A stretch of 64,000 nt of DNA from an uncultured delta proteobacterium. Lineage in GTDB: Bacteria > Desulfobacterota > Desulfobacteria > Desulfobacterales > JAFDCJ01. The DNA is taken from contig CAVYNY010000022.1 of assembly GCA_963769935.1 (NCBI GenBank), positions 1-64,000 of the forward strand, given 5' to 3'. The translations under genes were made by a program, and so were the position numbers. Under the pieces are notes generated by a model, which saw only the letters and a program-made list of their open reading frames with translations, was not told where the DNA came from and searched no databases. Shown here in pieces: positions 1 to 64,000 of the stretch; positions within the stretch are counted from its first letter, which is position 1, and each line of letters begins with the position of its first letter.

Positions 1-3000
1 ACGGTCGACGTGACCGATCGCATCTACGAGGGCGCCACCCAGAGCACCCTGATCGACACGGCGAGCTCCGGGTCGATCGATGTCCCGGCGTTCTCTGACG
101 AGGTGCTGGTGCTGACCCACACGACCGTCTACAACGGCAGTGCCACGACCTTCAACGACGTGGCGAGCGCCACCTACACCGACAAGATCACCGGCATTGC
201 CGTTCCCGGCCAGACGTCGGCATCGGCCTCCGCCACCACCGTTGCGGCGGCCGGCGACCCTGCCAACAGCATGGTCACGATCAGCGACACCGAATCGATC
301 AGCGGTGACCACCTGAGCTTCTCGGTGGCTGCCCCGTCGGTGGGCTCGTTCAGCGGCTACACCGCCGGAACGCAGACCACCGGTCCGGTCGAATGGAGTT
401 ACGGCCCGGTTGGCAGCAGCGGCTCGGTGACCTTCACCAAGACCGTCTCGCTGGACGAGCCGGCGATCACCGCGGGTCGCTCTCCGACACCGCGACGATC
501 ACCGGTGACGGCGACGGGGTCCTCGACGGCGACAGCCTGTCGGTGCCGATCACCAGCTCCGCATCGGTCAGCCTGACCATCAACAAGACGATCCCCGCCG
601 GCGCGCTGCGCAGCGGCGAGTCGGTGACGTTCGACTTCGACGTCACGGGCCCGCACGGCTACAGCGACACGGCCTCGATCACCTTCACCTATGGCGGCTC
701 GACCTCCGGGTCGGCCACCCTCACCGGCCTGGAGCCCGGAACCTACACCGTGTCCGAGCAGCCGAGGCGAACTGGGCGGCGCAGCCCGACCAGCAGACCG
801 ACATCGAGCTGCCCGACTGCTCGGGGAGCGTGAACTTCACGAACTCCGAGCTGGCGCCCGACCTGTCGGTGAGCAAGACGGCCGATGACGCCGTCGTCAA
901 CGCGGGCGACCAGATCGGCTTCGTGGTCGACGTCGCCAACAGCGGTGACCCGGGACCGGCACGGCCAAGGATGTCGCGCTGAACGACCCGCTGCCGCAGG
1001 GCGACGGGATCGACTGGTCGATCGACGACGTGAGCGGGTCCGGCGGCTTCACGCCGGCGCTAGGTGACTGCGCGATCACGGGCAGCCCGTCCACCGGCGA
1101 GACGCTGGCGTGCTCCTTCGGCGACCTGCTGCCCGGCCAGGGCGTCTCGGTCCACGTCGTCAGCGACACCGACGGCTCGAGCTGTGGTGACTACCTCAAC
1201 GTGGCCACCCTGAGCGCCAGCAACCATGGCTCGCTGGAGGCCCAGGACTCGGTCACCGTCAAGTGCCCCGACATCGCGGTCGACAAGACCGGTCGGGCAC
1301 GGTCAACGCCACCGACGCGATCTACTACGAGATCACCGTCAGCAATGACGGCAGCGGTGACGCCTAGGACTTCGACCTTCAGCGACACGCTGCCCGACGT
1401 CGCCAACGGCTGGAGCCTGGCCGGCCCCGGCCTTCTGCGACCTGAACGGGGTGGCGCTGACCTGCGCTACGGACGAGCTTCGCCGCGGGTGACGAGCTTC
1501 ACCATCCGGGTGGAGACCGACGGAGCCCGCCGACTGCGGCGAGCTGCTAAACCTGGCCTCGGCATCGGCCTCCAACGAGGCCGACGAGGACCTGGGCAAC
1601 AACTCGGACGACCACACCATCGTGGTCGAGTGCCCGGACCTGTCTGCCTACCAAGGTGGCCGATGCGGACGTCGTGTCGGCCGGCCAGGCAGATCGGCTT
1701 CACGATGTCCGTCATCGAACACCGATGACGCGGGACCGGCACCGCCTACGACGTCGGGCTGAACGACCCGCTGCCCGCAGGCAGCGGCCTCGACTGGTGG
1801 ATCGATCCCGCGAACGGCGGACTGCGACATCAGCGGATCACCGGTCGGTTGGCTCGGAGTCCTGGAGTGCGACTTCGGCGACCTGGCCGCCGGTGACTCG
1901 GCCAGCGTCCACGTGGTCAGCGATACGGCCAAGGCCGACTGCGCCACCTACCCGAACACGGCGGCGTCACCGCGGACAACCATCCGGAGCTCAACCCGAG
2001 CGACGACGTCGACCGTCGAGTGCCCGGGCCTGAACATCAGCAAGCTCGCCGACAACGGCACCATCGACGCCGGTGAGCTGGCCAGCTACACGATCGTGGT
2101 CTGGAACGCCGGACCCGGCACGGCGCTGGATGCACTGGTCGGACGAGCTTCCCGCCGGCGTCAACTGGGGCGTGCCAGCTCCTCAACCCCGACGGCGACG
2201 ATGCCTGCACCAGCAGCCATCGACTCCGAGGGCAACCAGTCGGCCTCGTGCAGCTTCGGCGACCTGGCGCCGACCTCGACAAGGCGGATGGCAAGCAGAT
2301 CGTCGTCTCCGGGCAGACCGACCGCGCCGACTGCGGCGAGCCTGGACAACACGGCGTTCGCGATCGCCAGCAACGCCGACGAGGTCCAGGCATCGGCCTC
2401 GATCACGGTGCAAGTGCCCGACCGTCGCGATCGAGAAGGTCAACGACCAGCCCGATCCGGTCCTGCCGGGAACGGTGGTGTCCTACACCCTGACTGTCAC
2501 CGTCAGTGACGGACCGGCCAACGAGTGTCTTCGTCAGCGACGTGCTGCCGCGATGGGGCTCGATGCGCCGACCGCGATCAGCGACGGCGGCACGTACGAC
2601 GCGCGGTACACGGATGCTGACCTGGAACCTGGGCGACCTGGCCGACGGCAGCTACGAGCTGACCTACCAGGCCGCGGTCAGCGCGGACGTCGCGCAGGGC
2701 GACGAGCTGGTCAACGTGGCGGTCGGTCGATCAGCCCGAACAGCCAGTGCCCCGACTGCGGAGGACGTGGCGGACGAGTGCGCCGATGACTCGACCGTCA
2801 CGCCCGCGTGCCGGAGCTGGTGATCGACAAGGCGGCGGCCACCGACGAGGTGCACTTCGTCTTCGATGCGGAGGGCAACGTCATCTCGGTCGACCCGGAG
2901 CAGGTGACCTGGACGCTGGACTACACCCTGAGCAACGGACCGGTCACCAACGCGGTGATCACCGACCCGCTGCCCGACTTCCTGATCTTCTGTCGCGCCT

Positions 3001-3376
3001 CGGACGGCGGCGCCTACGACGACGCCACCGGACCATCACCTGGGAGCTGGGGACGCTCAGCGCGAGCGGCAGCGTCACGCTTCGTGACGACCGTGGATCC
3101 GGATGCCCCGGAGGCCGAGCCCATCGTCAACGTGGCCACCATCGACTCCGACGAGACGGCACCCGACGATGGTCAGGACTCGATCATCGTCACGTCCGAG
3201 AGCGAGCTGGGCGGCACCGCGACGCCGGCGCCGATCGGTGCCCGACACCGCCCTGGTCTTCGGGACCCGACGGGCAGCCCGTCTCGATCCCGATCGAGTT
3301 CCTGGTCTTCTTCTTCATCGGCTCGCTCGGCGTGCTGGCATTCGCCAACGTGCGGGCGGTCCGACGGCGGCGCTAG
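1..3376 (+). CDS. Large secreted/cell-surface repeat protein (DUF11-like repeats), 5'-partial, many frameshifts, C-terminal VPDTA + TM + basic tail
   Basis: Repeating units (DLSVSK.AD..V.AG.QIGF.V.V.N.G.GTA..V.L.DPLP; CSFGDL..G..V.VHVVS) scattered across all three + frames. Ends VPDTA...IPIEFLVFFFIGSLGVLAFANVRAVRRRR, TAG 3374-3376. Confidence 0.75.
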
Positions 3377-3443
3377 ATCCGGCAGAGCCGATGGGCCGGC
3401 GCAACCGCCAGTCCATCGGCCAATCATCCAGCCCCCCTGGCAG

Positions 3444-3475
3444 GGACGGGGTAGAGGTTCGCCTCTACCCCGTCC
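3444..3475. terminator. Perfect hairpin between convergent genes
   Basis: GGACGGGGTAGAGG-TTCG-CCTCTACCCCGTCC: 14-bp stem, UUCG loop. Confidence 0.7.
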
Positions 3476-3620
3476 TCTGATGTCCGGGGATCGGCAGCCA
3501 GCGTCCCACGCAGCGGCATGGTCTGCTGCGGGATGCGCATGGCCCGGCGCACGCGGCGGGTTCGTCGGCTACCGGGCAGCGACGGGGCGGAGCTGCGCGA
3601 CTCGAGAGTGGACCGGCGGA

Positions 3621-4223
3621 CTAGGGGGCCGGCTGCCCGGCCTGCGTCCCGTTCTCCTCGACCGGATTCGCCGGGTGGGCTGGCTCGGCCGGATGGGTCG
3701 GCTGTGCCGGATGCGTGGGCTGTGCCGGATGCGGGGGCTGTGCCGGATGACTGCGCGCCGCGGCGGCCGCGTTCTTGGCGGTGGCCTGCAGGGCCTGCTC
3801 CAGGCCCGGGCGGCGCGGATCCGGTTTCGGAGAATTCACGATTTTCGCATCCCGGCCAGCCTGCAGTTCCCGGTAGTCAGAGACCACGACGATCTCTGCA
3901 GCTTTCCCTGTTGGATTTGCACCCCCTAGCATACTTTCCAGAGTACGCTTTTGAGTCACCAGCCGTGAACTCGTACGGGCACGAAGTCCCGACGGCAGGG
4001 CCGTACCCTTCCTAACCGCCTTGGCAGCTTGAGCGGCCTCTCTCGTTCCCGCTGTTGCAAGTGCCTCCGTCTGCCGCAGCGCTTCCGCGAAGACGCGCCC
4101 CTGCTGAAGCACTCTGGGGTCGGTGATGTCGCGAATCTGGATTTCACCTGGGCTTACAATGCCGACCGTCACGTGTGCGAGCGGCGCCACTGATTTAGCG
4201 GGTCTTTTGGTTTCGTCACTCAT
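3621..4223 (-). CDS. Hypothetical protein; probably a chimeric join of two genes at ~3820
   Basis: ATG 4223 with AGGAAGAGG upstream. Codon GC content shifts abruptly near 3815-3830. C-terminus is HPAQP repeats. Confidence 0.5.
   Translation of the reverse strand: MSDETKRPAKSVAPLAHVTVGIVSPGEIQIRDITDPRVLQQGRVFAEALRQTEALATAGTREAAQAAKAVRKGTALPSGLRARTSSRLVTQKRTLESMLGGANPTGKAAEIVVVSDYRELQAGRDAKIVNSPKPDPRRPGLEQALQATAKNAAAAARSHPAQPPHPAQPTHPAQPTHPAEPAHPANPVEENGTQAGQPAP
3664..3749. repeat. 18-bp tandem repeat, ~5 copies, encoding HPA(Q/E/N)Px
   Basis: GGCTGTGCCGGATG-core units at 3700, 3718, 3736; degenerate copies at 3664 and 3682. Confidence 0.85.
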
Positions 4224-4722
4224 CGCTATGCCTCTTCCTGACGGATCGCCAATCCTTAGGTCCGGAGCATAAACAAGCTCATTCGCATTGTCCAATTTCC
4301 AGCCCTTAAGCGCTGGTGCGGTTCCTCTCAAGTTGCTAGGTCGGAACTGTGGCCATTCCCTCGGCTCTCCATTTGCGGGTCTCTCCGACTGCTTTTCCGT
4401 AGTGAATCGAAGTTTCCGTTTCCGCCTGTCCGAGGTACAAATGCATGAATTTGAACAGCTTTGCCGGAATGAACAAACAGCGAACTAGAGCATGTTCGAC
4501 ACAGAATTGTGGGCAGATTTTCGTCCAAAACTGCCCTCTATTGCTGATAGCATCTTCGCTAAGTCGATTTGTGGCAGGAGCTTCGATATGAGCCATGGAG
4601 CCGGAATTGTTTGGGCTCAGATTTTCTGTTGGCCATTCCCGTGATCGTGCTAAAGTCTTACCTCCAAATAGGTTGCCGAACAACCACTGATTTAGACATA
4701 GCAAGAACTCGCTGGAGCCTCC

Positions 4723-6663
4723 ATGCCCCCTACAACAGCCACCGAATCTCCTTCCATCCCCCAAATCGGCATGCTCGCCACAGTTCGCAATCGTCGCGGA
4801 CTCGTCACCTCGGTGGACGCCTTCGACGGCGGTGCGGAAGGCCGGGTCCACCTCATCTCCATCGAGTATCTCGACCCGGATGGCTCCCTGGAAGACCAGC
4901 TAATCTGGGAACGCGAACCAGAAGCGCGTCTGCTGCAACCTTCGGCCCTCCCCGAAGTCAGCCGCCAGGCCCCAATGGATCCAACGCACTTCGATGCCCT
5001 CGTCCGGGCTACAAGATGGTCCGCGATGAGCCCGTACATCGACCCCGATGGCAGCGGTCCGCTGGATCGCCTTCCTCTCTCCTCGCCCGTCCACGGTGCG
5101 ATCCAGGTTGAAGATTTCCAGCTGGTTCCCCTCTGGAAAGCAATGCGTATGCCCCGCGTAGCTCTCCTGCTCGCCGACGACGTCGGGTTAGGAAAGACGA
5201 TCGAGGCAGGCCTCATTCTCACGGAATTACTCCTCCGCCGACGCGTGCGGCGCGTTCTGATCGTCTGCCCAGCCTCGCTACGCACACAGTGGAAACAGGA
5301 GATGCATGACAAGTTCTCGCTCCACTTTGACATCGTGGATCGAAGTGCGACTCACGATCTCCAGAAACGGCTTGGACTGGATGCCAACCCGTGGCGGACA
5401 TTTCACCGTGTCATCACCTCCTACGACTACCTGAAGCAGGCCGATATCTTCGAGCAATTCCGCTCCGCGACGACACCCACGGAGACGGCGGGCTCGCCAC
5501 ACCTCCCCTGGGACCTTCTCATCGTCGATGAGGCCCACAACCTGAGCCCCTCCAGCTTCGGTGACGACAGTGATGTGGCGCGACTCCTCCAGTGGCTGTC
5601 CCCGATGTTCGAGCACCGCCTCTTTCTGACAGCTACCCCCCACAATGGTCACACTCGGAGCTTCACTGGATTACTCGAGAGCCTCGACCCGGTGCGCTTC
5701 ACACGGAAATCGGACGCGCTTACTAACGACGAGAAGGAACGCATTAAGCAGGTCGTCATCCGTCGGCTCAAGAGCGAGATCAACGCACTAACTGACCCAC
5801 CACGCTTCGCAGACAGATTCCTCGAGGCAGTCCCCATCACTCTCAGCCCCGCTGAAGCTGAACTCGCTGTCGCCTTCGATGCCTTCAAGAAGAAGGTCAA
5901 ATCCATCGTACGATCCTTAAAAAGTCGCAGCGAAGAGATCGCAGGCACTTTCGCGGTCGAGGTCCTCGGCAAGCGACTGCTTTCTTGCCCATCCGCCTTC
6001 GCAAACTCCTGGCATCGCTACAAACGAGGCATCGCTGCCGAAGAAGAAGCTGCAGTTCAGGAAGTGAGATCGGCAGAGCGAGCTGTCCGTGAGGAAACAG
6101 CTGATGATCGTGAGGCGGAAAGCCGAACGGGACATGCCGCCGAAACAGTTGGCGCTTGGCTCAAGCCTCTCGCGAATCAACTCCAAGATGAAATGGCAGC
6201 ACTCGATGCTGCTCTCGAAGGGCTTGGTCTGGGTACGACACCTGATAGTGACGAACCGCTCCTCCCGAACACCGATGTACGCTTCGACGCCCTTTTGAAG
6301 CTCATCGATAAGAAACTCCTAGAAAGGGGCAAGTTCCGCGACGATGAGAGGCTCGTCATCTTCACGGAATACAAGACGACACTGGATTACCTCGAACTCC
6401 GGCTAAGAAAGAAGTTCCCCGAGGACGGGGTCATTCGCACCCTATTTGGCGAACGTTCCGGAACCGGCGGGCGATCCAGGCGTGATGACACGATCGCAGC
6501 GTTCAACGACCCTGAAGATCCGGTGAGAATCCTGATCTCTACAGACGCGGCGTCCGAAGGACTCAACCTCCAAGAGAGTGCTCGCTACCTTCACCACTAC
6601 GACGTTCCCTGGAATCCCTCGCGTCTTGAGCAACGAAATGGCCGCCTTGACCGCCACGGACAG
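4723..6663 (+). CDS. drmD: SNF2-like helicase, DISARM DrmD-like, truncated after motif VI
   Basis: LLLADDVGLGKTIEAG, IVDEAH, LTATPHNG, STDAASEGLNLQ, PWNPSRLEQRNGRLDRHGQ; N-terminal 'VRNRR...LIWEREP' region resembles DrmD. Confidence 0.7.
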
Positions 6664-7263
6664 GCTATCAAGGAAATGGGCGGCAAGGGCAGCATCCTGC
6701 ACGTCTGCTCCCGCTTGGTCGACCCGAATACCGTTTTACGTATCGCCGCTATTGACAAGGCCATTGCAGAGGCTGGACCAGACGTTAAATTGTTTATGCA
6801 TCTGCCCGATACCGACAGCCAGGAAACCGGCGATCAGAAGATCAATGGCCTGCTGGCCGCCAAGGCTGCCGAAATTGACGGGATTATCTCGACCGGTTAT
6901 GTTTCTTCCGTCGTTGCGGCGCGATCGCTGCGCAATATCGGGGACAAACGGATCAAGATGATCGGCATCGACGATGACCCCATCGTCCTCCAGGCGATCA
7001 AGGACGGCTACCTGCAGGGCACCATGGCTCAGAACCCCTATGGCCAGGGCTATATTGCTTCCTTCGTCCTGAAACGGCTCCACGAAGGCTGCAAGATCAA
7101 AGCCAATGCGCCGTTCCAGGAAACGGCCCAAAACAAAACCTTCATCGATTCCGGTACGCTGCTCATCAACGCCGATAACATCGATACGTACAAGGACGAA
7201 TTGAAGAAAATTGCCAAAGATATCATCGGTTCGTTCGAAGCCAAATATCTGACCTGTGAATAA
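6664..7263 (+). CDS. Sugar ABC transporter substrate-binding protein, C-terminal part only
   Basis: IKEMGGKGSILH...KMIGIDDDPIVLQAIKDG...GTMAQNPYGQGY...FIDSGTLLI, periplasmic binding protein type 1; lies directly upstream of the permeases. Confidence 0.85.
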   Translation, partial: AIKEMGGKGSILHVCSRLVDPNTVLRIAAIDKAIAEAGPDVKLFMHLPDTDSQETGDQKINGLLAAKAAEIDGIISTGYVSSVVAARSLRNIGDKRIKMIGIDDDPIVLQAIKDGYLQGTMAQNPYGQGYIASFVLKRLHEGCKIKANAPFQETAQNKTFIDSGTLLINADNIDTYKDELKKIAKDIIGSFEAKYLTCE

Positions 7264-7273
7264 CCCAACCGGA

Positions 7274-7495
7274 CGAGCCGGAATTGAAAATTGAAGATGC
7301 ACTATGAGTTGAAAATTTGCGGATGTCAGGAAGGTGAATCGCTAAATCCTGAAACCTGAACACTGACACCTGGAACCTCTAGGCTTCGCTGCCAGCCTTT
7401 TTTAAGATAGAATCTGCTCGAGCGGCCTAATAGAATATTAAATTGACGAAACCACCGACATCCACGAACCTCAATTTTCAATCTTCAATTTTCAC
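7274..7495. repeat. REP/MITE-like intergenic inverted-repeat element (AATTGAAAATTGAAGA family)
   Basis: GAGCCGGAATTGAAAATTGAAGAT...TTTGCGGATGTC with inverted TCTTCAATTTTCA near 7482; related copies at ~11067 and ~13225. Confidence 0.6.
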
Positions 7496-7500
7496 ATCTG

Positions 7501-8523
7501 ATGGTGCATCCTATGTCAGAAACAACTACTACCTCGAAACCCCAGGTATCCAAATTCCACTTCGCCGCATTCATCATTCGTGCCGCCAATGTGGCCGGCC
7601 TTGCGATCATCATTTTATTGCTCTCAACGATTATCGCAAGCCTGGCACCGGGTTTTCTATCGCCCTTCAACCTATTCGCCCTGACCCGCAATCTGGCTAT
7701 CGACACGGTAATCGGCTTTGCCATGATGGTCGTTCTGGCCTGTGGCCATTTTAACCTTGCGGTTGGTTCAATTGGTGTAAGTGCAATTATGGCCACCGGT
7801 TATTTGCTCGAGGGATTGGGCCTTCCGATTCCCGTTTCCATCGCGGGCGGCCTTGCGACCGGCGCTCTCATGGGATGGCTGAACGGAATGCTGGTTGTAA
7901 AAACGGGCATCCACAGTTTTGTCATCACCCTGGCCACCGCCAGCCTTTTTTTTGGATTGATGCTGATTCTCACCAAAGCCGAAGCCTTCCGCAATCTTCC
8001 CGCAGCATTCAACGTCCTTGGCAAGCAACGCTTCCTGGGTCCTTACTCTTCTATGCTTTTCGTAACCGGTTTCGTTGCCGCGGCGTTGCTCATCCTCTTC
8101 AAGTACTCCGTGATTGGACGGCAGATTCTGGCCAGTGGTGCGAACCCATTGGCGGCCGAAATGTCCGGTGCATCGGTAAAGCGAGCCATCGTCGTGGCCC
8201 ATACATTATCGGGTTTGCTCGCAAGTATTGCCGGGGTCATGGTCACGGCGCGCCTTGCCGCCGCACTGCCCTCGGTCGGTGCGGACTGGTTATTACCCTC
8301 GTTCCTGGCGCCGCTGTTAGGCGGCACACTCCTTATCGGCGGGTATGTATCGGTCATCGGCACCCTGCTGGGTGCGATCCTGGTAACGATCCTGCAAAAT
8401 GGCCTCGTCCTGCTTAAAGTCGGCAGTTTCTGGGTCCAATTTTACTTGGGTATAACGCTTTTAATCGCTGTCGGTCTTGACCGGTGGAGGAGCTATTATG
8501 CGCAACGCATAGGTTTAACATGA
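7501..8523 (+). CDS. Sugar ABC transporter permease (RbsC-like)
   Basis: Multi-TM; GHFNLAVG, FVITLAT, GRQILASGANPLAAEMSG. Confidence 0.92.
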   Translation: MVHPMSETTTTSKPQVSKFHFAAFIIRAANVAGLAIIILLLSTIIASLAPGFLSPFNLFALTRNLAIDTVIGFAMMVVLACGHFNLAVGSIGVSAIMATGYLLEGLGLPIPVSIAGGLATGALMGWLNGMLVVKTGIHSFVITLATASLFFGLMLILTKAEAFRNLPAAFNVLGKQRFLGPYSSMLFVTGFVAAALLILFKYSVIGRQILASGANPLAAEMSGASVKRAIVVAHTLSGLLASIAGVMVTARLAAALPSVGADWLLPSFLAPLLGGTLLIGGYVSVIGTLLGAILVTILQNGLVLLKVGSFWVQFYLGITLLIAVGLDRWRSYYAQRIGLT

Positions 8524-9515
8524 TGAAGAAATTTAACTATTCCAGCCTGTTGGCAAAGGCCGATTGGATGCCGATTCTCGGTGTCACGGTTTTATTCATA
8601 ATCATCCTGTCGCTGATTGCGCCGGCTTTCCTTACCCGCACGAATCTGTTTGTGATGCTGCGGATTCTGTCGGTGACCAGCATCGTCGCCATGGCCCAGA
8701 TGATCGTTATCGGGCTCGGCCAGATGAACCTGGCTGTTGGGGCCATTGGAGGGTTGGTAGCGATTCTATTCGGCGGCATGATGGAAGTCTATGGTGTTCC
8801 GGTCCCGGCGGCCGCGCTCATTGGTTTGCTGATCGGCGTTGCAGGCGGCTTCATCAATGGTGCCTTAATCGCTTATACCGGAATCAACGGATTTATCATT
8901 ACGCTGGCCACGATGTCGATTTATACCGGCCTCAATTACGGCATCACCGAATCGATCCCCTTTTACCACATGCCTGCACAACTGATCGCATGGTATGATA
9001 GTTATCTCGGTCCCATACCGAATATCGTGTTCATACCGCTGGTCACCGCGGCGTTGGTCGCATTATTTCTCTTTCGCCACCCCTGGGGCCGCTATATTCT
9101 GGCAGTCGGCGGTAATCCGGCCGCCGCTGAACTTTCCGGCATATCTGTGCGCAAGACCACCTTGGTTGCGCACACGGTTTCCGGCGCCCTTGCCGCCCTT
9201 GCCGGCGTCGTTTCCGTAGCCCGCCTTGGCACAGCCGAACCAACTATCGGCGCGGTGTGGCTGCTGCCATCCTTTGCCGCTCCGGTTATCGGTGGTGCCG
9301 TACTTGCGGGAGGTCATGTTTCCGTTGTCGGAACAATGATCGCCGTCGTTATGATTCTGCTGCTGGAAAATGGGCTGTTCATAGCACGCACCAACCCCTA
9401 TTATATGGATTTTTTCCTCGGACTTCTCATCCTGGCAGCAGTGGTTTTCAACCGGTGGCGAACTGTCCAAAGTGAAAAGAAAGAGGCCGCCATCGTGGTA
9501 GGAGAAACGGTATGA
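8520..9515 (+). CDS. Sugar ABC transporter permease (RbsC-like)
   Basis: GRYILAVGGNPAAAELSGI; ATGA overlap with the previous gene. Confidence 0.92.
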   Translation: MMKKFNYSSLLAKADWMPILGVTVLFIIILSLIAPAFLTRTNLFVMLRILSVTSIVAMAQMIVIGLGQMNLAVGAIGGLVAILFGGMMEVYGVPVPAAALIGLLIGVAGGFINGALIAYTGINGFIITLATMSIYTGLNYGITESIPFYHMPAQLIAWYDSYLGPIPNIVFIPLVTAALVALFLFRHPWGRYILAVGGNPAAAELSGISVRKTTLVAHTVSGALAALAGVVSVARLGTAEPTIGAVWLLPSFAAPVIGGAVLAGGHVSVVGTMIAVVMILLLENGLFIARTNPYYMDFFLGLLILAAVVFNRWRTVQSEKKEAAIVVGETV

Positions 9516-11065
9516 CAACCTCCGCTTTACAAGTAAAAAACGCAACCAAAAATTTCCCCGGCGTAAAAGCGCTCGATTCCGTCTCGCTCGACCTTCAGCC
9601 GGGTGAGATACATGCCCTGCTCGGCGAAAATGGTGCGGGCAAAAGCACCCTGATCAAGATCATTACCGGGGTCTACCGGCCTGAAGAGGGCGAAGTTCAA
9701 ATTGCCGGCAAGCGGGTCAATTTCGCCTCGCCGCAGCAGGCGCTGGCCGCCGGTATCGGTACCGTTCACCAGGAACGGAATCTAATTCCCTATTATTCAA
9801 TTGCTGAAAATATCATGCTGGATCGGCTGCCGACAAAATTCGGCCTCATCGACCGCAACTATATGCGGCAACAGGCTAAACATTGGCTGGGTGTTCTCGA
9901 CCTCCACATTGATCCTGACATCCCGGTGCGCAGACTATCTGTCGCCCAGATGCAACTGGTTGAAATCGCCCGGGCCCTTTCAATGCAAAGTCGCATCCTG
10001 TTGCTGGACGAACCGACCGCTTCGATTACCGGAACCGAGATCGCTATTTTATTCAACCTGCTGCGTCGGTTGAAAGATGAGGGCGTGGCCATCCTCTTCG
10101 TCAGCCATAAGCTGGAAGAAGTTTTCGAACTGTGCGACAAGGTGACCATCCTGCGTGACGGCCGAAATGCCTGTGAAGGCGTTTTGATTAAAGAACTCGA
10201 TAAGCAGAAGATTGTTGCTCACATGATTGGTCGCGATGAAGATGTCAGCGACATCGGCCAGCGCAAAGAAAAACTCGGTTCGACCAAACTGGAACTCATA
10301 GACGTTTCAACGGCACAGGGCCACCATCGCATCAACCTGCAGGTTAAAGAAGGTGAGGTGCTCGGTCTTTACGGGTTGGTCGGCGCCGGGCGGACCGAGC
10401 TGGCCAAGGCGATCATGGGCGCCGAACGAATAACCGGCGGTGAAATCCGGATTGACGGCAAGCCGGCCCGCATCAAGAGCGTGCAGGATGCCCTCCAACA
10501 CTGGCGTATCGGTTACGTGTCTGAAAACCGCAAAGAAGAGGGCCTGATCCTGCCCCATTCCGTTGCCAAGAATATTGGTATCACCATTTGGCATCGTCTT
10601 GGCAAGGTGCTGTCACTGTTCACCGACGCGATGGAACGCAGCGCGATTAAATCCTTTGCCGAAAAATTAAATGTTATCACGCCGTCATTGGATCAGAGCG
10701 TCGGCAACCTCTCCGGCGGCAACCAGCAAAAAGTCAGTGTCGCCAAATGGCTGGCAGCCCAGGTCGAGATCCTGATTATTGACGAGCCGACCGTCGGTAT
10801 CGACATCCGTACCAAGGGATATCTTCACCGCCTGATCTGGAATCTGGCCGAGCAGGGGGTCGCGGTCCTGTTGATCTCCAGCGATTTGCCCGAGATGGTT
10901 TTGCTGGCCGACCGGGTGGTGGTCATGAAGGACATGCGAATTGTCAGCGACCTGCCCAACAGCCGCCAATACGAAGCAATGAGCAGCCGGATTATGAATT
11001 GCATTCATAAGTCCGAATGTGGCCTAAATTTAGAAGACGGCCGTTTGGCGCCGCAAGGAGCCTGA
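9512..11065 (+). CDS. Sugar ABC transporter ATP-binding protein (RbsA-like, two domains)
   Basis: GENGAGKS, LLLDEPT, LSGGNQQK, IIDEPTVGID. Confidence 0.95.
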   Translation: MTTSALQVKNATKNFPGVKALDSVSLDLQPGEIHALLGENGAGKSTLIKIITGVYRPEEGEVQIAGKRVNFASPQQALAAGIGTVHQERNLIPYYSIAENIMLDRLPTKFGLIDRNYMRQQAKHWLGVLDLHIDPDIPVRRLSVAQMQLVEIARALSMQSRILLLDEPTASITGTEIAILFNLLRRLKDEGVAILFVSHKLEEVFELCDKVTILRDGRNACEGVLIKELDKQKIVAHMIGRDEDVSDIGQRKEKLGSTKLELIDVSTAQGHHRINLQVKEGEVLGLYGLVGAGRTELAKAIMGAERITGGEIRIDGKPARIKSVQDALQHWRIGYVSENRKEEGLILPHSVAKNIGITIWHRLGKVLSLFTDAMERSAIKSFAEKLNVITPSLDQSVGNLSGGNQQKVSVAKWLAAQVEILIIDEPTVGIDIRTKGYLHRLIWNLAEQGVAVLLISSDLPEMVLLADRVVVMKDMRIVSDLPNSRQYEAMSSRIMNCIHKSECGLNLEDGRLAPQGA

Positions 11066-11066
11066 G

Positions 11067-11140
11067 GAATTGAAAATTGAAGAATAGAAATTGAATATTT
11101 TGGATGTTGCTGCGCTCCGTTTTTTAAAATCGACAGAATA
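11067..11140. repeat. Intergenic repeat, same family as 7274
   Basis: GGAATTGAAAATTGAAGAATAGAAATTGAATATTTTGGATGT. Confidence 0.55.
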
Positions 11141-11237
11141 TCTCAACTTTAGGCATTTTTCTGCGAGCCGCTTCATATTTACATTAAAATATATTTTGCC
11201 GCAATATGGATCAAATAACGTTTAAAGGATAAAAATC

Positions 11238-12260
11238 ATGCCTAATACGACAGATCGGGTCCGGATCGGTCAAACGGACCTAAAAGTAACGCGTCTTGGC
11301 TTTGGTTCCGCACCCATCGGCAATTTGCTGAGGGAGGTGTCCGAAGCGGATGCCCAGGGAGCATTAAAAGCCGCGTTTGACGCCGGCGTGCGCTATTTCG
11401 ACACGGCACCTTTTTATGGCTACGGCCTGGCCGAAAACCGGGTCGGCCGGATGCTGGCGAACAAAAATCGCGATGAATTCGTGGTCTCGACGAAGGTCGG
11501 ACGTCTGATCCGCCCGGGACGGCGGACCGGTACCGAGGTCTTCGACGGAGACAAGTCGTTCTATCTGGCCAATCCGGAAATGTGCTGCGTTCTGGATTAC
11601 GGCTACGACGGCGTCATGCGGTCGCACGAAGACAGTTTGGAGCGACTCGGTTTAGACCGGATCGACATTCTCCATATCCACGATCCCGACGACCATTTCG
11701 ATTGGGCCGTCAACGGGGCCTACAAAGCGCTCGATCGGCTGCGCAGTGAAGGCACCATCAAAGCGGTCAGCGCCGGCATGAATCAGTGGGAGATGCTGTC
11801 CCGCTTCATGGACCACGGCGATTTCGATTGTTTCCTGCTGGCCGGGCGCTATTCACTGCTGGATCAGACGGCTTTGCCCGAATTCCTGCCCAAATGCCTG
11901 GAGCGGGGCGTTTCGGTCATTGCGGGCGGCGTATTCAACAGCGGCTTGCTGGCCACCCCCAAACCGGGGAAAACTTTCAACTACGTCGCAGCACCGCAGG
12001 AACTGATCGACCAGGCCCTTCGGATCGGCAGGGTTTGTGAACGCCACGGGGTGCCGCTCAAGGCCGCGGCGCTGCAATTCCCGCTTGCCCATCCGGCCGT
12101 TGCCTGTGTGTTGACGGGTGTGCGCTCAGCCGCACAGTTTCAGGAAAACGAACGCCTCTTCCGACAGTCGATTCCCAACGATTTGTGGCGTGAGCTGAAG
12201 GCCGAGGGTCTGCTGGCGGAAGAGGTGCCGGTGCCCAACAGTGAGGAGACTATCAGATGA
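11238..12260 (+). CDS. Aldo/keto reductase, D-threo-aldose/L-fucose dehydrogenase-like
   Basis: LGFGSAPIGN, YFDTAPFYG, STKVGR, IHDPD, LLAGRYSLLDQ. Confidence 0.85.
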   Translation: MPNTTDRVRIGQTDLKVTRLGFGSAPIGNLLREVSEADAQGALKAAFDAGVRYFDTAPFYGYGLAENRVGRMLANKNRDEFVVSTKVGRLIRPGRRTGTEVFDGDKSFYLANPEMCCVLDYGYDGVMRSHEDSLERLGLDRIDILHIHDPDDHFDWAVNGAYKALDRLRSEGTIKAVSAGMNQWEMLSRFMDHGDFDCFLLAGRYSLLDQTALPEFLPKCLERGVSVIAGGVFNSGLLATPKPGKTFNYVAAPQELIDQALRIGRVCERHGVPLKAAALQFPLAHPAVACVLTGVRSAAQFQENERLFRQSIPNDLWRELKAEGLLAEEVPVPNSEETIR

Positions 12261-13108
12261 CAAAGACACCTGTTGTAGATGCGCATCATCATTTCTGGGA
12301 TCCGACCCGCAGGGATTATTACTGGATGGGCGGCGATGAGCTGGCATCCATCCGCAAACCCATCGGCCCGGAGGACTTGCGTCCGCTGCTCGCACAAAAC
12401 CATGTTGACCGTACGGTCATCGTCCAGACGATTCCGAGCGTCGAAGAAACGCAGGAATTTCTGTCTATTGCCGCCAACACCGATTTCGTCGCCGGCGTCG
12501 TCGGCTGGGTGGATCTGACCGATCCTGCTGTCGGCGACATTCTGGCCGAACTCAAAGCCGGCGACAACGGTAAATGGCTGGTCGGCATTCGCCATCAGGT
12601 GCACGACGAAGAAGATCCCGCTTGGGTGGCCCGTAAGGACGTCATTCGCGGCATCAAGGCGGTCGGTGCAGCCGGTTTGGCCTACGACCTGTTGCCGAAG
12701 CAACGGGAACTGCCGGCCTGTCTGCCCGCGGTCGATGCCAACCCGGAGATGCGTTTCGTCGTCGACCATATCGCCAAACCGCTGATCGCCGCCGGCGAGA
12801 TGGAACCCTGGGCAGCGCGCCTCGGGGACCTGGCCAAACGGCCGAACGTCTATTGTAAACTTTCGGGTATGGTCACCGAGGCCGATTGGACAAACTGGAA
12901 ACCCGAACACCTCAAACCGTATGTCGAACATGTCCTCGCGTGCTTCGGCGAAGATCGCGTGATGTTCGGCTCCGACTGGCCGGTCTGCCTTCTGGCAGCC
13001 GATTACGGAAAAGTCAAAGGGACTTTGGAAAGTATTCTCGGTGATCCCCGGGGTGAAACCTACACCAGGATTTTCGGTGCCAACGCCACGGCCTTTTATG
13101 GTCTCTAA
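12257..13108 (+). CDS. Amidohydrolase-family sugar lactonase (L-fuconolactonase-like)
   Basis: DAHHHFWD, VVDHIAKP, CKLSGMVTEA, FGSDWPVC. Confidence 0.88.
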   Translation: MTKTPVVDAHHHFWDPTRRDYYWMGGDELASIRKPIGPEDLRPLLAQNHVDRTVIVQTIPSVEETQEFLSIAANTDFVAGVVGWVDLTDPAVGDILAELKAGDNGKWLVGIRHQVHDEEDPAWVARKDVIRGIKAVGAAGLAYDLLPKQRELPACLPAVDANPEMRFVVDHIAKPLIAAGEMEPWAARLGDLAKRPNVYCKLSGMVTEADWTNWKPEHLKPYVEHVLACFGEDRVMFGSDWPVCLLAADYGKVKGTLESILGDPRGETYTRIFGANATAFYGL

Positions 13109-13169
13109 TGAGCATTTTTGTGCATTAAACGGCAAAAAAACGGATAGGGAGATTTTCAATAGCGGTGGG

Positions 13170-13275
13170 CGATTGAATATTGAATATTTAAGGAATTTTT
13201 TCCATTTTAAATGGACAGAGAGAAGCGACATCCGCAAATATTCAATTTGCAATCTTCAATTTTCAATTCCGGCTC
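13170..13275. repeat. Intergenic repeat, inverted copy of the 7274 family
   Basis: GACATCCGCAAATATTCAATTTGCAATCTTCAATTTTCAATTCCGGCTC is close to the reverse complement of 7274-7327. Confidence 0.65.
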
Positions 13276-13357
13276 ACTGGGGCAGCATGCGGGTAAATGT
13301 CATCGTTTGAGACCCAAACAACGGACCCCGGCCGGATAAATTATTAAGGAGCAAACC

Positions 13358-14489
13358 ATGCCGACGGTATTCGGCCGAACGTTCTCGCGCCGTGAACTGG
13401 CACGCCGAGTCGGGGATTTTTCACAGCTTTTCGGCGTTGAACTTCTTGCCTACAGCGACGGCCGGGAGCGGGCGGTCCGGGTTTTGCGCTTTCCGCACCG
13501 GATCGGGTCTTAGCTTTGATATCATGGTCGATCGGGCCATGGATCTGGGCGGGATGATTTTCCGCGGTGTACCCATCGGCTGGCGTTCGCCGACCGGTTT
13601 CAGGAGCCCCTGGTTGCACGAAGTGGATGCCGAAGACGGCCTCGGCTGGCTGCGGTCGTTTTCGGGTATGGTGAACAGCTGCGGGCTTGACCACATTATG
13701 GGCGCAACCGAGGACACCGCGGAGCATTACTGTTATCCGGACCGGACGAGGATTTTTCACCCGCTTCACGGGCGCATCAGCTATCAGCCGGCGCGCCTTG
13801 CGGGCTACGGTGAACGCTGGGACGGCGACCGCTGCTATCTCTACGCCGACGGCGAGATCCGCCAGGCGGCGATGTACGGCGAGAACCTGGTTCTCGAAAG
13901 GCGGATCGAGGTCGAAGTCGGCAGCGACTCAGTTGTCTTTCAGGACCGGGTCCGCAACTTGGGTTTTTACCCGACGCCCCACGCCCTGTTATACCATATC
14001 AATCTGGGCTGGCCGTTGGTCGACAAAGGCACGCGTCTCGCTGCACCGATTCAAGCGACCCCTTTTACCGTTCACGATCCGCAGGCCACGGGCATCGGCC
14101 CGCTCGAACAGACCGACCCGCAATCACGATTTTTCCAGCAGGTCTACGAGCACCGGGTGGCGTGCGAAGACGACGGGACCGCCCGGGCGGCCCTGATTAA
14201 TGAGGGATTTCAGATAGCCGCCGGCGAGACCGGATTGGCGCTGGAAATCGCCTACGACGGCCGCGCGATGCCGGCCCTTTTCCAATGGCAGAATCTACAG
14301 GAGGGCAACTATGTTGTCGCCATCGAACCGGCGACGGTTCATGGCGGTTCGCGCTCGGATTGGAAGGCGCGCGGCGAGCTTCACATTCTCGAACATGACG
14401 ACCAGCGGACGTATCGGCTCGCAATCACCCCTCATGCCGGCATGGCCGCGATCACCGCACTTCAAGACCGTTTGCGGCTGCGGCCGTAG
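13358..14489 (+). CDS. DUF4432 / aldose 1-epimerase-like protein with a +1 frameshift at ~13490
   Basis: RBS AAGGAG + ATG 13358 reads MPTVFGRTFSRRELARRVGDFSQLFGV...ERAVRVLRF; continues FRTGSGLSFDIMVDRAMD in the next frame. Confidence 0.8.
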
Positions 14490-14737
14490 TGTGCCTGTCT
14501 GGGTAAATTCAGGGATCAAAGTTAAAAAAAACCGGCTCTTCTCCGTTGTGTGTAATTTCTGCAGGCCATCCGGCGACTCATCTATCAATCTATTTGTAAG
14601 CATCTTTTTGCTTTTGGCGAACTTCTTAGATTTAGATGGGGGATTAAATAGCGATATTTTCAAGACGCGGGTGGATTCCTGCCTGGGCTGTCCGTGAATC
14701 TTGGCGGTGAAAAACTATAATTGAAAGGGAGGCATCG

Positions 14738-15070
14738 ATGCAGTTTTTCGGCATGGCACTTAATTTAAAAAATGACCCGCAGGCCATCGAAAAATATAAA
14801 TCCTACCATCAAAATGTCTGGCCTGAAGTGGAAGCCGCCTTGAAGCGTATCGGAATTACTTCGATGAAAATATTTTTGATCAGCCGCAAACTTTTCATGT
14901 ATGTGGAAACCGTCGATGATTTCGAACCGGAGCGGGATTTTGCCAAATACCTGGAAGAACATATAAGGTGCAAACAGTGGGACGAACTGATGCAGACCTT
15001 TCAGGAAAAAATTCCGGAAGCCGGTGACGACGAGTGGTGGGCTCTGATGGAGCCGGTGTATGAGTTGTAG
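14738..15070 (+). CDS. L-rhamnose/L-fucose mutarotase family
   Basis: YKSYHQNVWPEV, QWDELM, WWALMEPVYEL. Confidence 0.88.
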   Translation: MQFFGMALNLKNDPQAIEKYKSYHQNVWPEVEAALKRIGITSMKIFLISRKLFMYVETVDDFEPERDFAKYLEEHIRCKQWDELMQTFQEKIPEAGDDEWWALMEPVYEL

Positions 15071-15207
15071 CAAGATTCAAATTTGATTTTGCCACAAGGC
15101 GGTGTGGCTTTAAGTATTGAAAATTATCGCCATCGTGGTATAAGGCACCAGATTTGTGAAAACATTTCCTTTGGGTGTTTGGGATAAAGGTAGAAAGGAG
15201 AAACCAA

Positions 15208-16530
15208 ATGGTAGAAACAACGTTAAATAAATCAGCGGGTGCCGCCCTGGAAGCGGCCAGACAAACCGGTATCGACATCGTTCAGGAAGGCAACGTTATA
15301 TTCTGGCAGGGTGAATACGGCGGCCAGACCAAACCGCGGGGTCCGCTGGCCGGCAAGAAAGTCGGTTGCATCGTGGGCAGTGAATTCAGTGATTTTCAGG
15401 CCTATTACCTGGCCTCCTATATCGGGGAATTCGGCGGAGACCTCGAGTTTTTGTGTGTCGACTGGGTCACCTATAAGTTTACGCGGCCGAACATAAAAAC
15501 CAAGGGGGTCGTGGGAATGTGGGGCCTGAGCCTTGATCCGATTCCCGTGATGGGACCTTCCAAGCATACCTGCAAAAACCTGAAGGCGGCCGATGTCAAA
15601 GATTACGATGCGGTTGTCATCCTGGGCGGCCACTCCGGAGATGTCATCGTGACGGAGGCTGAAGTTAAAGATTTCCTAACCGCCGCCGAGCGGAAGGGGG
15701 CCGTCATCGGGGGCATCGGCGCCGGCATCATGCCGATGATCAGAAGCGGCATCATGGCGGGAAAAGCTTGCACCGGCAACCGACTGGTCGATTATATGCT
15801 GAAGAAGATCGCCAAATTTGAGGATGCACCGGTTGTTGTCGACGGCAATCTTATCACCGCCAGAGACACGGTGGACACGCCGGCCTTTGTGCGGGCACTG
15901 TGTCGAGCATTTGACCCGACTTTCGAGGATCCGCGCCAGGGTATCCTGGCCGGCAAGAAAATGTTGGTGATTGCCGGCGAAGACTTCGAGGACATCGAGC
16001 TTTGCGTGCCGGTCATGGAGTATCTCTACCGCGGCGCCAAGGTTATTCTGGCAACATTTACACCGGTTGTGCGTTCGCGCCCGCCGCTGGTCGGCCTGGA
16101 TGTTGTGCAGGGTAACTTCGGTATGTCGATTCCGTTGCAGGAGATCCCCGAGAGCTGTTACACCATCAAGAAGCTGGCCGATGTGAGGATGGATGATTTT
16201 GACGCCCTGCAGATTCCGGGCGCCTTTTGTCCCTACAATATGGTTGAGACCGGAACGCCGCTGGAATTCCTGAAAAAGGCGGCTGCGGCCGGAAAGGTTT
16301 TGACCTATATCTGCCACGGATCAATCCCCGTTTCAGCGGCCGGCCTGATAGCGGGCAAGAAAGTGACCGGATGGCAGGCCTCGCGCGATTCGGTGAATAT
16401 TATGGGAGGTGAGTACAGCGATCAATGGGCGGCCGTCGTCGACGACCGGCACGTATCCGGTCGAACACCGCCTGAAATACCCGAATATGTTGATGCGGTT
16501 ACGGTTGCCTTGTTAAAATTTTATAAATAA
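15208..16530 (+). CDS. Tandem DJ-1/PfpI-domain protein
   Basis: Two domains; VVVDGNLITAR; second domain has EDFEDIEL and ICHG. Confidence 0.85.
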   Translation: MVETTLNKSAGAALEAARQTGIDIVQEGNVIFWQGEYGGQTKPRGPLAGKKVGCIVGSEFSDFQAYYLASYIGEFGGDLEFLCVDWVTYKFTRPNIKTKGVVGMWGLSLDPIPVMGPSKHTCKNLKAADVKDYDAVVILGGHSGDVIVTEAEVKDFLTAAERKGAVIGGIGAGIMPMIRSGIMAGKACTGNRLVDYMLKKIAKFEDAPVVVDGNLITARDTVDTPAFVRALCRAFDPTFEDPRQGILAGKKMLVIAGEDFEDIELCVPVMEYLYRGAKVILATFTPVVRSRPPLVGLDVVQGNFGMSIPLQEIPESCYTIKKLADVRMDDFDALQIPGAFCPYNMVETGTPLEFLKKAAAAGKVLTYICHGSIPVSAAGLIAGKKVTGWQASRDSVNIMGGEYSDQWAAVVDDRHVSGRTPPEIPEYVDAVTVALLKFYK

Positions 16531-16547
16531 CCTCCATACAATGGTGA

Positions 16548-17402
16548 ATGAACGTGCAAAAACTAAATCATGAAGAAGAAATAAGGCTCAAGAGGACTGC
16601 TGTTCAAATTCGCAAAAACGTCTTGCGGATGATCAAAGCCGGCCGTGCGGGGCATGTCGGCGGGGCGCTTTCCTGCACCGACATCATGACGGTCCTTTAC
16701 TTTAAAATCATGCAGGTCGATTCCCAAAATCCCAAGTGGCGCGAGCGCGACCGGTTTGTCCTTTCAGCCGGCCACAAATGCCTTGCTCTTTATGCGACCC
16801 TGGCTGAAAAAGGGTTTTTTGATAAATCGCTGCTTGACACTTACGGCGCCATGGGCACCCGGCTGGGAGGACACCCGGATATGCACAAACTGCCCGGTGT
16901 CGAAACCAATACCGGCGCTTTGGGACACGGCCTTTCAATTGCCGGCGGCATGGCCCTGGGGCTGAGAATGGACAACCTTGCCGCCAAAGTATATGTGGTG
17001 ATGGGGGACGGGGAGCTGGCCGAAGGATCCAACTGGGAGGCGGCCGCTGCCATCAGCCACCACAAACTGGATAATCTGCTCGCTTTTGTCGACCGCAATG
17101 GACTGCAGATCTGCGGTCGGACGGTAGATGTCATGAGCTATGAGCCGCTTGACAAAAGATGGGAAGCATTCGGCTGGAGCGTGCGGGTCATCGACGGCAA
17201 TGACCTGCAGCAGATCCATAAAAACGCAACGGATATCCCCTTTGAAAAGGGCAAGCCCTCGATGATCATCGCCGATACGGTTAAAGCCAAGGGACTGCCC
17301 TTTGCCGAAGACAAGGTAAACTTCCACTACTGGAAGGCCACAGATGAGGAACTGACCATAGCAGAGCAGGCCCTGCAGCAGATCGAGGAGGGGATAGAAT
17401 AA
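16548..17402 (+). CDS. Transketolase N-terminal subunit
   Basis: GHVGGALS, RDRFVLSAGH, GDGELAEGSNWEA (TPP motif). Confidence 0.93.
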   Translation: MNVQKLNHEEEIRLKRTAVQIRKNVLRMIKAGRAGHVGGALSCTDIMTVLYFKIMQVDSQNPKWRERDRFVLSAGHKCLALYATLAEKGFFDKSLLDTYGAMGTRLGGHPDMHKLPGVETNTGALGHGLSIAGGMALGLRMDNLAAKVYVVMGDGELAEGSNWEAAAAISHHKLDNLLAFVDRNGLQICGRTVDVMSYEPLDKRWEAFGWSVRVIDGNDLQQIHKNATDIPFEKGKPSMIIADTVKAKGLPFAEDKVNFHYWKATDEELTIAEQALQQIEEGIE

Positions 17403-18349
17403 TGGATGAATTAAGAGATCCGAGAAAAACTTTCGGCGAAGCACTGGTTGAGGCAGCCCAAAGCAATCCCAACATTGTGGCCCTTTCGGCCGACAGCTCG
17501 AGCGGCTCCGGCATGACGCCCTTCAAAGAGAAATTTCCCGAGCGCCATTTTGAGTTCGGCATCATGGAACAGGGGATCATGGGATTTGCGTCCGGGCTGG
17601 CCACCACGGGTAAGATCCCGTTTTTTGCCGCCATCGCCCCCTTTGTGACGGCCCGGCCGTTTGAAATGTTTCGCAATGACGTCGGCTACATGCGGCAAAA
17701 CGTCAAGGTGGTGGGCCGCAGTGCCGGATTGACTTATTCCGACCTGGGGGCCACCCATCAGTCGCTGGACGATATCGCCATCATCCGGACCATACCCGGT
17801 GTGACGGTCATCAATCCCGGGGATCCGGTCGATATTGTCAAGGCCGTCCATGCGGCGGCCGCCCATCTAGGACCGGTCTATATCAAGGTCGGCAGCCCCA
17901 AGATGCCGGTTCTGATGGACGAAAACTATCCGTTCCAGATCGGCAAGGGAGTTGTTATGGAAGACGGCGACGACGTCACGATCATCGCCGCCGGAACCTT
18001 GTTATCCAAAGCCGTAGTCGCAGCCAAAGTCCTTCAAGATAAAGGCATTCACCCGCGCCTGATCAACATGCATACCATTAAACCGCTTGACAAAGAACTG
18101 GTTTTGAAGGCCGCCCGGGAGACCGGGAAGATTGTTACGGTCGAGGAAGGCTATCTGACGGGGGGATTGGGCGGCAGTATTGCCGAGCTGCTGGCAGCCG
18201 AACTTCCGACCCCTATGAAGATGATCGGCGTGAATGATCGCTATGCGGACACGGGACCTTACGAAGCGCTGCTGTCCCAGCTCGGACTGCAGGGCGAACA
18301 GATTGCGGAAACGGTCATAAATTTTCTGGGACAGACAATTCAAAATTAA
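17402..18349 (+). CDS. Transketolase C-terminal subunit
   Basis: FEFGIMEQ, GATHQSLDD, HTIKPLD, TVEE. Confidence 0.93.
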   Translation: MDELRDPRKTFGEALVEAAQSNPNIVALSADSSSGSGMTPFKEKFPERHFEFGIMEQGIMGFASGLATTGKIPFFAAIAPFVTARPFEMFRNDVGYMRQNVKVVGRSAGLTYSDLGATHQSLDDIAIIRTIPGVTVINPGDPVDIVKAVHAAAAHLGPVYIKVGSPKMPVLMDENYPFQIGKGVVMEDGDDVTIIAAGTLLSKAVVAAKVLQDKGIHPRLINMHTIKPLDKELVLKAARETGKIVTVEEGYLTGGLGGSIAELLAAELPTPMKMIGVNDRYADTGPYEALLSQLGLQGEQIAETVINFLGQTIQN

Positions 18350-18366
18350 GTCCATCCGGGGGCGTT

Positions 18367-19371
18367 ATGAAGATTTTGCTGCCGCAACCGATTGAACCCG
18401 AGGCGATTTCCCTGTTTGAGCGGGCGAACTGCACCGTTGTGGTGGCTGCCGACCCGAAGCCGGAGACGGTTATATCGCTTATCAAAGATGCCCAAGGTTT
18501 GATATTGAGGACCGGCATCACCATTACGCGGGAGCTGCTGGCAGCAGCAGATAAGCTGCTGGTCATCGCGCGCACCGGCGGCGGTCTTGACAATGTGGAT
18601 GTAACGGCGGCCACCGAAAAAGGAATTATCGTCACATCGAATTTAGGCGTTAACACCGTGAGCGTCGTCGAGCATGTACTCTCCATGATGCTGGCATTGT
18701 CAAAAAAACTGGCTGTAATGGATCAGGCGGTGCGCAGCGGCAATTTCGGCATCCGCTATCAGAACCTGCCCAGGGATATCAGCGGCAAGACGATCGGATT
18801 GCTGGGATTCGGCCGGATCGGCAGTGAAATTGGAAAAATCTGCCGGCGGATTTTCGGCATGCGGGTCATTGCCTACGACCCATACCTGCCGGAGGAAAAA
18901 AAGATCGCATATCGAAGCTGGGTAGACTTCACCGGGCTCAAGGAGTTGGTCTCGGAATCAGATGTCATTTCCATTCATGTTCCATTAACGGAGCAAACCC
19001 GCCACCTGGTGGATGAAACTGAGATATCTCAGATGAAACCGGACGTCATCTTGATTAATGCTTCCCGCGGCGGCATTGTCAATGAAGCCGCCCTGGTGAA
19101 AGCATTGCAGAATAATAAGATTGCCGGCGCCGGACTGGATGTCTTCAGTGAAGAGCCGGTGCCGGCCGACAATCCTCTTTTAAAGCTGGAAAATGTCATA
19201 CTGACACCCCATTCCGCCGCACTCACCCGGGAATGTGTTACGCGGATGGCGACCGAAGCGGCCAGGTGTGTGCTCGATGTTTTTGCCGGGCGTGAACCGC
19301 AGAATGTAGCCAATCCCCAGGTACTTGAATCCGGCAGGTGGAAGCAACCGGGCTTGTTGAGACGGGAATGA
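18367..19371 (+). CDS. D-isomer-specific 2-hydroxyacid dehydrogenase (SerA-like, no ACT domain)
   Basis: GLLGFGRIG, INASRGG, GLDVFSEEP, LTPHSA. Confidence 0.9.
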   Translation: MKILLPQPIEPEAISLFERANCTVVVAADPKPETVISLIKDAQGLILRTGITITRELLAAADKLLVIARTGGGLDNVDVTAATEKGIIVTSNLGVNTVSVVEHVLSMMLALSKKLAVMDQAVRSGNFGIRYQNLPRDISGKTIGLLGFGRIGSEIGKICRRIFGMRVIAYDPYLPEEKKIAYRSWVDFTGLKELVSESDVISIHVPLTEQTRHLVDETEISQMKPDVILINASRGGIVNEAALVKALQNNKIAGAGLDVFSEEPVPADNPLLKLENVILTPHSAALTRECVTRMATEAARCVLDVFAGREPQNVANPQVLESGRWKQPGLLRRE

Positions 19372-19541
19372 GGCGTTAATCCCAAATCGAACGGGAACAC
19401 ATAGATAGTCATTGCAAGGGATTTATGGCTGAAAAGCCGGGAAGCGGGGAGGCCTTATGGATCAGATCTGTTTTTTTAGCCTGGTAGCCCGCCAGACTTC
19501 CAGCTTTACAGCCTCAAAACCAATTTTATGGAGAATTTGAA

Positions 19542-20429
19542 ATGGCAAAAAAATTAGCAGGTATCGCGGCACCGATCACCACCCCCTTTGTCAATGAAGA
19601 GGTTGCGTACGATCGGCTGAGAGACAACGTCAAAAAGTACAGTCAGACCCGGCTGGACGGATTTTTTGCGCTTGGCAGCAACGGCGAGAGCAAATGCCTG
19701 ACCGAAAGCGAAAAATTAAAAGTGCTGGAGGTGGTGCTGCAGGAAAAGGCCGAGCACCAGATTGTGATGGCTGGTACCGGGTATGAGTCCACCAAAGAGA
19801 CGATCGACTTCAGCCGGAAAGCCGCGGCGATGGGAGTCGATTTTGTTTCCATTGTAACCCCGTCTTACTTCAAGAAACGGCTCACCGACGATGCGATGAT
19901 CGGCTATTACACTGATGTGGCGGACGCGCTTGCCATTCCGGTCGTGGCTTACAATGCACCGGGGTTCACCGGCATGACGCTGTCGGCCGGGGTTATTGAA
20001 AAAATATCCCGCCACCCGAATATGGCGGGCATGAAAGACACCTCCAAGGGCAACATGAGCACCTACCTCAGCGTCGCCGGCGATGACTTTCAAATTCTCT
20101 CCGGGACCATCAGCACTCTGTTTGAATCCATGCTGCTCGGAGCCAAAGGCGGCGTTGTTTCCCTGGCCGATGCATTTCCGGCGCCTTGCTGTGAACTGCA
20201 CGAGGCCTGTAAAAATTTGGATCTGGACAAAGCCCGACGACTGCACTACCTGCTGATAAATTTGAATAAATCGGTTTCCGGCAGTTTCGGGGTTGCCGGG
20301 GTTAAATATGCAATGGAGATTGCCGGATATCACGGCGGCGCTCCGCGCCTGCCGCTGCTGCCGATAACCGAAGAAGGCCGGAAGTCCATCCGCAAGGCCG
20401 TTGAAGCGGCCGGCGTGATGAAAAAATAA
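19542..20429 (+). CDS. DHDPS-family aldolase (HOG/2-keto-3-deoxy sugar acid aldolase-like)
   Basis: GSNGE rather than GTTGE; YNAP; Schiff-base Lys in GMKDTS. Confidence 0.85.
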   Translation: MAKKLAGIAAPITTPFVNEEVAYDRLRDNVKKYSQTRLDGFFALGSNGESKCLTESEKLKVLEVVLQEKAEHQIVMAGTGYESTKETIDFSRKAAAMGVDFVSIVTPSYFKKRLTDDAMIGYYTDVADALAIPVVAYNAPGFTGMTLSAGVIEKISRHPNMAGMKDTSKGNMSTYLSVAGDDFQILSGTISTLFESMLLGAKGGVVSLADAFPAPCCELHEACKNLDLDKARRLHYLLINLNKSVSGSFGVAGVKYAMEIAGYHGGAPRLPLLPITEEGRKSIRKAVEAAGVMKK

Positions 20430-20430
20430 T

Positions 20431-20617
20431 GGCGCACGGCGCATGGCGAAAGGCGCACGATGCACGCTGAAAGGCGCACGGCGCAAGGTGAAAGAAAGGT
20501 CAAAGGCTAAAGGCTAAAGGTTAAAGGCACACGGCACACGGCATACGGCACAAGGTGAAAGGCGAAAATAAGGTAAAAGGTAAAAGATAAAAGATCAAAG
20601 GTCAAAGGTCAAAGGCC
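20431..20617. repeat. Degenerate 7-bp tandem repeat tract
   Basis: GGCGCAC/GGCACAC/AAAGGCT/AAAGGTC units in 7-bp register. Confidence 0.8.
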
Positions 20618-20742
20618 TGGAGGCAGCGAACAGTTAAAAATTCCTTATGGTCGCGGCAGGGCGGGCTGACACCTGCTTGTTAGATTGGAATACTTAATTT
20701 TAGGCATCTTAGGCACTTTAGACATTTTAGGCATTTTTCTCA

Positions 20743-22068
20743 GTGGATTGCATTTTAGCCATAGACGTCGGGACCCAATCGTTAAGAGCCTGTATCATGG
20801 ATTCAAAGTTATCGGTCCTGGCCAGGCAACAGGTTCATTATACACCCCGGGTCATCTCCCGCGATAAGGTTGAAATCGATGCCGAAATCCTGTGGGAGGC
20901 CCTGGTTCAAGCCTGCCGCAAATTAACCCACAAAGACAGGGTGCAGGTGATCACCCTCTCGACCCTTTGTCCCTCCCTGCTGCCGATGAATGCCGCCGGC
21001 AACCCTCTGCGACCGATTATTCTCCACCTGGATCGTCGGAGTTATGAACAGGCGCAATGGGCTTTGCAAAGGGTCGGCGAAGAGCAGTTTTTAAACATTG
21101 CGGGAAATTTGCCGGTGCCGGGAGGCATTTCCGTAACCAGCCTGCTTTGGATCAGGGACCGCGAGCCGGAAATATACTCAAAAAAAGGTGTCTGTTTCGG
21201 GCACGCCGTCACATTTTTTATGAAACGGCTGACGAATCGCTTTGTCATTGATCCGTCCAATGCCTCTTTCACCGGCTTGTACGACACCGTCGGTTATGGC
21301 GATTGGGATGAGAGGCTGTATGGGCCGCTCGGTATCGACAGGCGTAAACTGCCTGATGTGTTGCTGTCCACTGCTATTGCCGGGGAACTTGCAGATCATG
21401 CGGCGCAGGTTCTTGGATTGCCCGGAAATATTCCGGTCAACATCGGCGCCAACGACACCACCTGCGCCACGGTGGGTGCCGGTGTAACCGAAGCCGGCGA
21501 CATCATGAACACTTCCGGTACCGTCGAAATCCTGGTGCTGTGTTTGGCAAAGCCCATCGTCTCCGAAAACCATCTGCTTAGAACCCATGCCTATCCCGGC
21601 CGCTGGCTGGCAATGCGGACGGTCGGCGCCGGCGGAGCTTCCCTGGAATGGTTCCGTGTGAATTTTTGTAAAGAAATGACCAAAGAGACGTTTTATGGGG
21701 ATTATCTCAAAGAAGTCTTAGCGCCTGATAAAGTGCCTGAAGCCAGGTTCTATCCTTATTTAACCGGCGACCGGCACCGGATCAGGCGCAAAAGCGCAGC
21801 CTTCACCCGCCTGACGCTGAACACCAACCGCGATGATCTCCTGCTGGCGCTGGTTCACGGAATCATTTCATTTCAGATCGAAAGTATTTCCGAATGGAAA
21901 AAGCGTGTTCAGCTGTCAACCGAAATATATCATGTGGGCGGCGGCGCCAGCGATGCCTACACCGGGTACAAGCAGAGCATGTTGAAAGACTTTCGTTTCG
22001 TGCAGCTGGGTGAAACCACCCTGGCCGGTGCAGCCAAGCTGGCGCTGGATGCAATAGGGAAAGACTGA
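20743..22068 (+). CDS. FGGY-family carbohydrate kinase
   Basis: ILAIDVGTQSLRA, DPSNASFTGLYD, GANDT, YPYLTGDR. Confidence 0.88.
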   Translation: MDCILAIDVGTQSLRACIMDSKLSVLARQQVHYTPRVISRDKVEIDAEILWEALVQACRKLTHKDRVQVITLSTLCPSLLPMNAAGNPLRPIILHLDRRSYEQAQWALQRVGEEQFLNIAGNLPVPGGISVTSLLWIRDREPEIYSKKGVCFGHAVTFFMKRLTNRFVIDPSNASFTGLYDTVGYGDWDERLYGPLGIDRRKLPDVLLSTAIAGELADHAAQVLGLPGNIPVNIGANDTTCATVGAGVTEAGDIMNTSGTVEILVLCLAKPIVSENHLLRTHAYPGRWLAMRTVGAGGASLEWFRVNFCKEMTKETFYGDYLKEVLAPDKVPEARFYPYLTGDRHRIRRKSAAFTRLTLNTNRDDLLLALVHGIISFQIESISEWKKRVQLSTEIYHVGGGASDAYTGYKQSMLKDFRFVQLGETTLAGAAKLALDAIGKD

Positions 22069-22072
22069 TTTG

Positions 22073-22993
22073 CTATCGGTTTCTCTCAACGAGCAAAGCT
22101 ATTGCCAGGGCGCTGATTACCAGAACCAGGGCTGCGGTTTCATTTAATCCGACCGGTTCGTGCAGGATTACGGCACTGCTGAAAACCCCGACGACCGGAA
22201 TGGCCAGGGTGCTGATGGCGGCGATGCTGGCCGGGAAGATGCGAACCAGACTGAAATACGCCCAATGGCAGTAAATCATGGGGAACGCAATAATGTAGGC
22301 CAGGGCGGTTATAGCGCTTGTGGAAATCTGAAAAGAAGCACTGACCGGCTCCATTAACAGCGCACCGATGACGACCGGGATGCTTCCCAGCAAGAGCTGC
22401 CAGCCCGCGAGGACGGTGGTGGGCGTATGCCACCCGGTGCGCTTGATAAGAACAGTGCCGGTTGCCCATGACATTGCGGCACCCACCATTAACATGGCTC
22501 CCACGGGAGCCGCGCCGACTGCCGCCAACTCAGGCCAAATTAAAAGCGCAAGCCCGCCGAGTCCGATACCCAGCGCAATGACGCGCGCCGGGGTTATGCG
22601 CTCCTTTAAAATGATTTTGCTGAGCACCGTGGCCCACAGCGGCATGGTAAACGCTATGATCACGGCCCGGCTGGCATTCATCCGCATAACGCCATGCGCT
22701 GAAAGCAAATGCCACCCGGTAACGTTAAAGAGCGCCACCAGACACAGGGGTTTTAGCTCCTGCAAGGGCAGTTTCAGTTTAAAGCCGTTTGCTTTGGCCA
22801 GAATCAGAAGGCCGATCCCGCTCAATACCAGGCAGTACGTGCGGAATGTCCAGGGGGGGATCTCATTGACGCAAATTTTGATCGCCGGCCAGGCCATTCC
22901 CCAGAACACGCTCAGAGAAACAAGCAGCAGAATGCCTTTGCGAGGCAGCGCACTGTCTTCCGTAACAGAAGTATGGTATGCTTGATGTGCCAA
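22073..22993 (-). CDS. EamA/DMT family transporter
   Basis: ~10 TM; FWGMAWPAIK, FTMPLW...ILKER, ILHEP. Confidence 0.88.
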   Translation of the reverse strand: MAHQAYHTSVTEDSALPRKGILLLVSLSVFWGMAWPAIKICVNEIPPWTFRTYCLVLSGIGLLILAKANGFKLKLPLQELKPLCLVALFNVTGWHLLSAHGVMRMNASRAVIIAFTMPLWATVLSKIILKERITPARVIALGIGLGGLALLIWPELAAVGAAPVGAMLMVGAAMSWATGTVLIKRTGWHTPTTVLAGWQLLLGSIPVVIGALLMEPVSASFQISTSAITALAYIIAFPMIYCHWAYFSLVRIFPASIAAISTLAIPVVGVFSSAVILHEPVGLNETAALVLVISALAIALLVERNR

Positions 22994-23204
22994 ACCGGTT
23001 CTCCGGGAATTTCATTATATCAATGCGTACACCGGTTTTTTTTCCGATCAATACGCGGATGGATCCAGACACAGGTGGTTCAGGTGGACCTGCATTGGAA
23101 AGCAGTTCCTTAGCAGTGATTTTAGAAGATGACAACATTTATTGACCTCTTTTTTCAATGGCATCAAGTTTCGGCAAGTTATATAAATTTCGAGACGTTT
23201 AACT

Positions 23205-24122
23205 ATGCGACCATTAGCCTTAATTGCCAGTATCGTCACCGCGCTTCAAGCCGTTTTCGGCTTGATTTATGGTTCAATCATCTGTCCGAATTCGGGCTGT
23301 AAAATCGTCGAGACCCTGACGACCATTCGACCATTGTACCTGAATCTGATGGGGTTAATCTTTTTTCAGGCCGTCTTTTGGATATTGCATGTATCAAAAG
23401 GCAAAGCCAAATCCCGGATGGATCTGCTCGGAGTATTGCTTATCAGCGGCTTGGTGTTCGAATCGGCCCTTTTAGCATATCAGGTATTTGTGGCGCGAAC
23501 TTTTTGCGGCTATTGCCTGTTGATCTTTGGGTTTGTTCTGGCCTTAAACCTCCTTTACGGCAAACGGCAAATGGTTGCCGGTGTTGCCGTTTTGGCAGCG
23601 GCGGTTTTTTCATTTTCGATATTAACCTTTGTGCCGACCGCCGTGCTGTCCCAAGCAGAACCTTTGAAATCAGCAGCTTACGGGCTAAAATCCTGCTCGG
23701 CACCCAGCAAGGAAATCTACCTGATATTTTCAGCCAACTGCCCCTATTGTGAGAACGTGCTTGAAACCCTGAGCAACTGCAACAGCTGCGATCTGTATTT
23801 AAACCCGATCGACAAGGTGGCTTCGATCAAAAATATCGAATTTGCACCGAATCCGAATTTCTCACCGGCAACGAACCGTCTCGTTCTGGCTGCCCTGGGC
23901 ATCGACAGCGTACCGGTCCTGGTCGTTAAAAGCGCTGAAGGGTTAAGGCTTATCAAAGGCGAACGACAGATTGTGAACTATGTACGCCACGCCTGTTTTA
24001 CCGAGGCGGATGTCATGTATTTTGAAAAAAATGTGGTTCCCGGTCGCGATGAATTTACCGTGCTGACCGAGCAGGAGGGAGAATGTTCTCTGGCAATAGA
24101 CTGCGATCAACAGGGGAACTAA
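23205..24122 (+). CDS. VKOR-family membrane protein with C-terminal thioredoxin-like domain
   Basis: CPNSGC loop pair, FCGYC, then SANCPYC and SVPVL. Confidence 0.75.
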   Translation: MRPLALIASIVTALQAVFGLIYGSIICPNSGCKIVETLTTIRPLYLNLMGLIFFQAVFWILHVSKGKAKSRMDLLGVLLISGLVFESALLAYQVFVARTFCGYCLLIFGFVLALNLLYGKRQMVAGVAVLAAAVFSFSILTFVPTAVLSQAEPLKSAAYGLKSCSAPSKEIYLIFSANCPYCENVLETLSNCNSCDLYLNPIDKVASIKNIEFAPNPNFSPATNRLVLAALGIDSVPVLVVKSAEGLRLIKGERQIVNYVRHACFTEADVMYFEKNVVPGRDEFTVLTEQEGECSLAIDCDQQGN

Positions 24123-24159
24123 CTCGGCGAGTTCTGCATAGCCCTGAACGCTGCAAATT

Positions 24160-24588
24160 CTAATCAGTGTTTTTGAAGGGGTTGCGCACGCGAATATCGT
24201 GGTAACTCCGACCATCGCTCAGATCTTCGGTAATTATCTCCGTGCATCCTGCACGCTCCGCCGCTGAAACGATTAGAGAATCCCAGTACGAAATCTGATA
24301 TTTTTTGTGGGTGTCAACAGCCCGGTTCACCATAGCCAGATCCACCTCCTGAATAGGCAGCACACTGAGCGTATTGATGATTTCGCCAACTTCGTCAGGG
24401 GTCAGCGGTTGAGGGATATGCCGGGTTGCTGCATTGAAAAACTCGCCCAGCACCTGTACCGACAATACCAGGTTCTCCTGTTCAATGCCGACGGTCAGCA
24501 GTTTCTGAGCCTTGCCTTGCTTCTGAGGATCATGGGTGTCGAACGCGTAAACTAATATGTTTGTATCCAAGAAAAATCTATCGCTCAT
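24160..24588 (-). CDS. PIN-domain toxin (VapC-like)
   Basis: FLDTNILVYA, QVLGEF, SYWDSLIV, TEDL. Confidence 0.9.
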   Translation of the reverse strand: MSDRFFLDTNILVYAFDTHDPQKQGKAQKLLTVGIEQENLVLSVQVLGEFFNAATRHIPQPLTPDEVGEIINTLSVLPIQEVDLAMVNRAVDTHKKYQISYWDSLIVSAAERAGCTEIITEDLSDGRSYHDIRVRNPFKNTD

Positions 24589-24811
24589 GCAAATCCTCCC
24601 GCGACCATTTGCGCTGCCCAATGTCTCTGCTGAATTTTTTGAACGACTTGCGGAGTTTCTTGATCGCTTCATTTTTCTCTTGAGTATCCCGGGCAGCCAC
24701 CGACGTTAAATAATCCCTAACCATTGCAGTAAGAGTGGTGTTTTTGTCTATAGCGATTTTGCGGACTTTTTTTATAGTGTCGTCATCGACACTTAGGGTT
24801 ATGTTAGACAC
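24578..24811 (-). CDS. RHH-type antitoxin (DUF6364-like)
   Basis: GTG start with GAAGGGAG; NITLSVDD...KWSREDLHER; overlaps the toxin start. Confidence 0.85.
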   Translation of the reverse strand: MSNITLSVDDDTIKKVRKIAIDKNTTLTAMVRDYLTSVAARDTQEKNEAIKKLRKSFKKFSRDIGQRKWSREDLHER

Positions 24812-24903
24812 TTCAAATCTCCCTTCGACTTGGATATCATAATAACGCCCATAATAAGTTTTAGCCTTATTATGTACGTGCATTATATAAATGTCAATAT
24901 TAG

Positions 24904-26043
24904 AAAAAGATTCCGACTGAAGCCACCATATCACAAATCGAGATCGGCGATAACCCCGGCTACGTTCTTATCTTAAGGGATGTCAACGAACGGTACCAAG
25001 CACAAAAGATGATCGAATCTTTGCGCGATGAAGCCGAATACTTAAAAGATGAAATTCAACAACTGTACGACTTGGGTAAAGTCATCGGGGAAAGTGAGCC
25101 CTTTCGAAGAACACTGCAACTCGTGGCCGAGGTGGCGCCTACGGATTCGACCGTCCTAATTTGCGGAGAGACAGGAACCGGAAAAGAATTGATCGCACGT
25201 GCCATACACGCTGCCAGCCGGCGCAAGGATCGACCGCTGATCACCGTAAACTGCGCGGCCATCCCGGTAGCGTTAATGGAGAGCGAGTTTTTCGGCCATG
25301 AAAAGGGGGCCTTTACAGGCGCCACCCAACGCCGCGAAGGTCGCTTTGCGCTGGCCGACGGCGGAACCATCTTTCTGGACGAAGTGGGTGAGTTGAATAC
25401 GGAACTGCAGGCCAAGCTTCTCAGGGTATTGCAGGAGGGCGAGTTCGACCCGGTGGGAAGTTCACGGACCCGCCGAACCGATGCGCGGGTGATTGCCGCC
25501 ACGAACCGCGACCTGTCGACGGCGGTTCAGGAAGGCAAATTTCGCACCGATTTATACTACCGGCTCAACGTGTTTCCCATCAACATACCGCCGCTGAAGC
25601 AGCGGGGGAATGATGTCCGTTTGTTGGCCGAACACTTTGTCACGAAATTCTCAACCCGCATGGGCCGCACAATCGACCCGCTCGGTAGCGACTGCATCGA
25701 ACGGCTGAAAGCATATGAATGGCCCGGCAACGTACGGGAGCTGCAAAATGTCATTGAACGCAGCGTGATCACTGCCAGACAGGGCCGTGTCAACCTCGAC
25801 CATGCCTTACCGGCGCCTACCAAACCTGCTGATATCGAACTTCCGAATCCTTCAGACCATAAAGTTAAAACTGTTAAAACCGTCCGGCAGCTTCAGCAAC
25901 TGGAGCGTGAGAATCTGGAGCTGGCTTTGGAACAGCCCCATTGGCGAGTCGCCGGCGAAAATGGGGCGGCCCGACTGGTGGGAATACCGCCGTCGACATT
26001 TCAATCGCGCATGAAGGCCCTGGGAATAAAGCGTCCACAATAG
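24904..26043 (+). CDS. Sigma-54 enhancer-binding protein (FhlA-like), N-terminal sensory domain truncated; first ATG 25009
   Basis: GETGTGKE, GAFTGA, WPGNVREL, HTH. In-frame PAS tail (EATISQIEIG...LILRDVNER) follows TAG at 24901. Confidence 0.85.
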   Translation, partial: KKIPTEATISQIEIGDNPGYVLILRDVNERYQAQKMIESLRDEAEYLKDEIQQLYDLGKVIGESEPFRRTLQLVAEVAPTDSTVLICGETGTGKELIARAIHAASRRKDRPLITVNCAAIPVALMESEFFGHEKGAFTGATQRREGRFALADGGTIFLDEVGELNTELQAKLLRVLQEGEFDPVGSSRTRRTDARVIAATNRDLSTAVQEGKFRTDLYYRLNVFPINIPPLKQRGNDVRLLAEHFVTKFSTRMGRTIDPLGSDCIERLKAYEWPGNVRELQNVIERSVITARQGRVNLDHALPAPTKPADIELPNPSDHKVKTVKTVRQLQQLERENLELALEQPHWRVAGENGAARLVGIPPSTFQSRMKALGIKRPQ

Positions 26044-26315
26044 CGTCCGGTACCGAAATCTCGCTATTTCAAGTCACGAAAACTCGCTACTCGCGAAATC
26101 CCGTTGCACCTCGATTCATATAACATATGCCGGTATTCGACACAATCACGAGGGCCGTGCCGGTTTACGTTCAACTCGATAAGTAATATCGTCATCTGTG
26201 CTTTTCGGCCGCGCTATAATGCGCCGGCCGGAAGGCATGAATGCATAAAGCTGCCCCGACATCGGTTTACGTCTGAAATGGACCAGACTCAGGATCAGAC
26301 CGATGAACCTGCCCG

Positions 26316-28484
26316 TCACATGATGTCCAGCATATCCGATAAAAATGCTCGGAAGGCTTTGGGGCCGGATATGCTGAATTTTGCCATCGTATCGGCGACA
26401 TTGCCAACTTTTATACTGAACATTTCAGCATCGTCGCTATGACGAAACATACTTTCATCGGTTTCATCATCGCCGGCACAGAGGATGGAATCGTACTGGT
26501 TGAGCTGCACAAAATGGCGCAGCACAATTCCCTTGTTGAGTTGCATGGAACCGACCTCGACGATTTTTCGACCGTGATGAATTTCAACCGGCATATTTGA
26601 CAGCATTTCATACAGCTCGGCCACAAGCTGGTTCGCCTTCCAGTTTCCGAATTCCGGATCTGAATTCCGGTAATGCCATACGACCGAAGACGTTTTCTCT
26701 TCAATGAAGCTGCCGGGCGTCATGCCCGTATAAAGTTGGAATACATCGATGATTTGATTTTTCCACGAAAGATCCGCCTGGGTGTCAAAAACGACCCACT
26801 CCCCGGCATTGTGATGTCTGTAGTAATACCCATGCTCGGCGATAAGATTGAACCCATACCGGGAGAACCACTGATCCATGTCTTCTTTTTTTCGGCCGCT
26901 GATAAGGTAGACATCCAGATTTTTCTTGGTTTCCAGGCGAGCAAATAATTCTTCGATTTCATTGTCGGGAACCGCATCCTCGGGCTTTTTCTTTATTTCG
27001 GAAATTGTGCCGTCATAGTCCAGAAAAAATGCCCTGTTCTTTGCCCGCAGCAGAGAATCCACCGCTTCAATCGAAATTTCCATCGTATCGGCCGGCAGCC
27101 GGTCCAAATCTGACTTGGCGGTGAGATCTCGAAAAAATGAATCGGCCCAGTATCCGGCATCATATTTTATCACTCGCTCTTTCATGGGCTGAACCATTTT
27201 CTGTTTTTCGGCTTCGGTCAGGCGCAGCGCCTTTTTAAGGGACTGCGCCACTTCATTGATATTATAAGGGTTGACAATAAGTGAATTCGGCAGTTCCTGA
27301 GCGGCTCCGGCAAACTCGCTGAGGATGAGCACCCCGCCGTCGGCCTGCTGGCAGGCCAGATATTCTTTTGCCACCAGGTTCATGCCGTCGATCAGGGGGG
27401 TGACCATGGCCACATCCGCCAAAGAATAAAGGGCGCACAACTCACTGAAACCGACCGATTTGTGAATGAAGTGGACGGGGACATTGCTGATCGTCGCGTA
27501 TTTGCCGTTGATGGAGCCGACTTTGACCTGCAATTCTTCCAGCAATTTTTGATATTCGGGCACGCTGGTCCTGGACGGTATGTTGATAAAAATAAAAACG
27601 ATTTCCTCCCGATCGTCCGCCTCGCTAAGGTAGCGCTCGATGGCATCCAGCCGGCGCGGTATCCCCTTGGAATAGTCGAGACGTTCAACACTCAATACAA
27701 TTTTTTTGCCCTGATAATTTTCTTTATATTCCTTATAGCATTTCATATATTCATCGGATTGTAATTCCCGCAAAAATTTCGCCGAATTGATCCCGATCGG
27801 ATAAACACCGATGCCGGTTTTGTGCCTTTCCTGGACGACATGATCAATCTCCGATTCCAGGCCCAGCAATCTGAGGATAGTGCTGCGAAAGTGTCTGAGA
27901 TAACCGAAGGTCTGAAAGCCGATCAAATTCGCACCCAGCACGCCCTCGAGCAGCTCTTCGCGGTTTGGGTGACAGCGGAATAATTCGTAGGAAGGAAACG
28001 GTGTATGCAAAAAAAATCCGATCTTCAGATCCGTACGTATTTGCCTGAGATATGAGGGCAGCAGAAACAGGTGGTAGTCATGAACCCAGATGGTATCCCC
28101 TTCCTTAGCCAAACCCAGGACGGTGTCGGCAAACAGCCGGTTGATTTTTTGATAGGTTTGCCACCAGCGCTCCTCATAGCGGGCATACGGCGAAACATAA
28201 TGCAGCAACGGCCACAGACTCGAGTTGGAGAAACCGGTGTAGTAATCATCGGCGTCCTGTCTGCTTAAAAATAGCGGAATATAGTTGAACCTTTCGGCGA
28301 GCTCGGCGGCAATTTTTGCTTGTTGAGCAGGATCGCTCACAACCCCGCCGGCCCAGCCGACCCATTTAAGATCGTAGCTGTCGCCGAGACCTTCCATGGC
28401 ATAGACAAGACCGCCTGAAGACTTCTCTATCGTCCGGCCGATGGTCACCGGCAATCTGTTGGACACTATGATTAACGATTCCAT
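26316..28484 (-). CDS. otsAB: Bifunctional trehalose-6-phosphate synthase/phosphatase (OtsA-OtsB fusion)
   Basis: [32 protein letters not shown], then HAD motifs FLDYDGT and GDDETDE. Confidence 0.95.
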
Positions 28485-28546
28485 AAAAATGCGCTCTAAG
28501 GGCTCACTCAAAAATAATTTCACATTTTATACGCCGCTGCATCCCG

Positions 28547-28615
28547 ACCGGCTGCGTTGCGAAAGCTCGGAATCCGCCGCGGCGGATTCCTGCGTTTTCG
28601 CGCCTTGCAGGCCGG
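28547..28615. repeat. Long GC-rich hairpin (REP-like) with a perfect 22-bp palindrome core
   Basis: GGAATCCGCCGCGGCGGATTCC at 28569-28590 with pairing flanks; core variant near 59340. Confidence 0.65.
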
Positions 28616-28781
28616 GCGCCTCAACGCCAAAAACTGTGAATCAATTTTTTCGTGAACCCCAAGCTTTCTCCGGTATCAAAAAATAGGAAAACTCCTTATT
28701 TGATTACAGACACGGAGTCTTTGGAGAGAATACCCCCGGTCCTGAAGTTCTAAATAAGTTACAACTCGCATTAAATTATTG

Positions 28782-28803
28782 CAATGGGGTCAATTCAGTA
28801 TTT
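28782..28803 (-). promoter_or_regulatory. 22-bp NarL-type box upstream of otsAB
   Basis: AAATACTGAATTGACCCCATTG; TAACTT 20 nt downstream; CAATAC 22 bp upstream. Confidence 0.7.
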
Positions 28804-29041
28804 TAGAGCGCATGGCGGTGTATTGTCCTGTATTATTCTAAAAATTTTCCCCACGCGCTCGCAAATCCTTGTGAAGAGAACCCGGATACCGGTCTTTCCG
28901 CCACGGTTCAAGTAGCCGACAAGCCGGCCGAGTGAAATTCGAGGTTAAAATCGAAGGTAAGATCAAGAGGACAGTGGACGGTTATATGTTATCGGAACTA
29001 TGAACAATATTAGGATCGTTGAAACTTATCGGAAGGTAAGG

Positions 29042-29068
29042 AAGGCGGACAAAAAACCTGTCCGCCTT
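29042..29068 (-). terminator. Hairpin after the superoxide reductase gene
   Basis: AAGGCGGACA-N7-TGTCCGCCTT. Confidence 0.55.
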
Positions 29069-29083
29069 GCTCATAAATCGGAT

Positions 29084-29479
29084 TTACTTAACCTTGATGG
29101 CCTTGGAGCTCTCCCACAAACCGTGGACGTTGCAAAGCGCGGTAGCCAGCAGCGTGCCGGGTTTGCTGGTTTTCATACTGCCGACCGCGGAATGATTGGT
29201 GTACACCGGTCCCTTGTCGGCACCCTCCGCCGATTCACCGTGGGCGGTGAATTCAAAATTGCCCACCTGGTAGGTGAATTTGTCACCCTCAGGTTTGAAA
29301 TAAAGCTGGATCCAGCGGATGTGATGACCGGTGGTGTTGGGATGCGCCACCTCTTTTCCTAAAGTGACGGTAACGTTGAATATTTCGTCTGCCGCCACTT
29401 CATCCGGGCAATCGATCACCGGAACGTGTTTTTCGGATTTCCAGTCGGCCGTCTGAAACTGCTCGCCAATTTTTGTCAT
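29084..29479 (-). CDS. sor: Superoxide reductase (neelaredoxin-type, single Fe)
   Basis: EKHVP, HPNTTGHHI, CNVHG. Confidence 0.93.
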   Translation of the reverse strand: MTKIGEQFQTADWKSEKHVPVIDCPDEVAADEIFNVTVTLGKEVAHPNTTGHHIRWIQLYFKPEGDKFTYQVGNFEFTAHGESAEGADKGPVYTNHSAVGSMKTSKPGTLLATALCNVHGLWESSKAIKVK

Positions 29480-29697
29480 GGTTTACCTCCTTGCGGTTAA
29501 ATGATGGTTGTGATTTGCCCTTTGAGTTCAGAGCCCAGGGTTCTGGGTTTGGAGCATAGCCCCTGTCGCTTCCCAGTTTTTCATCTTTCCAGCATTTTTA
29601 ATCTGTCTTCCGTCCTCTGTCTTCTGTTATCTGACTTCTGACATTATTTTCTAATAGCCAATAACAAACAACTTCCACCCTGCTCCCACCTTCGTTG

Positions 29698-31623
29698 TTA
29701 ATTCTCCGTCTCTTCGGCGCCCGCCAGGATTTTGTCCACCTCCTCCCGCGTCAGGGTCTCCTGCTTCAGCAGTTCGTTCGCCAGGGCTTCCAGTTGTTGC
29801 CGGTTGTCCGAAAGGGTTTTTCCGGCTTTTTGCTCCATTTCGTTGACAATCTTCTGAATTTCCTCATCAATCAGCTGAGCCGTGTGTTCGCTGAAGTTCT
29901 TGGGTTGGGTCAGCTCCCGCCCCAGAAACGGGTGCGGTTCGCCTTGCTGAAAGGTCACCAGCCCCAACTTTTCGCTCATTCCCCACTGGCAGACCATGCG
30001 GCGGGCCAGCTGGGTGGCTTTTTTGAGATCGTCGCCGGCGCCGGTGGAAACATCGTCGAATACTATTTTTTCAGCTGTCCGGCCGCCCAGCATAATGGCA
30101 ATCCTGTTGAGCAGGTAGCTGCGTTTGAGATTGTGTCGATCCTCTTCGGGGATTTGCTCCGTGGCTCCCAGCGTCCGGCCACGCGGGATAATGGACACTT
30201 TTTGAAGCGGATCGGCCCCCGGCAGCAGTTCAGCCAGCAGGGCATGTCCCGATTCATGGTAAGCGATTACTTTCTTCTCCTCGTCGTTGATCACATCGTC
30301 GCGTTCAATTCCCATCAGAATTTTATCGCGGGCCTGGTCGAAGTCCTCATCGGCAACCTTCTCCTTTTCCTTGCGGGCGGCCAGCAGTGCGGCTTCATTG
30401 ACCAGATTTTTCAGATCCGCGCCGGATAAGCCGACGGTTCTTTCGGCCAGAGTCTCCAGGTCCACGTCATTGGCCAGGGGGACTTTGCGGGTATGGGTCT
30501 GCAGGATCTTGCGGCGGGCTTCCTTCTGGGGCATATCCAGGGTGATGCGCCGATCGAAACGGCCCGGACGCACCAGGGCGGGGTCGAGCACATCCGGACG
30601 GTTGGTGGCCGCCATGACCACTACGGATTCATGGGGCGAGAAACCGTCCATTTCAGCCAGGATCTGGTTCAGGGTTTGTTCACGCTCATCGTGTCCGCCG
30701 CCCAGGCCCGTGCCGCGCACCCGGCCGATGGAGTCGATTTCATCGATGAAAATGATGGTTGGAGCGTCTTTTTTAGCCTTCTTGAACATGTCCCGCACCC
30801 GGGAAGCACCCACCCCGACAAACATCTCGATGAATTCGGACCCGCTGATGCTGTAGAAGGGTACCTCGGCCTCACCGGCGGTGGCCTGGGCCATCAGAGT
30901 CTTGCCGACCCCCGGCGGTCCCACCAAAAGAATTCCCCTAGGCAGTTCACCGCCCAGCTTTTGGAATCTGGACGGGTCCCGCAGGTAGGCCACAATTTCC
31001 TGCAGTTCTTTTTTGGCGTTGTCCAGACCGGCCACATCGTTGTAGCGAACCTTGCTGCTCTTTTTATCGAACAATCTGGCCTTGGATTTGGCAAAACCGA
31101 AGATTCCGCCGCCACCGCCGCCCATCATGCGTTCCTGCATTTTTTTGCTGGCATAGAAAAACAACCCGAAAATCAGCAGCCAGGGCAGCAGGGTGATGAC
31201 CAGGGTCCCGAACCAGGAGCGCCGCTGGGTTTCAGCCCGGATGTTCACATCATTTTTTTCGAGCAGCGGCAGTAGTTCGGGGTCCTGCAGGGCCGGTTTG
31301 GTGGTTTGAAAGTAGTTGGGCTGTGACTCGTTTCCCTGAAAGAGTTGCAGGAACGAATTGCCTTTTTGAGGCTGCTTCTGTTCCTGATCGCTTTTCTCCT
31401 GTTTGAATTTGCCGCTGATCTGATTGCCCTTGATTGTGATTTCAGTCACCATGCCGCTGCCGACTTTCTTTTTAAAATCCGTATACGAAATTGATTTGGT
31501 GGATTGAGCCGGCTCGAACCCACGGAAAAGAAAAATCAGAAACATCCACACCACTAAAAACCAGATAATATGCCGCCAGTTAAAGGATGGCTTTCCAAAT
31601 GGCTGTTGCATTTTGTTGTTCAT
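29698..31623 (-). CDS. ftsH: ATP-dependent zinc metalloprotease FtsH
   Basis: Two TMs, [26 protein letters not shown]. Confidence 0.96.
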
Positions 31624-31688
31624 GTTTTTTATCTGTCGTTGGTTGATAGCAAGTTTTTTAAATTTTTATGCAATTTATCCTCTAAAAG

Positions 31689-31710
31689 GAATACGGTATT
31701 GGCAGTATTT
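31689..31710 (-). promoter_or_regulatory. 22-bp box upstream of ftsH
   Basis: AAATACTGCCAATACCGTATTC. Confidence 0.55.
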
Positions 31711-31838
31711 CGTCCGCGTAACACCCGCATTGTGAAACGGGTTTTCCACGTTATTGATCTGCGTATTTCCCACTCCTCCAATTAACAAGTGAAAGGAAAG
31801 GTCAATGATGCTGCCGTTCAGTAAGGTCCAGAATGTAT

Positions 31839-32160
31839 TTTATTCCAACATTGAGAACCTGGTTCTCCCTCCGGGCTGTAGGCCCTACGGGCCGGAAGCC
31901 GGGCCAGGTCATAGGAAATTGGCTTGGCCGTTACGTAAGCCGTGGAGTGATGGAATATTGGAATGTTGGAATACTGGGTTTGGCGGAATTAGATCTTTTT
32001 TATGTAGCTGGCAAAGACCAGAAAATAAAATCAGTCCAGCATCCGCTTTTGATCCCCAGTATTCCATTATTCCATGGGTTCTCGAACGGCCAACACCACC
32101 CCTCCGGGGTGTAGTCAAACCCCGCCTTCGGCGGGGCCTCTGGATCCGGATCTTTATCGG
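31839..32160. repeat. Composite intergenic repeat (MITE-like); 31839-31905 recurs at 42485-42550
   Basis: TTTATTCCAACATTGAGAACCTGG...CCCTCCGGGCTGTAGGCC; internal inverted arms GGAATATTGGAATGTTGGAATACTGGG / CCCAGTATTCCATTATTCC. Confidence 0.7.
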
Positions 32161-32280
32161 TGTCCTTCCTTCATTGGATGTAAAGGGATTTTTTAAAGGC
32201 ATCATCCTGATCACCGGCTGTTTGCCTTTCAGCGGCCTGCAAAATCTTGCAAAAGGATGTCTACAGTCTTTTGGAAGATG

Positions 32281-32302
32281 GAATACATGATTGAACCCAT
32301 AT
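32281..32302 (+). promoter_or_regulatory. 22-bp box upstream of REC-kinase 1
   Basis: GAATACATGATTGAACCCATAT; GTCTAC 22 bp upstream. Confidence 0.5.
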
Positions 32303-32605
32303 TGTTTTAAGTTGTTTTTTTTCCAAAAATTAATTAGATAAAGAAGAACAGGATGCCGGCCGGGAAAATGACGGCGTCCGAATAGGGCGAAAAGGCAATC
32401 CGGAAAGTGCCGCAGATAAAGACAGGCAAGAGAGTCACCAATTCGAATATGTACACGAGCTTTTCATATAATCAGATCGCCTGATTCAAAGGAACGGTGC
32501 AATGGGCCATAAGAAAATGGTCCTTTTAATCGTTGCTGACAATAAGGCGATCCGGGCGATTAACGCATTCTGGCAATTGGCCAGGGTTCCGGAGGACACA
32601 ATCAG

Positions 32606-33907
32606 ATGCCGGATAAAGCTAAGCCGCTGCATATTCTTCTGATCGAAGACAACGAGCACGACCGCATTGCCTTTCAGCGGGTTATAGAAAAGGAATGCGT
32701 CGGTTGCGATCTTACGGTCTGTGAACGGGCTGAAGAAGCCGAGCACCTGCTGAAGCGTGCCGACAACGCCTTTGACATAGTGGTGCTGGATTATGATTTG
32801 CCCGGCATGAATGGGCTGGATTTTTTTAAGATGGTGCGTCGGCAGCAGAATTTGCCGCCGTTTGTGATGCTGACCGGGGCAGGCTCGGAGAGACTTGCCG
32901 TGAAATCACTCCAGGCGGGGATTCATGATTATGTGGTCAAGGACACCGGCTTGGGGTATCTAAATCTGCTGCCGGTGGTTTTGACCGGGGCAGTGCGCCG
33001 GCACACAAATGACCTGGCGCGTCAGGCCGCTGAAGCGGCTTTGAAAAGAGCCCACGCTGAGCTGGAGTCTAAAGTTCGCGAACGAACCGCCGACTTGGCC
33101 CTGACGGTTCAAGCGCTGGAAATTGAAATTGAAGAACGTCGTCAAACCGAGGCTGCGCTGCGCCAATCCCAAAATCAGCTGCGTAAATTATCGCAAAAGA
33201 TCCTGGATTCGCAGGAAAACGAGCGCAAACTGATCTCCCAGGAAATCCACGACAGTATCAGCGGCAGCCTGGCAGCCATCAAGCTGGCGCTGGAAGAAAA
33301 ACTCGCCTCCATGGGACGAAAGCCGGCCGCAAATGTAATTTCGCTGGAGAAAATTCTTTCCCACATCGAGGAAATCATTGTAGAATCCCGCAGGATTTCG
33401 GCGCATCTGCGTCCATCCCTGCTGGATGATCTGGGATTATTGGCAACCATAGACTGGCTCGGCCGTGAATTTGAGCAACTGCATCCGAATTTAAGAATTG
33501 AGCAGCAGCTGGATATAACGGAAGACCAAATTCCTGAAATGTTGAAAGTGGTGATCTACCGTGTGCTGCAGGAAGCGATGAACAATGTGGCCAAACACAG
33601 TGGCGCTACCAGAGTTCGCCTGCTGTTAGCGGCCCGGAATAATCGCATAGAGCTTACCGTTGCGGATAACGGCTGTGGATTCGATCCCGCAGAAATAAAA
33701 TCTTCCGAGTCATCGGCGGTCAGCGGATTCGGTTTGTCAGGCATGGTGGATCGCACCCAACTTTGCGACGGGAAGTTTAAGATTTCTTCGGAAAAGGGGA
33801 AGGGCACGACGGTACACATCTCTTTGCCGTGCGGTCCTGATTCGATCGGCGGTTCGATGCCATCCCCTTCACCTGAAAACAATGCCGCACTCCGCAAGTC
33901 CGGATGA
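32606..33907 (+). CDS. Cytoplasmic hybrid sensor kinase REC-HisKA_3-HATPase
   Basis: LLIEDN, VLDYDLPG, EIHDSISG, QEAMNNVAKHS, DNGCGF. Confidence 0.92.
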   Translation: MPDKAKPLHILLIEDNEHDRIAFQRVIEKECVGCDLTVCERAEEAEHLLKRADNAFDIVVLDYDLPGMNGLDFFKMVRRQQNLPPFVMLTGAGSERLAVKSLQAGIHDYVVKDTGLGYLNLLPVVLTGAVRRHTNDLARQAAEAALKRAHAELESKVRERTADLALTVQALEIEIEERRQTEAALRQSQNQLRKLSQKILDSQENERKLISQEIHDSISGSLAAIKLALEEKLASMGRKPAANVISLEKILSHIEEIIVESRRISAHLRPSLLDDLGLLATIDWLGREFEQLHPNLRIEQQLDITEDQIPEMLKVVIYRVLQEAMNNVAKHSGATRVRLLLAARNNRIELTVADNGCGFDPAEIKSSESSAVSGFGLSGMVDRTQLCDGKFKISSEKGKGTTVHISLPCGPDSIGGSMPSPSPENNAALRKSG

Positions 33908-34055
33908 CACCCGGCAACCTTGTTCAAGTCTGTCTGCGAAATGCGTAAATAGTCACTTTTTAGCCGATCGAAGACCTCTCCCCATTAACCTTTTTAAATT
34001 CTATAATTTAACTTTCTGATTCCGATTCAGCCAAAATACATTTATACCTCGTGGC

Positions 34056-34077
34056 AAATACGGGATTTCCCTTATTT
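34056..34077 (+). promoter_or_regulatory. 22-bp box upstream of REC-kinase 2
   Basis: AAATACGGGATTTCCCTTATTT (near-perfect palindrome); AAATAC at 34034; TAATAT 19 nt downstream. Confidence 0.75.
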
Positions 34078-34320
34078 CCTCTAGTGCCGAGCCGATTAAT
34101 ATTTACAATTGAGCTTGCAGCAGCGCGGTATCGAAAATCCCGCCTGCCATGCAAGGCCTGCGCGGGCAGGTTGTCGACGATGTTGACGACTGCTTGGATT
34201 TATTGAAATCTATTCAAATGATTTTGCGATAATGGCGCTGCCCCAAAGTGGCCGCTTCTTCCAAGCGTTGTCCCGGAAGGAGCATAGAATTTTCCTAAAA
34301 GATTATTCGAAGAATCAGCC

Positions 34321-35508
34321 ATGGCCGATATTACCCATAGTTCCGCATCTTCACCGATCAACATTCTTTTGATCGAAGACAATGAACACGACCGGGCCGC
34401 ATTTGCAAGAGCACTGCGCAAGTCGGAAAAGGCCTTTAGAATATCGGTGTGTGAAAAGGCCGAAAATGCGCTGCATAAACTCACGGCAGGCAAGGTGGTA
34501 TATGATCTGGTTGTCGTGGATTATGATTTGCCGGGGATGACCGGCATGGAATTTTACCGTCGGCTGCGGCATATGAATAATCTGCCGCCGTTTGTAATGC
34601 TGACCGGGGCCGGTTCGGAAAATCTTGCGGTCGAAGCCTTGCAGGCCGGTATGTACGATTACATCATCAAGGATCAGGGGCAGGGTTATCTGAAACTGTT
34701 GCCCCTAAAACTGGCGAACATCAAACAGCGTAAAAACGAGCGCAAGACCGGGCGCAGGGCCCAGGTGGAACTGAAAAAAGCCCATGACGAGCTTGAGAAA
34801 CGCGTGGCGACCCGCACGACCGAGTTGCTGCAATCCCAGATGCGGCTGCGGCTGCTGTCGCGCGAGATATTGGAAGCCCAGGAAAACGAACGCAAACTGG
34901 TGGCCCGGGAGATTCACGACAGTATCTCCGGTGACCTGGCGGCCATTAAAATATGTCTGGAAGAAAGACTGCACAGGATGAAGGGCAGACCCCTGGACGG
35001 CACCATATCTTTAGAAAAAATAATCGCCACCATCGACGATACCATTCATGAAACCCGCCGCATTTCAGCCTATTTGCGGCCATCGACGCTCGATGATCTG
35101 GGACTGGTGTCGACAATTGGCTGGTTTTGCCGTAGATTCGAAAAATATCACCCGCAAATTCGCGTGGAGCGGCGATTCGAAATTGAAGAAAATGACATTC
35201 CCGAGCAATTGAAAGTTGTTGTTTACCGGATTCTGCAGGAGGCCATGCACAATGTGGCCAAACACAGTGAAGCCGATCGGGTGCAGGTAGGTTTAGTGAA
35301 ATTTGGAAACGCATTAAGATTGAGCATTCAGGACAACGGCAACGGATGTGGTTTGGATTTTGAGAAAATCAGTTCCCACCCGCACCTCATGAGCGGGTAC
35401 GGTCTGGCCAATATGCAGAATCGAGCTGAAATTTGCGGCGGGAGGCTTAAAATCGCATCAAAGCCGGGAGCGGGCACATCCATTCACCTGACGTTGCCGT
35501 GCAGCTGA
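34321..35508 (+). CDS. Cytoplasmic hybrid sensor kinase REC-HisKA_3-HATPase (paralog of 32606)
   Basis: Same motifs; shares LPPFVMLTGAGSE and EIHDSISG. Confidence 0.92.
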   Translation: MADITHSSASSPINILLIEDNEHDRAAFARALRKSEKAFRISVCEKAENALHKLTAGKVVYDLVVVDYDLPGMTGMEFYRRLRHMNNLPPFVMLTGAGSENLAVEALQAGMYDYIIKDQGQGYLKLLPLKLANIKQRKNERKTGRRAQVELKKAHDELEKRVATRTTELLQSQMRLRLLSREILEAQENERKLVAREIHDSISGDLAAIKICLEERLHRMKGRPLDGTISLEKIIATIDDTIHETRRISAYLRPSTLDDLGLVSTIGWFCRRFEKYHPQIRVERRFEIEENDIPEQLKVVVYRILQEAMHNVAKHSEADRVQVGLVKFGNALRLSIQDNGNGCGLDFEKISSHPHLMSGYGLANMQNRAEICGGRLKIASKPGAGTSIHLTLPCS

Positions 35509-35538
35509 ATCGCACATGTCACAGGTACTTTGAGGTGT

Positions 35539-36204
35539 TCAGTCTTTTTTCGCCACCAGACCATGCTCGATGGCATACGCCGTCAAGGCAGCTGCATTGT
35601 GCAGATCCAGCTTGTTCATAATGTTGGCCCGGTGCTTTTCGACCGTTTTTACGCTGATATGCAGCATGTCGGAAATTCCTTTATTTTGAAAACCTTCTCC
35701 CAGCATCTTTAGAACCTCTTTTTCCCGCTGGGTGATGGTGTCCCATGCTGTTTTGGATTTCAGCTTTTTGCGGCCGGTCATGTAGCCTTCCAGCACGTTT
35801 TCCGAAATCGACGGGCTGATATACCGTTTTCCCTGCAGCACGCTCTCGACGGCCACCATCAACTCACTGCGTCCGGCATCTTTCAGACAATAGCCGTCGG
35901 CACCGGCCTCAAATGCCTCCAGCACGTATTGGTCGGATTCATGGATGGTCAGCGCCATAATTTTTATTTCCGGAAATTGATTTTTGATTTCCTTCATTAC
36001 GGAGATACCGTTCATTTTGGGCATGGAAAGGTCCAGCAGCAAAAGATCCGGCCGGCATTTCTTGACAGTTCGGATCGCTTCAAGACCATCCCCGGCTTCT
36101 CCGATCACCTCCAGGTCGGCCTTGTCTGAAAGCAGTGATTTTAAACCTTCCCGGAACAGCTTGTGATCTTCCACAATGACGATTTTTGTTTTACCTTCGA
36201 TCAT
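35539..36204 (-). CDS. NarL/FixJ-family (LuxR HTH) response regulator
   Basis: IVEDH, LLDLSMP, ITQREKEVL...ISVKTVEKHRANIMNKL. Confidence 0.95.
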   Translation of the reverse strand: MIEGKTKIVIVEDHKLFREGLKSLLSDKADLEVIGEAGDGLEAIRTVKKCRPDLLLLDLSMPKMNGISVMKEIKNQFPEIKIMALTIHESDQYVLEAFEAGADGYCLKDAGRSELMVAVESVLQGKRYISPSISENVLEGYMTGRKKLKSKTAWDTITQREKEVLKMLGEGFQNKGISDMLHISVKTVEKHRANIMNKLDLHNAAALTAYAIEHGLVAKKD

Positions 36205-36535
36205 TGAACCGCTCCCTTCAAGATTACGTCAGAAAAAAAATGCCGGAATGTCCACCTTCTGTTTATAAGACGACCTTCCGGCTTCAATGGCGGCGTTTTT
36301 CCTGGAAGCCACGTCGCGGCCGGCAGTGAAAACAAAAGAAGAAATCAGAAACCCAATCAGTATCAATCTGCAGCGAATTCTACATTCAGTTTTATTTACT
36401 CTAAGCTATAACCGAAATTATTGGGAAAGTAAATGACTCTCTTCATTTTGTTGATTTGGGGCGATCGACTTCAGAATTAATCATGACGGTCTGTTTAATA
36501 ATTTCAGCCACCTAATATTCAAACCTTCTCAATTA

Positions 36536-36557
36536 CAATGGGGTATACAATGTAGTT
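36536..36557 (-). promoter_or_regulatory. 22-bp box upstream of the NarL-type regulator (possible autoregulation)
   Basis: AACTACATTGTATACCCCATTG; AAATAC 22 bp upstream. Confidence 0.55.
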
Positions 36558-36727
36558 GCGGGATAACTGGACAGTATTTAACTTATTTCCACAATGGTTA
36601 GCTGCGATCGGACTTGACGGAATAAATTTCGATTTTTAGTTTAGATCATAGTTAGGCAGTAATCCCAATCCTTCCTTAAATTGACCCAAATTTGGGCGGG
36701 AGGAATTTTAAAACACAAGGAGCATCC

Positions 36728-37072
36728 ATGATCGAGCAATATCAGGAAGGCAGCTATCTAAAAATAGACGGCACCCAGTATTTCAACGATCTAAAAATTA
36801 TTGACGGACGGGTGAAGGGGCGCTGGTGGCGAAGCCAAGGCCATCGGCTGCAGATTGAAGACATCTTTGATATTTTAGCTGCCAAACCGGAAATATTTGT
36901 TATCGGAACGGGGTATGCCGGCAATATGCGCGTGCCGGATGATGTCCGGTCCGACCTTGAACATAAAGACATCGGCGTCGTAACGGCTGACACCGCCCAC
37001 GCAATTGAGATCTTCAACCGGCTGTATGCGGAAGGCAAGCACGTCGCCGGAGCGTTTCACCTGACCTGTTAG
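36728..37072 (+). CDS. Mth938-like (DUF498) protein
   Basis: PEIFVIGTG, AIEIFNRL, AFHLTC. Confidence 0.88.
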   Translation: MIEQYQEGSYLKIDGTQYFNDLKIIDGRVKGRWWRSQGHRLQIEDIFDILAAKPEIFVIGTGYAGNMRVPDDVRSDLEHKDIGVVTADTAHAIEIFNRLYAEGKHVAGAFHLTC

Positions 37073-37482
37073 ATTGATTTTTTCATTTCCAATACATTTT
37101 TGCATTCACGGTAGTCATAGCTGACGTCATCCATCAACTTTCTGACCAAATGAATGCCGAGGCCGCCGATGTTGCAGTTTTCAAGATCATCATAGGTCAG
37201 CTCCGGTTCCGCGACGTTGAGGGGATTAAATGGCCGGCCGCTGTCTTCGACCCGCAGCACCAATGCTCCGTTAACCTGCGGTATGGCGCTGATTTTGATA
37301 AAATGATCTTGACAGTCCCTATAGGCATAGGCGATAATATTGGAAACGACCTCTTCCAATACAAGATTCGTTTCAACAATATACTTTTTCGAAAGGCGTA
37401 ATTTCCGTCCCAGTTTTTCAATGAACCTGTGAAGTTTGTCCAGCTCAGCCATATCGTTTCTGAGTTTTAATACCTCTTTCAT
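37069..37482 (-). CDS. RsbW-like anti-sigma factor / Ser kinase
   Basis: LEEVVSNIIAYAY, EDSGRPFNP, GGLGIHLVRKLMD. Confidence 0.9.
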   Translation of the reverse strand: MKEVLKLRNDMAELDKLHRFIEKLGRKLRLSKKYIVETNLVLEEVVSNIIAYAYRDCQDHFIKISAIPQVNGALVLRVEDSGRPFNPLNVAEPELTYDDLENCNIGGLGIHLVRKLMDDVSYDYRECKNVLEMKKSI

Positions 37483-37569
37483 TTTTGCCTCACCGGTTGC
37501 GTCAAATCCATAGTAAATTTTAAAGGCTCTGTTTACATAACATTATATATCCCCGCCCGTGCCTGAATG

Positions 37570-37591
37570 AAATGGGGTCTGAACGGTATTT
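37570..37591 (-). promoter_or_regulatory. 22-bp box upstream of the RsbW-like gene
   Basis: AAATACCGTTCAGACCCCATTT; AAATAC 22 bp upstream; TATAAT 22 nt downstream. Confidence 0.75.
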
Positions 37592-37781
37592 TTGACCGCC
37601 GGCGCAAGTATTTCTCGCCCTTAGACTATAGACCAAGCCTTGAGCCCGGCCGGCAGGTGACATTTACGATTCATGATTTTGCTGCAATGGAGCAACGACA
37701 GCGTTGAATCAGGCTTCGATATTCCGGCCCCGCGGTTTGCCTTCTGATCCGCACGACTGAAATACTGCCTGAAACCGTCAA

Positions 37782-37803
37782 GGATACATTCTATCCTTTA
37801 TTG
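37782..37803 (+). promoter_or_regulatory. 22-bp box upstream of the PAS kinase
   Basis: GGATACATTCTATCCTTTATTG; AAATAC at 37760. Confidence 0.55.
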
Positions 37804-37999
37804 TTTCAGTCGCTGTTAAGGATTAATTAGCAGCTCAGTAGGCGATTGCGGCGGTGAACAAGAGCGGAGCTGAACCCTGAAATCTATAAAGATCCCTCTT
37901 TTACAATGCTATCTGAAATCGGCCAAACTTGTTTTATCCAAACTCGGACGAATCAGAATACCAGAGCGCGACTCCAGAGCGATCAGGTAATTTAAAAAT

Positions 38000-40021
38000 A
38001 TGAAAAAACATATCGGCAGCCCCTCAAAATCGTCCGCTTCACCAAGAATCAAACGGAAGGATGGAATTACAGTTCAGGATGTGGACACCCCGGCAGCTCG
38101 ACGTCCGGTTGCGCATTCGGCGGCGGAGGCTGTCTCCGGGGTCGGGGTCGGCTCTTTCAAGCACAAGATCCTGGCGTCGTCCCTAAACGGCATATATATC
38201 TACAACCTGGCGACCGGCCTCAGCACCTTCATCAATCCCCAGTACACCCGCCTGACGGGTTACACCCTTGAGAATCTTCAGGCTTTGAAGGGCGCGGGAT
38301 TATTCGCATTGGTTCACCCGGAAGATCAAGAACGGACGGCCGCCCACAGGGAGCGTATCGGCCGGGCCGGCGATGATGAAACCTTGGAGATCGAATACCG
38401 TTTCAAACGCGCCGACGGACGCTGGATGTGGTGTTTGTCAAAAGAGGCTGTCTTCGAGCGCGACGGGCAAGGTCACGTGCTCCGGGTTATCGGCGCCTTC
38501 CTGGACATCACCGACCGCAAGACGAGCAATACAAAACTGCAACACGAGCGCGAGCTGCTGCAAAAGATCATTGACACGATTCCGATAATGATCAGCATTT
38601 ACGATCCGGACTTGCGGCGCTTCAGCTTCAACAACGAATTCCGGCGCACTCTGGGCTGGTCGGAACATGACCTGAAGGGCGGCGATGCGATGCAAAAATT
38701 TTATGCCGACCCCTCCGAGCGCGAGGCAGCGCGGCAGTTCATGGAATCCCTGGAAACCGGCTGGCAGACCTTTAAGGTGACTGCCAGGGACGGCGGCACC
38801 GTCGAAAGCTCGTGGGCCAATATTCGCCTGTCCGACGATACCCGGATCGGTGTCGGCATCGATGTCCGGGAACGCACGGCCCAGCTGAAAGCAACCGTGG
38901 CAGCCCTGGAAAACGAAATGCGGGTCCGCAAAGACTTGGAGAATAAACTTCGGCAGTGGTCGCGGGTATTCATGGACGCGGCTGATCCGATCATCATCGA
39001 GAACCTTTCCGGCACCATCATCGATATGAACCGGGAGGCGGAAAGAAAATTCGGATGGAAGCGTCAAGAGTTGATCGGCAAATCCATGCGCAGCCTGATC
39101 CCTCCCTCCGGGTATCAAAAGGCGGAGAGCCTGCGCGAACGCTGTCGCCGCGGTGAGGAGGTGCGAAGCTGGGAGGCTATTCGGCAGGACCAGAAGGGAC
39201 TGATTTTTTCGGTGCTGCTGACCGCTTTTCCCCTGTTGGATGAGTCCGGAAATATCATATCCGTGGCGACCATTGCCAAGGACATTACCTTGCGCAAGCA
39301 GATGGAAAGGGAGCTGGCAAAATCCCACAAGCATCTTCAGGAGTTGTCGCGCAAGAGCATCGAAGCCTTGGAAAACGACCGCCGGACCACCGCCAAGGAA
39401 CTGCACGACCGTATCGGCGCCAGCCTGGCGGCCATTAAATTCAGGCTGGAGGAGATTGTCGAGCAGATTGTCCAAAAGCCGAAAAAAGCGGCCGCTTCCC
39501 TCGACGAAACGGTTTCCAACCTGCAGACCGTCATCAAGGAGACCAAACAGATTGCGGCCCAATTGCGGCCCACCATACTCGATGACCTGGGTCTTTTGTC
39601 CACCATCAGCTGGCTTACGAGACAATTCTTAGAACAGTTCAGCGGTATTAAATTGAATTCGCAAATTGAGGTCCGGGAAGAAGATATCCCGGATACGCTC
39701 AAAATCGTCATATATCGCGTGCTGCAGGAATCCCTGCATAATGCCGCCAAACATAGTGAGGCCACCGAAGTTAACATCCGCCTGGATAGCGAAGCTGATC
39801 GCATTGTGCTTGAAGTTGCCGACAACGGCCGCGGCTTTGATGTCCAGAATACACTCAGCTGCGAGGATCCCCTCAGCGGGTTCGGTCTGGCGGGCATGAT
39901 AGAGCGCGCCGAGATTGTCGGTGGCTCCCTTACGATCGATTCTTCTTTCGGAAACGGTACGCACATCAAAATGACGCTCAACCCGGAGCCTTATAACGCC
40001 AAATTGTCGAACTCAGCCTGA
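38000..40021 (+). CDS. Cytoplasmic multi-PAS HisKA_3 sensor kinase
   Basis: VHPED, EYRFKRADG, DITDRK, ELHDRIGA, QESLHNAAKHS. Confidence 0.92.
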   Translation: MKKHIGSPSKSSASPRIKRKDGITVQDVDTPAARRPVAHSAAEAVSGVGVGSFKHKILASSLNGIYIYNLATGLSTFINPQYTRLTGYTLENLQALKGAGLFALVHPEDQERTAAHRERIGRAGDDETLEIEYRFKRADGRWMWCLSKEAVFERDGQGHVLRVIGAFLDITDRKTSNTKLQHERELLQKIIDTIPIMISIYDPDLRRFSFNNEFRRTLGWSEHDLKGGDAMQKFYADPSEREAARQFMESLETGWQTFKVTARDGGTVESSWANIRLSDDTRIGVGIDVRERTAQLKATVAALENEMRVRKDLENKLRQWSRVFMDAADPIIIENLSGTIIDMNREAERKFGWKRQELIGKSMRSLIPPSGYQKAESLRERCRRGEEVRSWEAIRQDQKGLIFSVLLTAFPLLDESGNIISVATIAKDITLRKQMERELAKSHKHLQELSRKSIEALENDRRTTAKELHDRIGASLAAIKFRLEEIVEQIVQKPKKAAASLDETVSNLQTVIKETKQIAAQLRPTILDDLGLLSTISWLTRQFLEQFSGIKLNSQIEVREEDIPDTLKIVIYRVLQESLHNAAKHSEATEVNIRLDSEADRIVLEVADNGRGFDVQNTLSCEDPLSGFGLAGMIERAEIVGGSLTIDSSFGNGTHIKMTLNPEPYNAKLSNSA

Positions 40022-40107
40022 GACAAACCGCGCCCTGCAGGGTGGGCCTCGCTCGATATTTTATTTCATAGCGGGCAATGCCCACCCTTCCGCGGCCGGA
40101 AAGGCCG

Positions 40108-40308
40108 TTAAGGTCTCTTGGCTGGTCGCTCCAGATTGCCCGTACGACCGTCGTCGCAGGGAGCATCTTCGTCCTGCAAACGAGCATGCTCCGCCCACTC
40201 CGGAGCTTTTTGGCAAATTGTATCTTCCGGGATGGTCACGCCGGTTTTCCCTTCAATGGTCTTGGGCTTATCGGATTTTTCACCGGTTGATTTTTTCTTG
40301 GAGCTCAA
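40108..40308 (-). CDS. Small hypothetical protein
   Basis: GGAGG RBS; ICQKAPEWAEHARLQDEDAPCDDGR; follows the DksA-BON gene. Confidence 0.55.
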   Translation of the reverse strand: MSSKKKSTGEKSDKPKTIEGKTGVTIPEDTICQKAPEWAEHARLQDEDAPCDDGRTGNLERPAKRP

Positions 40309-40367
40309 TTCATTTTCCTCCCTTTAGTCAAAGTTGGCCTGTCAGTCCATTTTGGCCGACCGGCAGG

Positions 40368-41138
40368 TCATTCCCGGGTGTCCTCGGGTGTCAGTTCATC
40401 CGGCGGCGTCATCGGTACGTTGTCCGACAGGGAGGTGTAGGCATCCACCTGCTCATCCTCACCGTCCATCATGATATCTTTTTCAAGCTTTTCCGATATG
40501 GGCGCGGGAGTCCGTTCCCGGCGTTCCCAAGGCTGGCGGTCGATTTTTATATCGTCAACGGTTTCGTCGAAGTCCAGTTTGTCGTTGATGATTTCGAGCA
40601 ATATTTCATGCTCCGCATTGCTGGGAAGCACGCCGCTCAGGTATACGACACCGTCCTCGCAGGTGATGTCGAGTTCCTCCATATCCACCCGACCGTCCTC
40701 CTGCAGCGCATCATGAATGGTTTCCTGCATATCATCGTCGGTCAGCGCTTCTTTGTCCAGCGAGACCGCAGGCGACTCAATTCCTCCTTGGGCAAAAGAT
40801 TCCCTCATGCCGGCACACGGAACACAGTATCTGGCCCAGGGTACCACCTGCAGACGCTTGACGGAAATGGGCCTGCGGCAGGCTTCGCATTGGCCGTATC
40901 TGCCTTCATCCATTTTAGTCAGGGCATGGTCGATTGCGCGAAGCTCAGCCTGACCCCGTTCATCCAGCTGCGCCAATTCGCGGGACAGGGTTTCCTTGCT
41001 GGCGGTTTCTTCGAGCTCTTTTTCCGGCTCGTGCAGGGCCTCCCAGGAGGTATTGACCGTGCGCCGAAACTCAAAGATGTCCCTGCGGCGATCCAGCAAA
41101 TTTTCCCTGAGCGCCCTGATGTCTTTTTTGCTTAGCAT
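40368..41138 (-). CDS. TraR/DksA C4 zinc-finger protein fused to a BON domain
   Basis: YGQCEAC...RLQVVPWARYCVPC, then DALQEDGRVD...GVVYLSG. Confidence 0.82.
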   Translation of the reverse strand: MLSKKDIRALRENLLDRRRDIFEFRRTVNTSWEALHEPEKELEETASKETLSRELAQLDERGQAELRAIDHALTKMDEGRYGQCEACRRPISVKRLQVVPWARYCVPCAGMRESFAQGGIESPAVSLDKEALTDDDMQETIHDALQEDGRVDMEELDITCEDGVVYLSGVLPSNAEHEILLEIINDKLDFDETVDDIKIDRQPWERRERTPAPISEKLEKDIMMDGEDEQVDAYTSLSDNVPMTPPDELTPEDTRE

Positions 41139-41280
41139 TTAAACCTCCTTCAATGAGAACTCCCGGCCGGATCCGGGCCGCCGCTCATAGTGATCATTGA
41201 ATATTTAAAATTGAATGTCTTTGATTTGCCTGCGGCGGATCAATTTTCATTACATTACTTATACATTCCATTTGCTGAAT

Positions 41281-41302
41281 AAATGGGGTCAATCCGGTAT
41301 TT
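41281..41302 (-). promoter_or_regulatory. 22-bp box upstream of DksA-BON
   Basis: AAATACCGGATTGACCCCATTT; CAATAC 22 bp upstream. Confidence 0.75.
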
Positions 41303-41328
41303 CCTCCACCCTTCGACAGTATTGAAGG

Positions 41329-42471
41329 TTATAAAAAGCGCAGGAGACTGCCCGGATGGGATTTTTTGACAAGACCATACCAGCGGCAGAGCGGATAAAG
41401 CACCAGTAAAACCGCAGCAGCGGCGATAAAAGCCTCCGCCAGCCCCCCGGTTTGATGCATATTGAAAAGCCAGGCGCCGGCTGCCAGAAGATGCACATGA
41501 ATGAGGTAAAAGAATAACGGCGTGCGGCCGAATACCTGCAATGGATTATAAGCCGAAGGCTTTCGGTTGCGGTACCAGGCAAACAGAAAAGCTAAAATCA
41601 GAAACATGAGACCCAGTTCAAGAGCTGCAAAAGAGAGGCTTGGCGGATATTTGCTTACATGCAGCCATTGAAGAATCGAGTTGCCGTAGCGGTACAGCAG
41701 CATGTTGCCGTAGCGATTGAAACCGCGAACCAAAAAAAAAGCGGTTAAAGATACCACTCCGGCTATCGAAAAGAACCAAACCGGATTAAAGTCGCTGCGG
41801 GTCAGCATGTACTTCCCGCAGACCCAGCCCAGTATCATGTAAGCCAGCCAGGGAATCAGCGGGTATAAAACAAATATGCCGGCTACCTTGCGCAGACCGG
41901 TAATCAGCAATGCTCCGGCAGGCCCCGGCTGCTGTCCGCCTCCGGCCCAGATTGCCAGCTCGGCAAATTTTTCGCCAAGCAGAAATATTGCCAAGCTGAT
42001 AATAAGCAGCTTGAACAGGCCGAGTCGGCGGAGTGGTACCATCAAACAGAAGCTGCCGCCGATAGCATACAGCACCTGGAGGATGAAACCGCTCCCGAAG
42101 CCAATGCTCATCCAAAGGGGATCCAGCAGCATAATGAAAATCCCCCGGATAAAGATATCTCTGTCAATGGAGCGCCCCGGCTCGCCGCGGGAATGCCGTC
42201 CGGCCACGCTCAATGCCAGCCCGAAACCGGCCAGAAACAAAAAAGTAGGCGCGCACAGATGCGTCACCCAGCGAGTAAGGAATTGGGCCGGCGGGATCTT
42301 CGCGTCTGCCTGATACCAGATAAACGAGTCGGTGGCATACCGGCCTGCATTGAACGCATGCGAGGCATGGTCAATTGTCATGAGCACCATGACGATGCCG
42401 CGCATGGCATCGATGGCGGCCAAACGAGATTTGCGGTGAGCTGTTGATGGTCGATTCTGAGAGTCAGCCAT
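41329..42471 (-). CDS. DUF1624 / HGSNAT-like membrane acyltransferase
   Basis: RLAAIDAMRGIVMVLMTIDH, THLCAPTFLFLAG, KYPPSL. Confidence 0.85.
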   Translation of the reverse strand: MADSQNRPSTAHRKSRLAAIDAMRGIVMVLMTIDHASHAFNAGRYATDSFIWYQADAKIPPAQFLTRWVTHLCAPTFLFLAGFGLALSVAGRHSRGEPGRSIDRDIFIRGIFIMLLDPLWMSIGFGSGFILQVLYAIGGSFCLMVPLRRLGLFKLLIISLAIFLLGEKFAELAIWAGGGQQPGPAGALLITGLRKVAGIFVLYPLIPWLAYMILGWVCGKYMLTRSDFNPVWFFSIAGVVSLTAFFLVRGFNRYGNMLLYRYGNSILQWLHVSKYPPSLSFAALELGLMFLILAFLFAWYRNRKPSAYNPLQVFGRTPLFFYLIHVHLLAAGAWLFNMHQTGGLAEAFIAAAAVLLVLYPLCRWYGLVKKSHPGSLLRFL

Positions 42472-42484
42472 TGGATTGGGTCTG

Positions 42485-42550
42485 TTTATTCCAACATTGA
42501 AAACCTGGCGCTCCCTCCGGGCTGTAGGCCTGCGGGCAGGAAGCTGGGCC
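42485..42550. repeat. Second copy of the ~66-bp dispersed repeat
   Basis: Near-identical to 31839-31905. Confidence 0.75.
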
Positions 42551-42617
42551 GGGATTCTTTACGCAAGCTATGTCGTTTTCTCAATCCGGCTGATTGTTGT
42601 CAACGACGAATCAGCGT

Positions 42618-43620
42618 TTAGAGGAGTTCCGATACCTGTACCAATAGATCCAGATTCTTGGCAATAAAAATCAATTCGGCGTTTTCCACCTGAGCATGAC
42701 GCGTTTGAATCCATGATTCGAATGCATTTTGATCCAGGGCCGGGTGGCCTTTAAGTTCAGTGTGGATCGTATCGAGGATAAAATGCAGGAAATAGGGTTC
42801 ATCGGCGGGATATCCTCCCGACTCGGGCAAAACGATCCAATCAGAGCCGCCGGCCGCCAGGACGGCGGCATCCGCAGCCCGGAGGCGGTCGAATAGATTG
42901 CGGCCGGTGTGACAGCCGCCGGTTTTGCGGCCGTCGGTAATGCGCTCATCCATGCTTTGGTTGTACAATTGCAGGATCAGCCTATCAAAGGCAGGGTTCT
43001 AATTCCGGCAGGAAAATGGTTTCACCGTCATAGTTCAGCGTCAGGTACAATAAACCGCCCGGTCGTATGAAATTGATGAATTGACGCAGCACTACGTCGA
43101 TATCGATCAAATCCATAAATGCATGGGCAATGCCCAAATCCCACTGCCGCCCGCAATTTTCACCTGACAAAAAGTGATACACATCGGCCTGCATAAATTT
43201 GATCCATATTTCGCCTTCTTGAGTTCGAATAAGGGTGGTGTTTTCCGAACGGGGACTGAAGCCGAAGCCTCCGGCGGCAGCCCAGCGCCCCAGTTGCCGG
43301 CGGGATTCACCGACACTGACTGCATCCGAGTCAACTGCCGTGTAGTCTGCGAAGATTAAAAGTTTCCAATCAACCAACCGTTCGATCATCGTCCCGATTC
43401 CGGCACCCAATTCCAAAACGCTCAATCGGTTTGCGTGTCTGCTTTTGGGCAAAGCTGCGGCCAGCGTCTCCCGGACATGTTCATTCAACGCACGATCATC
43501 CACGCTCTTCTTGGATGACAGGTAGCGTATAAAACGTTGTCCGTTTATAGTCGACACGGTAAATTTCACCTCAGCGAGCCCCAGACGATATGAGCCTGAG
43601 GCTCGTTCCTGATTTGTCAT
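42618..43620 (-). pseudogene. Class I SAM methyltransferase with a +1 frameshift at ~42995 (or sequencing error)
   Basis: YLSSKKSVDDRALN, LELGAGIG; removing one base gives ELEPAFDRLILQLYNQSMD, joining the two ORFs. Confidence 0.75.
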
Positions 43621-43675
43621 TGAACACGGTCATGTTTGGCATGAAATGGAACTGCCCTGATTGGCCTAAAATAAA

Positions 43676-44065
43676 ATGGGTGTCGAAAATATTGTATGGG
43701 GTGAAGACTGTATTTTGGCATCGCCAAACCCTGATAAGCCGGCCGCAGCACAGGGGAGAATGAAAACCTGGGCGCGCGGAGAAGCGAAAATACCCTTTAC
43801 CGGACAATTGGAGAGATATTCCTATATTCCTATCAATCAGGTTGAGCCGTATGAAAAACGCGGATTAGGCGGCGTAAGACCGCTGGCCTGGTATTATCCG
43901 TTGCCGGGAGGGGCCTGGTGGCGCAGGCGGATGGGCGGCTATCCGGAATATTCGACCGAGGCCCCGGTCCGAGTATTTGGCAGGTACGGTGAATTTTTAA
44001 AGCAATTACATGATGCACAGTATTTACCGGGCCTTCCACGGCGTCTATATTTCATCAGATCCTGA
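43676..44065 (+). CDS. Hypothetical protein or gene fragment
   Basis: 129-codon ORF in an otherwise empty gap; no recognised motif. Confidence 0.3.
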   Translation: MGVENIVWGEDCILASPNPDKPAAAQGRMKTWARGEAKIPFTGQLERYSYIPINQVEPYEKRGLGGVRPLAWYYPLPGGAWWRRRMGGYPEYSTEAPVRVFGRYGEFLKQLHDAQYLPGLPRRLYFIRS

Positions 44066-44294
44066 AAACGCTGCGGTGGTGCTAAGCGACCCCAATCCGT
44101 GAATCAGCAGACGGAAGCAGTTGCGTCTAAAGGCCCGGGGCAGCCGTCGCAAAGAAAATCTGATTGTCGCTTCCATTTATTTAGCGCGTTGCTTGCCGGG
44201 CGCGGGAAGGTCCAGACGGCGATTTCAGGAATGAAGGTCGATATCGGATCGACGGCAGGGTCTGCTAATATGACTTCTAAGGGAGGTAACTAAA

Positions 44295-44861
44295 ATGCAG
44301 GAAACTAAAATAAATTGGCTAAACGATTATGAGGAAGGCTACGGACGTGCCCGCGAGGAAAAGAAGCCGCTGTTTCTCGACTTTTTCAAAGACGGGTGAA
44401 ATGGCTGCGCCAAATTGGGTGCCGTGACGTACCCGGACAGACAGGTCGCAGCCCTGCTCAACGAAAATTTTGTTCCCGTCCAAGTCAACATCGAAAAGGT
44501 TGCTAAACTGGCGGATGAATTTCAGGCTCTCTGGACCCCCAATTTGAATGTGATCGATGGCCGTCAAAAGCGGGTATACTGGGTTGAGGGTTGGCTGCCG
44601 CCGTCCGAATTTGCGGCCATGCTGGGCGTTGCGCAGGGACACTATTTTCTGCGGGGCAAAAAATACACGGAAGCCGCACCGCTTTTCAAGGCGGTGTTTG
44701 AACAGAATCCCCGCAGCCAATTCGCCCCGGAAGCTCTGTATTACAGGGGCGTCAGCCGCTATTTGAACTCTCATAAAGTCGACGAACTCAAGGAAGACTG
44801 GATCATGCTGCAGCGCTTTTATCCTCAGAGCGCCTGGAGCCTGCGTTCCAACATACTGTGA
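44295..44861 (+). CDS. Thioredoxin-fold selenoprotein (UxxC) with C-terminal TPR-like helices
   Basis: RBS GGGAGG, ATG 44295; MQETKINWLNDYEEGYGRAREEKKPLFLDFFKDG-TGA(44397)-NGCAKLGAVTYPD, in frame with ORF 44415..44861. Confidence 0.85.
44403..44453 (+). promoter_or_regulatory. Candidate bacterial SECIS hairpin
   Basis: GGCTGCG...CGCAGCC lower stem; GGGTGC-CGTGAC-GTACCC upper stem-loop; loop starts ~23 nt after the UGA. Confidence 0.6.
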
Positions 44862-45069
44862 GCAAACCGCGAAGATAAAAATGCAATCAATCCGGGCAGG
44901 TCTCCGCAGCGAAGTGCGGGTCTCCCTCGGGCTGCATGCCGGCTGCTGTTGCCCGACTTCGCACGTGAAACTTCACCTGGACCTAACAGCGAACCGCTGA
45001 ATAATGAACCCTTGAATCACGCTAAAGACATGATCGGACGACCCGAATTGCGAAAAAGGGAGATGATAA

Positions 45070-45432
45070 ATGAACCAAAGGGATTCAAATTACTTTAAAA
45101 GACGACTCCGGCAATGGCTGGAGTCGCTGAAGCAGCAGGCCGGCAACACTGTCAGCTATTTCAGGCAATACGACGAGCGTTCAGCGGACCCGCTGGATCA
45201 GGCAACCCTCGAATACGAACGCAATTTTGCGCTTCGAATTCACAACAGAGAGGATTTGCTTATCAGGAAAATCAAGCAATCCTTGCGGGATATCGAAGAC
45301 GGCGTATACGGGTTCTGTGAGGCGTGCGGCAGCCCGATCGGCGTAAAAAGATTAAAAGTCCGTCCAGTTGCCCGCTATTGTATCGAATGTAAGACCGTGG
45401 CCGAAAAAAAGGAGCGGGTTTTTGGCCTTTGA
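45070..45432 (+). CDS. dksA: DksA-family RNA polymerase-binding protein
   Basis: ADPLDQA tip; CEAC...RLKVRPVARYCIECK. Confidence 0.88.
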   Translation: MNQRDSNYFKRRLRQWLESLKQQAGNTVSYFRQYDERSADPLDQATLEYERNFALRIHNREDLLIRKIKQSLRDIEDGVYGFCEACGSPIGVKRLKVRPVARYCIECKTVAEKKERVFGL

Positions 45433-45578
45433 TTCCCGCGGTGAAATGGGTGTAATGGTTTAGAACGTTTAGATCGTTTAGATGGTTGATGGTTGGGACT
45501 GTCGTAATGAGCCCAACGTTCTAAACGATTCCAACTAAAATCAGGAAACAACCATGTTAGGAATTGCCGGTATCATAA

Positions 45579-45600
45579 AAATACAGGATTCACCTTATTT
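45579..45600 (+). promoter_or_regulatory. 22-bp box upstream of the STAS-like gene
   Basis: AAATACAGGATTCACCTTATTT; TACCTT 20 nt downstream. Confidence 0.72.
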
Positions 45601-45713
45601 ACTGCCGGGAGTCAAGGGTTTACCTTGCTAAAAAAAGAATCATTCTTTTTGATTGAACTCCCTTGAAGCGCGCCGGTTATCGTGCTTTGACAAGGGCCGG
45701 AAAAGGAGGTGCG

Positions 45714-45992
45714 ATGGCCTGCAATTTTAATATTTCGGTAGCCAAAGCCGGAGATCATGTCTGCTTGAAGCTGAATGGAGACTTCGACGGCAGTTCGGCC
45801 TGCGAGCTGGTAAACATGCTGAATGGCGGTGCGCTGTTCAACTCCCCAAAAATCCTGGTAGATACGGATTCGCTCAAGAATGTGTACCCCTTTGGTTTGA
45901 ATATCCTGCACAGTCGGCTGCATAAAGCAAAATCAAGGATGGTTCCGCTGGTTTTCACCGGGAAGATGTCGGAGCGATTCGCAGCGGGATGA
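45714..45992 (+). CDS. STAS-like small protein (possible anti-anti-sigma factor)
   Basis: AGGAGG RBS; LKLNGDFDGSSACEL...ILVDTDSL..VYPFGL. Confidence 0.65.
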   Translation: MACNFNISVAKAGDHVCLKLNGDFDGSSACELVNMLNGGALFNSPKILVDTDSLKNVYPFGLNILHSRLHKAKSRMVPLVFTGKMSERFAAG

Positions 45993-46170
45993 AAAATTGG
46001 CAGAAAATCTCTTAGCTCAATCTGATCGAATACATTTCTTCTCTTCCGCGTGGTGATCGAAAAAGAGCTTGGCGAGAGCTAACATCGAGATTTATGAATT
46101 TCATTAACCGACCCAATGCTGATGCAATAGCCATAAAAGATATGTTTATTGAGAATTGAAAGTCGATTCC

Positions 46171-48594
<2,424 letters not shown>

Positions 48595-48803
48595 TGTTGA
48601 AAACCTGACTTTATGGGCCAGGTTAAAGAAACTTGGCTTTACCGTGCACCCATGCTGTGGAGTGACGTCCCGCCCTGGTGCGACGTACGGAGAATTTAAA
48701 GCACGTTTGTCCTGATTAGTAAAAAATAGCTAATGTTGGATTTATGTTTTACTTTGACAATCTCCGTCATTAGGAAAGCCGGCTTTACCGGTGCCTCTAT
48801 GCC

Positions 48804-49220
48804 CTAAGCCGGCAGTGAAATTTTTTTCAGAACTTCGCCGACCAGATTTTTATCAACGGATTTGGCCAGATCACCAAGGGATACAATGCCGGATAATTTT
48901 CTCCCGTCCGCCATTACCAGCAAGCGTCGCACCCGCCGGTCGCCCATCAAACGGGCCGCGGTTTCAATATCATCGTCTTCCTTGCAGGCGAAAACTTCGT
49001 CGGTCATCGCATCGGTTACATAGGTCGTTTGAGGGTTAAGACCTTCTGCCACAACGCGAACCGTGATGTCTCGATCCGTCAGCATGCCGACGGCTTCACC
49101 GCCCACGACTACCGGCATATCACCGACGTCTGATTCTTTCATTTTAGCGGCCGCTTGCTCGATTGTCTGATCTTCAGTGATAAAGTCGGTTCTACGAGTC
49201 ATAATTTCACGAACTTTCAT
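48804..49220 (-). CDS. CBS-pair protein
   Basis: MKVREIMT, GMLTDRDI, GIVSLGDLA. Confidence 0.92.
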   Translation of the reverse strand: MKVREIMTRRTDFITEDQTIEQAAAKMKESDVGDMPVVVGGEAVGMLTDRDITVRVVAEGLNPQTTYVTDAMTDEVFACKEDDDIETAARLMGDRRVRRLLVMADGRKLSGIVSLGDLAKSVDKNLVGEVLKKISLPA

Positions 49221-49273
49221 GTTGGCCTCCTTCTAGCTTTTTTACAGAGAATATGCCTGAAACATATCGCTTA

Positions 49274-49295
49274 AAATGGGGTATATCCGGTATTC
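49274..49295 (-). promoter_or_regulatory. 22-bp box upstream of the CBS gene
   Basis: GAATACCGGATATACCCCATTT; TATTCT 20 nt downstream. Confidence 0.72.
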
Positions 49296-49331
49296 TTCAG
49301 ACTGTTATCATGTACAGTATTGGATAATGCG

Positions 49332-49353
49332 AAATACAGGGTTGAACCTATTT
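49332..49353 (+). promoter_or_regulatory. 22-bp box upstream of the 49423 gene (divergent partner)
   Basis: AAATACAGGGTTGAACCTATTT; TAGGTT 20 nt downstream. Confidence 0.72.
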
Positions 49354-49422
49354 ACTTTGCCATGTTGAGCCAATAGGTTGTTATTTATTCGCACACTTGT
49401 ATAGAAAAGGAGTGAAATCATC

Positions 49423-49731
49423 ATGGCAGAACCTGCAAAAATTGTGAAAGGCGGATTTCGAGCCACCTTGGCACTGATCATATCTGTCATTGCTCTTTTG
49501 ATCTCGATTTTCGGATATGCTACCTCCGAAAGAGAAAAAGATCTGAACGCTCGAATCCAGGACTTCCAGGCCAAAATGGAAAAGATGAAGGCGGAAAGCG
49601 CCGATCAGATAGACAAGATTCGCAATGAAACCGCAAAGGCGCTGGAAAAAATGAGCAACGCCGTCAAGAATGAAGGCCAACAGTCCAAAGCGGAGCCTGC
49701 GAAATCGACAGGCCAGACGGCCAACCAGTAG
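49423..49731 (+). CDS. Membrane-anchored coiled-coil hypothetical protein
   Basis: AAGGAG RBS; one N-terminal TM followed by a charged helix. Confidence 0.75.
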   Translation: MAEPAKIVKGGFRATLALIISVIALLISIFGYATSEREKDLNARIQDFQAKMEKMKAESADQIDKIRNETAKALEKMSNAVKNEGQQSKAEPAKSTGQTANQ

Positions 49732-49766
49732 AACATGCATCAATATGAGGATTAAAGGCGGGAATT

Positions 49767-50090
49767 CTACCGGGAATGCTTGAGCTTTCTCTCAAGCAGG
49801 CACATTTTACCGTCGTCGGAGAGGTGCACGGCCTCGGTCCGAATCAGCATTTTGAGGGCATACGGCTTATAATCGCGCGGTTTGTACATTCTTTCAAGAA
49901 AGCTCGGGGGCTGCAATTCCAATTCAGCGACGGTTTTGGCCCCCTGGGAGCATAGGGAATGATTTGTTCTGAATCTCTCGATGACCTGGTTGAGAACTCT
50001 TTTCACCAAAAAGGCTTGAATTCTCAAGGCCGCCAGGAAGGCCAGCATCAGAAGTATCGTAATTGAAAATAAATTTAGCGGGTCTTCCAT
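49767..50090 (-). CDS. Hypothetical membrane protein
   Basis: GGAG RBS; N-terminal TM; AKTVAEL...RDYKPYAL. Confidence 0.65.
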   Translation of the reverse strand: MEDPLNLFSITILLMLAFLAALRIQAFLVKRVLNQVIERFRTNHSLCSQGAKTVAELELQPPSFLERMYKPRDYKPYALKMLIRTEAVHLSDDGKMCLLERKLKHSR

Positions 50091-50143
50091 TGGGTTTTCT
50101 CCAGGTATTGCTTGAAGGTTTCCACATCCGGCAGTTCCGGCAT
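50075..50143 (-). pseudogene. Fpg/Nei glycosylase N-terminal remnant
   Basis: RBS + MPELPDVETFKQYLEKT, then stop. Confidence 0.75.
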
Positions 50144-50210
50144 CTTGTCTCCCGGCTTGGTTTCTGGAGATGGCCGGCGTGTGTGAGAATATTGCCAAGC
50201 GCAGCAGCTA

Positions 50211-50480
50211 TCAATGACTCCCAGCCCCCAGTCGTCCGGTTTGAGGCGTTGTGCCAAGATTCTGCAGCACCCCCTCGGCGAGAATCAGATCCAGGGTGTG
50301 CATATCGATTTCGATCTGATTCCAGCCCAGCCAGTCCAGCTTGCGGTTCAATTCACGAAGCGTGATGTCGGGATTGGAATAAAGCGTGCGGGTCAGATTG
50401 CGGATAAAACCGGGCAGCATATCCCTGGAAAGCCCCTTGTTGATCAGCCGCTGCAGCAGAATGTTGTGAAGAACATCCAT
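50211..50480 (-). CDS. Hypothetical protein
   Basis: AAGGAGG RBS; coherent 89-aa ORF with an upstream box. Confidence 0.7.
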   Translation of the reverse strand: MDVLHNILLQRLINKGLSRDMLPGFIRNLTRTLYSNPDITLRELNRKLDWLGWNQIEIDMHTLDLILAEGVLQNLGTTPQTGRLGAGSH

Positions 50481-50613
50481 TGAGCGCCTCCTTTCAGGCG
50501 GTTTGAATAAAAACCGTCACTGACAGCCCATTTAGGTTCTCCTGCCGGAAAACAGGGGTTCCCCGCAGGACGCAATGACTCACCTTCTGATAACATCGTC
50601 GGCCTCAAGAATA

Positions 50614-50635
50614 CAATAGAGTGAATCCTGTATTT
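50614..50635 (-). promoter_or_regulatory. 22-bp box upstream of the 50480 gene
   Basis: AAATACAGGATTCACTCTATTG. Confidence 0.65.
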
Positions 50636-50756
50636 TACCGACAATTATAACGTACGAGGGCTTCTCCGGTGATACCGCGCAGGTGAACGTTGTTGTGAAT
50701 TACCAAGCCGTTATGAAGCGCGGTCGGGTACGCAGCAGATTTAATGCCCGATCCGT

Positions 50757-51938
50757 TCATCCTCTTTTTTGCATCGGTTCGTAGCTGCATCCCATCAGCC
50801 CGCAGTACTGCCCCACATACTCCGCCCTGGGCCTGTACAAAGCAGGCTTTTCCTGCGCATCGCCGAACTTTTCCTCGATGATGTGCGCACTCCAGCCCGC
50901 AATGCGGGCAATGGCGAAGAGCGGCGTCATAATGTCCCGCGGTATGCCCAGCATATGATAATAGGGCCCGGTGGAAAAATCCACGTTCGGCTCAACGCCG
51001 GTCTTGCCCAGCTTCTTGAACTCCGTCCGAGCGACTTCTTCCAATTTTAGGGAGAGGTCATACCATTTTTTCCGGCCGGTTTTTTCACCCAGCCGGCGGC
51101 TCATCTCCCTTACGAATTTTAACCGCGGATCGACCGTCTTGTAAACTGCATGCCCCAAACCCATTATTTTTTCATGTCTTTCCAGTTTGCCGCGCACCCA
51201 CCCGGCCATGTCGTCAACCGACTCCAGTTCGAGAAGCATTTTCATGACCCGGGCATTGGCCCCTCCATGCAGGGCTCCCGACAAGGCCCCCAGCCCGGCG
51301 GCCACACCGGTATAGATGTGGGCCCGGGTCGAGACCACTTCCCGGCAGGCAAAAGTAGAGGCGTTGAAGGTATGATCGGCGTGGAGAAGCAGGCAAGTAT
51401 CCAGATCTTTTGCCGTTTCCGGGTCGGGTTTGCTGCCCTGCAGCTGCCACAGAAAATTGGCGGCATGGGGCAGCTCTTTGTCGGACGGAAGCGGTTTTTG
51501 ACCCTGCCGTATTCGATGCCAGGCAGCGACCAACACCGGCAGCCGGGAAATAAGCCTGACTGCCTTTCGCAGGTTTGCCTCCCGGCTTTCGTCCTGAATC
51601 TCAGGATCGGAAACAGCCATAAGGGGCACGACCGCCTGAAGCACGTCCATGGGGGCGGCCTCTCGGGGCAGTTTTTCAAGACATTGATAGATGCAATCTG
51701 GAAGTTCCCTGGCCTCAAGTACCTGCTGCCCGAATTCCCGATACTCATTTTCATCGGGCAGCCTTCCCTGCAAAAGAAGAAAGGCCACCTCGAGGAAAGA
51801 GGAATTCTCGGCCAGGTCTTCAATTCGGTATCCACGATAGATGAGAACGCCTTTCTCACCATCGATGAAACTGATCTTGGTATCGGCGACCGCAATCCCA
51901 CGGAGGCCGGTGTTTTTCAGACGAACTGCTTCCGGCAT
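50757..51938 (-). CDS. gltA: Citrate synthase family
   Basis: HADHTFNAST, LHGGAN, GLGHAVYKTVDPR, PNVDF. Confidence 0.92.
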   Translation of the reverse strand: MPEAVRLKNTGLRGIAVADTKISFIDGEKGVLIYRGYRIEDLAENSSFLEVAFLLLQGRLPDENEYREFGQQVLEARELPDCIYQCLEKLPREAAPMDVLQAVVPLMAVSDPEIQDESREANLRKAVRLISRLPVLVAAWHRIRQGQKPLPSDKELPHAANFLWQLQGSKPDPETAKDLDTCLLLHADHTFNASTFACREVVSTRAHIYTGVAAGLGALSGALHGGANARVMKMLLELESVDDMAGWVRGKLERHEKIMGLGHAVYKTVDPRLKFVREMSRRLGEKTGRKKWYDLSLKLEEVARTEFKKLGKTGVEPNVDFSTGPYYHMLGIPRDIMTPLFAIARIAGWSAHIIEEKFGDAQEKPALYRPRAEYVGQYCGLMGCSYEPMQKRG

Positions 51939-52094
51939 AATTTTTTCTCCTTTCTATTCCTGCGGTGATCCAAGGCACCGTTTCCTTTACCCAAGATTTT
52001 CAGGATCAAGGCAAGCGCTCCGGCCGGGTTTGAAAACCGTTGGAAACCGGGTGTTCCCTGCCTAACACTATTCTAATTCAGGTCATTTAAGAAA

Positions 52095-52116
52095 AAATAG
52101 GGTTTATAATGTATTT
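52095..52116 (-). promoter_or_regulatory. 22-bp box upstream of citrate synthase
   Basis: AAATACATTATAAACCCTATTT; TAGAAT 19 nt downstream. Confidence 0.65.
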
Positions 52117-52200
52117 TGCCATTGAGGGGGCTGTATACATAATAAAAGCATCGGTGATAAGGGGCTAGAGATCGCTTCGCATACCGGAAATTTTGACTGC

Positions 52201-52222
52201 AAATAGGTGATTTACCCCATTG
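52201..52222 (+). promoter_or_regulatory. 22-bp box, divergent partner
   Basis: AAATAGGTGATTTACCCCATTG; GCATAC 22 bp upstream. Confidence 0.6.
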
Positions 52223-52429
52223 AGTCACGAGGGAACTTCCTTTAATTATGGACAGTGGCAAAATTCATGCTTTATGGGCCTCAAAGACGGAAGTTTCGGG
52301 GATTGCAAAGGGAGATTGGAGCTGGGAGTCGGATTGTGATCGCGCAGGAGCCGCTTAGAACCGATCGATGATCTGCGGCTCATCCTGCTTTGCGGCGGTT
52401 CAGAGGAATTTATTCAAGAAAGGATCCTT

Positions 52430-52747
52430 ACCAACAATATCTGGATCTATTTACCTGCCTTGAAGAATATCATGGACAGAAAAAAAGGTGTGCTGGGTTT
52501 GCCGATGATCCGGAATCGTACGACCATGGCTCCCCGTGATCCGAAATCGACACCTGTATATCAGCTGGAAAAGGCAATGGGAGCGGCAATTTCGGTTTTC
52601 GAAGCCGCCGCTGCCATCCGGGTCCCCCGCAAGCGCTTTGCACCTGTGAAAAATTCCAACGACTTGATGGCCGTACGCTCTGATCGCTTCAGTTTAAACG
52701 ACAAATTTCAGATGGTCCCGAATCCGCATCGATCCAGACGGCGATAG
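52430..52747 (+). pseudogene. Fragment of UDPGP-family (eukaryote-like) UTP-glucose-1-phosphate uridylyltransferase
   Basis: TNNIW...VYQLEKAMGAAISVF...RFAPVKNSNDLMAVRSD. Confidence 0.8.
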
Positions 52748-52780
52748 AGAATCTTCAGGAACCGGAGCGTTGGAGGAAAA

Positions 52781-53341
52781 ATGAACCGCGTGAGCAGACG
52801 TCATTTTTTGCGTTTGATGATATGGACCGGACTGATCAGCTATTCGCCGAGGTCGGCCCTGGCCGCCATCGAAGATCCAGCCGCTGCGGAAAACTGCATT
52901 TCTCTATATAATCCGTACACCCGGGAGAGCTTTAGCGGAGTTTATCGGCGCAACGGCATTTCGGTGGCTGCTGCGATGCAAAAAATCAATCAGATTTTAA
53001 GGGATATCCGCACAGACGAAGTTAAACCAATAGATCCTGCTCTACTGGATTTAATGGCTGCCATTGCCATAGAACTCAACAGCGACGAGCCTATTCATGT
53101 TAGCTCCGGTTACCGCAGCCAAAAAACGAACGACCTCTTGCGCAGACGCAACAAGTGGGCGGCAAAAAAAAGCTTTCACATTAAAGGCCAGGCGGCCGAT
53201 ATTCGCGTGCCGGGGCAGCCGACCAAGGCTGTGCGTTGGGCGGCCTGCAGATTAAAAATGGGCGGCGTCGGATATTATTCGCAGCGCAAATTCCTGCATA
53301 TTGACGTCGGCCCGGTGCGATACTGGAACTGGAGAAGTTGA
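52781..53341 (+). CDS. YcbK/DUF882 (peptidase M15A-like) with Tat signal
   Basis: SRRHFL; SSGYRS, SFHIKGQAADI, FLHIDVGPVRYW. Confidence 0.9.
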   Translation: MNRVSRRHFLRLMIWTGLISYSPRSALAAIEDPAAAENCISLYNPYTRESFSGVYRRNGISVAAAMQKINQILRDIRTDEVKPIDPALLDLMAAIAIELNSDEPIHVSSGYRSQKTNDLLRRRNKWAAKKSFHIKGQAADIRVPGQPTKAVRWAACRLKMGGVGYYSQRKFLHIDVGPVRYWNWRS

Positions 53342-53504
53342 GAGGAGATAGTAGAATCGACAAAAATAATTTCAAGAAGGAATTGTATCATCTTACGAAA
53401 ACCCTTATATTGATCACATACGCGATTTATGCCTAATTCTGTTTTCGATTCTATCGAAGCAGAATAAAAGCCGCAGTCGGAAGAAAATAAAGCAGAGGCC
53501 TTTG

Positions 53505-54557
53505 AATGCTATGATAGATTCGGAACTTCTATCAAAAATCAGAATGCTGGCTCCGGGAACCAAACTGAGAAAGGCATTGGACGACATCGTCATGGCAAAA
53601 CTCGGTACAATTGTAATGCTCGTCGATTCGCTAACCAAAACGAAAGATATCATTCAAGCTGGATTTCCGATCGAAATCCCTTTTACTTCTGAAAGATTAT
53701 ATGAACTTTCCAAAATGGACGGTGCTATTATTTTAGACGATGAGGCTGCGAAATTTTATTTTGCCAATGTCCATCTCATCCCCGATGCCACCATCCATTC
53801 AAGTGAAACGGGTATCAGACACCGCACTGCCGAGCGCATTGCCAGGCAAACCGGCAACCTTGTTGTGGCAGTCTCAAGGAGAAGAAATATCATCACTGCC
53901 TACTACAAAGAGCATAAGCATGTCATCAATACCATTAATTATCTGGTTACCAAAATCGGCCGCGCTTTAAACGTACTGGAAAAACACCGTGAAAACCTCG
54001 ATAAAATAATCAACCAAATCGATAAGGACGAGTTTAACGACTGCGTGTACCTGGATGAACTCGCATTTTTGATTGCAAAGTTTCTGGGCGTCCAAAAAAT
54101 TCGGGACGAAATAGAACCTTATATTATCGAGATCGGTGTCGAAGGAAAACTATCCAGCATGCAGTTGTACGAAATTTTGGGAAATTTGGATGAGCAGCTG
54201 ATATATTTCATTATGGATTACGCCGCCGCCGAAATAGGCGAATCAGAGGCAGTCGAAATTGTCGACCGGCTCAGAAACTATAAAGACCTGAATAATCTGA
54301 ATGTAGCGAACATCCTCGGCTACGAGGCCTCTTCGGCTGCGCAGATCGATGAAAGAAATGTTGTTCCCCGCGGCTATCGGCTTCTGACACACAAGGCTAA
54401 AATCCCCATGAATATCTCTAAAAATGTTGTCCAGGCGTTCGGAAATATGTCCCGAATCTGTTCGGCGGATGTCGATGCCCTGAAAACCGTCGATGGCATC
54501 GGTGTCAAACGCGGGAAAGACATTGTGGAAACGATTCACATGTTGAAAGATATATAG
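53505..54557 (+). CDS. disA: DNA integrity scanning diadenylate cyclase DisA
   Basis: LAPGT.LR, LYELSKMDGAII, ETGIRHRTAER, PRGYR, C-terminal HhH VDGIG. Confidence 0.92.
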   Translation, partial: NAMIDSELLSKIRMLAPGTKLRKALDDIVMAKLGTIVMLVDSLTKTKDIIQAGFPIEIPFTSERLYELSKMDGAIILDDEAAKFYFANVHLIPDATIHSSETGIRHRTAERIARQTGNLVVAVSRRRNIITAYYKEHKHVINTINYLVTKIGRALNVLEKHRENLDKIINQIDKDEFNDCVYLDELAFLIAKFLGVQKIRDEIEPYIIEIGVEGKLSSMQLYEILGNLDEQLIYFIMDYAAAEIGESEAVEIVDRLRNYKDLNNLNVANILGYEASSAAQIDERNVVPRGYRLLTHKAKIPMNISKNVVQAFGNMSRICSADVDALKTVDGIGVKRGKDIVETIHMLKDI

Positions 54558-54569
54558 CATAATGAAAAG

Positions 54570-55739
54570 TTGAGGATGTCTTTGAAAGAAAACGCGACGA
54601 ATCCCCTGCCACCGGGAGGCCTATCCGTGTGTAAATTAAAAATCATGCTGCTCACGCTTCTTCTATTGCTGTCGGCGGGATGCTCTCCCGCACGTGTGCA
54701 GGAAGGGATTCATCTTGATACCATCACTATGCCGCCCGGATTCAAGATCTCATTGTATGCGCGGGTTCCCGGTGCGCGATCCATGACTTTAAGCCCCGGC
54801 GGGGTGCTGTTTGTGGGAACCCGGGAAAAGGGATGTGTTTACGCGGTCTTGGACCGCAATCAGGACTACGTGGCCGATGAGGTGATTGTGGTGGCAGACG
54901 GCCTTCATTCGCCCAACGGCGTCGCCTTTCGCGAGGGCGCTCTCTTTGTGGCCGAAGTCAGCCGTGTGCTGCGGTTCGACAACATCGAGACCAATCTCAA
55001 AAATCCGCCGGAGCCTGTGGTGGTAAACAGCACCTTCCCAACTGATGAACATCACGGATGGAAGTATATCGCATTCGGACCCGACGACAGGTTGTATGTC
55101 CCGGTGGGCGCCCCCTGCAATGTCTGCGAGCGGGATGATCCGCGGTATGCAAGCATTATGCGCATGGCGCCGGACGGCGGCGATCTGGAGATTTACGCCC
55201 GCGGAGTCCGAAATACCGTGGGATTCGACTGGCAACCGGCGACGAAAGTGCTCTGGTTCACGGACAACGGCCGGGATTGGATGGGAGATGACGTGCCGCC
55301 GGATGAGCTCAACCGGGCGCCTGCAAGGGGAATGCACTTCGGCTTCCCCTACTGCCATGCCGGAAGGATACCGGATCCTGAGTATGGGGCAAAGAGATCC
55401 TGCAATGAATTTCAACCGCCGGCTATCGAGCTGGGGCCGCATGTTGCGGCCTTGGGCATGAAATTTTATACTGGCCGTATGTTTCCGGCCCAATACCGGG
55501 AGCAAATCTTTATCGCCGAGCACGGGTCCTGGAACCGGTCGGTGCCGATTGGCTATCGCATTAGCCTTGTTCGGCTGGAGGCATACAAGGCCGTTCAATA
55601 CAGCGTATTTGCCCAAGGTTGGCTGCAGCAGGACCGCGCCTGGGGCCGGCCGGTAGATGTTCTGGTAATGCCCGACGGTGCGCTTCTGGTATCCGATGAC
55701 CGGGCCGGCGCAATCTACCGGATAAGCTATGAGCCTTGA
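54570..55739 (+). CDS. Glucose/sorbosone dehydrogenase-family (PQQ) lipoprotein
   Basis: LSAGC lipobox; GVRNTVGFDW, EHGSWNR, GRPVDV. Confidence 0.88.
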   Translation: MRMSLKENATNPLPPGGLSVCKLKIMLLTLLLLLSAGCSPARVQEGIHLDTITMPPGFKISLYARVPGARSMTLSPGGVLFVGTREKGCVYAVLDRNQDYVADEVIVVADGLHSPNGVAFREGALFVAEVSRVLRFDNIETNLKNPPEPVVVNSTFPTDEHHGWKYIAFGPDDRLYVPVGAPCNVCERDDPRYASIMRMAPDGGDLEIYARGVRNTVGFDWQPATKVLWFTDNGRDWMGDDVPPDELNRAPARGMHFGFPYCHAGRIPDPEYGAKRSCNEFQPPAIELGPHVAALGMKFYTGRMFPAQYREQIFIAEHGSWNRSVPIGYRISLVRLEAYKAVQYSVFAQGWLQQDRAWGRPVDVLVMPDGALLVSDDRAGAIYRISYEP

Positions 55740-55842
55740 GGAAAGCATGGAATATTGTTTTGCATCCGATTTGAAATAACTCGAGGTTCCAGATTGAATG
55801 CCGAACAATAATGCGACATTCTAAGTTTGAAAGGAGACTATC

Positions 55843-56352
55843 ATGAGTCATGTAGCCGTTATTATAACCGATTTGTTTGAGGATTCGGAATATAGCGAAC
55901 CGGCTAAAGCCTTTAAGGAAGCCGGACACACCCTGACCCATGTGGGCCTGGAGGCCGGCAAGATCGTCAAAGGGAAAAAAGACGGTACGCCTGTTAAAAT
56001 CGACCAATCGATCGACAGCGTGTCGACAGGCGATTTTGATGCCCTCTTGATCCCCGGCGGGTATTCGCCGGACAAGCTGCGGGCCCATGAAAACGCCGTA
56101 AAATTTGCCCGGGATTTCATGAAAAGCGGCAAGCCGGTTTTTGCCATCTGTCATGCCGGTCAGCTGTTGATTTCCGCCGACGTGATCCGCGGCCGGAAAA
56201 TGACCGGCTGGAAGTCTATTGTGCAAGATATCAAAAATGCCGGCGCAGAATTTATCGACCAAGAGGTCGTGGAAGACGGCAACCTGATATCCAGCCGTCA
56301 TCCGGGCGATCTGCCCGCATTCATCGAATCATCTTTAAAACGGTTGGGTTAA
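55843..56352 (+). CDS. PfpI/YhbO-family deglycase/glyoxalase
   Basis: FEDSEY, IPGGYSPD, AICHAG. Confidence 0.93.
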   Translation: MSHVAVIITDLFEDSEYSEPAKAFKEAGHTLTHVGLEAGKIVKGKKDGTPVKIDQSIDSVSTGDFDALLIPGGYSPDKLRAHENAVKFARDFMKSGKPVFAICHAGQLLISADVIRGRKMTGWKSIVQDIKNAGAEFIDQEVVEDGNLISSRHPGDLPAFIESSLKRLG

Positions 56353-56512
56353 TCCTATAATCGCATAAAATATTGCATTGGATTTTGGCTGTTCCGACGA
56401 AAATCCTTGGCATTTTTGAGTGATCCTGGATACTGGTTTCTGGATGCTGGCTGTTTTTGAATTTAACTCTCGGTGCACTGCTGGATATCCAGCATCCCAT
56501 GAGAAAGCAGCA

Positions 56513-57052
56513 ATGAATAGAATCCGAACATTGCCGTACCTTTTAGAGACGACCCTGTTGATCATGATCTGCGGCTGCGCCTACTCGATCTCGCAGGAAA
56601 TGAGAGCAAAAGCCAATCCGGATTTAACCTATTCCGTGGTGGCCCGTGATCCGCTTTTATACAAGGGCGCGACGATTATTTGGGGCGGCATCGTGATCCA
56701 AGTGCAAAACCAACCCCGCCAAACCGTTCTCACGATCCTGGAGACCCCATTGGATAACAGGGGAATTCCTAAAGACGAAGTCTATGGCCGCGGGCGATTC
56801 ATTGCCCAAGTGCCCGAGGATCTGGATCAGAAGGCCTACGGCGGCGGAAAGAAAGTCATTCTGGCCGGAGACATCGTCGGGGAGGAGACGAAGCAGATCG
56901 GTGGGACGCAGTACCGCTACCCTGTCGTCCTGGTGAAAGAACTTCACCAGTTTAACCAAAGGGATGATTACCGATATTACCGTCCGAATGACTATCCAGA
57001 TCAATATGGATATCCCTACTACGATCAAACCCCCTTCAAGGGGATACAATAA
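56513..57052 (+). CDS. Slp-family outer-membrane lipoprotein
   Basis: ICGC lipobox; IIWGGIVI, GRFIA, YRYPVV. Confidence 0.85.
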   Translation: MNRIRTLPYLLETTLLIMICGCAYSISQEMRAKANPDLTYSVVARDPLLYKGATIIWGGIVIQVQNQPRQTVLTILETPLDNRGIPKDEVYGRGRFIAQVPEDLDQKAYGGGKKVILAGDIVGEETKQIGGTQYRYPVVLVKELHQFNQRDDYRYYRPNDYPDQYGYPYYDQTPFKGIQ

Positions 57053-57057
57053 AACCT

Positions 57058-57079
57058 AATTACCTGCCATACCCCATAG
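57058..57079 (+). promoter_or_regulatory. Weaker 22-bp box upstream of the CDF remnant
   Basis: AATTACCTGCCATACCCCATAG. Confidence 0.45.
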
Positions 57080-57113
57080 CCAACTTGTTCGTTGCGGTTT
57101 AATGGTAATCAGG

Positions 57114-57437
57114 ATGAACGATCATCGTCACATAAACTACAATAGAGCGTTCGGAATCGGCATTGCTTTAAATGTTGCCTTTATTCTCTTCGAGGCTGCT
57201 TGCGGGTCTTTTTCGGACTCGCTGGCCATGGATCGATCCGGCCGTAAGTCTGCTCATTGCTGCGATCATCATGATCGGCACCTGGCGGCTTCTGATAGAT
57301 TCCGTCAATCTGGTTCTGCAAGCCGCAATGAAATCCATGACCGATTCGGCATTGCACATGTCACCCTGCAGGTCGAGCGAAGCGACGCTTTTATGGATTG
57401 CGGAGACGAATGCAGACTCGAAGCATTTTCAAGGTAA
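57114..57437 (+). pseudogene. Cation diffusion facilitator (CzcD-like) remnant with two internal deletions
   Basis: Collinear pieces: YNRAFGIGIALNVAF..SLA / WPWIDPAVSLLIA..SVNLVLQA / HDRFGIAHVTLQVE. Confidence 0.82.
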
Positions 57438-57617
57438 TTTTGCCGTCCACGGCCAAGCCTTACATTTTTCTTCAGTTCAGCCACTAAGGGTTCACCTCCG
57501 GCGGATCAGGCCTACCTCTAGTGAAGCTCCTCCCGCACAAATTGAAATGACTAAAAATCCTGTTGACTGAAAATCAAACTCAAAATGTAATAAAAAAATA
57601 GCCTCTCAAATCCCGGC

Positions 57618-57639
57618 AAATACACGATAGACCCCATAG
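57618..57639 (+). promoter_or_regulatory. 22-bp box upstream of the 57770 gene
   Basis: AAATACACGATAGACCCCATAG; TAAATT 20 nt downstream; AAATAG 22 bp upstream. Confidence 0.68.
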
Positions 57640-57769
57640 AAAATTATCCCGACGGAAATTAAATTATTTTTTGATCCGAATAAACCAATAACCAAATGTT
57701 TAACCTGCATTTGTCGTTCTTGTCGTTCTTTTTCCAATACAGTGCAAATCGAAAAAAAAGGAGGAAAAT

Positions 57770-58069
57770 ATGTCACCCGAAAAGTCACAAAAAGACCAAT
57801 ATGTTCAGAAGCTGCATGCCAAGCTGGATGAATGGAACGCCGAAATCGATAAGCTGAAAGCCAAAGCCGATCAGGCGCAGGCCGAGTCGCGCATTGAATA
57901 TCAGGAACAAATAAAAAATTTGCAGCAACGACGCCAGGAAGCTGAAAAAAAGATTACCGAATTGCGCAAGGCTGGAGAGGGTGCCTGGGAGGATCTGAAA
58001 GCAGGTGTACAATTGGCCTGGGACAACATGGATGAGGCGGTTAAATCGGCCCGATCCAAATTCAAATAG
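57770..58069 (+). CDS. Coiled-coil stress-associated small protein (Sll1863-like)
   Basis: AGGAGG RBS; KLDEWNAEIDKLKAKA...AWEDLKAG. Confidence 0.82.
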   Translation: MSPEKSQKDQYVQKLHAKLDEWNAEIDKLKAKADQAQAESRIEYQEQIKNLQQRRQEAEKKITELRKAGEGAWEDLKAGVQLAWDNMDEAVKSARSKFK

Positions 58070-58144
58070 ATCGGTGGCGCGCGCTTTCGACCAAGCTGAG
58101 AACGAATTCAGCTCCGGCGGTAAAGATTAAGGAGGTACTTTAAA

Positions 58145-58321
58145 ATGTTATATTGGGCACTCGTATTCTTTATTATTTCTCTGATTGCAGCCCTGTTTGG
58201 CTTTACGGGAATTGCAATTGCTTTTGCAGGCATCGCAAAGATATTGTTTTTTATCTTCATCGTTTTGTTCATTCTTACCCTTATATTCGGCTGGCGACGA
58301 CGACCGCCGTCAAGGGTATAA
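58145..58321 (+). CDS. DUF1328 (YtjA-like) small membrane protein, 58 aa, absent from the ORF track
   Basis: [48 protein letters not shown]. Confidence 0.9.
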
Positions 58322-58389
58322 TCAGGAACATGGAGTAGAGAGAAAAAATAATACAAGGCCTCTGCGTGCTCAGCACCTCTGCGGTGAAA

Positions 58390-58620
58390 ATGAATATCAA
58401 ACCGGATTTTAAAGACATCGACAGGCTGTCCCAAACGGACGCCAAAAAGGAGATCGAGGCCCTCGGTGTGTGCCACCGCCGCCCGCGATGGGCCCTGGCT
58501 TGGAAGTTCCCCCCCAAGAAGAAGTTACGGTTCTGGAAGATATTGTCGTTCAGGTGGGCCGCACCGGCGTGCTGACGCCGGTCGCCCTGCTGCAGCCGGT
58601 CGATGTCGGCGGGGTATCTG
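58390..58620 (+). pseudogene. ligA: NAD-dependent DNA ligase remnant
   Basis: N-terminal AKKEIEAL joined to PRWALAWKFPP, then (frameshifted) VQVGRTGVLTPVALLQPVDVGGV. Confidence 0.82.
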
Positions 58621-58625
58621 GAAAT

Positions 58626-59327
58626 ATGAAAACAAACATCCATCAAATTGAGGAATTACGCGAGCAGCGGCACATCTTCGCCGACCGCTTTGAGGCCGGC
58701 GAGACGCTCGCTGCGATGCTGCAGGCGGAGTACGCGCACATCCCCGGGGGAATGGTTCTGGCGATTCCATCCGGCGGGATTCCGGTAGGATTAAAGGTCA
58801 GTGAGATATTGGGACTGCCGCTTGATCTTCTGATCGTGAGGAAATTGCAGATACCGGGCAACCCTGAAGCCGGTTTCGGGGCGATGACGCTGGATGGGAC
58901 GACGTTCTTTAATCAAGCTCTTTTGGCGCAGCTGCATTTGAGCGCCGCTCAGATCGAGGCCGAAAAGCAGCGGGTCAATCTGGCGCTCGAAAAGCGCAAC
59001 ACACTGTTTCGCGGCGGCCGTCCCTTTCCCGATCTGGCCGGGAAAAAGATCATCCTGGTGGATGACGGTCTGGCCTCGGGTTTTACCATGCTGGCATCGA
59101 TTGATATGGCCAAAAAGGCCAAAGCCTGTGAAACGATTGTGGCGGTTCCTACGGCCCCGCAACATTCGGTTGAGCGCATCTTATCGGGAGTGGACCGAAT
59201 ATACTGTGCCAACATTACAACCGGCCCCTACTTTGCCGTCGCCGAGGCCTATCAAAATTGGTACGATCTGAACGAGGAAGAAGTCCTCGCTCTTCTGAAA
59301 AACAGGCAGTCGGCTCGACCCGGATGA
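58626..59327 (+). CDS. Phosphoribosyltransferase-family protein
   Basis: FADRFEAG, VRKL..PGNPEAGFGA, ILVDDGLASG. Confidence 0.9.
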   Translation: MKTNIHQIEELREQRHIFADRFEAGETLAAMLQAEYAHIPGGMVLAIPSGGIPVGLKVSEILGLPLDLLIVRKLQIPGNPEAGFGAMTLDGTTFFNQALLAQLHLSAAQIEAEKQRVNLALEKRNTLFRGGRPFPDLAGKKIILVDDGLASGFTMLASIDMAKKAKACETIVAVPTAPQHSVERILSGVDRIYCANITTGPYFAVAEAYQNWYDLNEEEVLALLKNRQSARPG

Positions 59328-59529
59328 CGGCCGCGGCCGATCCGCCGCGGCGGCCTAAACCTGCATCCGGCCTTAATCCGGCGGTAGGTTTCAATCCTGA
59401 ACGGCCGCTAATCGTCGTTCAGCTGCGCAACCTGCCTTTCCAGGTCCACATCGCGCTCGAACCTGAAGTAGCATCTGACGGTCAGCGACTCGCAGCCCGC
59501 CAGGGAAGGAACCCCCAGCGGCCTCTGCC

Positions 59530-59850
59530 GAAAGCCGGCGCAGGTCCAGCATCCATCCGCTGATGGGCCAGTGGTCGGGCTGGGTTTGAAAGGCCGTCGC
59601 ATGCACCTGCTCGATAAGATAAGCCTGGGGATTGACTTCGACGCGAAGCCGCCGCGCTTCCATGACCACCTTTTTTTCGGTCTCGAATTCCTTCTCGCTA
59701 TAGGTTAGATGCTGCATCCGATCCGCCTCCAGTTCCAGGGCGGTTTGAATGTGTTCGGAAGCCAGTTTTTCAAAGTATCCGGCAAAGTCATAAGAAGTAA
59801 AGGCGTTGTATGCAGCGCCAATCGCCGCGTCAATCCGTGTTTTCTTCCGC
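59530..59850 (-). pseudogene. M16 (pitrilysin-like) peptidase internal fragment
   Basis: NAFTSYDFAGYFE...LELEADRMQHL...EKKVVMEARRLRV...WPISGW; HxxEH region absent. Confidence 0.8.
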
Positions 59851-59984
59851 TTTCAGAGCTCGAACCGGTTTCCTTTACATCGGACTGCTTGGGCATCTGA
59901 TCTCCTTGAATTGTTGCTGTTGCTCAATATTTGCAATATGCGGCAGTAACTTTGCTCATTCACACTACTGCTACTGCCCGGCGG

Positions 59985-60155
59985 TTTTTCCGTAACGAAA
60001 GCCTGGGGACCTTCAACCAATCCGATTTCGCCCAGTTTCCGCTGGCAATCATAGGCCAGGCGATAACCGTTGGAAAAACCGATGCACAAGCGCTCATGGG
60101 CGGTATCTTTTTCCTCATTTCAGAAAACCGGTCATGCCGAAATGCAGGCAAAGGT
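59985..60155 (-). pseudogene. Fpg/Nei glycosylase internal remnant
   Basis: LHFGMTG, then (frameshifted) HERLCIGFSNGYRLAYDCQRKLGEI. Confidence 0.7.
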
Positions 60156-60308
60156 TCAATATGCAATAGGTTCAAGTATGTATTTCGCTGATCATTCGAC
60201 CTTATCTAATTGTTCCGCCATGAAAATAAATTATACGGGGCGCTGATTAAGCCGCCTCTTTTAAGGCGGCAGCTAATGTTTAAGCCAAATACAGTCTGAA
60301 TCTCCTAA

Positions 60309-60330
60309 ATGTACATGTTTGACCGGATTT
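60309..60330 (+). promoter_or_regulatory. 22-bp box upstream of the 60410 gene
   Basis: ATGTACATGTTTGACCGGATTT; AAATAC at 60287; TATACT 20 nt downstream. Confidence 0.6.
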
Positions 60331-60409
60331 CAATTACAACATCGGAATCGTATACTAAGCCTAATTTGTAAAATCAGGTGATATCCCAACGATATGAAAG
60401 GAGGCAGTT

Positions 60410-60781
60410 ATGCCGGATCGCATGGGTATGCTCAATAAGATCAAAGAAGGGATGAAAGTCTACGACAACACCGGGGACGAGGTCGGCACGGTTGAGTTCC
60501 TCCATTTCAGTGAAGCCAACGGCGACGGACATGCCGTCGCAGCGGCACCGCCGGAGCAGTCCACTCAGTCGGACCTGGTAGATTTTGTAAGGAAAATGTT
60601 CGGGGCCGACAATCTGCCCCGGGAACTGCGCGAGCGGCTGCTGATGCACGGCTTCATCAGGGTGGACAGCGCCAAGCTGTTCGGACCCGACCGTTACGTC
60701 ATGTTCGATCAAATCGCCCGCGTAGAGACAAATGGCGTGCATCTTAGGGTGGAGGATGCTCAAAATCTGTTGAAGGCCTAA
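60410..60781 (+). CDS. Hypothetical protein (PRC-barrel-like N-terminus)
   Basis: AGGAGG RBS; IKEGMKVYDNTGDEVGTV. Confidence 0.75.
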   Translation: MPDRMGMLNKIKEGMKVYDNTGDEVGTVEFLHFSEANGDGHAVAAAPPEQSTQSDLVDFVRKMFGADNLPRELRERLLMHGFIRVDSAKLFGPDRYVMFDQIARVETNGVHLRVEDAQNLLKA

Positions 60782-60932
60782 TAGCCTGGCTATTCCGCTT
60801 GACATGGTTCCGGGCTATGCCGGCTGGTTTCTGACCTATGACAAGCGCATCGGAATCATTTCCGATCATTTTGGCATTGAACAAGAAAATCCATTTCTTA
60901 AAAAAATATTTCCTAATCCTCAGGAGGACGCG

Positions 60933-61211
60933 ATGAACGAAAAGGAAAAATACCGTGCTAAAATTGAAGCTCAAATGGCAAGCTTCAATGAAACCATCGA
61001 AGAAATCACCACCAAAGCCAAGCTGAGAAAAACGACGGAGTCGGATGTTCAAATCAAGGCTCTGGTTAAAAAACATGAAGCGGCGAAAGCCAAGTTGAAA
61101 GAACTGGAAAATTCGGATGAAAATACCTGGCAAAAAATCCAAAGCGAACTGGATCAGCTTGTTGCGGATGTTGACCAGGATACCCGCAACGCCCTGGCAT
61201 ATTTCGGATAA
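60933..61211 (+). CDS. Coiled-coil small protein resembling 57770
   Basis: AGGAGG RBS; KEKYRAKIEAQM...TWQKIQSELD. Confidence 0.75.
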   Translation: MNEKEKYRAKIEAQMASFNETIEEITTKAKLRKTTESDVQIKALVKKHEAAKAKLKELENSDENTWQKIQSELDQLVADVDQDTRNALAYFG

Positions 61212-61249
61212 TTTATCCGCCCTTTATTTGGCACGATCAGAGTACTGTC

Positions 61250-61360
61250 CGCCAACTTGTCGGCAACGGCCAGCAGGCGCAGGCCTTTGTCCGCCAATTC
61301 TTCCGAGCGTTTGATCCACCGTCGGCGCGTTTCTTCTGTCAGCGGCCGGGAGCCATTCAA
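61250..61360 (-). pseudogene. P-type ATPase short internal fragment
   Basis: EELADKGLRLLAVADK. Confidence 0.55.
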
Positions 61361-61536
61361 ATCTTTTTCGGCGATGAATTGAACAATGCGCTTTTTTCAA
61401 TCAGTGAACCGCGATGGTCCGATCCTGACGCTTCTCAAAAGATTAGGCAGCTTAAAAGACGCATATATGATCTTTATGCTGACTATAAAGGTGCTTACGA
61501 AAAAGTTTCATAACATCATAAAAATGGAGGTTTCCC

Positions 61537-61716
61537 ATGACAGAAAATAAAATTGGTCATCAGAATCAAGATAAGGAGAGGTCCGATCAGATGAGAATAG
61601 ATTTAGAGCGGGTTTATGCCCGGCGACACGAAGCTCCATTCTCGGAAGCTCTAAATTTGTCGTTCCTCTTTACAGTGCTGCTGTTTGTCCTTTATGTGAT
61701 CGAAAAATATCAATAA
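61537..61716 (+). CDS. 59-aa small protein with C-terminal TM, absent from the ORF track
   Basis: GGAGG RBS; MTENKIGHQ...LNLSFLFTVLLFVLYVIEKYQ. Confidence 0.55.
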   Translation: MTENKIGHQNQDKERSDQMRIDLERVYARRHEAPFSEALNLSFLFTVLLFVLYVIEKYQ

Positions 61717-61731
61717 TAACGAGCGGAGGAT

Positions 61732-61806
61732 TTATATCTCCCCGCCACAGGTGAATCTGCGGGGGATAATTCCCTCATGCTCAAATTCCGGGCTGGTGAT
61801 CCTCAT
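61732..61806 (-). pseudogene. YbhB/YbcL (PEBP) N-terminal remnant
   Basis: GGAGGAGG RBS + MRITSPEFEHEGIIPRRFTC, then stop. Confidence 0.72.
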
Positions 61807-61880
61807 TGCATTTCCTCCTCCAGGCGGCGGGCACCCGCCAAAATTGCTTAAGTTTAAGGTGTTTTCCGCTGCGAAACTGT

Positions 61881-62325
61881 TCAGTTCATGGCCTGCAAAT
61901 TGCTGATGATATAGTCCAGGTGGATCTTTTCCTCGCTGAAATATGTCCGAAGTGCTTCCTTTACCTCCGGCGGCGCTTCCCATGAAACCACTTCGCCGTA
62001 ATAGCGGTTGGTGATTTCTTCGGTGGTCCTCATGGCTTTCAGGGCGCCTTTCAAACCGGTGAAAGCTGCGGATCGCCGCAAAGGCCTCGATGACATACCC
62101 TTTGAAATCCTGTGATGGCTCAGGCGGCTGCCCGCCCAGGTTCGCGATATGTTCGGCCAGACCGCTGATGTGATTGCGGTGCTCTTCCTGGAATTTCATC
62201 AGACGCTCTTTTATGATGGGGTCATCGAGTTCCTTGATGGCCTGGTCGTAGGCATGGACTGCATCGATGTCCAACTGGACGAGATTCGATATCGCTTTGA
62301 TTAGATCTTTTTCATTTTCTTTCAT
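61881..62325 (-). CDS. Ferritin-like (DUF2383-like) protein with a +1 frameshift at ~62062
   Basis: LVQLDIDAVHAYDQAI...EEHRNHI; continues TGLKGALKAMRTTEE...EEKIHL in the next frame. Confidence 0.8.
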
Positions 62326-62406
62326 TTCTCAGTTTCCTTGTCAGTTTCAACTCAGAATTCCTTATACATCTTATTCAAAGAAAATAGTGAACTGCCGGTC
62401 GCCGAA

Positions 62407-62428
62407 CAATAAGGTAAAGCCTGTATTT
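62407..62428 (-). promoter_or_regulatory. 22-bp box upstream of the ferritin-like gene
   Basis: AAATACAGGCTTTACCTTATTG; GAATAC 22 bp upstream; TATTTT 20 nt downstream. Confidence 0.72.
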
Positions 62429-62791
62429 ACTGGAGTGATTCGATGTATTCAGATAGGCCTTAGGTATTGAAATTCGGGTTCAGCCCCTATGAGGTCAACT
62501 AAATAATGAACCCCTGAACCCGAAACCCTGAACCTGAATGCGGCGGATCCGACGAGTGTTTGTGATTGGCTTCCCGCTCACAGTCAGCCTTTAATATTGA
62601 TACTCCTTGTTTAGAAGCGTCCTGAAAGTAATTTTTTGGTGAGTTCGGCGTTTTACTCTCTTTGAGAGCCTGATTCGGAACCTATTGTCGTCGTTTGACA
62701 AAAGCCGTATTTTTCAATACAAGTGTAACGTAATCGTATTCTTCGCTTTTTCAATGGCTTTCTACCAAAAGGCTTTCAAACAAAATTTGCT

Positions 62792-63217
62792 ATGATTCAG
62801 GTAAATCAAAACATTCTCCTGGATGAAAACGAAATACAGGAGGAATTCGTTCGGGCCTCCGGCCCCGGCGGCCAGAACGTCAACCGCGTGTCGACCGCGG
62901 TCCAGCTTCGATTCGATATCGTCAATTCGGCTTCTCTGCCCGAGGATGTTCGCCGGCGGCTTTTGCGCCTGGGCGGCAGCCGGGTCACCCGAGACGGCAT
63001 TCTCATTATCGATGCGCGGCGGTTTCGCACCCAGGAGGCAAACCGCAGGGACGCCCGCCGGCGGCTGATCGAGCTGGTGAAAAAAGCGGCGGAAAAGCCC
63101 AAACCCCGCCACAAAACAAAACCCACCTCCGCATCCAAGCACAAACGCCTCGCAGAAAAACAGCGGCGCAGCCGAATCAAGCAGCATCGCCAATCGGTTG
63201 ACCCGGCAGAAGATTAA
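62792..63217 (+). CDS. arfB: Alternative ribosome-rescue peptidyl-tRNA hydrolase ArfB
   Basis: FVRASGPGGQNVNRVSTAV; basic C-terminal tail. Confidence 0.93.
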   Translation: MIQVNQNILLDENEIQEEFVRASGPGGQNVNRVSTAVQLRFDIVNSASLPEDVRRRLLRLGGSRVTRDGILIIDARRFRTQEANRRDARRRLIELVKKAAEKPKPRHKTKPTSASKHKRLAEKQRRSRIKQHRQSVDPAED

Positions 63218-63413
63218 GGGGTTAAGACAAAGGGATTAAGGTTCAGGGTTCATAAAAGGTTTCAGGTGTCAGGTGTCAGGTGTCAGATAAAAGAGCTCAA
63301 AGCTAAAAAACACCGCAAAAATAAAAAAACGCTTAACCAATAACAAATTACTTATTTTCATTTTCTCAACTTCCCAACTTCTCATTTTCTTATCTTCCCA
63401 TCTTCTCACCCTC

Positions 63414-63778
63414 TCACCTTCCCCCCTCGGCCCTCTGTTCCAGGTACTCCTTCAGGGCCACGGCATTGTTATATTTTTCGTTCCTGGCGCCGAAAACAAG
63501 CGTGATGGTTCCTTTTTGAGTCATTTTAGAGAGCTGTTCAACCGGCGCCTCGTTTTGATCCAGTTCACGAAAATAGCGTCGCTTGAATTCCGGCCACTTC
63601 TCAGGGTCGTGTTCGAACCACTTTCTGAGGTTTGTGCTCGGCGCAATTTCTTTAAGCCACAGGTCGATCCCGGCCTCCGTCTTTCGCACGCCGCGCGGCC
63701 ACACCCGGTCGATGAGAACCCGCATGCCGCCATGTCTGCCGTCTGTTTTTCATAGACTCTTTTAAGCCGGATCGCCAT
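63414..63778 (-). CDS. DUF488 (YeaO-like) protein, frameshift at ~63733
   Basis: MAIRLKRVYE + RVLIDRVWPRGV, WLKEIAPS, NNAVAL. Confidence 0.85.
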
Positions 63779-63798
63779 TTTAATCCCCGCCCAAAGGC

Positions 63799-64000
63799 TC
63801 AAAAATATTTAACGCCGATCCGGTAGTAGTTGCCGAATTTATCCCGGTGCTCACGGCACCACTTTACCTCGCCCAGAGTGGACGTCCGCAGAAATTTCCG
63901 GTTAACGTGGTAGATATCGATCGACCGTTATGTCGCCCAGACGGATATAAAGAACGGATCCGGGTTTGAAGGGTTCGGATGTCTCCATGCACATGCCGCC
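63799..64000 (-). CDS. PilZ-domain protein, C-terminal part (runs off the window; one frameshift)
   Basis: GGMCMET...LYIRL / GEVKWC...YRIGVKYF, stop at 63799. Confidence 0.55.

Follow-up and report, generated by a model that had tools for sequence, protein, structure and literature searches.

A gene of a known predicted thiol:disulfide interchange selenoprotein family, truncated in annotation at its putative selenocysteine codon, in an uncultured member of the Desulfobacterales

The window, by which we mean the whole stretch of 64,000 nucleotides that was analysed, contains a complete gene on its plus strand at positions 44295-44861, consisting of 188 codons and a terminal TGA (44859-44861). 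A Shine-Dalgarno-like GGGAGG, read directly from the plus strand at 44281-44286, is located 8 nt 5' of the ATG start codon (44295-44297), and AGGAGG-like sequences precede the aligned start in most orthologues. Translation from this ATG yields 188 residues and meets a single internal stop, a TGA at codon 35 (44397-44399), which is the predicted selenocysteine (Sec) codon and corresponds to U35 of a U-N-G-C38 motif in the context ...LFLDFFKDG-U-NG-C-AKLGAVTYPD.... The mechanical ORF list of the region contained only a TTG-initiated ORF of 148 aa at 44415-44861 on the same strand, which ORF callers report in place of the gene and which is not a separate gene. The strong ribosome binding site and ATG, the single TGA at codon 35 and the truncation of the gene in the ORF track had all been described in the original prediction, and inspection of the sequence confirmed each of them. 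A minus-strand ORF at 44319-44774 (151 aa) was regarded as a shadow ORF of this gene. A promoter scan yielded 4 promoter-like sites, compared with 1.5 expected, but no such site was near the gene start, and a terminator scan found no terminator-like site on the plus strand.

The surrounding genes have no evident link to the selenoprotein gene. They include an unknown ORF of 129 aa (43676-44065) on the upstream side and, on the downstream side, genes for a DksA-like protein (45070-45432) and a response regulator that stands alone (46156-46557), an ORF of 296 aa (46547-47437) with no more than a partial PPDK_N (ATP-binding) domain, and a gene for an ArsP-type permease (47383-48594). The PPDK_N ORF, which follows the response regulator, overlaps the start of the permease gene by 55 nt. 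The permease was considered as a Sec form of a listed selenoprotein transporter family and rejected, its frame being open with no in-frame stop. In an all-against-all BLAST comparison of 23 loci, no neighbour within about 1.5 kb was shared by more than three loci, antisense shadow ORFs excepted. The protein had been suggested to act as a redox partner in a stress island; since no neighbour is conserved within 1.5 kb in these 23 loci the suggestion is unsupported, and the idea of an operon or stress island was dropped.

Homologues were collected by six-frame searches that read through stop codons, in 401 genomes of the order and then in 401 genomes sampled across the phylum. In the order, a single TGA was present in each of 22 full-length matches (the gene itself included), and one more full-length match had none. 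For the phylum we used a profile built from the order-level matches (alignment A2), which found the gene in 83 of the 401 genomes at E<=1e-25; among the 92 matches listed, 82 had one TGA and 10 had none. We extracted 44 TGA forms (22 + 12 + 10) and 11 stop-free forms as DNA. The TGA column was identical in all of the former, within a G/x-U-x-G/Y-C motif, and the sequence flanking the TGA was conserved on both sides. The same column was occupied by Cys in 10 of the 11 stop-free homologues (4 CxxC, 5 CxxS and 1 CxxT) and by Glu in the eleventh. A search for related loci in a collection of genome contigs returned only 2 loci.

Shorter matches with one TGA, extending from profile position 1-2 to 141-145, were observed at G544:C42:8943-9368, G479:C41:6951-7376, G659:C11:51985-52422 and G574:C173:1463-1885. 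They accompany a full-length match as a second match in genomes G544, G479 and G574 and represent the sole listed match in G659; they may be paralogues without the last helices.

When 1.84 billion protein representatives were searched exhaustively with a profile, 288 proteins were identified at E<=1e-30, the best 150 of which were classified into 58 full-length (180-250 aa), 50 short (117-158 aa) and 42 longer multi-domain proteins. Most of the short proteins among these 150 start at profile position 37. The 58 full-length proteins in the same set had Cys at the Sec column in 49 cases (43 CxxC, 5 CxxS and 1 CxxT), Ser in 6, and Asn, Glu and Trp in one case each. The original prediction had proposed a search for homologues with Cys or a conserved TGA at this position, and had held that a non-Cys residue there would speak against it. 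Both expected forms were recovered, and Cys prevails among the full-length representatives as it does in the stop-free DNA homologues.

Serine at the first redox position (SxxC) was seen in the 6 full-length proteins P0117, P0135, P0145, P0163, P0200 and P0233, an arrangement that is likewise present in E. coli CnoX. Given these SxxC members and those with CxxS (5) and CxxT (1), the family is likely, as judged from its sequences, to include single-cysteine variants. The full-length homologue P0197 carries Trp at the Sec column (FFNPG-W-GGC), which may stem from a genuine TGG codon or from a TGA that a gene caller rendered as Trp under a different code.

RNA folding placed an extended stem-loop 3' of the TGA, at 44403-44453 of the plus strand (MFE -24.7 kcal/mol), in which an outer stem pairs 44403-44411 with 44444-44453 and an apical stem pairs 44415-44422 with 44429-44436. 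The conserved apical hairpin (44415-44436, plus strand), which is the predicted SECIS core, has a loop, CGUGAC (44423-44428), that begins 26 nt after the U of the UGA and has G as its second base. The stability of the fold in the window sequence was modest in comparison with shuffled sequences (z -1.97; 5 of 200 shuffles folded equally well), and because the single sequence barely beats chance, the weight of the hairpin comes from its relatives. When a 32-nt segment 3' of each TGA was folded, the loop began 26-27 nt past the U in 42 of the 44 TGA forms, and every one of the 44 had a G as its first or second loop base, the loops being of the types CGUGAC, GUUA, AGUUAC, GGUC, GUCA and GCUA. The 44 TGA forms had a mean MFE of -9.3 kcal/mol in this segment; that of the 11 stop-free forms, from which the apical hairpin is absent and several of which still encode the TYPD peptide, was -2.7 kcal/mol. 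The two exceptions among the TGA forms, L077 and L079, fold another hairpin, the loop of which lies 19 nt 3' of the U and which may represent an alternative register of the SECIS in their clade.

The criteria of bSECISearch place the apical loop at a distance of about 16-37 nt from the UGA, with a G among its first bases, and the position and loop G of the predicted hairpin fit this description of a bacterial SECIS element. In an alignment of 22 related sequences (A1), a helix of 7 pairs was paired in 90.3% of the cells, and compensatory changes were seen at pairs 22-37 and 23-36, with both sides changed in 2 and 8 of the 22 sequences, respectively. The covariation score of these sequences was 0.254 compared to 0.162 in shuffles and was reached by none of 500 shuffles, but a control in which the 3' arm was slid by -2 scored 0.301, with 67.5% of the cells paired. 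Only 2 of the 7 pairs covaried, a count that was matched by 106 of the 500 shuffles. The sequences compared are also related to one another, and the conservation of the hairpin is partly at the protein level, because the stem overlaps the codons of the conserved peptide (G/D)AVTYP. A permissive Rfam scan of 43800-45300 gave no match. The hairpin with G second in its loop had been part of the original prediction; folding reproduced it, and it is conserved with covariation in the relatives.

The source genome (8.0 Mb in 41 contigs) encodes the machinery for selenocysteine incorporation, the lack of which had been named as evidence against a selenoprotein. We identified selA (430 bits, with a broken frame), selB (382.6 bits), a tRNA-Sec (75.4 bits; called by ARAGORN as tRNA-SeC with anticodon TCA) and two full-length copies of selD, located at C20:157619-158545 on the minus strand and C7:116160-117080 on the plus strand (377 and 370 bits). 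Each selD copy has one in-frame TGA, for which reason selenophosphate synthetase would itself be a selenoprotein in this genome, and a duplicated one.

With these data the identity of the residue inserted at codon 35 can be considered. The UGA might be recoded to something other than Sec, either to Trp or Gly through near-cognate read-through or an alternative code, or to Cys when selenium is scarce, and the Trp at this column in P0197 is in line with such recoding. However, the homologues overwhelmingly have Cys at the site, not Trp or Gly, the SECIS-like hairpin accompanies the TGA forms only, and tRNA-Sec, selB, selA and selD are all present. Furthermore, a TGA also ends this gene, so that the codon does not generally serve as a sense codon in this organism. 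We consider insertion of a residue other than Sec to be improbable.

The best Pfam match of the predicted protein was to Thioredoxin_2 (PF13098; 2e-12, 47.8 bits against a cut-off of 27), followed by Thioredoxin_7 (1.6e-11) and Thioredox_DsbH (4.2e-10). These thioredoxin-type matches span residues 3-110, and a sub-threshold match to TPR_16 covers residues 113-157. No NCBIfam model reached its cut-off for this protein; among the weak matches were DsbD, YbgF and three curated selenoprotein families of the Trx7 type. AlphaFold2, run on alignment A2, produced one model with a pLDDT of 92.1 and a pTM of 0.88, in which a thioredoxin fold (residues 1-100) is followed by five TPR-like helices (residues 103-184). 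In the model, a strand at 26-31 is followed by U35, which is situated directly before a helix at 36-45, and W80-T81-P82, nearly invariant in alignment A2, is at the usual place of the cis-proline loop. Structural matches of the thioredoxin domain were 3f9u (Z 14.4), 2ju5 (Z 13.1), 3ira (Z 12.4) and 1vrs (Z 12.0), while the C-terminal domain matched TPR domains of the BamD/YbgF type (5efr, Z 13.6; 2xev, Z 13.1) and resembles those of BamD, YbgF, YfgM and co-chaperones. A thioredoxin fold running into TPR-like helices had been proposed at the outset and was borne out by both Pfam and the AlphaFold2 model. The natural Cys form P0105 retrieved only generic thioredoxin-like or TPR clusters from several phyla in the ESM Atlas. 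The N-terminus, MQETKINWLNDYEEGYGRAREEKK, is polar and on inspection contains no hydrophobic stretch, for which reason the protein is likely to be cytoplasmic and to have no signal peptide. Its fold and motif point to selenol/thiol-disulfide oxidoreductase as the likely role.

The predicted fold bears on the possibility that the TGA is a true stop, in which case the locus would encode a 34-residue peptide and a separate TPR protein of 148 aa with a crippled thioredoxin domain, translated from TTG 44415. This is how ORF callers and public annotations present the gene: all of the 103 relatives found in a word-indexed search of 5.8 billion proteins were 105-150 aa long and covered at most 78% of the query, indicating that they were called from just after the TGA, and NCBI-annotated genomes name the relatives 'thioredoxin', 'tetratricopeptide repeat protein' or 'hypothetical'. 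The terminal stop of the gene is also a TGA. On the other hand, the 34 residues N-terminal of the TGA are conserved among orthologues, and a comparison with 7 relatives over 29 codons 5' of the TGA gave 56, 34 and 117 substitutions at codon positions 1, 2 and 3, respectively; since substitutions favour third positions, this stretch evolves as coding sequence in frame. A product of 148 aa would have neither the active site nor strand 1 of the fold, which is predicted as one unit (pLDDT 92), the stop-free homologues are colinear with the whole gene and have Cys exactly at the TGA column, and the ribosome binding site stands before ATG 44295, not before TTG 44415. Termination at codon 35 thus appears slightly less probable still than recoding to another residue.

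In the assembly, the frame of selA changes three times within approximately 320 nt (contig C22, about 678,980-679,310). For comparison we used contigs from four public sequencing runs, three from DNA libraries and one from an RNA library, which represent related strains or possibly the source sample and are therefore not a fully independent line of support. At positions 2386, 2652 and 2698/2699 of the selA locus (L017), the contigs of all four runs had one letter fewer, for which reason the frame breaks are probably assembly indels, that is, single-base insertions. Other broken genes in the genome, including those in the window, may be artefacts of the same kind. At the selenoprotein gene, a DNA contig of run X1 spans 44150-44614 with 0 differences. 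Two metatranscriptome contigs from related strains, X7 (44273-44479) and X8 (44345-44575), had no listed change at 44397-44399, although contigs from RNA libraries do not by themselves prove transcription. None of the runs compared had indels within the gene. The view that the TGA arose from an error in sequencing or assembly, or marks a recent pseudogene of a Cys-form gene, could appeal to the selA indels in the same assembly but is very hard to maintain given the same single TGA in 82 of the 92 phylum-level matches listed, the identical DNA contig, the runs free of indels in the gene and the intact, conserved frame 3' of the TGA.

The selenoprotein interpretation of the original prediction is supported by the agreement of the TGA/Cys column, the conserved hairpin and the Sec machinery. 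We assign a probability of about 0.88 to the reading that 44295-44861 is one gene of 188 codons, in which TGA35 would be decoded as Sec by means of the hairpin, and that its product is a likely cytoplasmic oxidoreductase of a described family.

Judged by its sequence, the gene belongs to the known predicted selenoprotein family 'thiol:disulfide interchange protein' and is not new. In its available portions, a 2022 review (PMC9312934) lists this family with pfam13098, a UxxC motif and the representative WP_011366075.1, and a 2026 inventory places it under 'predicted with high confidence' rather than among the verified families. The tables of both inventories, as far as they are available, credit the family to one reference each, numbered 12. 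A 2006 survey (PMC1794560) reports it, in the part accessible, from Geobacter metallireducens, G. uraniumreducens and Syntrophus aciditrophicus. The supplements of the deep-Sep study (PMC12013277, available portions) print the sequences of the representative and of a Syntrophotalea acetylenica member, which are about 190 aa long with ...DFFNPG-U-IGC... or ...DFWFDG-U-LGC... at the Sec site. The sequence of the family is not described in the available portions of PMC1914089, PMC1242214 and PMC1976440.

The protein predicted here resembles the family, to the extent that its published description is accessible, in length (about 190 aa), in Thioredoxin_2 as best Pfam match, in the ...DFFxxG-U-x-G-C... 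context and in phylum. It also shares the WTP loop and the C-terminal APEA(I/L)Y...YPxSxW helices, and the printed sequences are colinear with it by eye, with the landmarks WTPT, APEA and YPxSxW in common. The formal homology link runs via a stored relative, L082, which has an 11-residue stretch in common with WP_011366075.1 and, with an E of 5e-40, is 35% identical to the window protein across 183 columns. The named Cys and truncated forms belong to Geomonas, Geobacteraceae and Syntrophaceae, in agreement with the published distribution. Reference 12 of the inventories is reportedly Kryukov and Gladyshev 2004, in which year the family is said to have been first predicted. The Sec site reads KDG-U-NGC in the window protein and NPG-U-IGC in WP_011366075.1, a difference at the clade level only. 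The family name evokes a periplasmic protein of the Dsb type, whereas the window protein has a polar N-terminus, no apparent signal peptide and a TPR-like domain; neither this domain nor the absence of an export signal is mentioned in the accessible parts of the published family listings that we examined.

Among proteins of known structure, DsbD gamma and DsbH/Thioredoxin_7 (DUF255-type) folds were the best structural matches to residues 1-120, and one of these, 1vrs_E, matched the window protein with a Foldseek E of 2.8e-7. The window protein has no membrane domain and no apparent export signal, has Sec in place of the first Cys and carries an extra TPR-like domain, and its score against the NCBIfam DsbD model was 28.8 bits, far below the cut-off of 330. 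The VPGUxxT family (NF041383/NF041382), the Trx7/PDZ selenoprotein (NF041199) and TsoB (NF045694) are likewise Thioredoxin_7-like, with Sec in or beside the redox motif, but differ in their motifs (UxxT, CxxU) and partner domains; the Trx7-type selenoprotein models scored 29.6 against a cut-off of 275, 27.6 against 300 and 29.1 against 805.

The same domain order, with an N-terminal thioredoxin followed by TPR, is found in the cytoplasmic CnoX (YbbN) of E. coli and Salmonella and also in plant TDX. The CnoX/YbbN structures 3qdn and 3qou matched the window protein with Foldseek E values of 2.7e-7 and 5.3e-7 over 187-192 columns, with an rmsd of about 11 A and a TMq of 0.41-0.44. This poor superposition indicates that the domains are arranged differently, and the window protein has 188 aa compared to about 284 aa for CnoX. 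No match to CnoX/YbbN was obtained at the level of sequence families in Pfam and NCBIfam, and 3qou and 3qdn were outside the top 50 rows of the structure comparison. The likeness is probably an analogy of architecture rather than a sign of membership.

By the established bacterial Sec pathway, SelB with Sec-tRNA(Sec) would bind the apical hairpin at 44415-44436 while the ribosome is on the UGA at 44397, and Sec would be inserted at codon 35. This would place U35 where helix 1 of the thioredoxin fold starts, with T81-P82 as the usual cis-proline loop. U35 could then attack substrate disulfides to give a selenylsulfide that would be resolved by C38, so that the U35/C38 selenylsulfide redox pair would reduce or exchange disulfides. 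The C-terminal TPR-like domain (103-184) might dock a protein partner or client, as fold and motif hint; this is the least supported step.

The original prediction had called the selenoprotein hidden. This holds for automatic annotation, but not for the literature, where the family has already been described as a predicted selenoprotein. It is common in the phylum (83 of the 401 sampled genomes) and its relatives are truncated, and for these reasons the family is systematically mis-annotated and absent from counts of the selenoproteome that are based on annotation of this kind.

For the biology, the gene is a further member of a selenoprotein family whose prediction dates back two decades. Its modelled architecture is more suggestive of a cytoplasmic redox protein of the thioredoxin-TPR type than of the Dsb-type protein implied by the family name, and the thioredoxin and TPR-like domains, the apparent absence of an export signal and the preference for Sec provide a starting point for experiments. 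A bolder and doubtful extension, which we offer tentatively, is that this cytoplasmic thioredoxin-TPR protein is a small selenium-dependent chaperedoxin and not a periplasmic Dsb-type enzyme, which would hold clients on its TPR-like domain while their cysteines are protected or reduced via the selenylsulfide. The phylum keeps the gene almost only in its Sec form (82 of the 92 matches listed), and if the chaperedoxin reading is true, this near-exclusive use of Sec would mean that the chemistry demands selenium.
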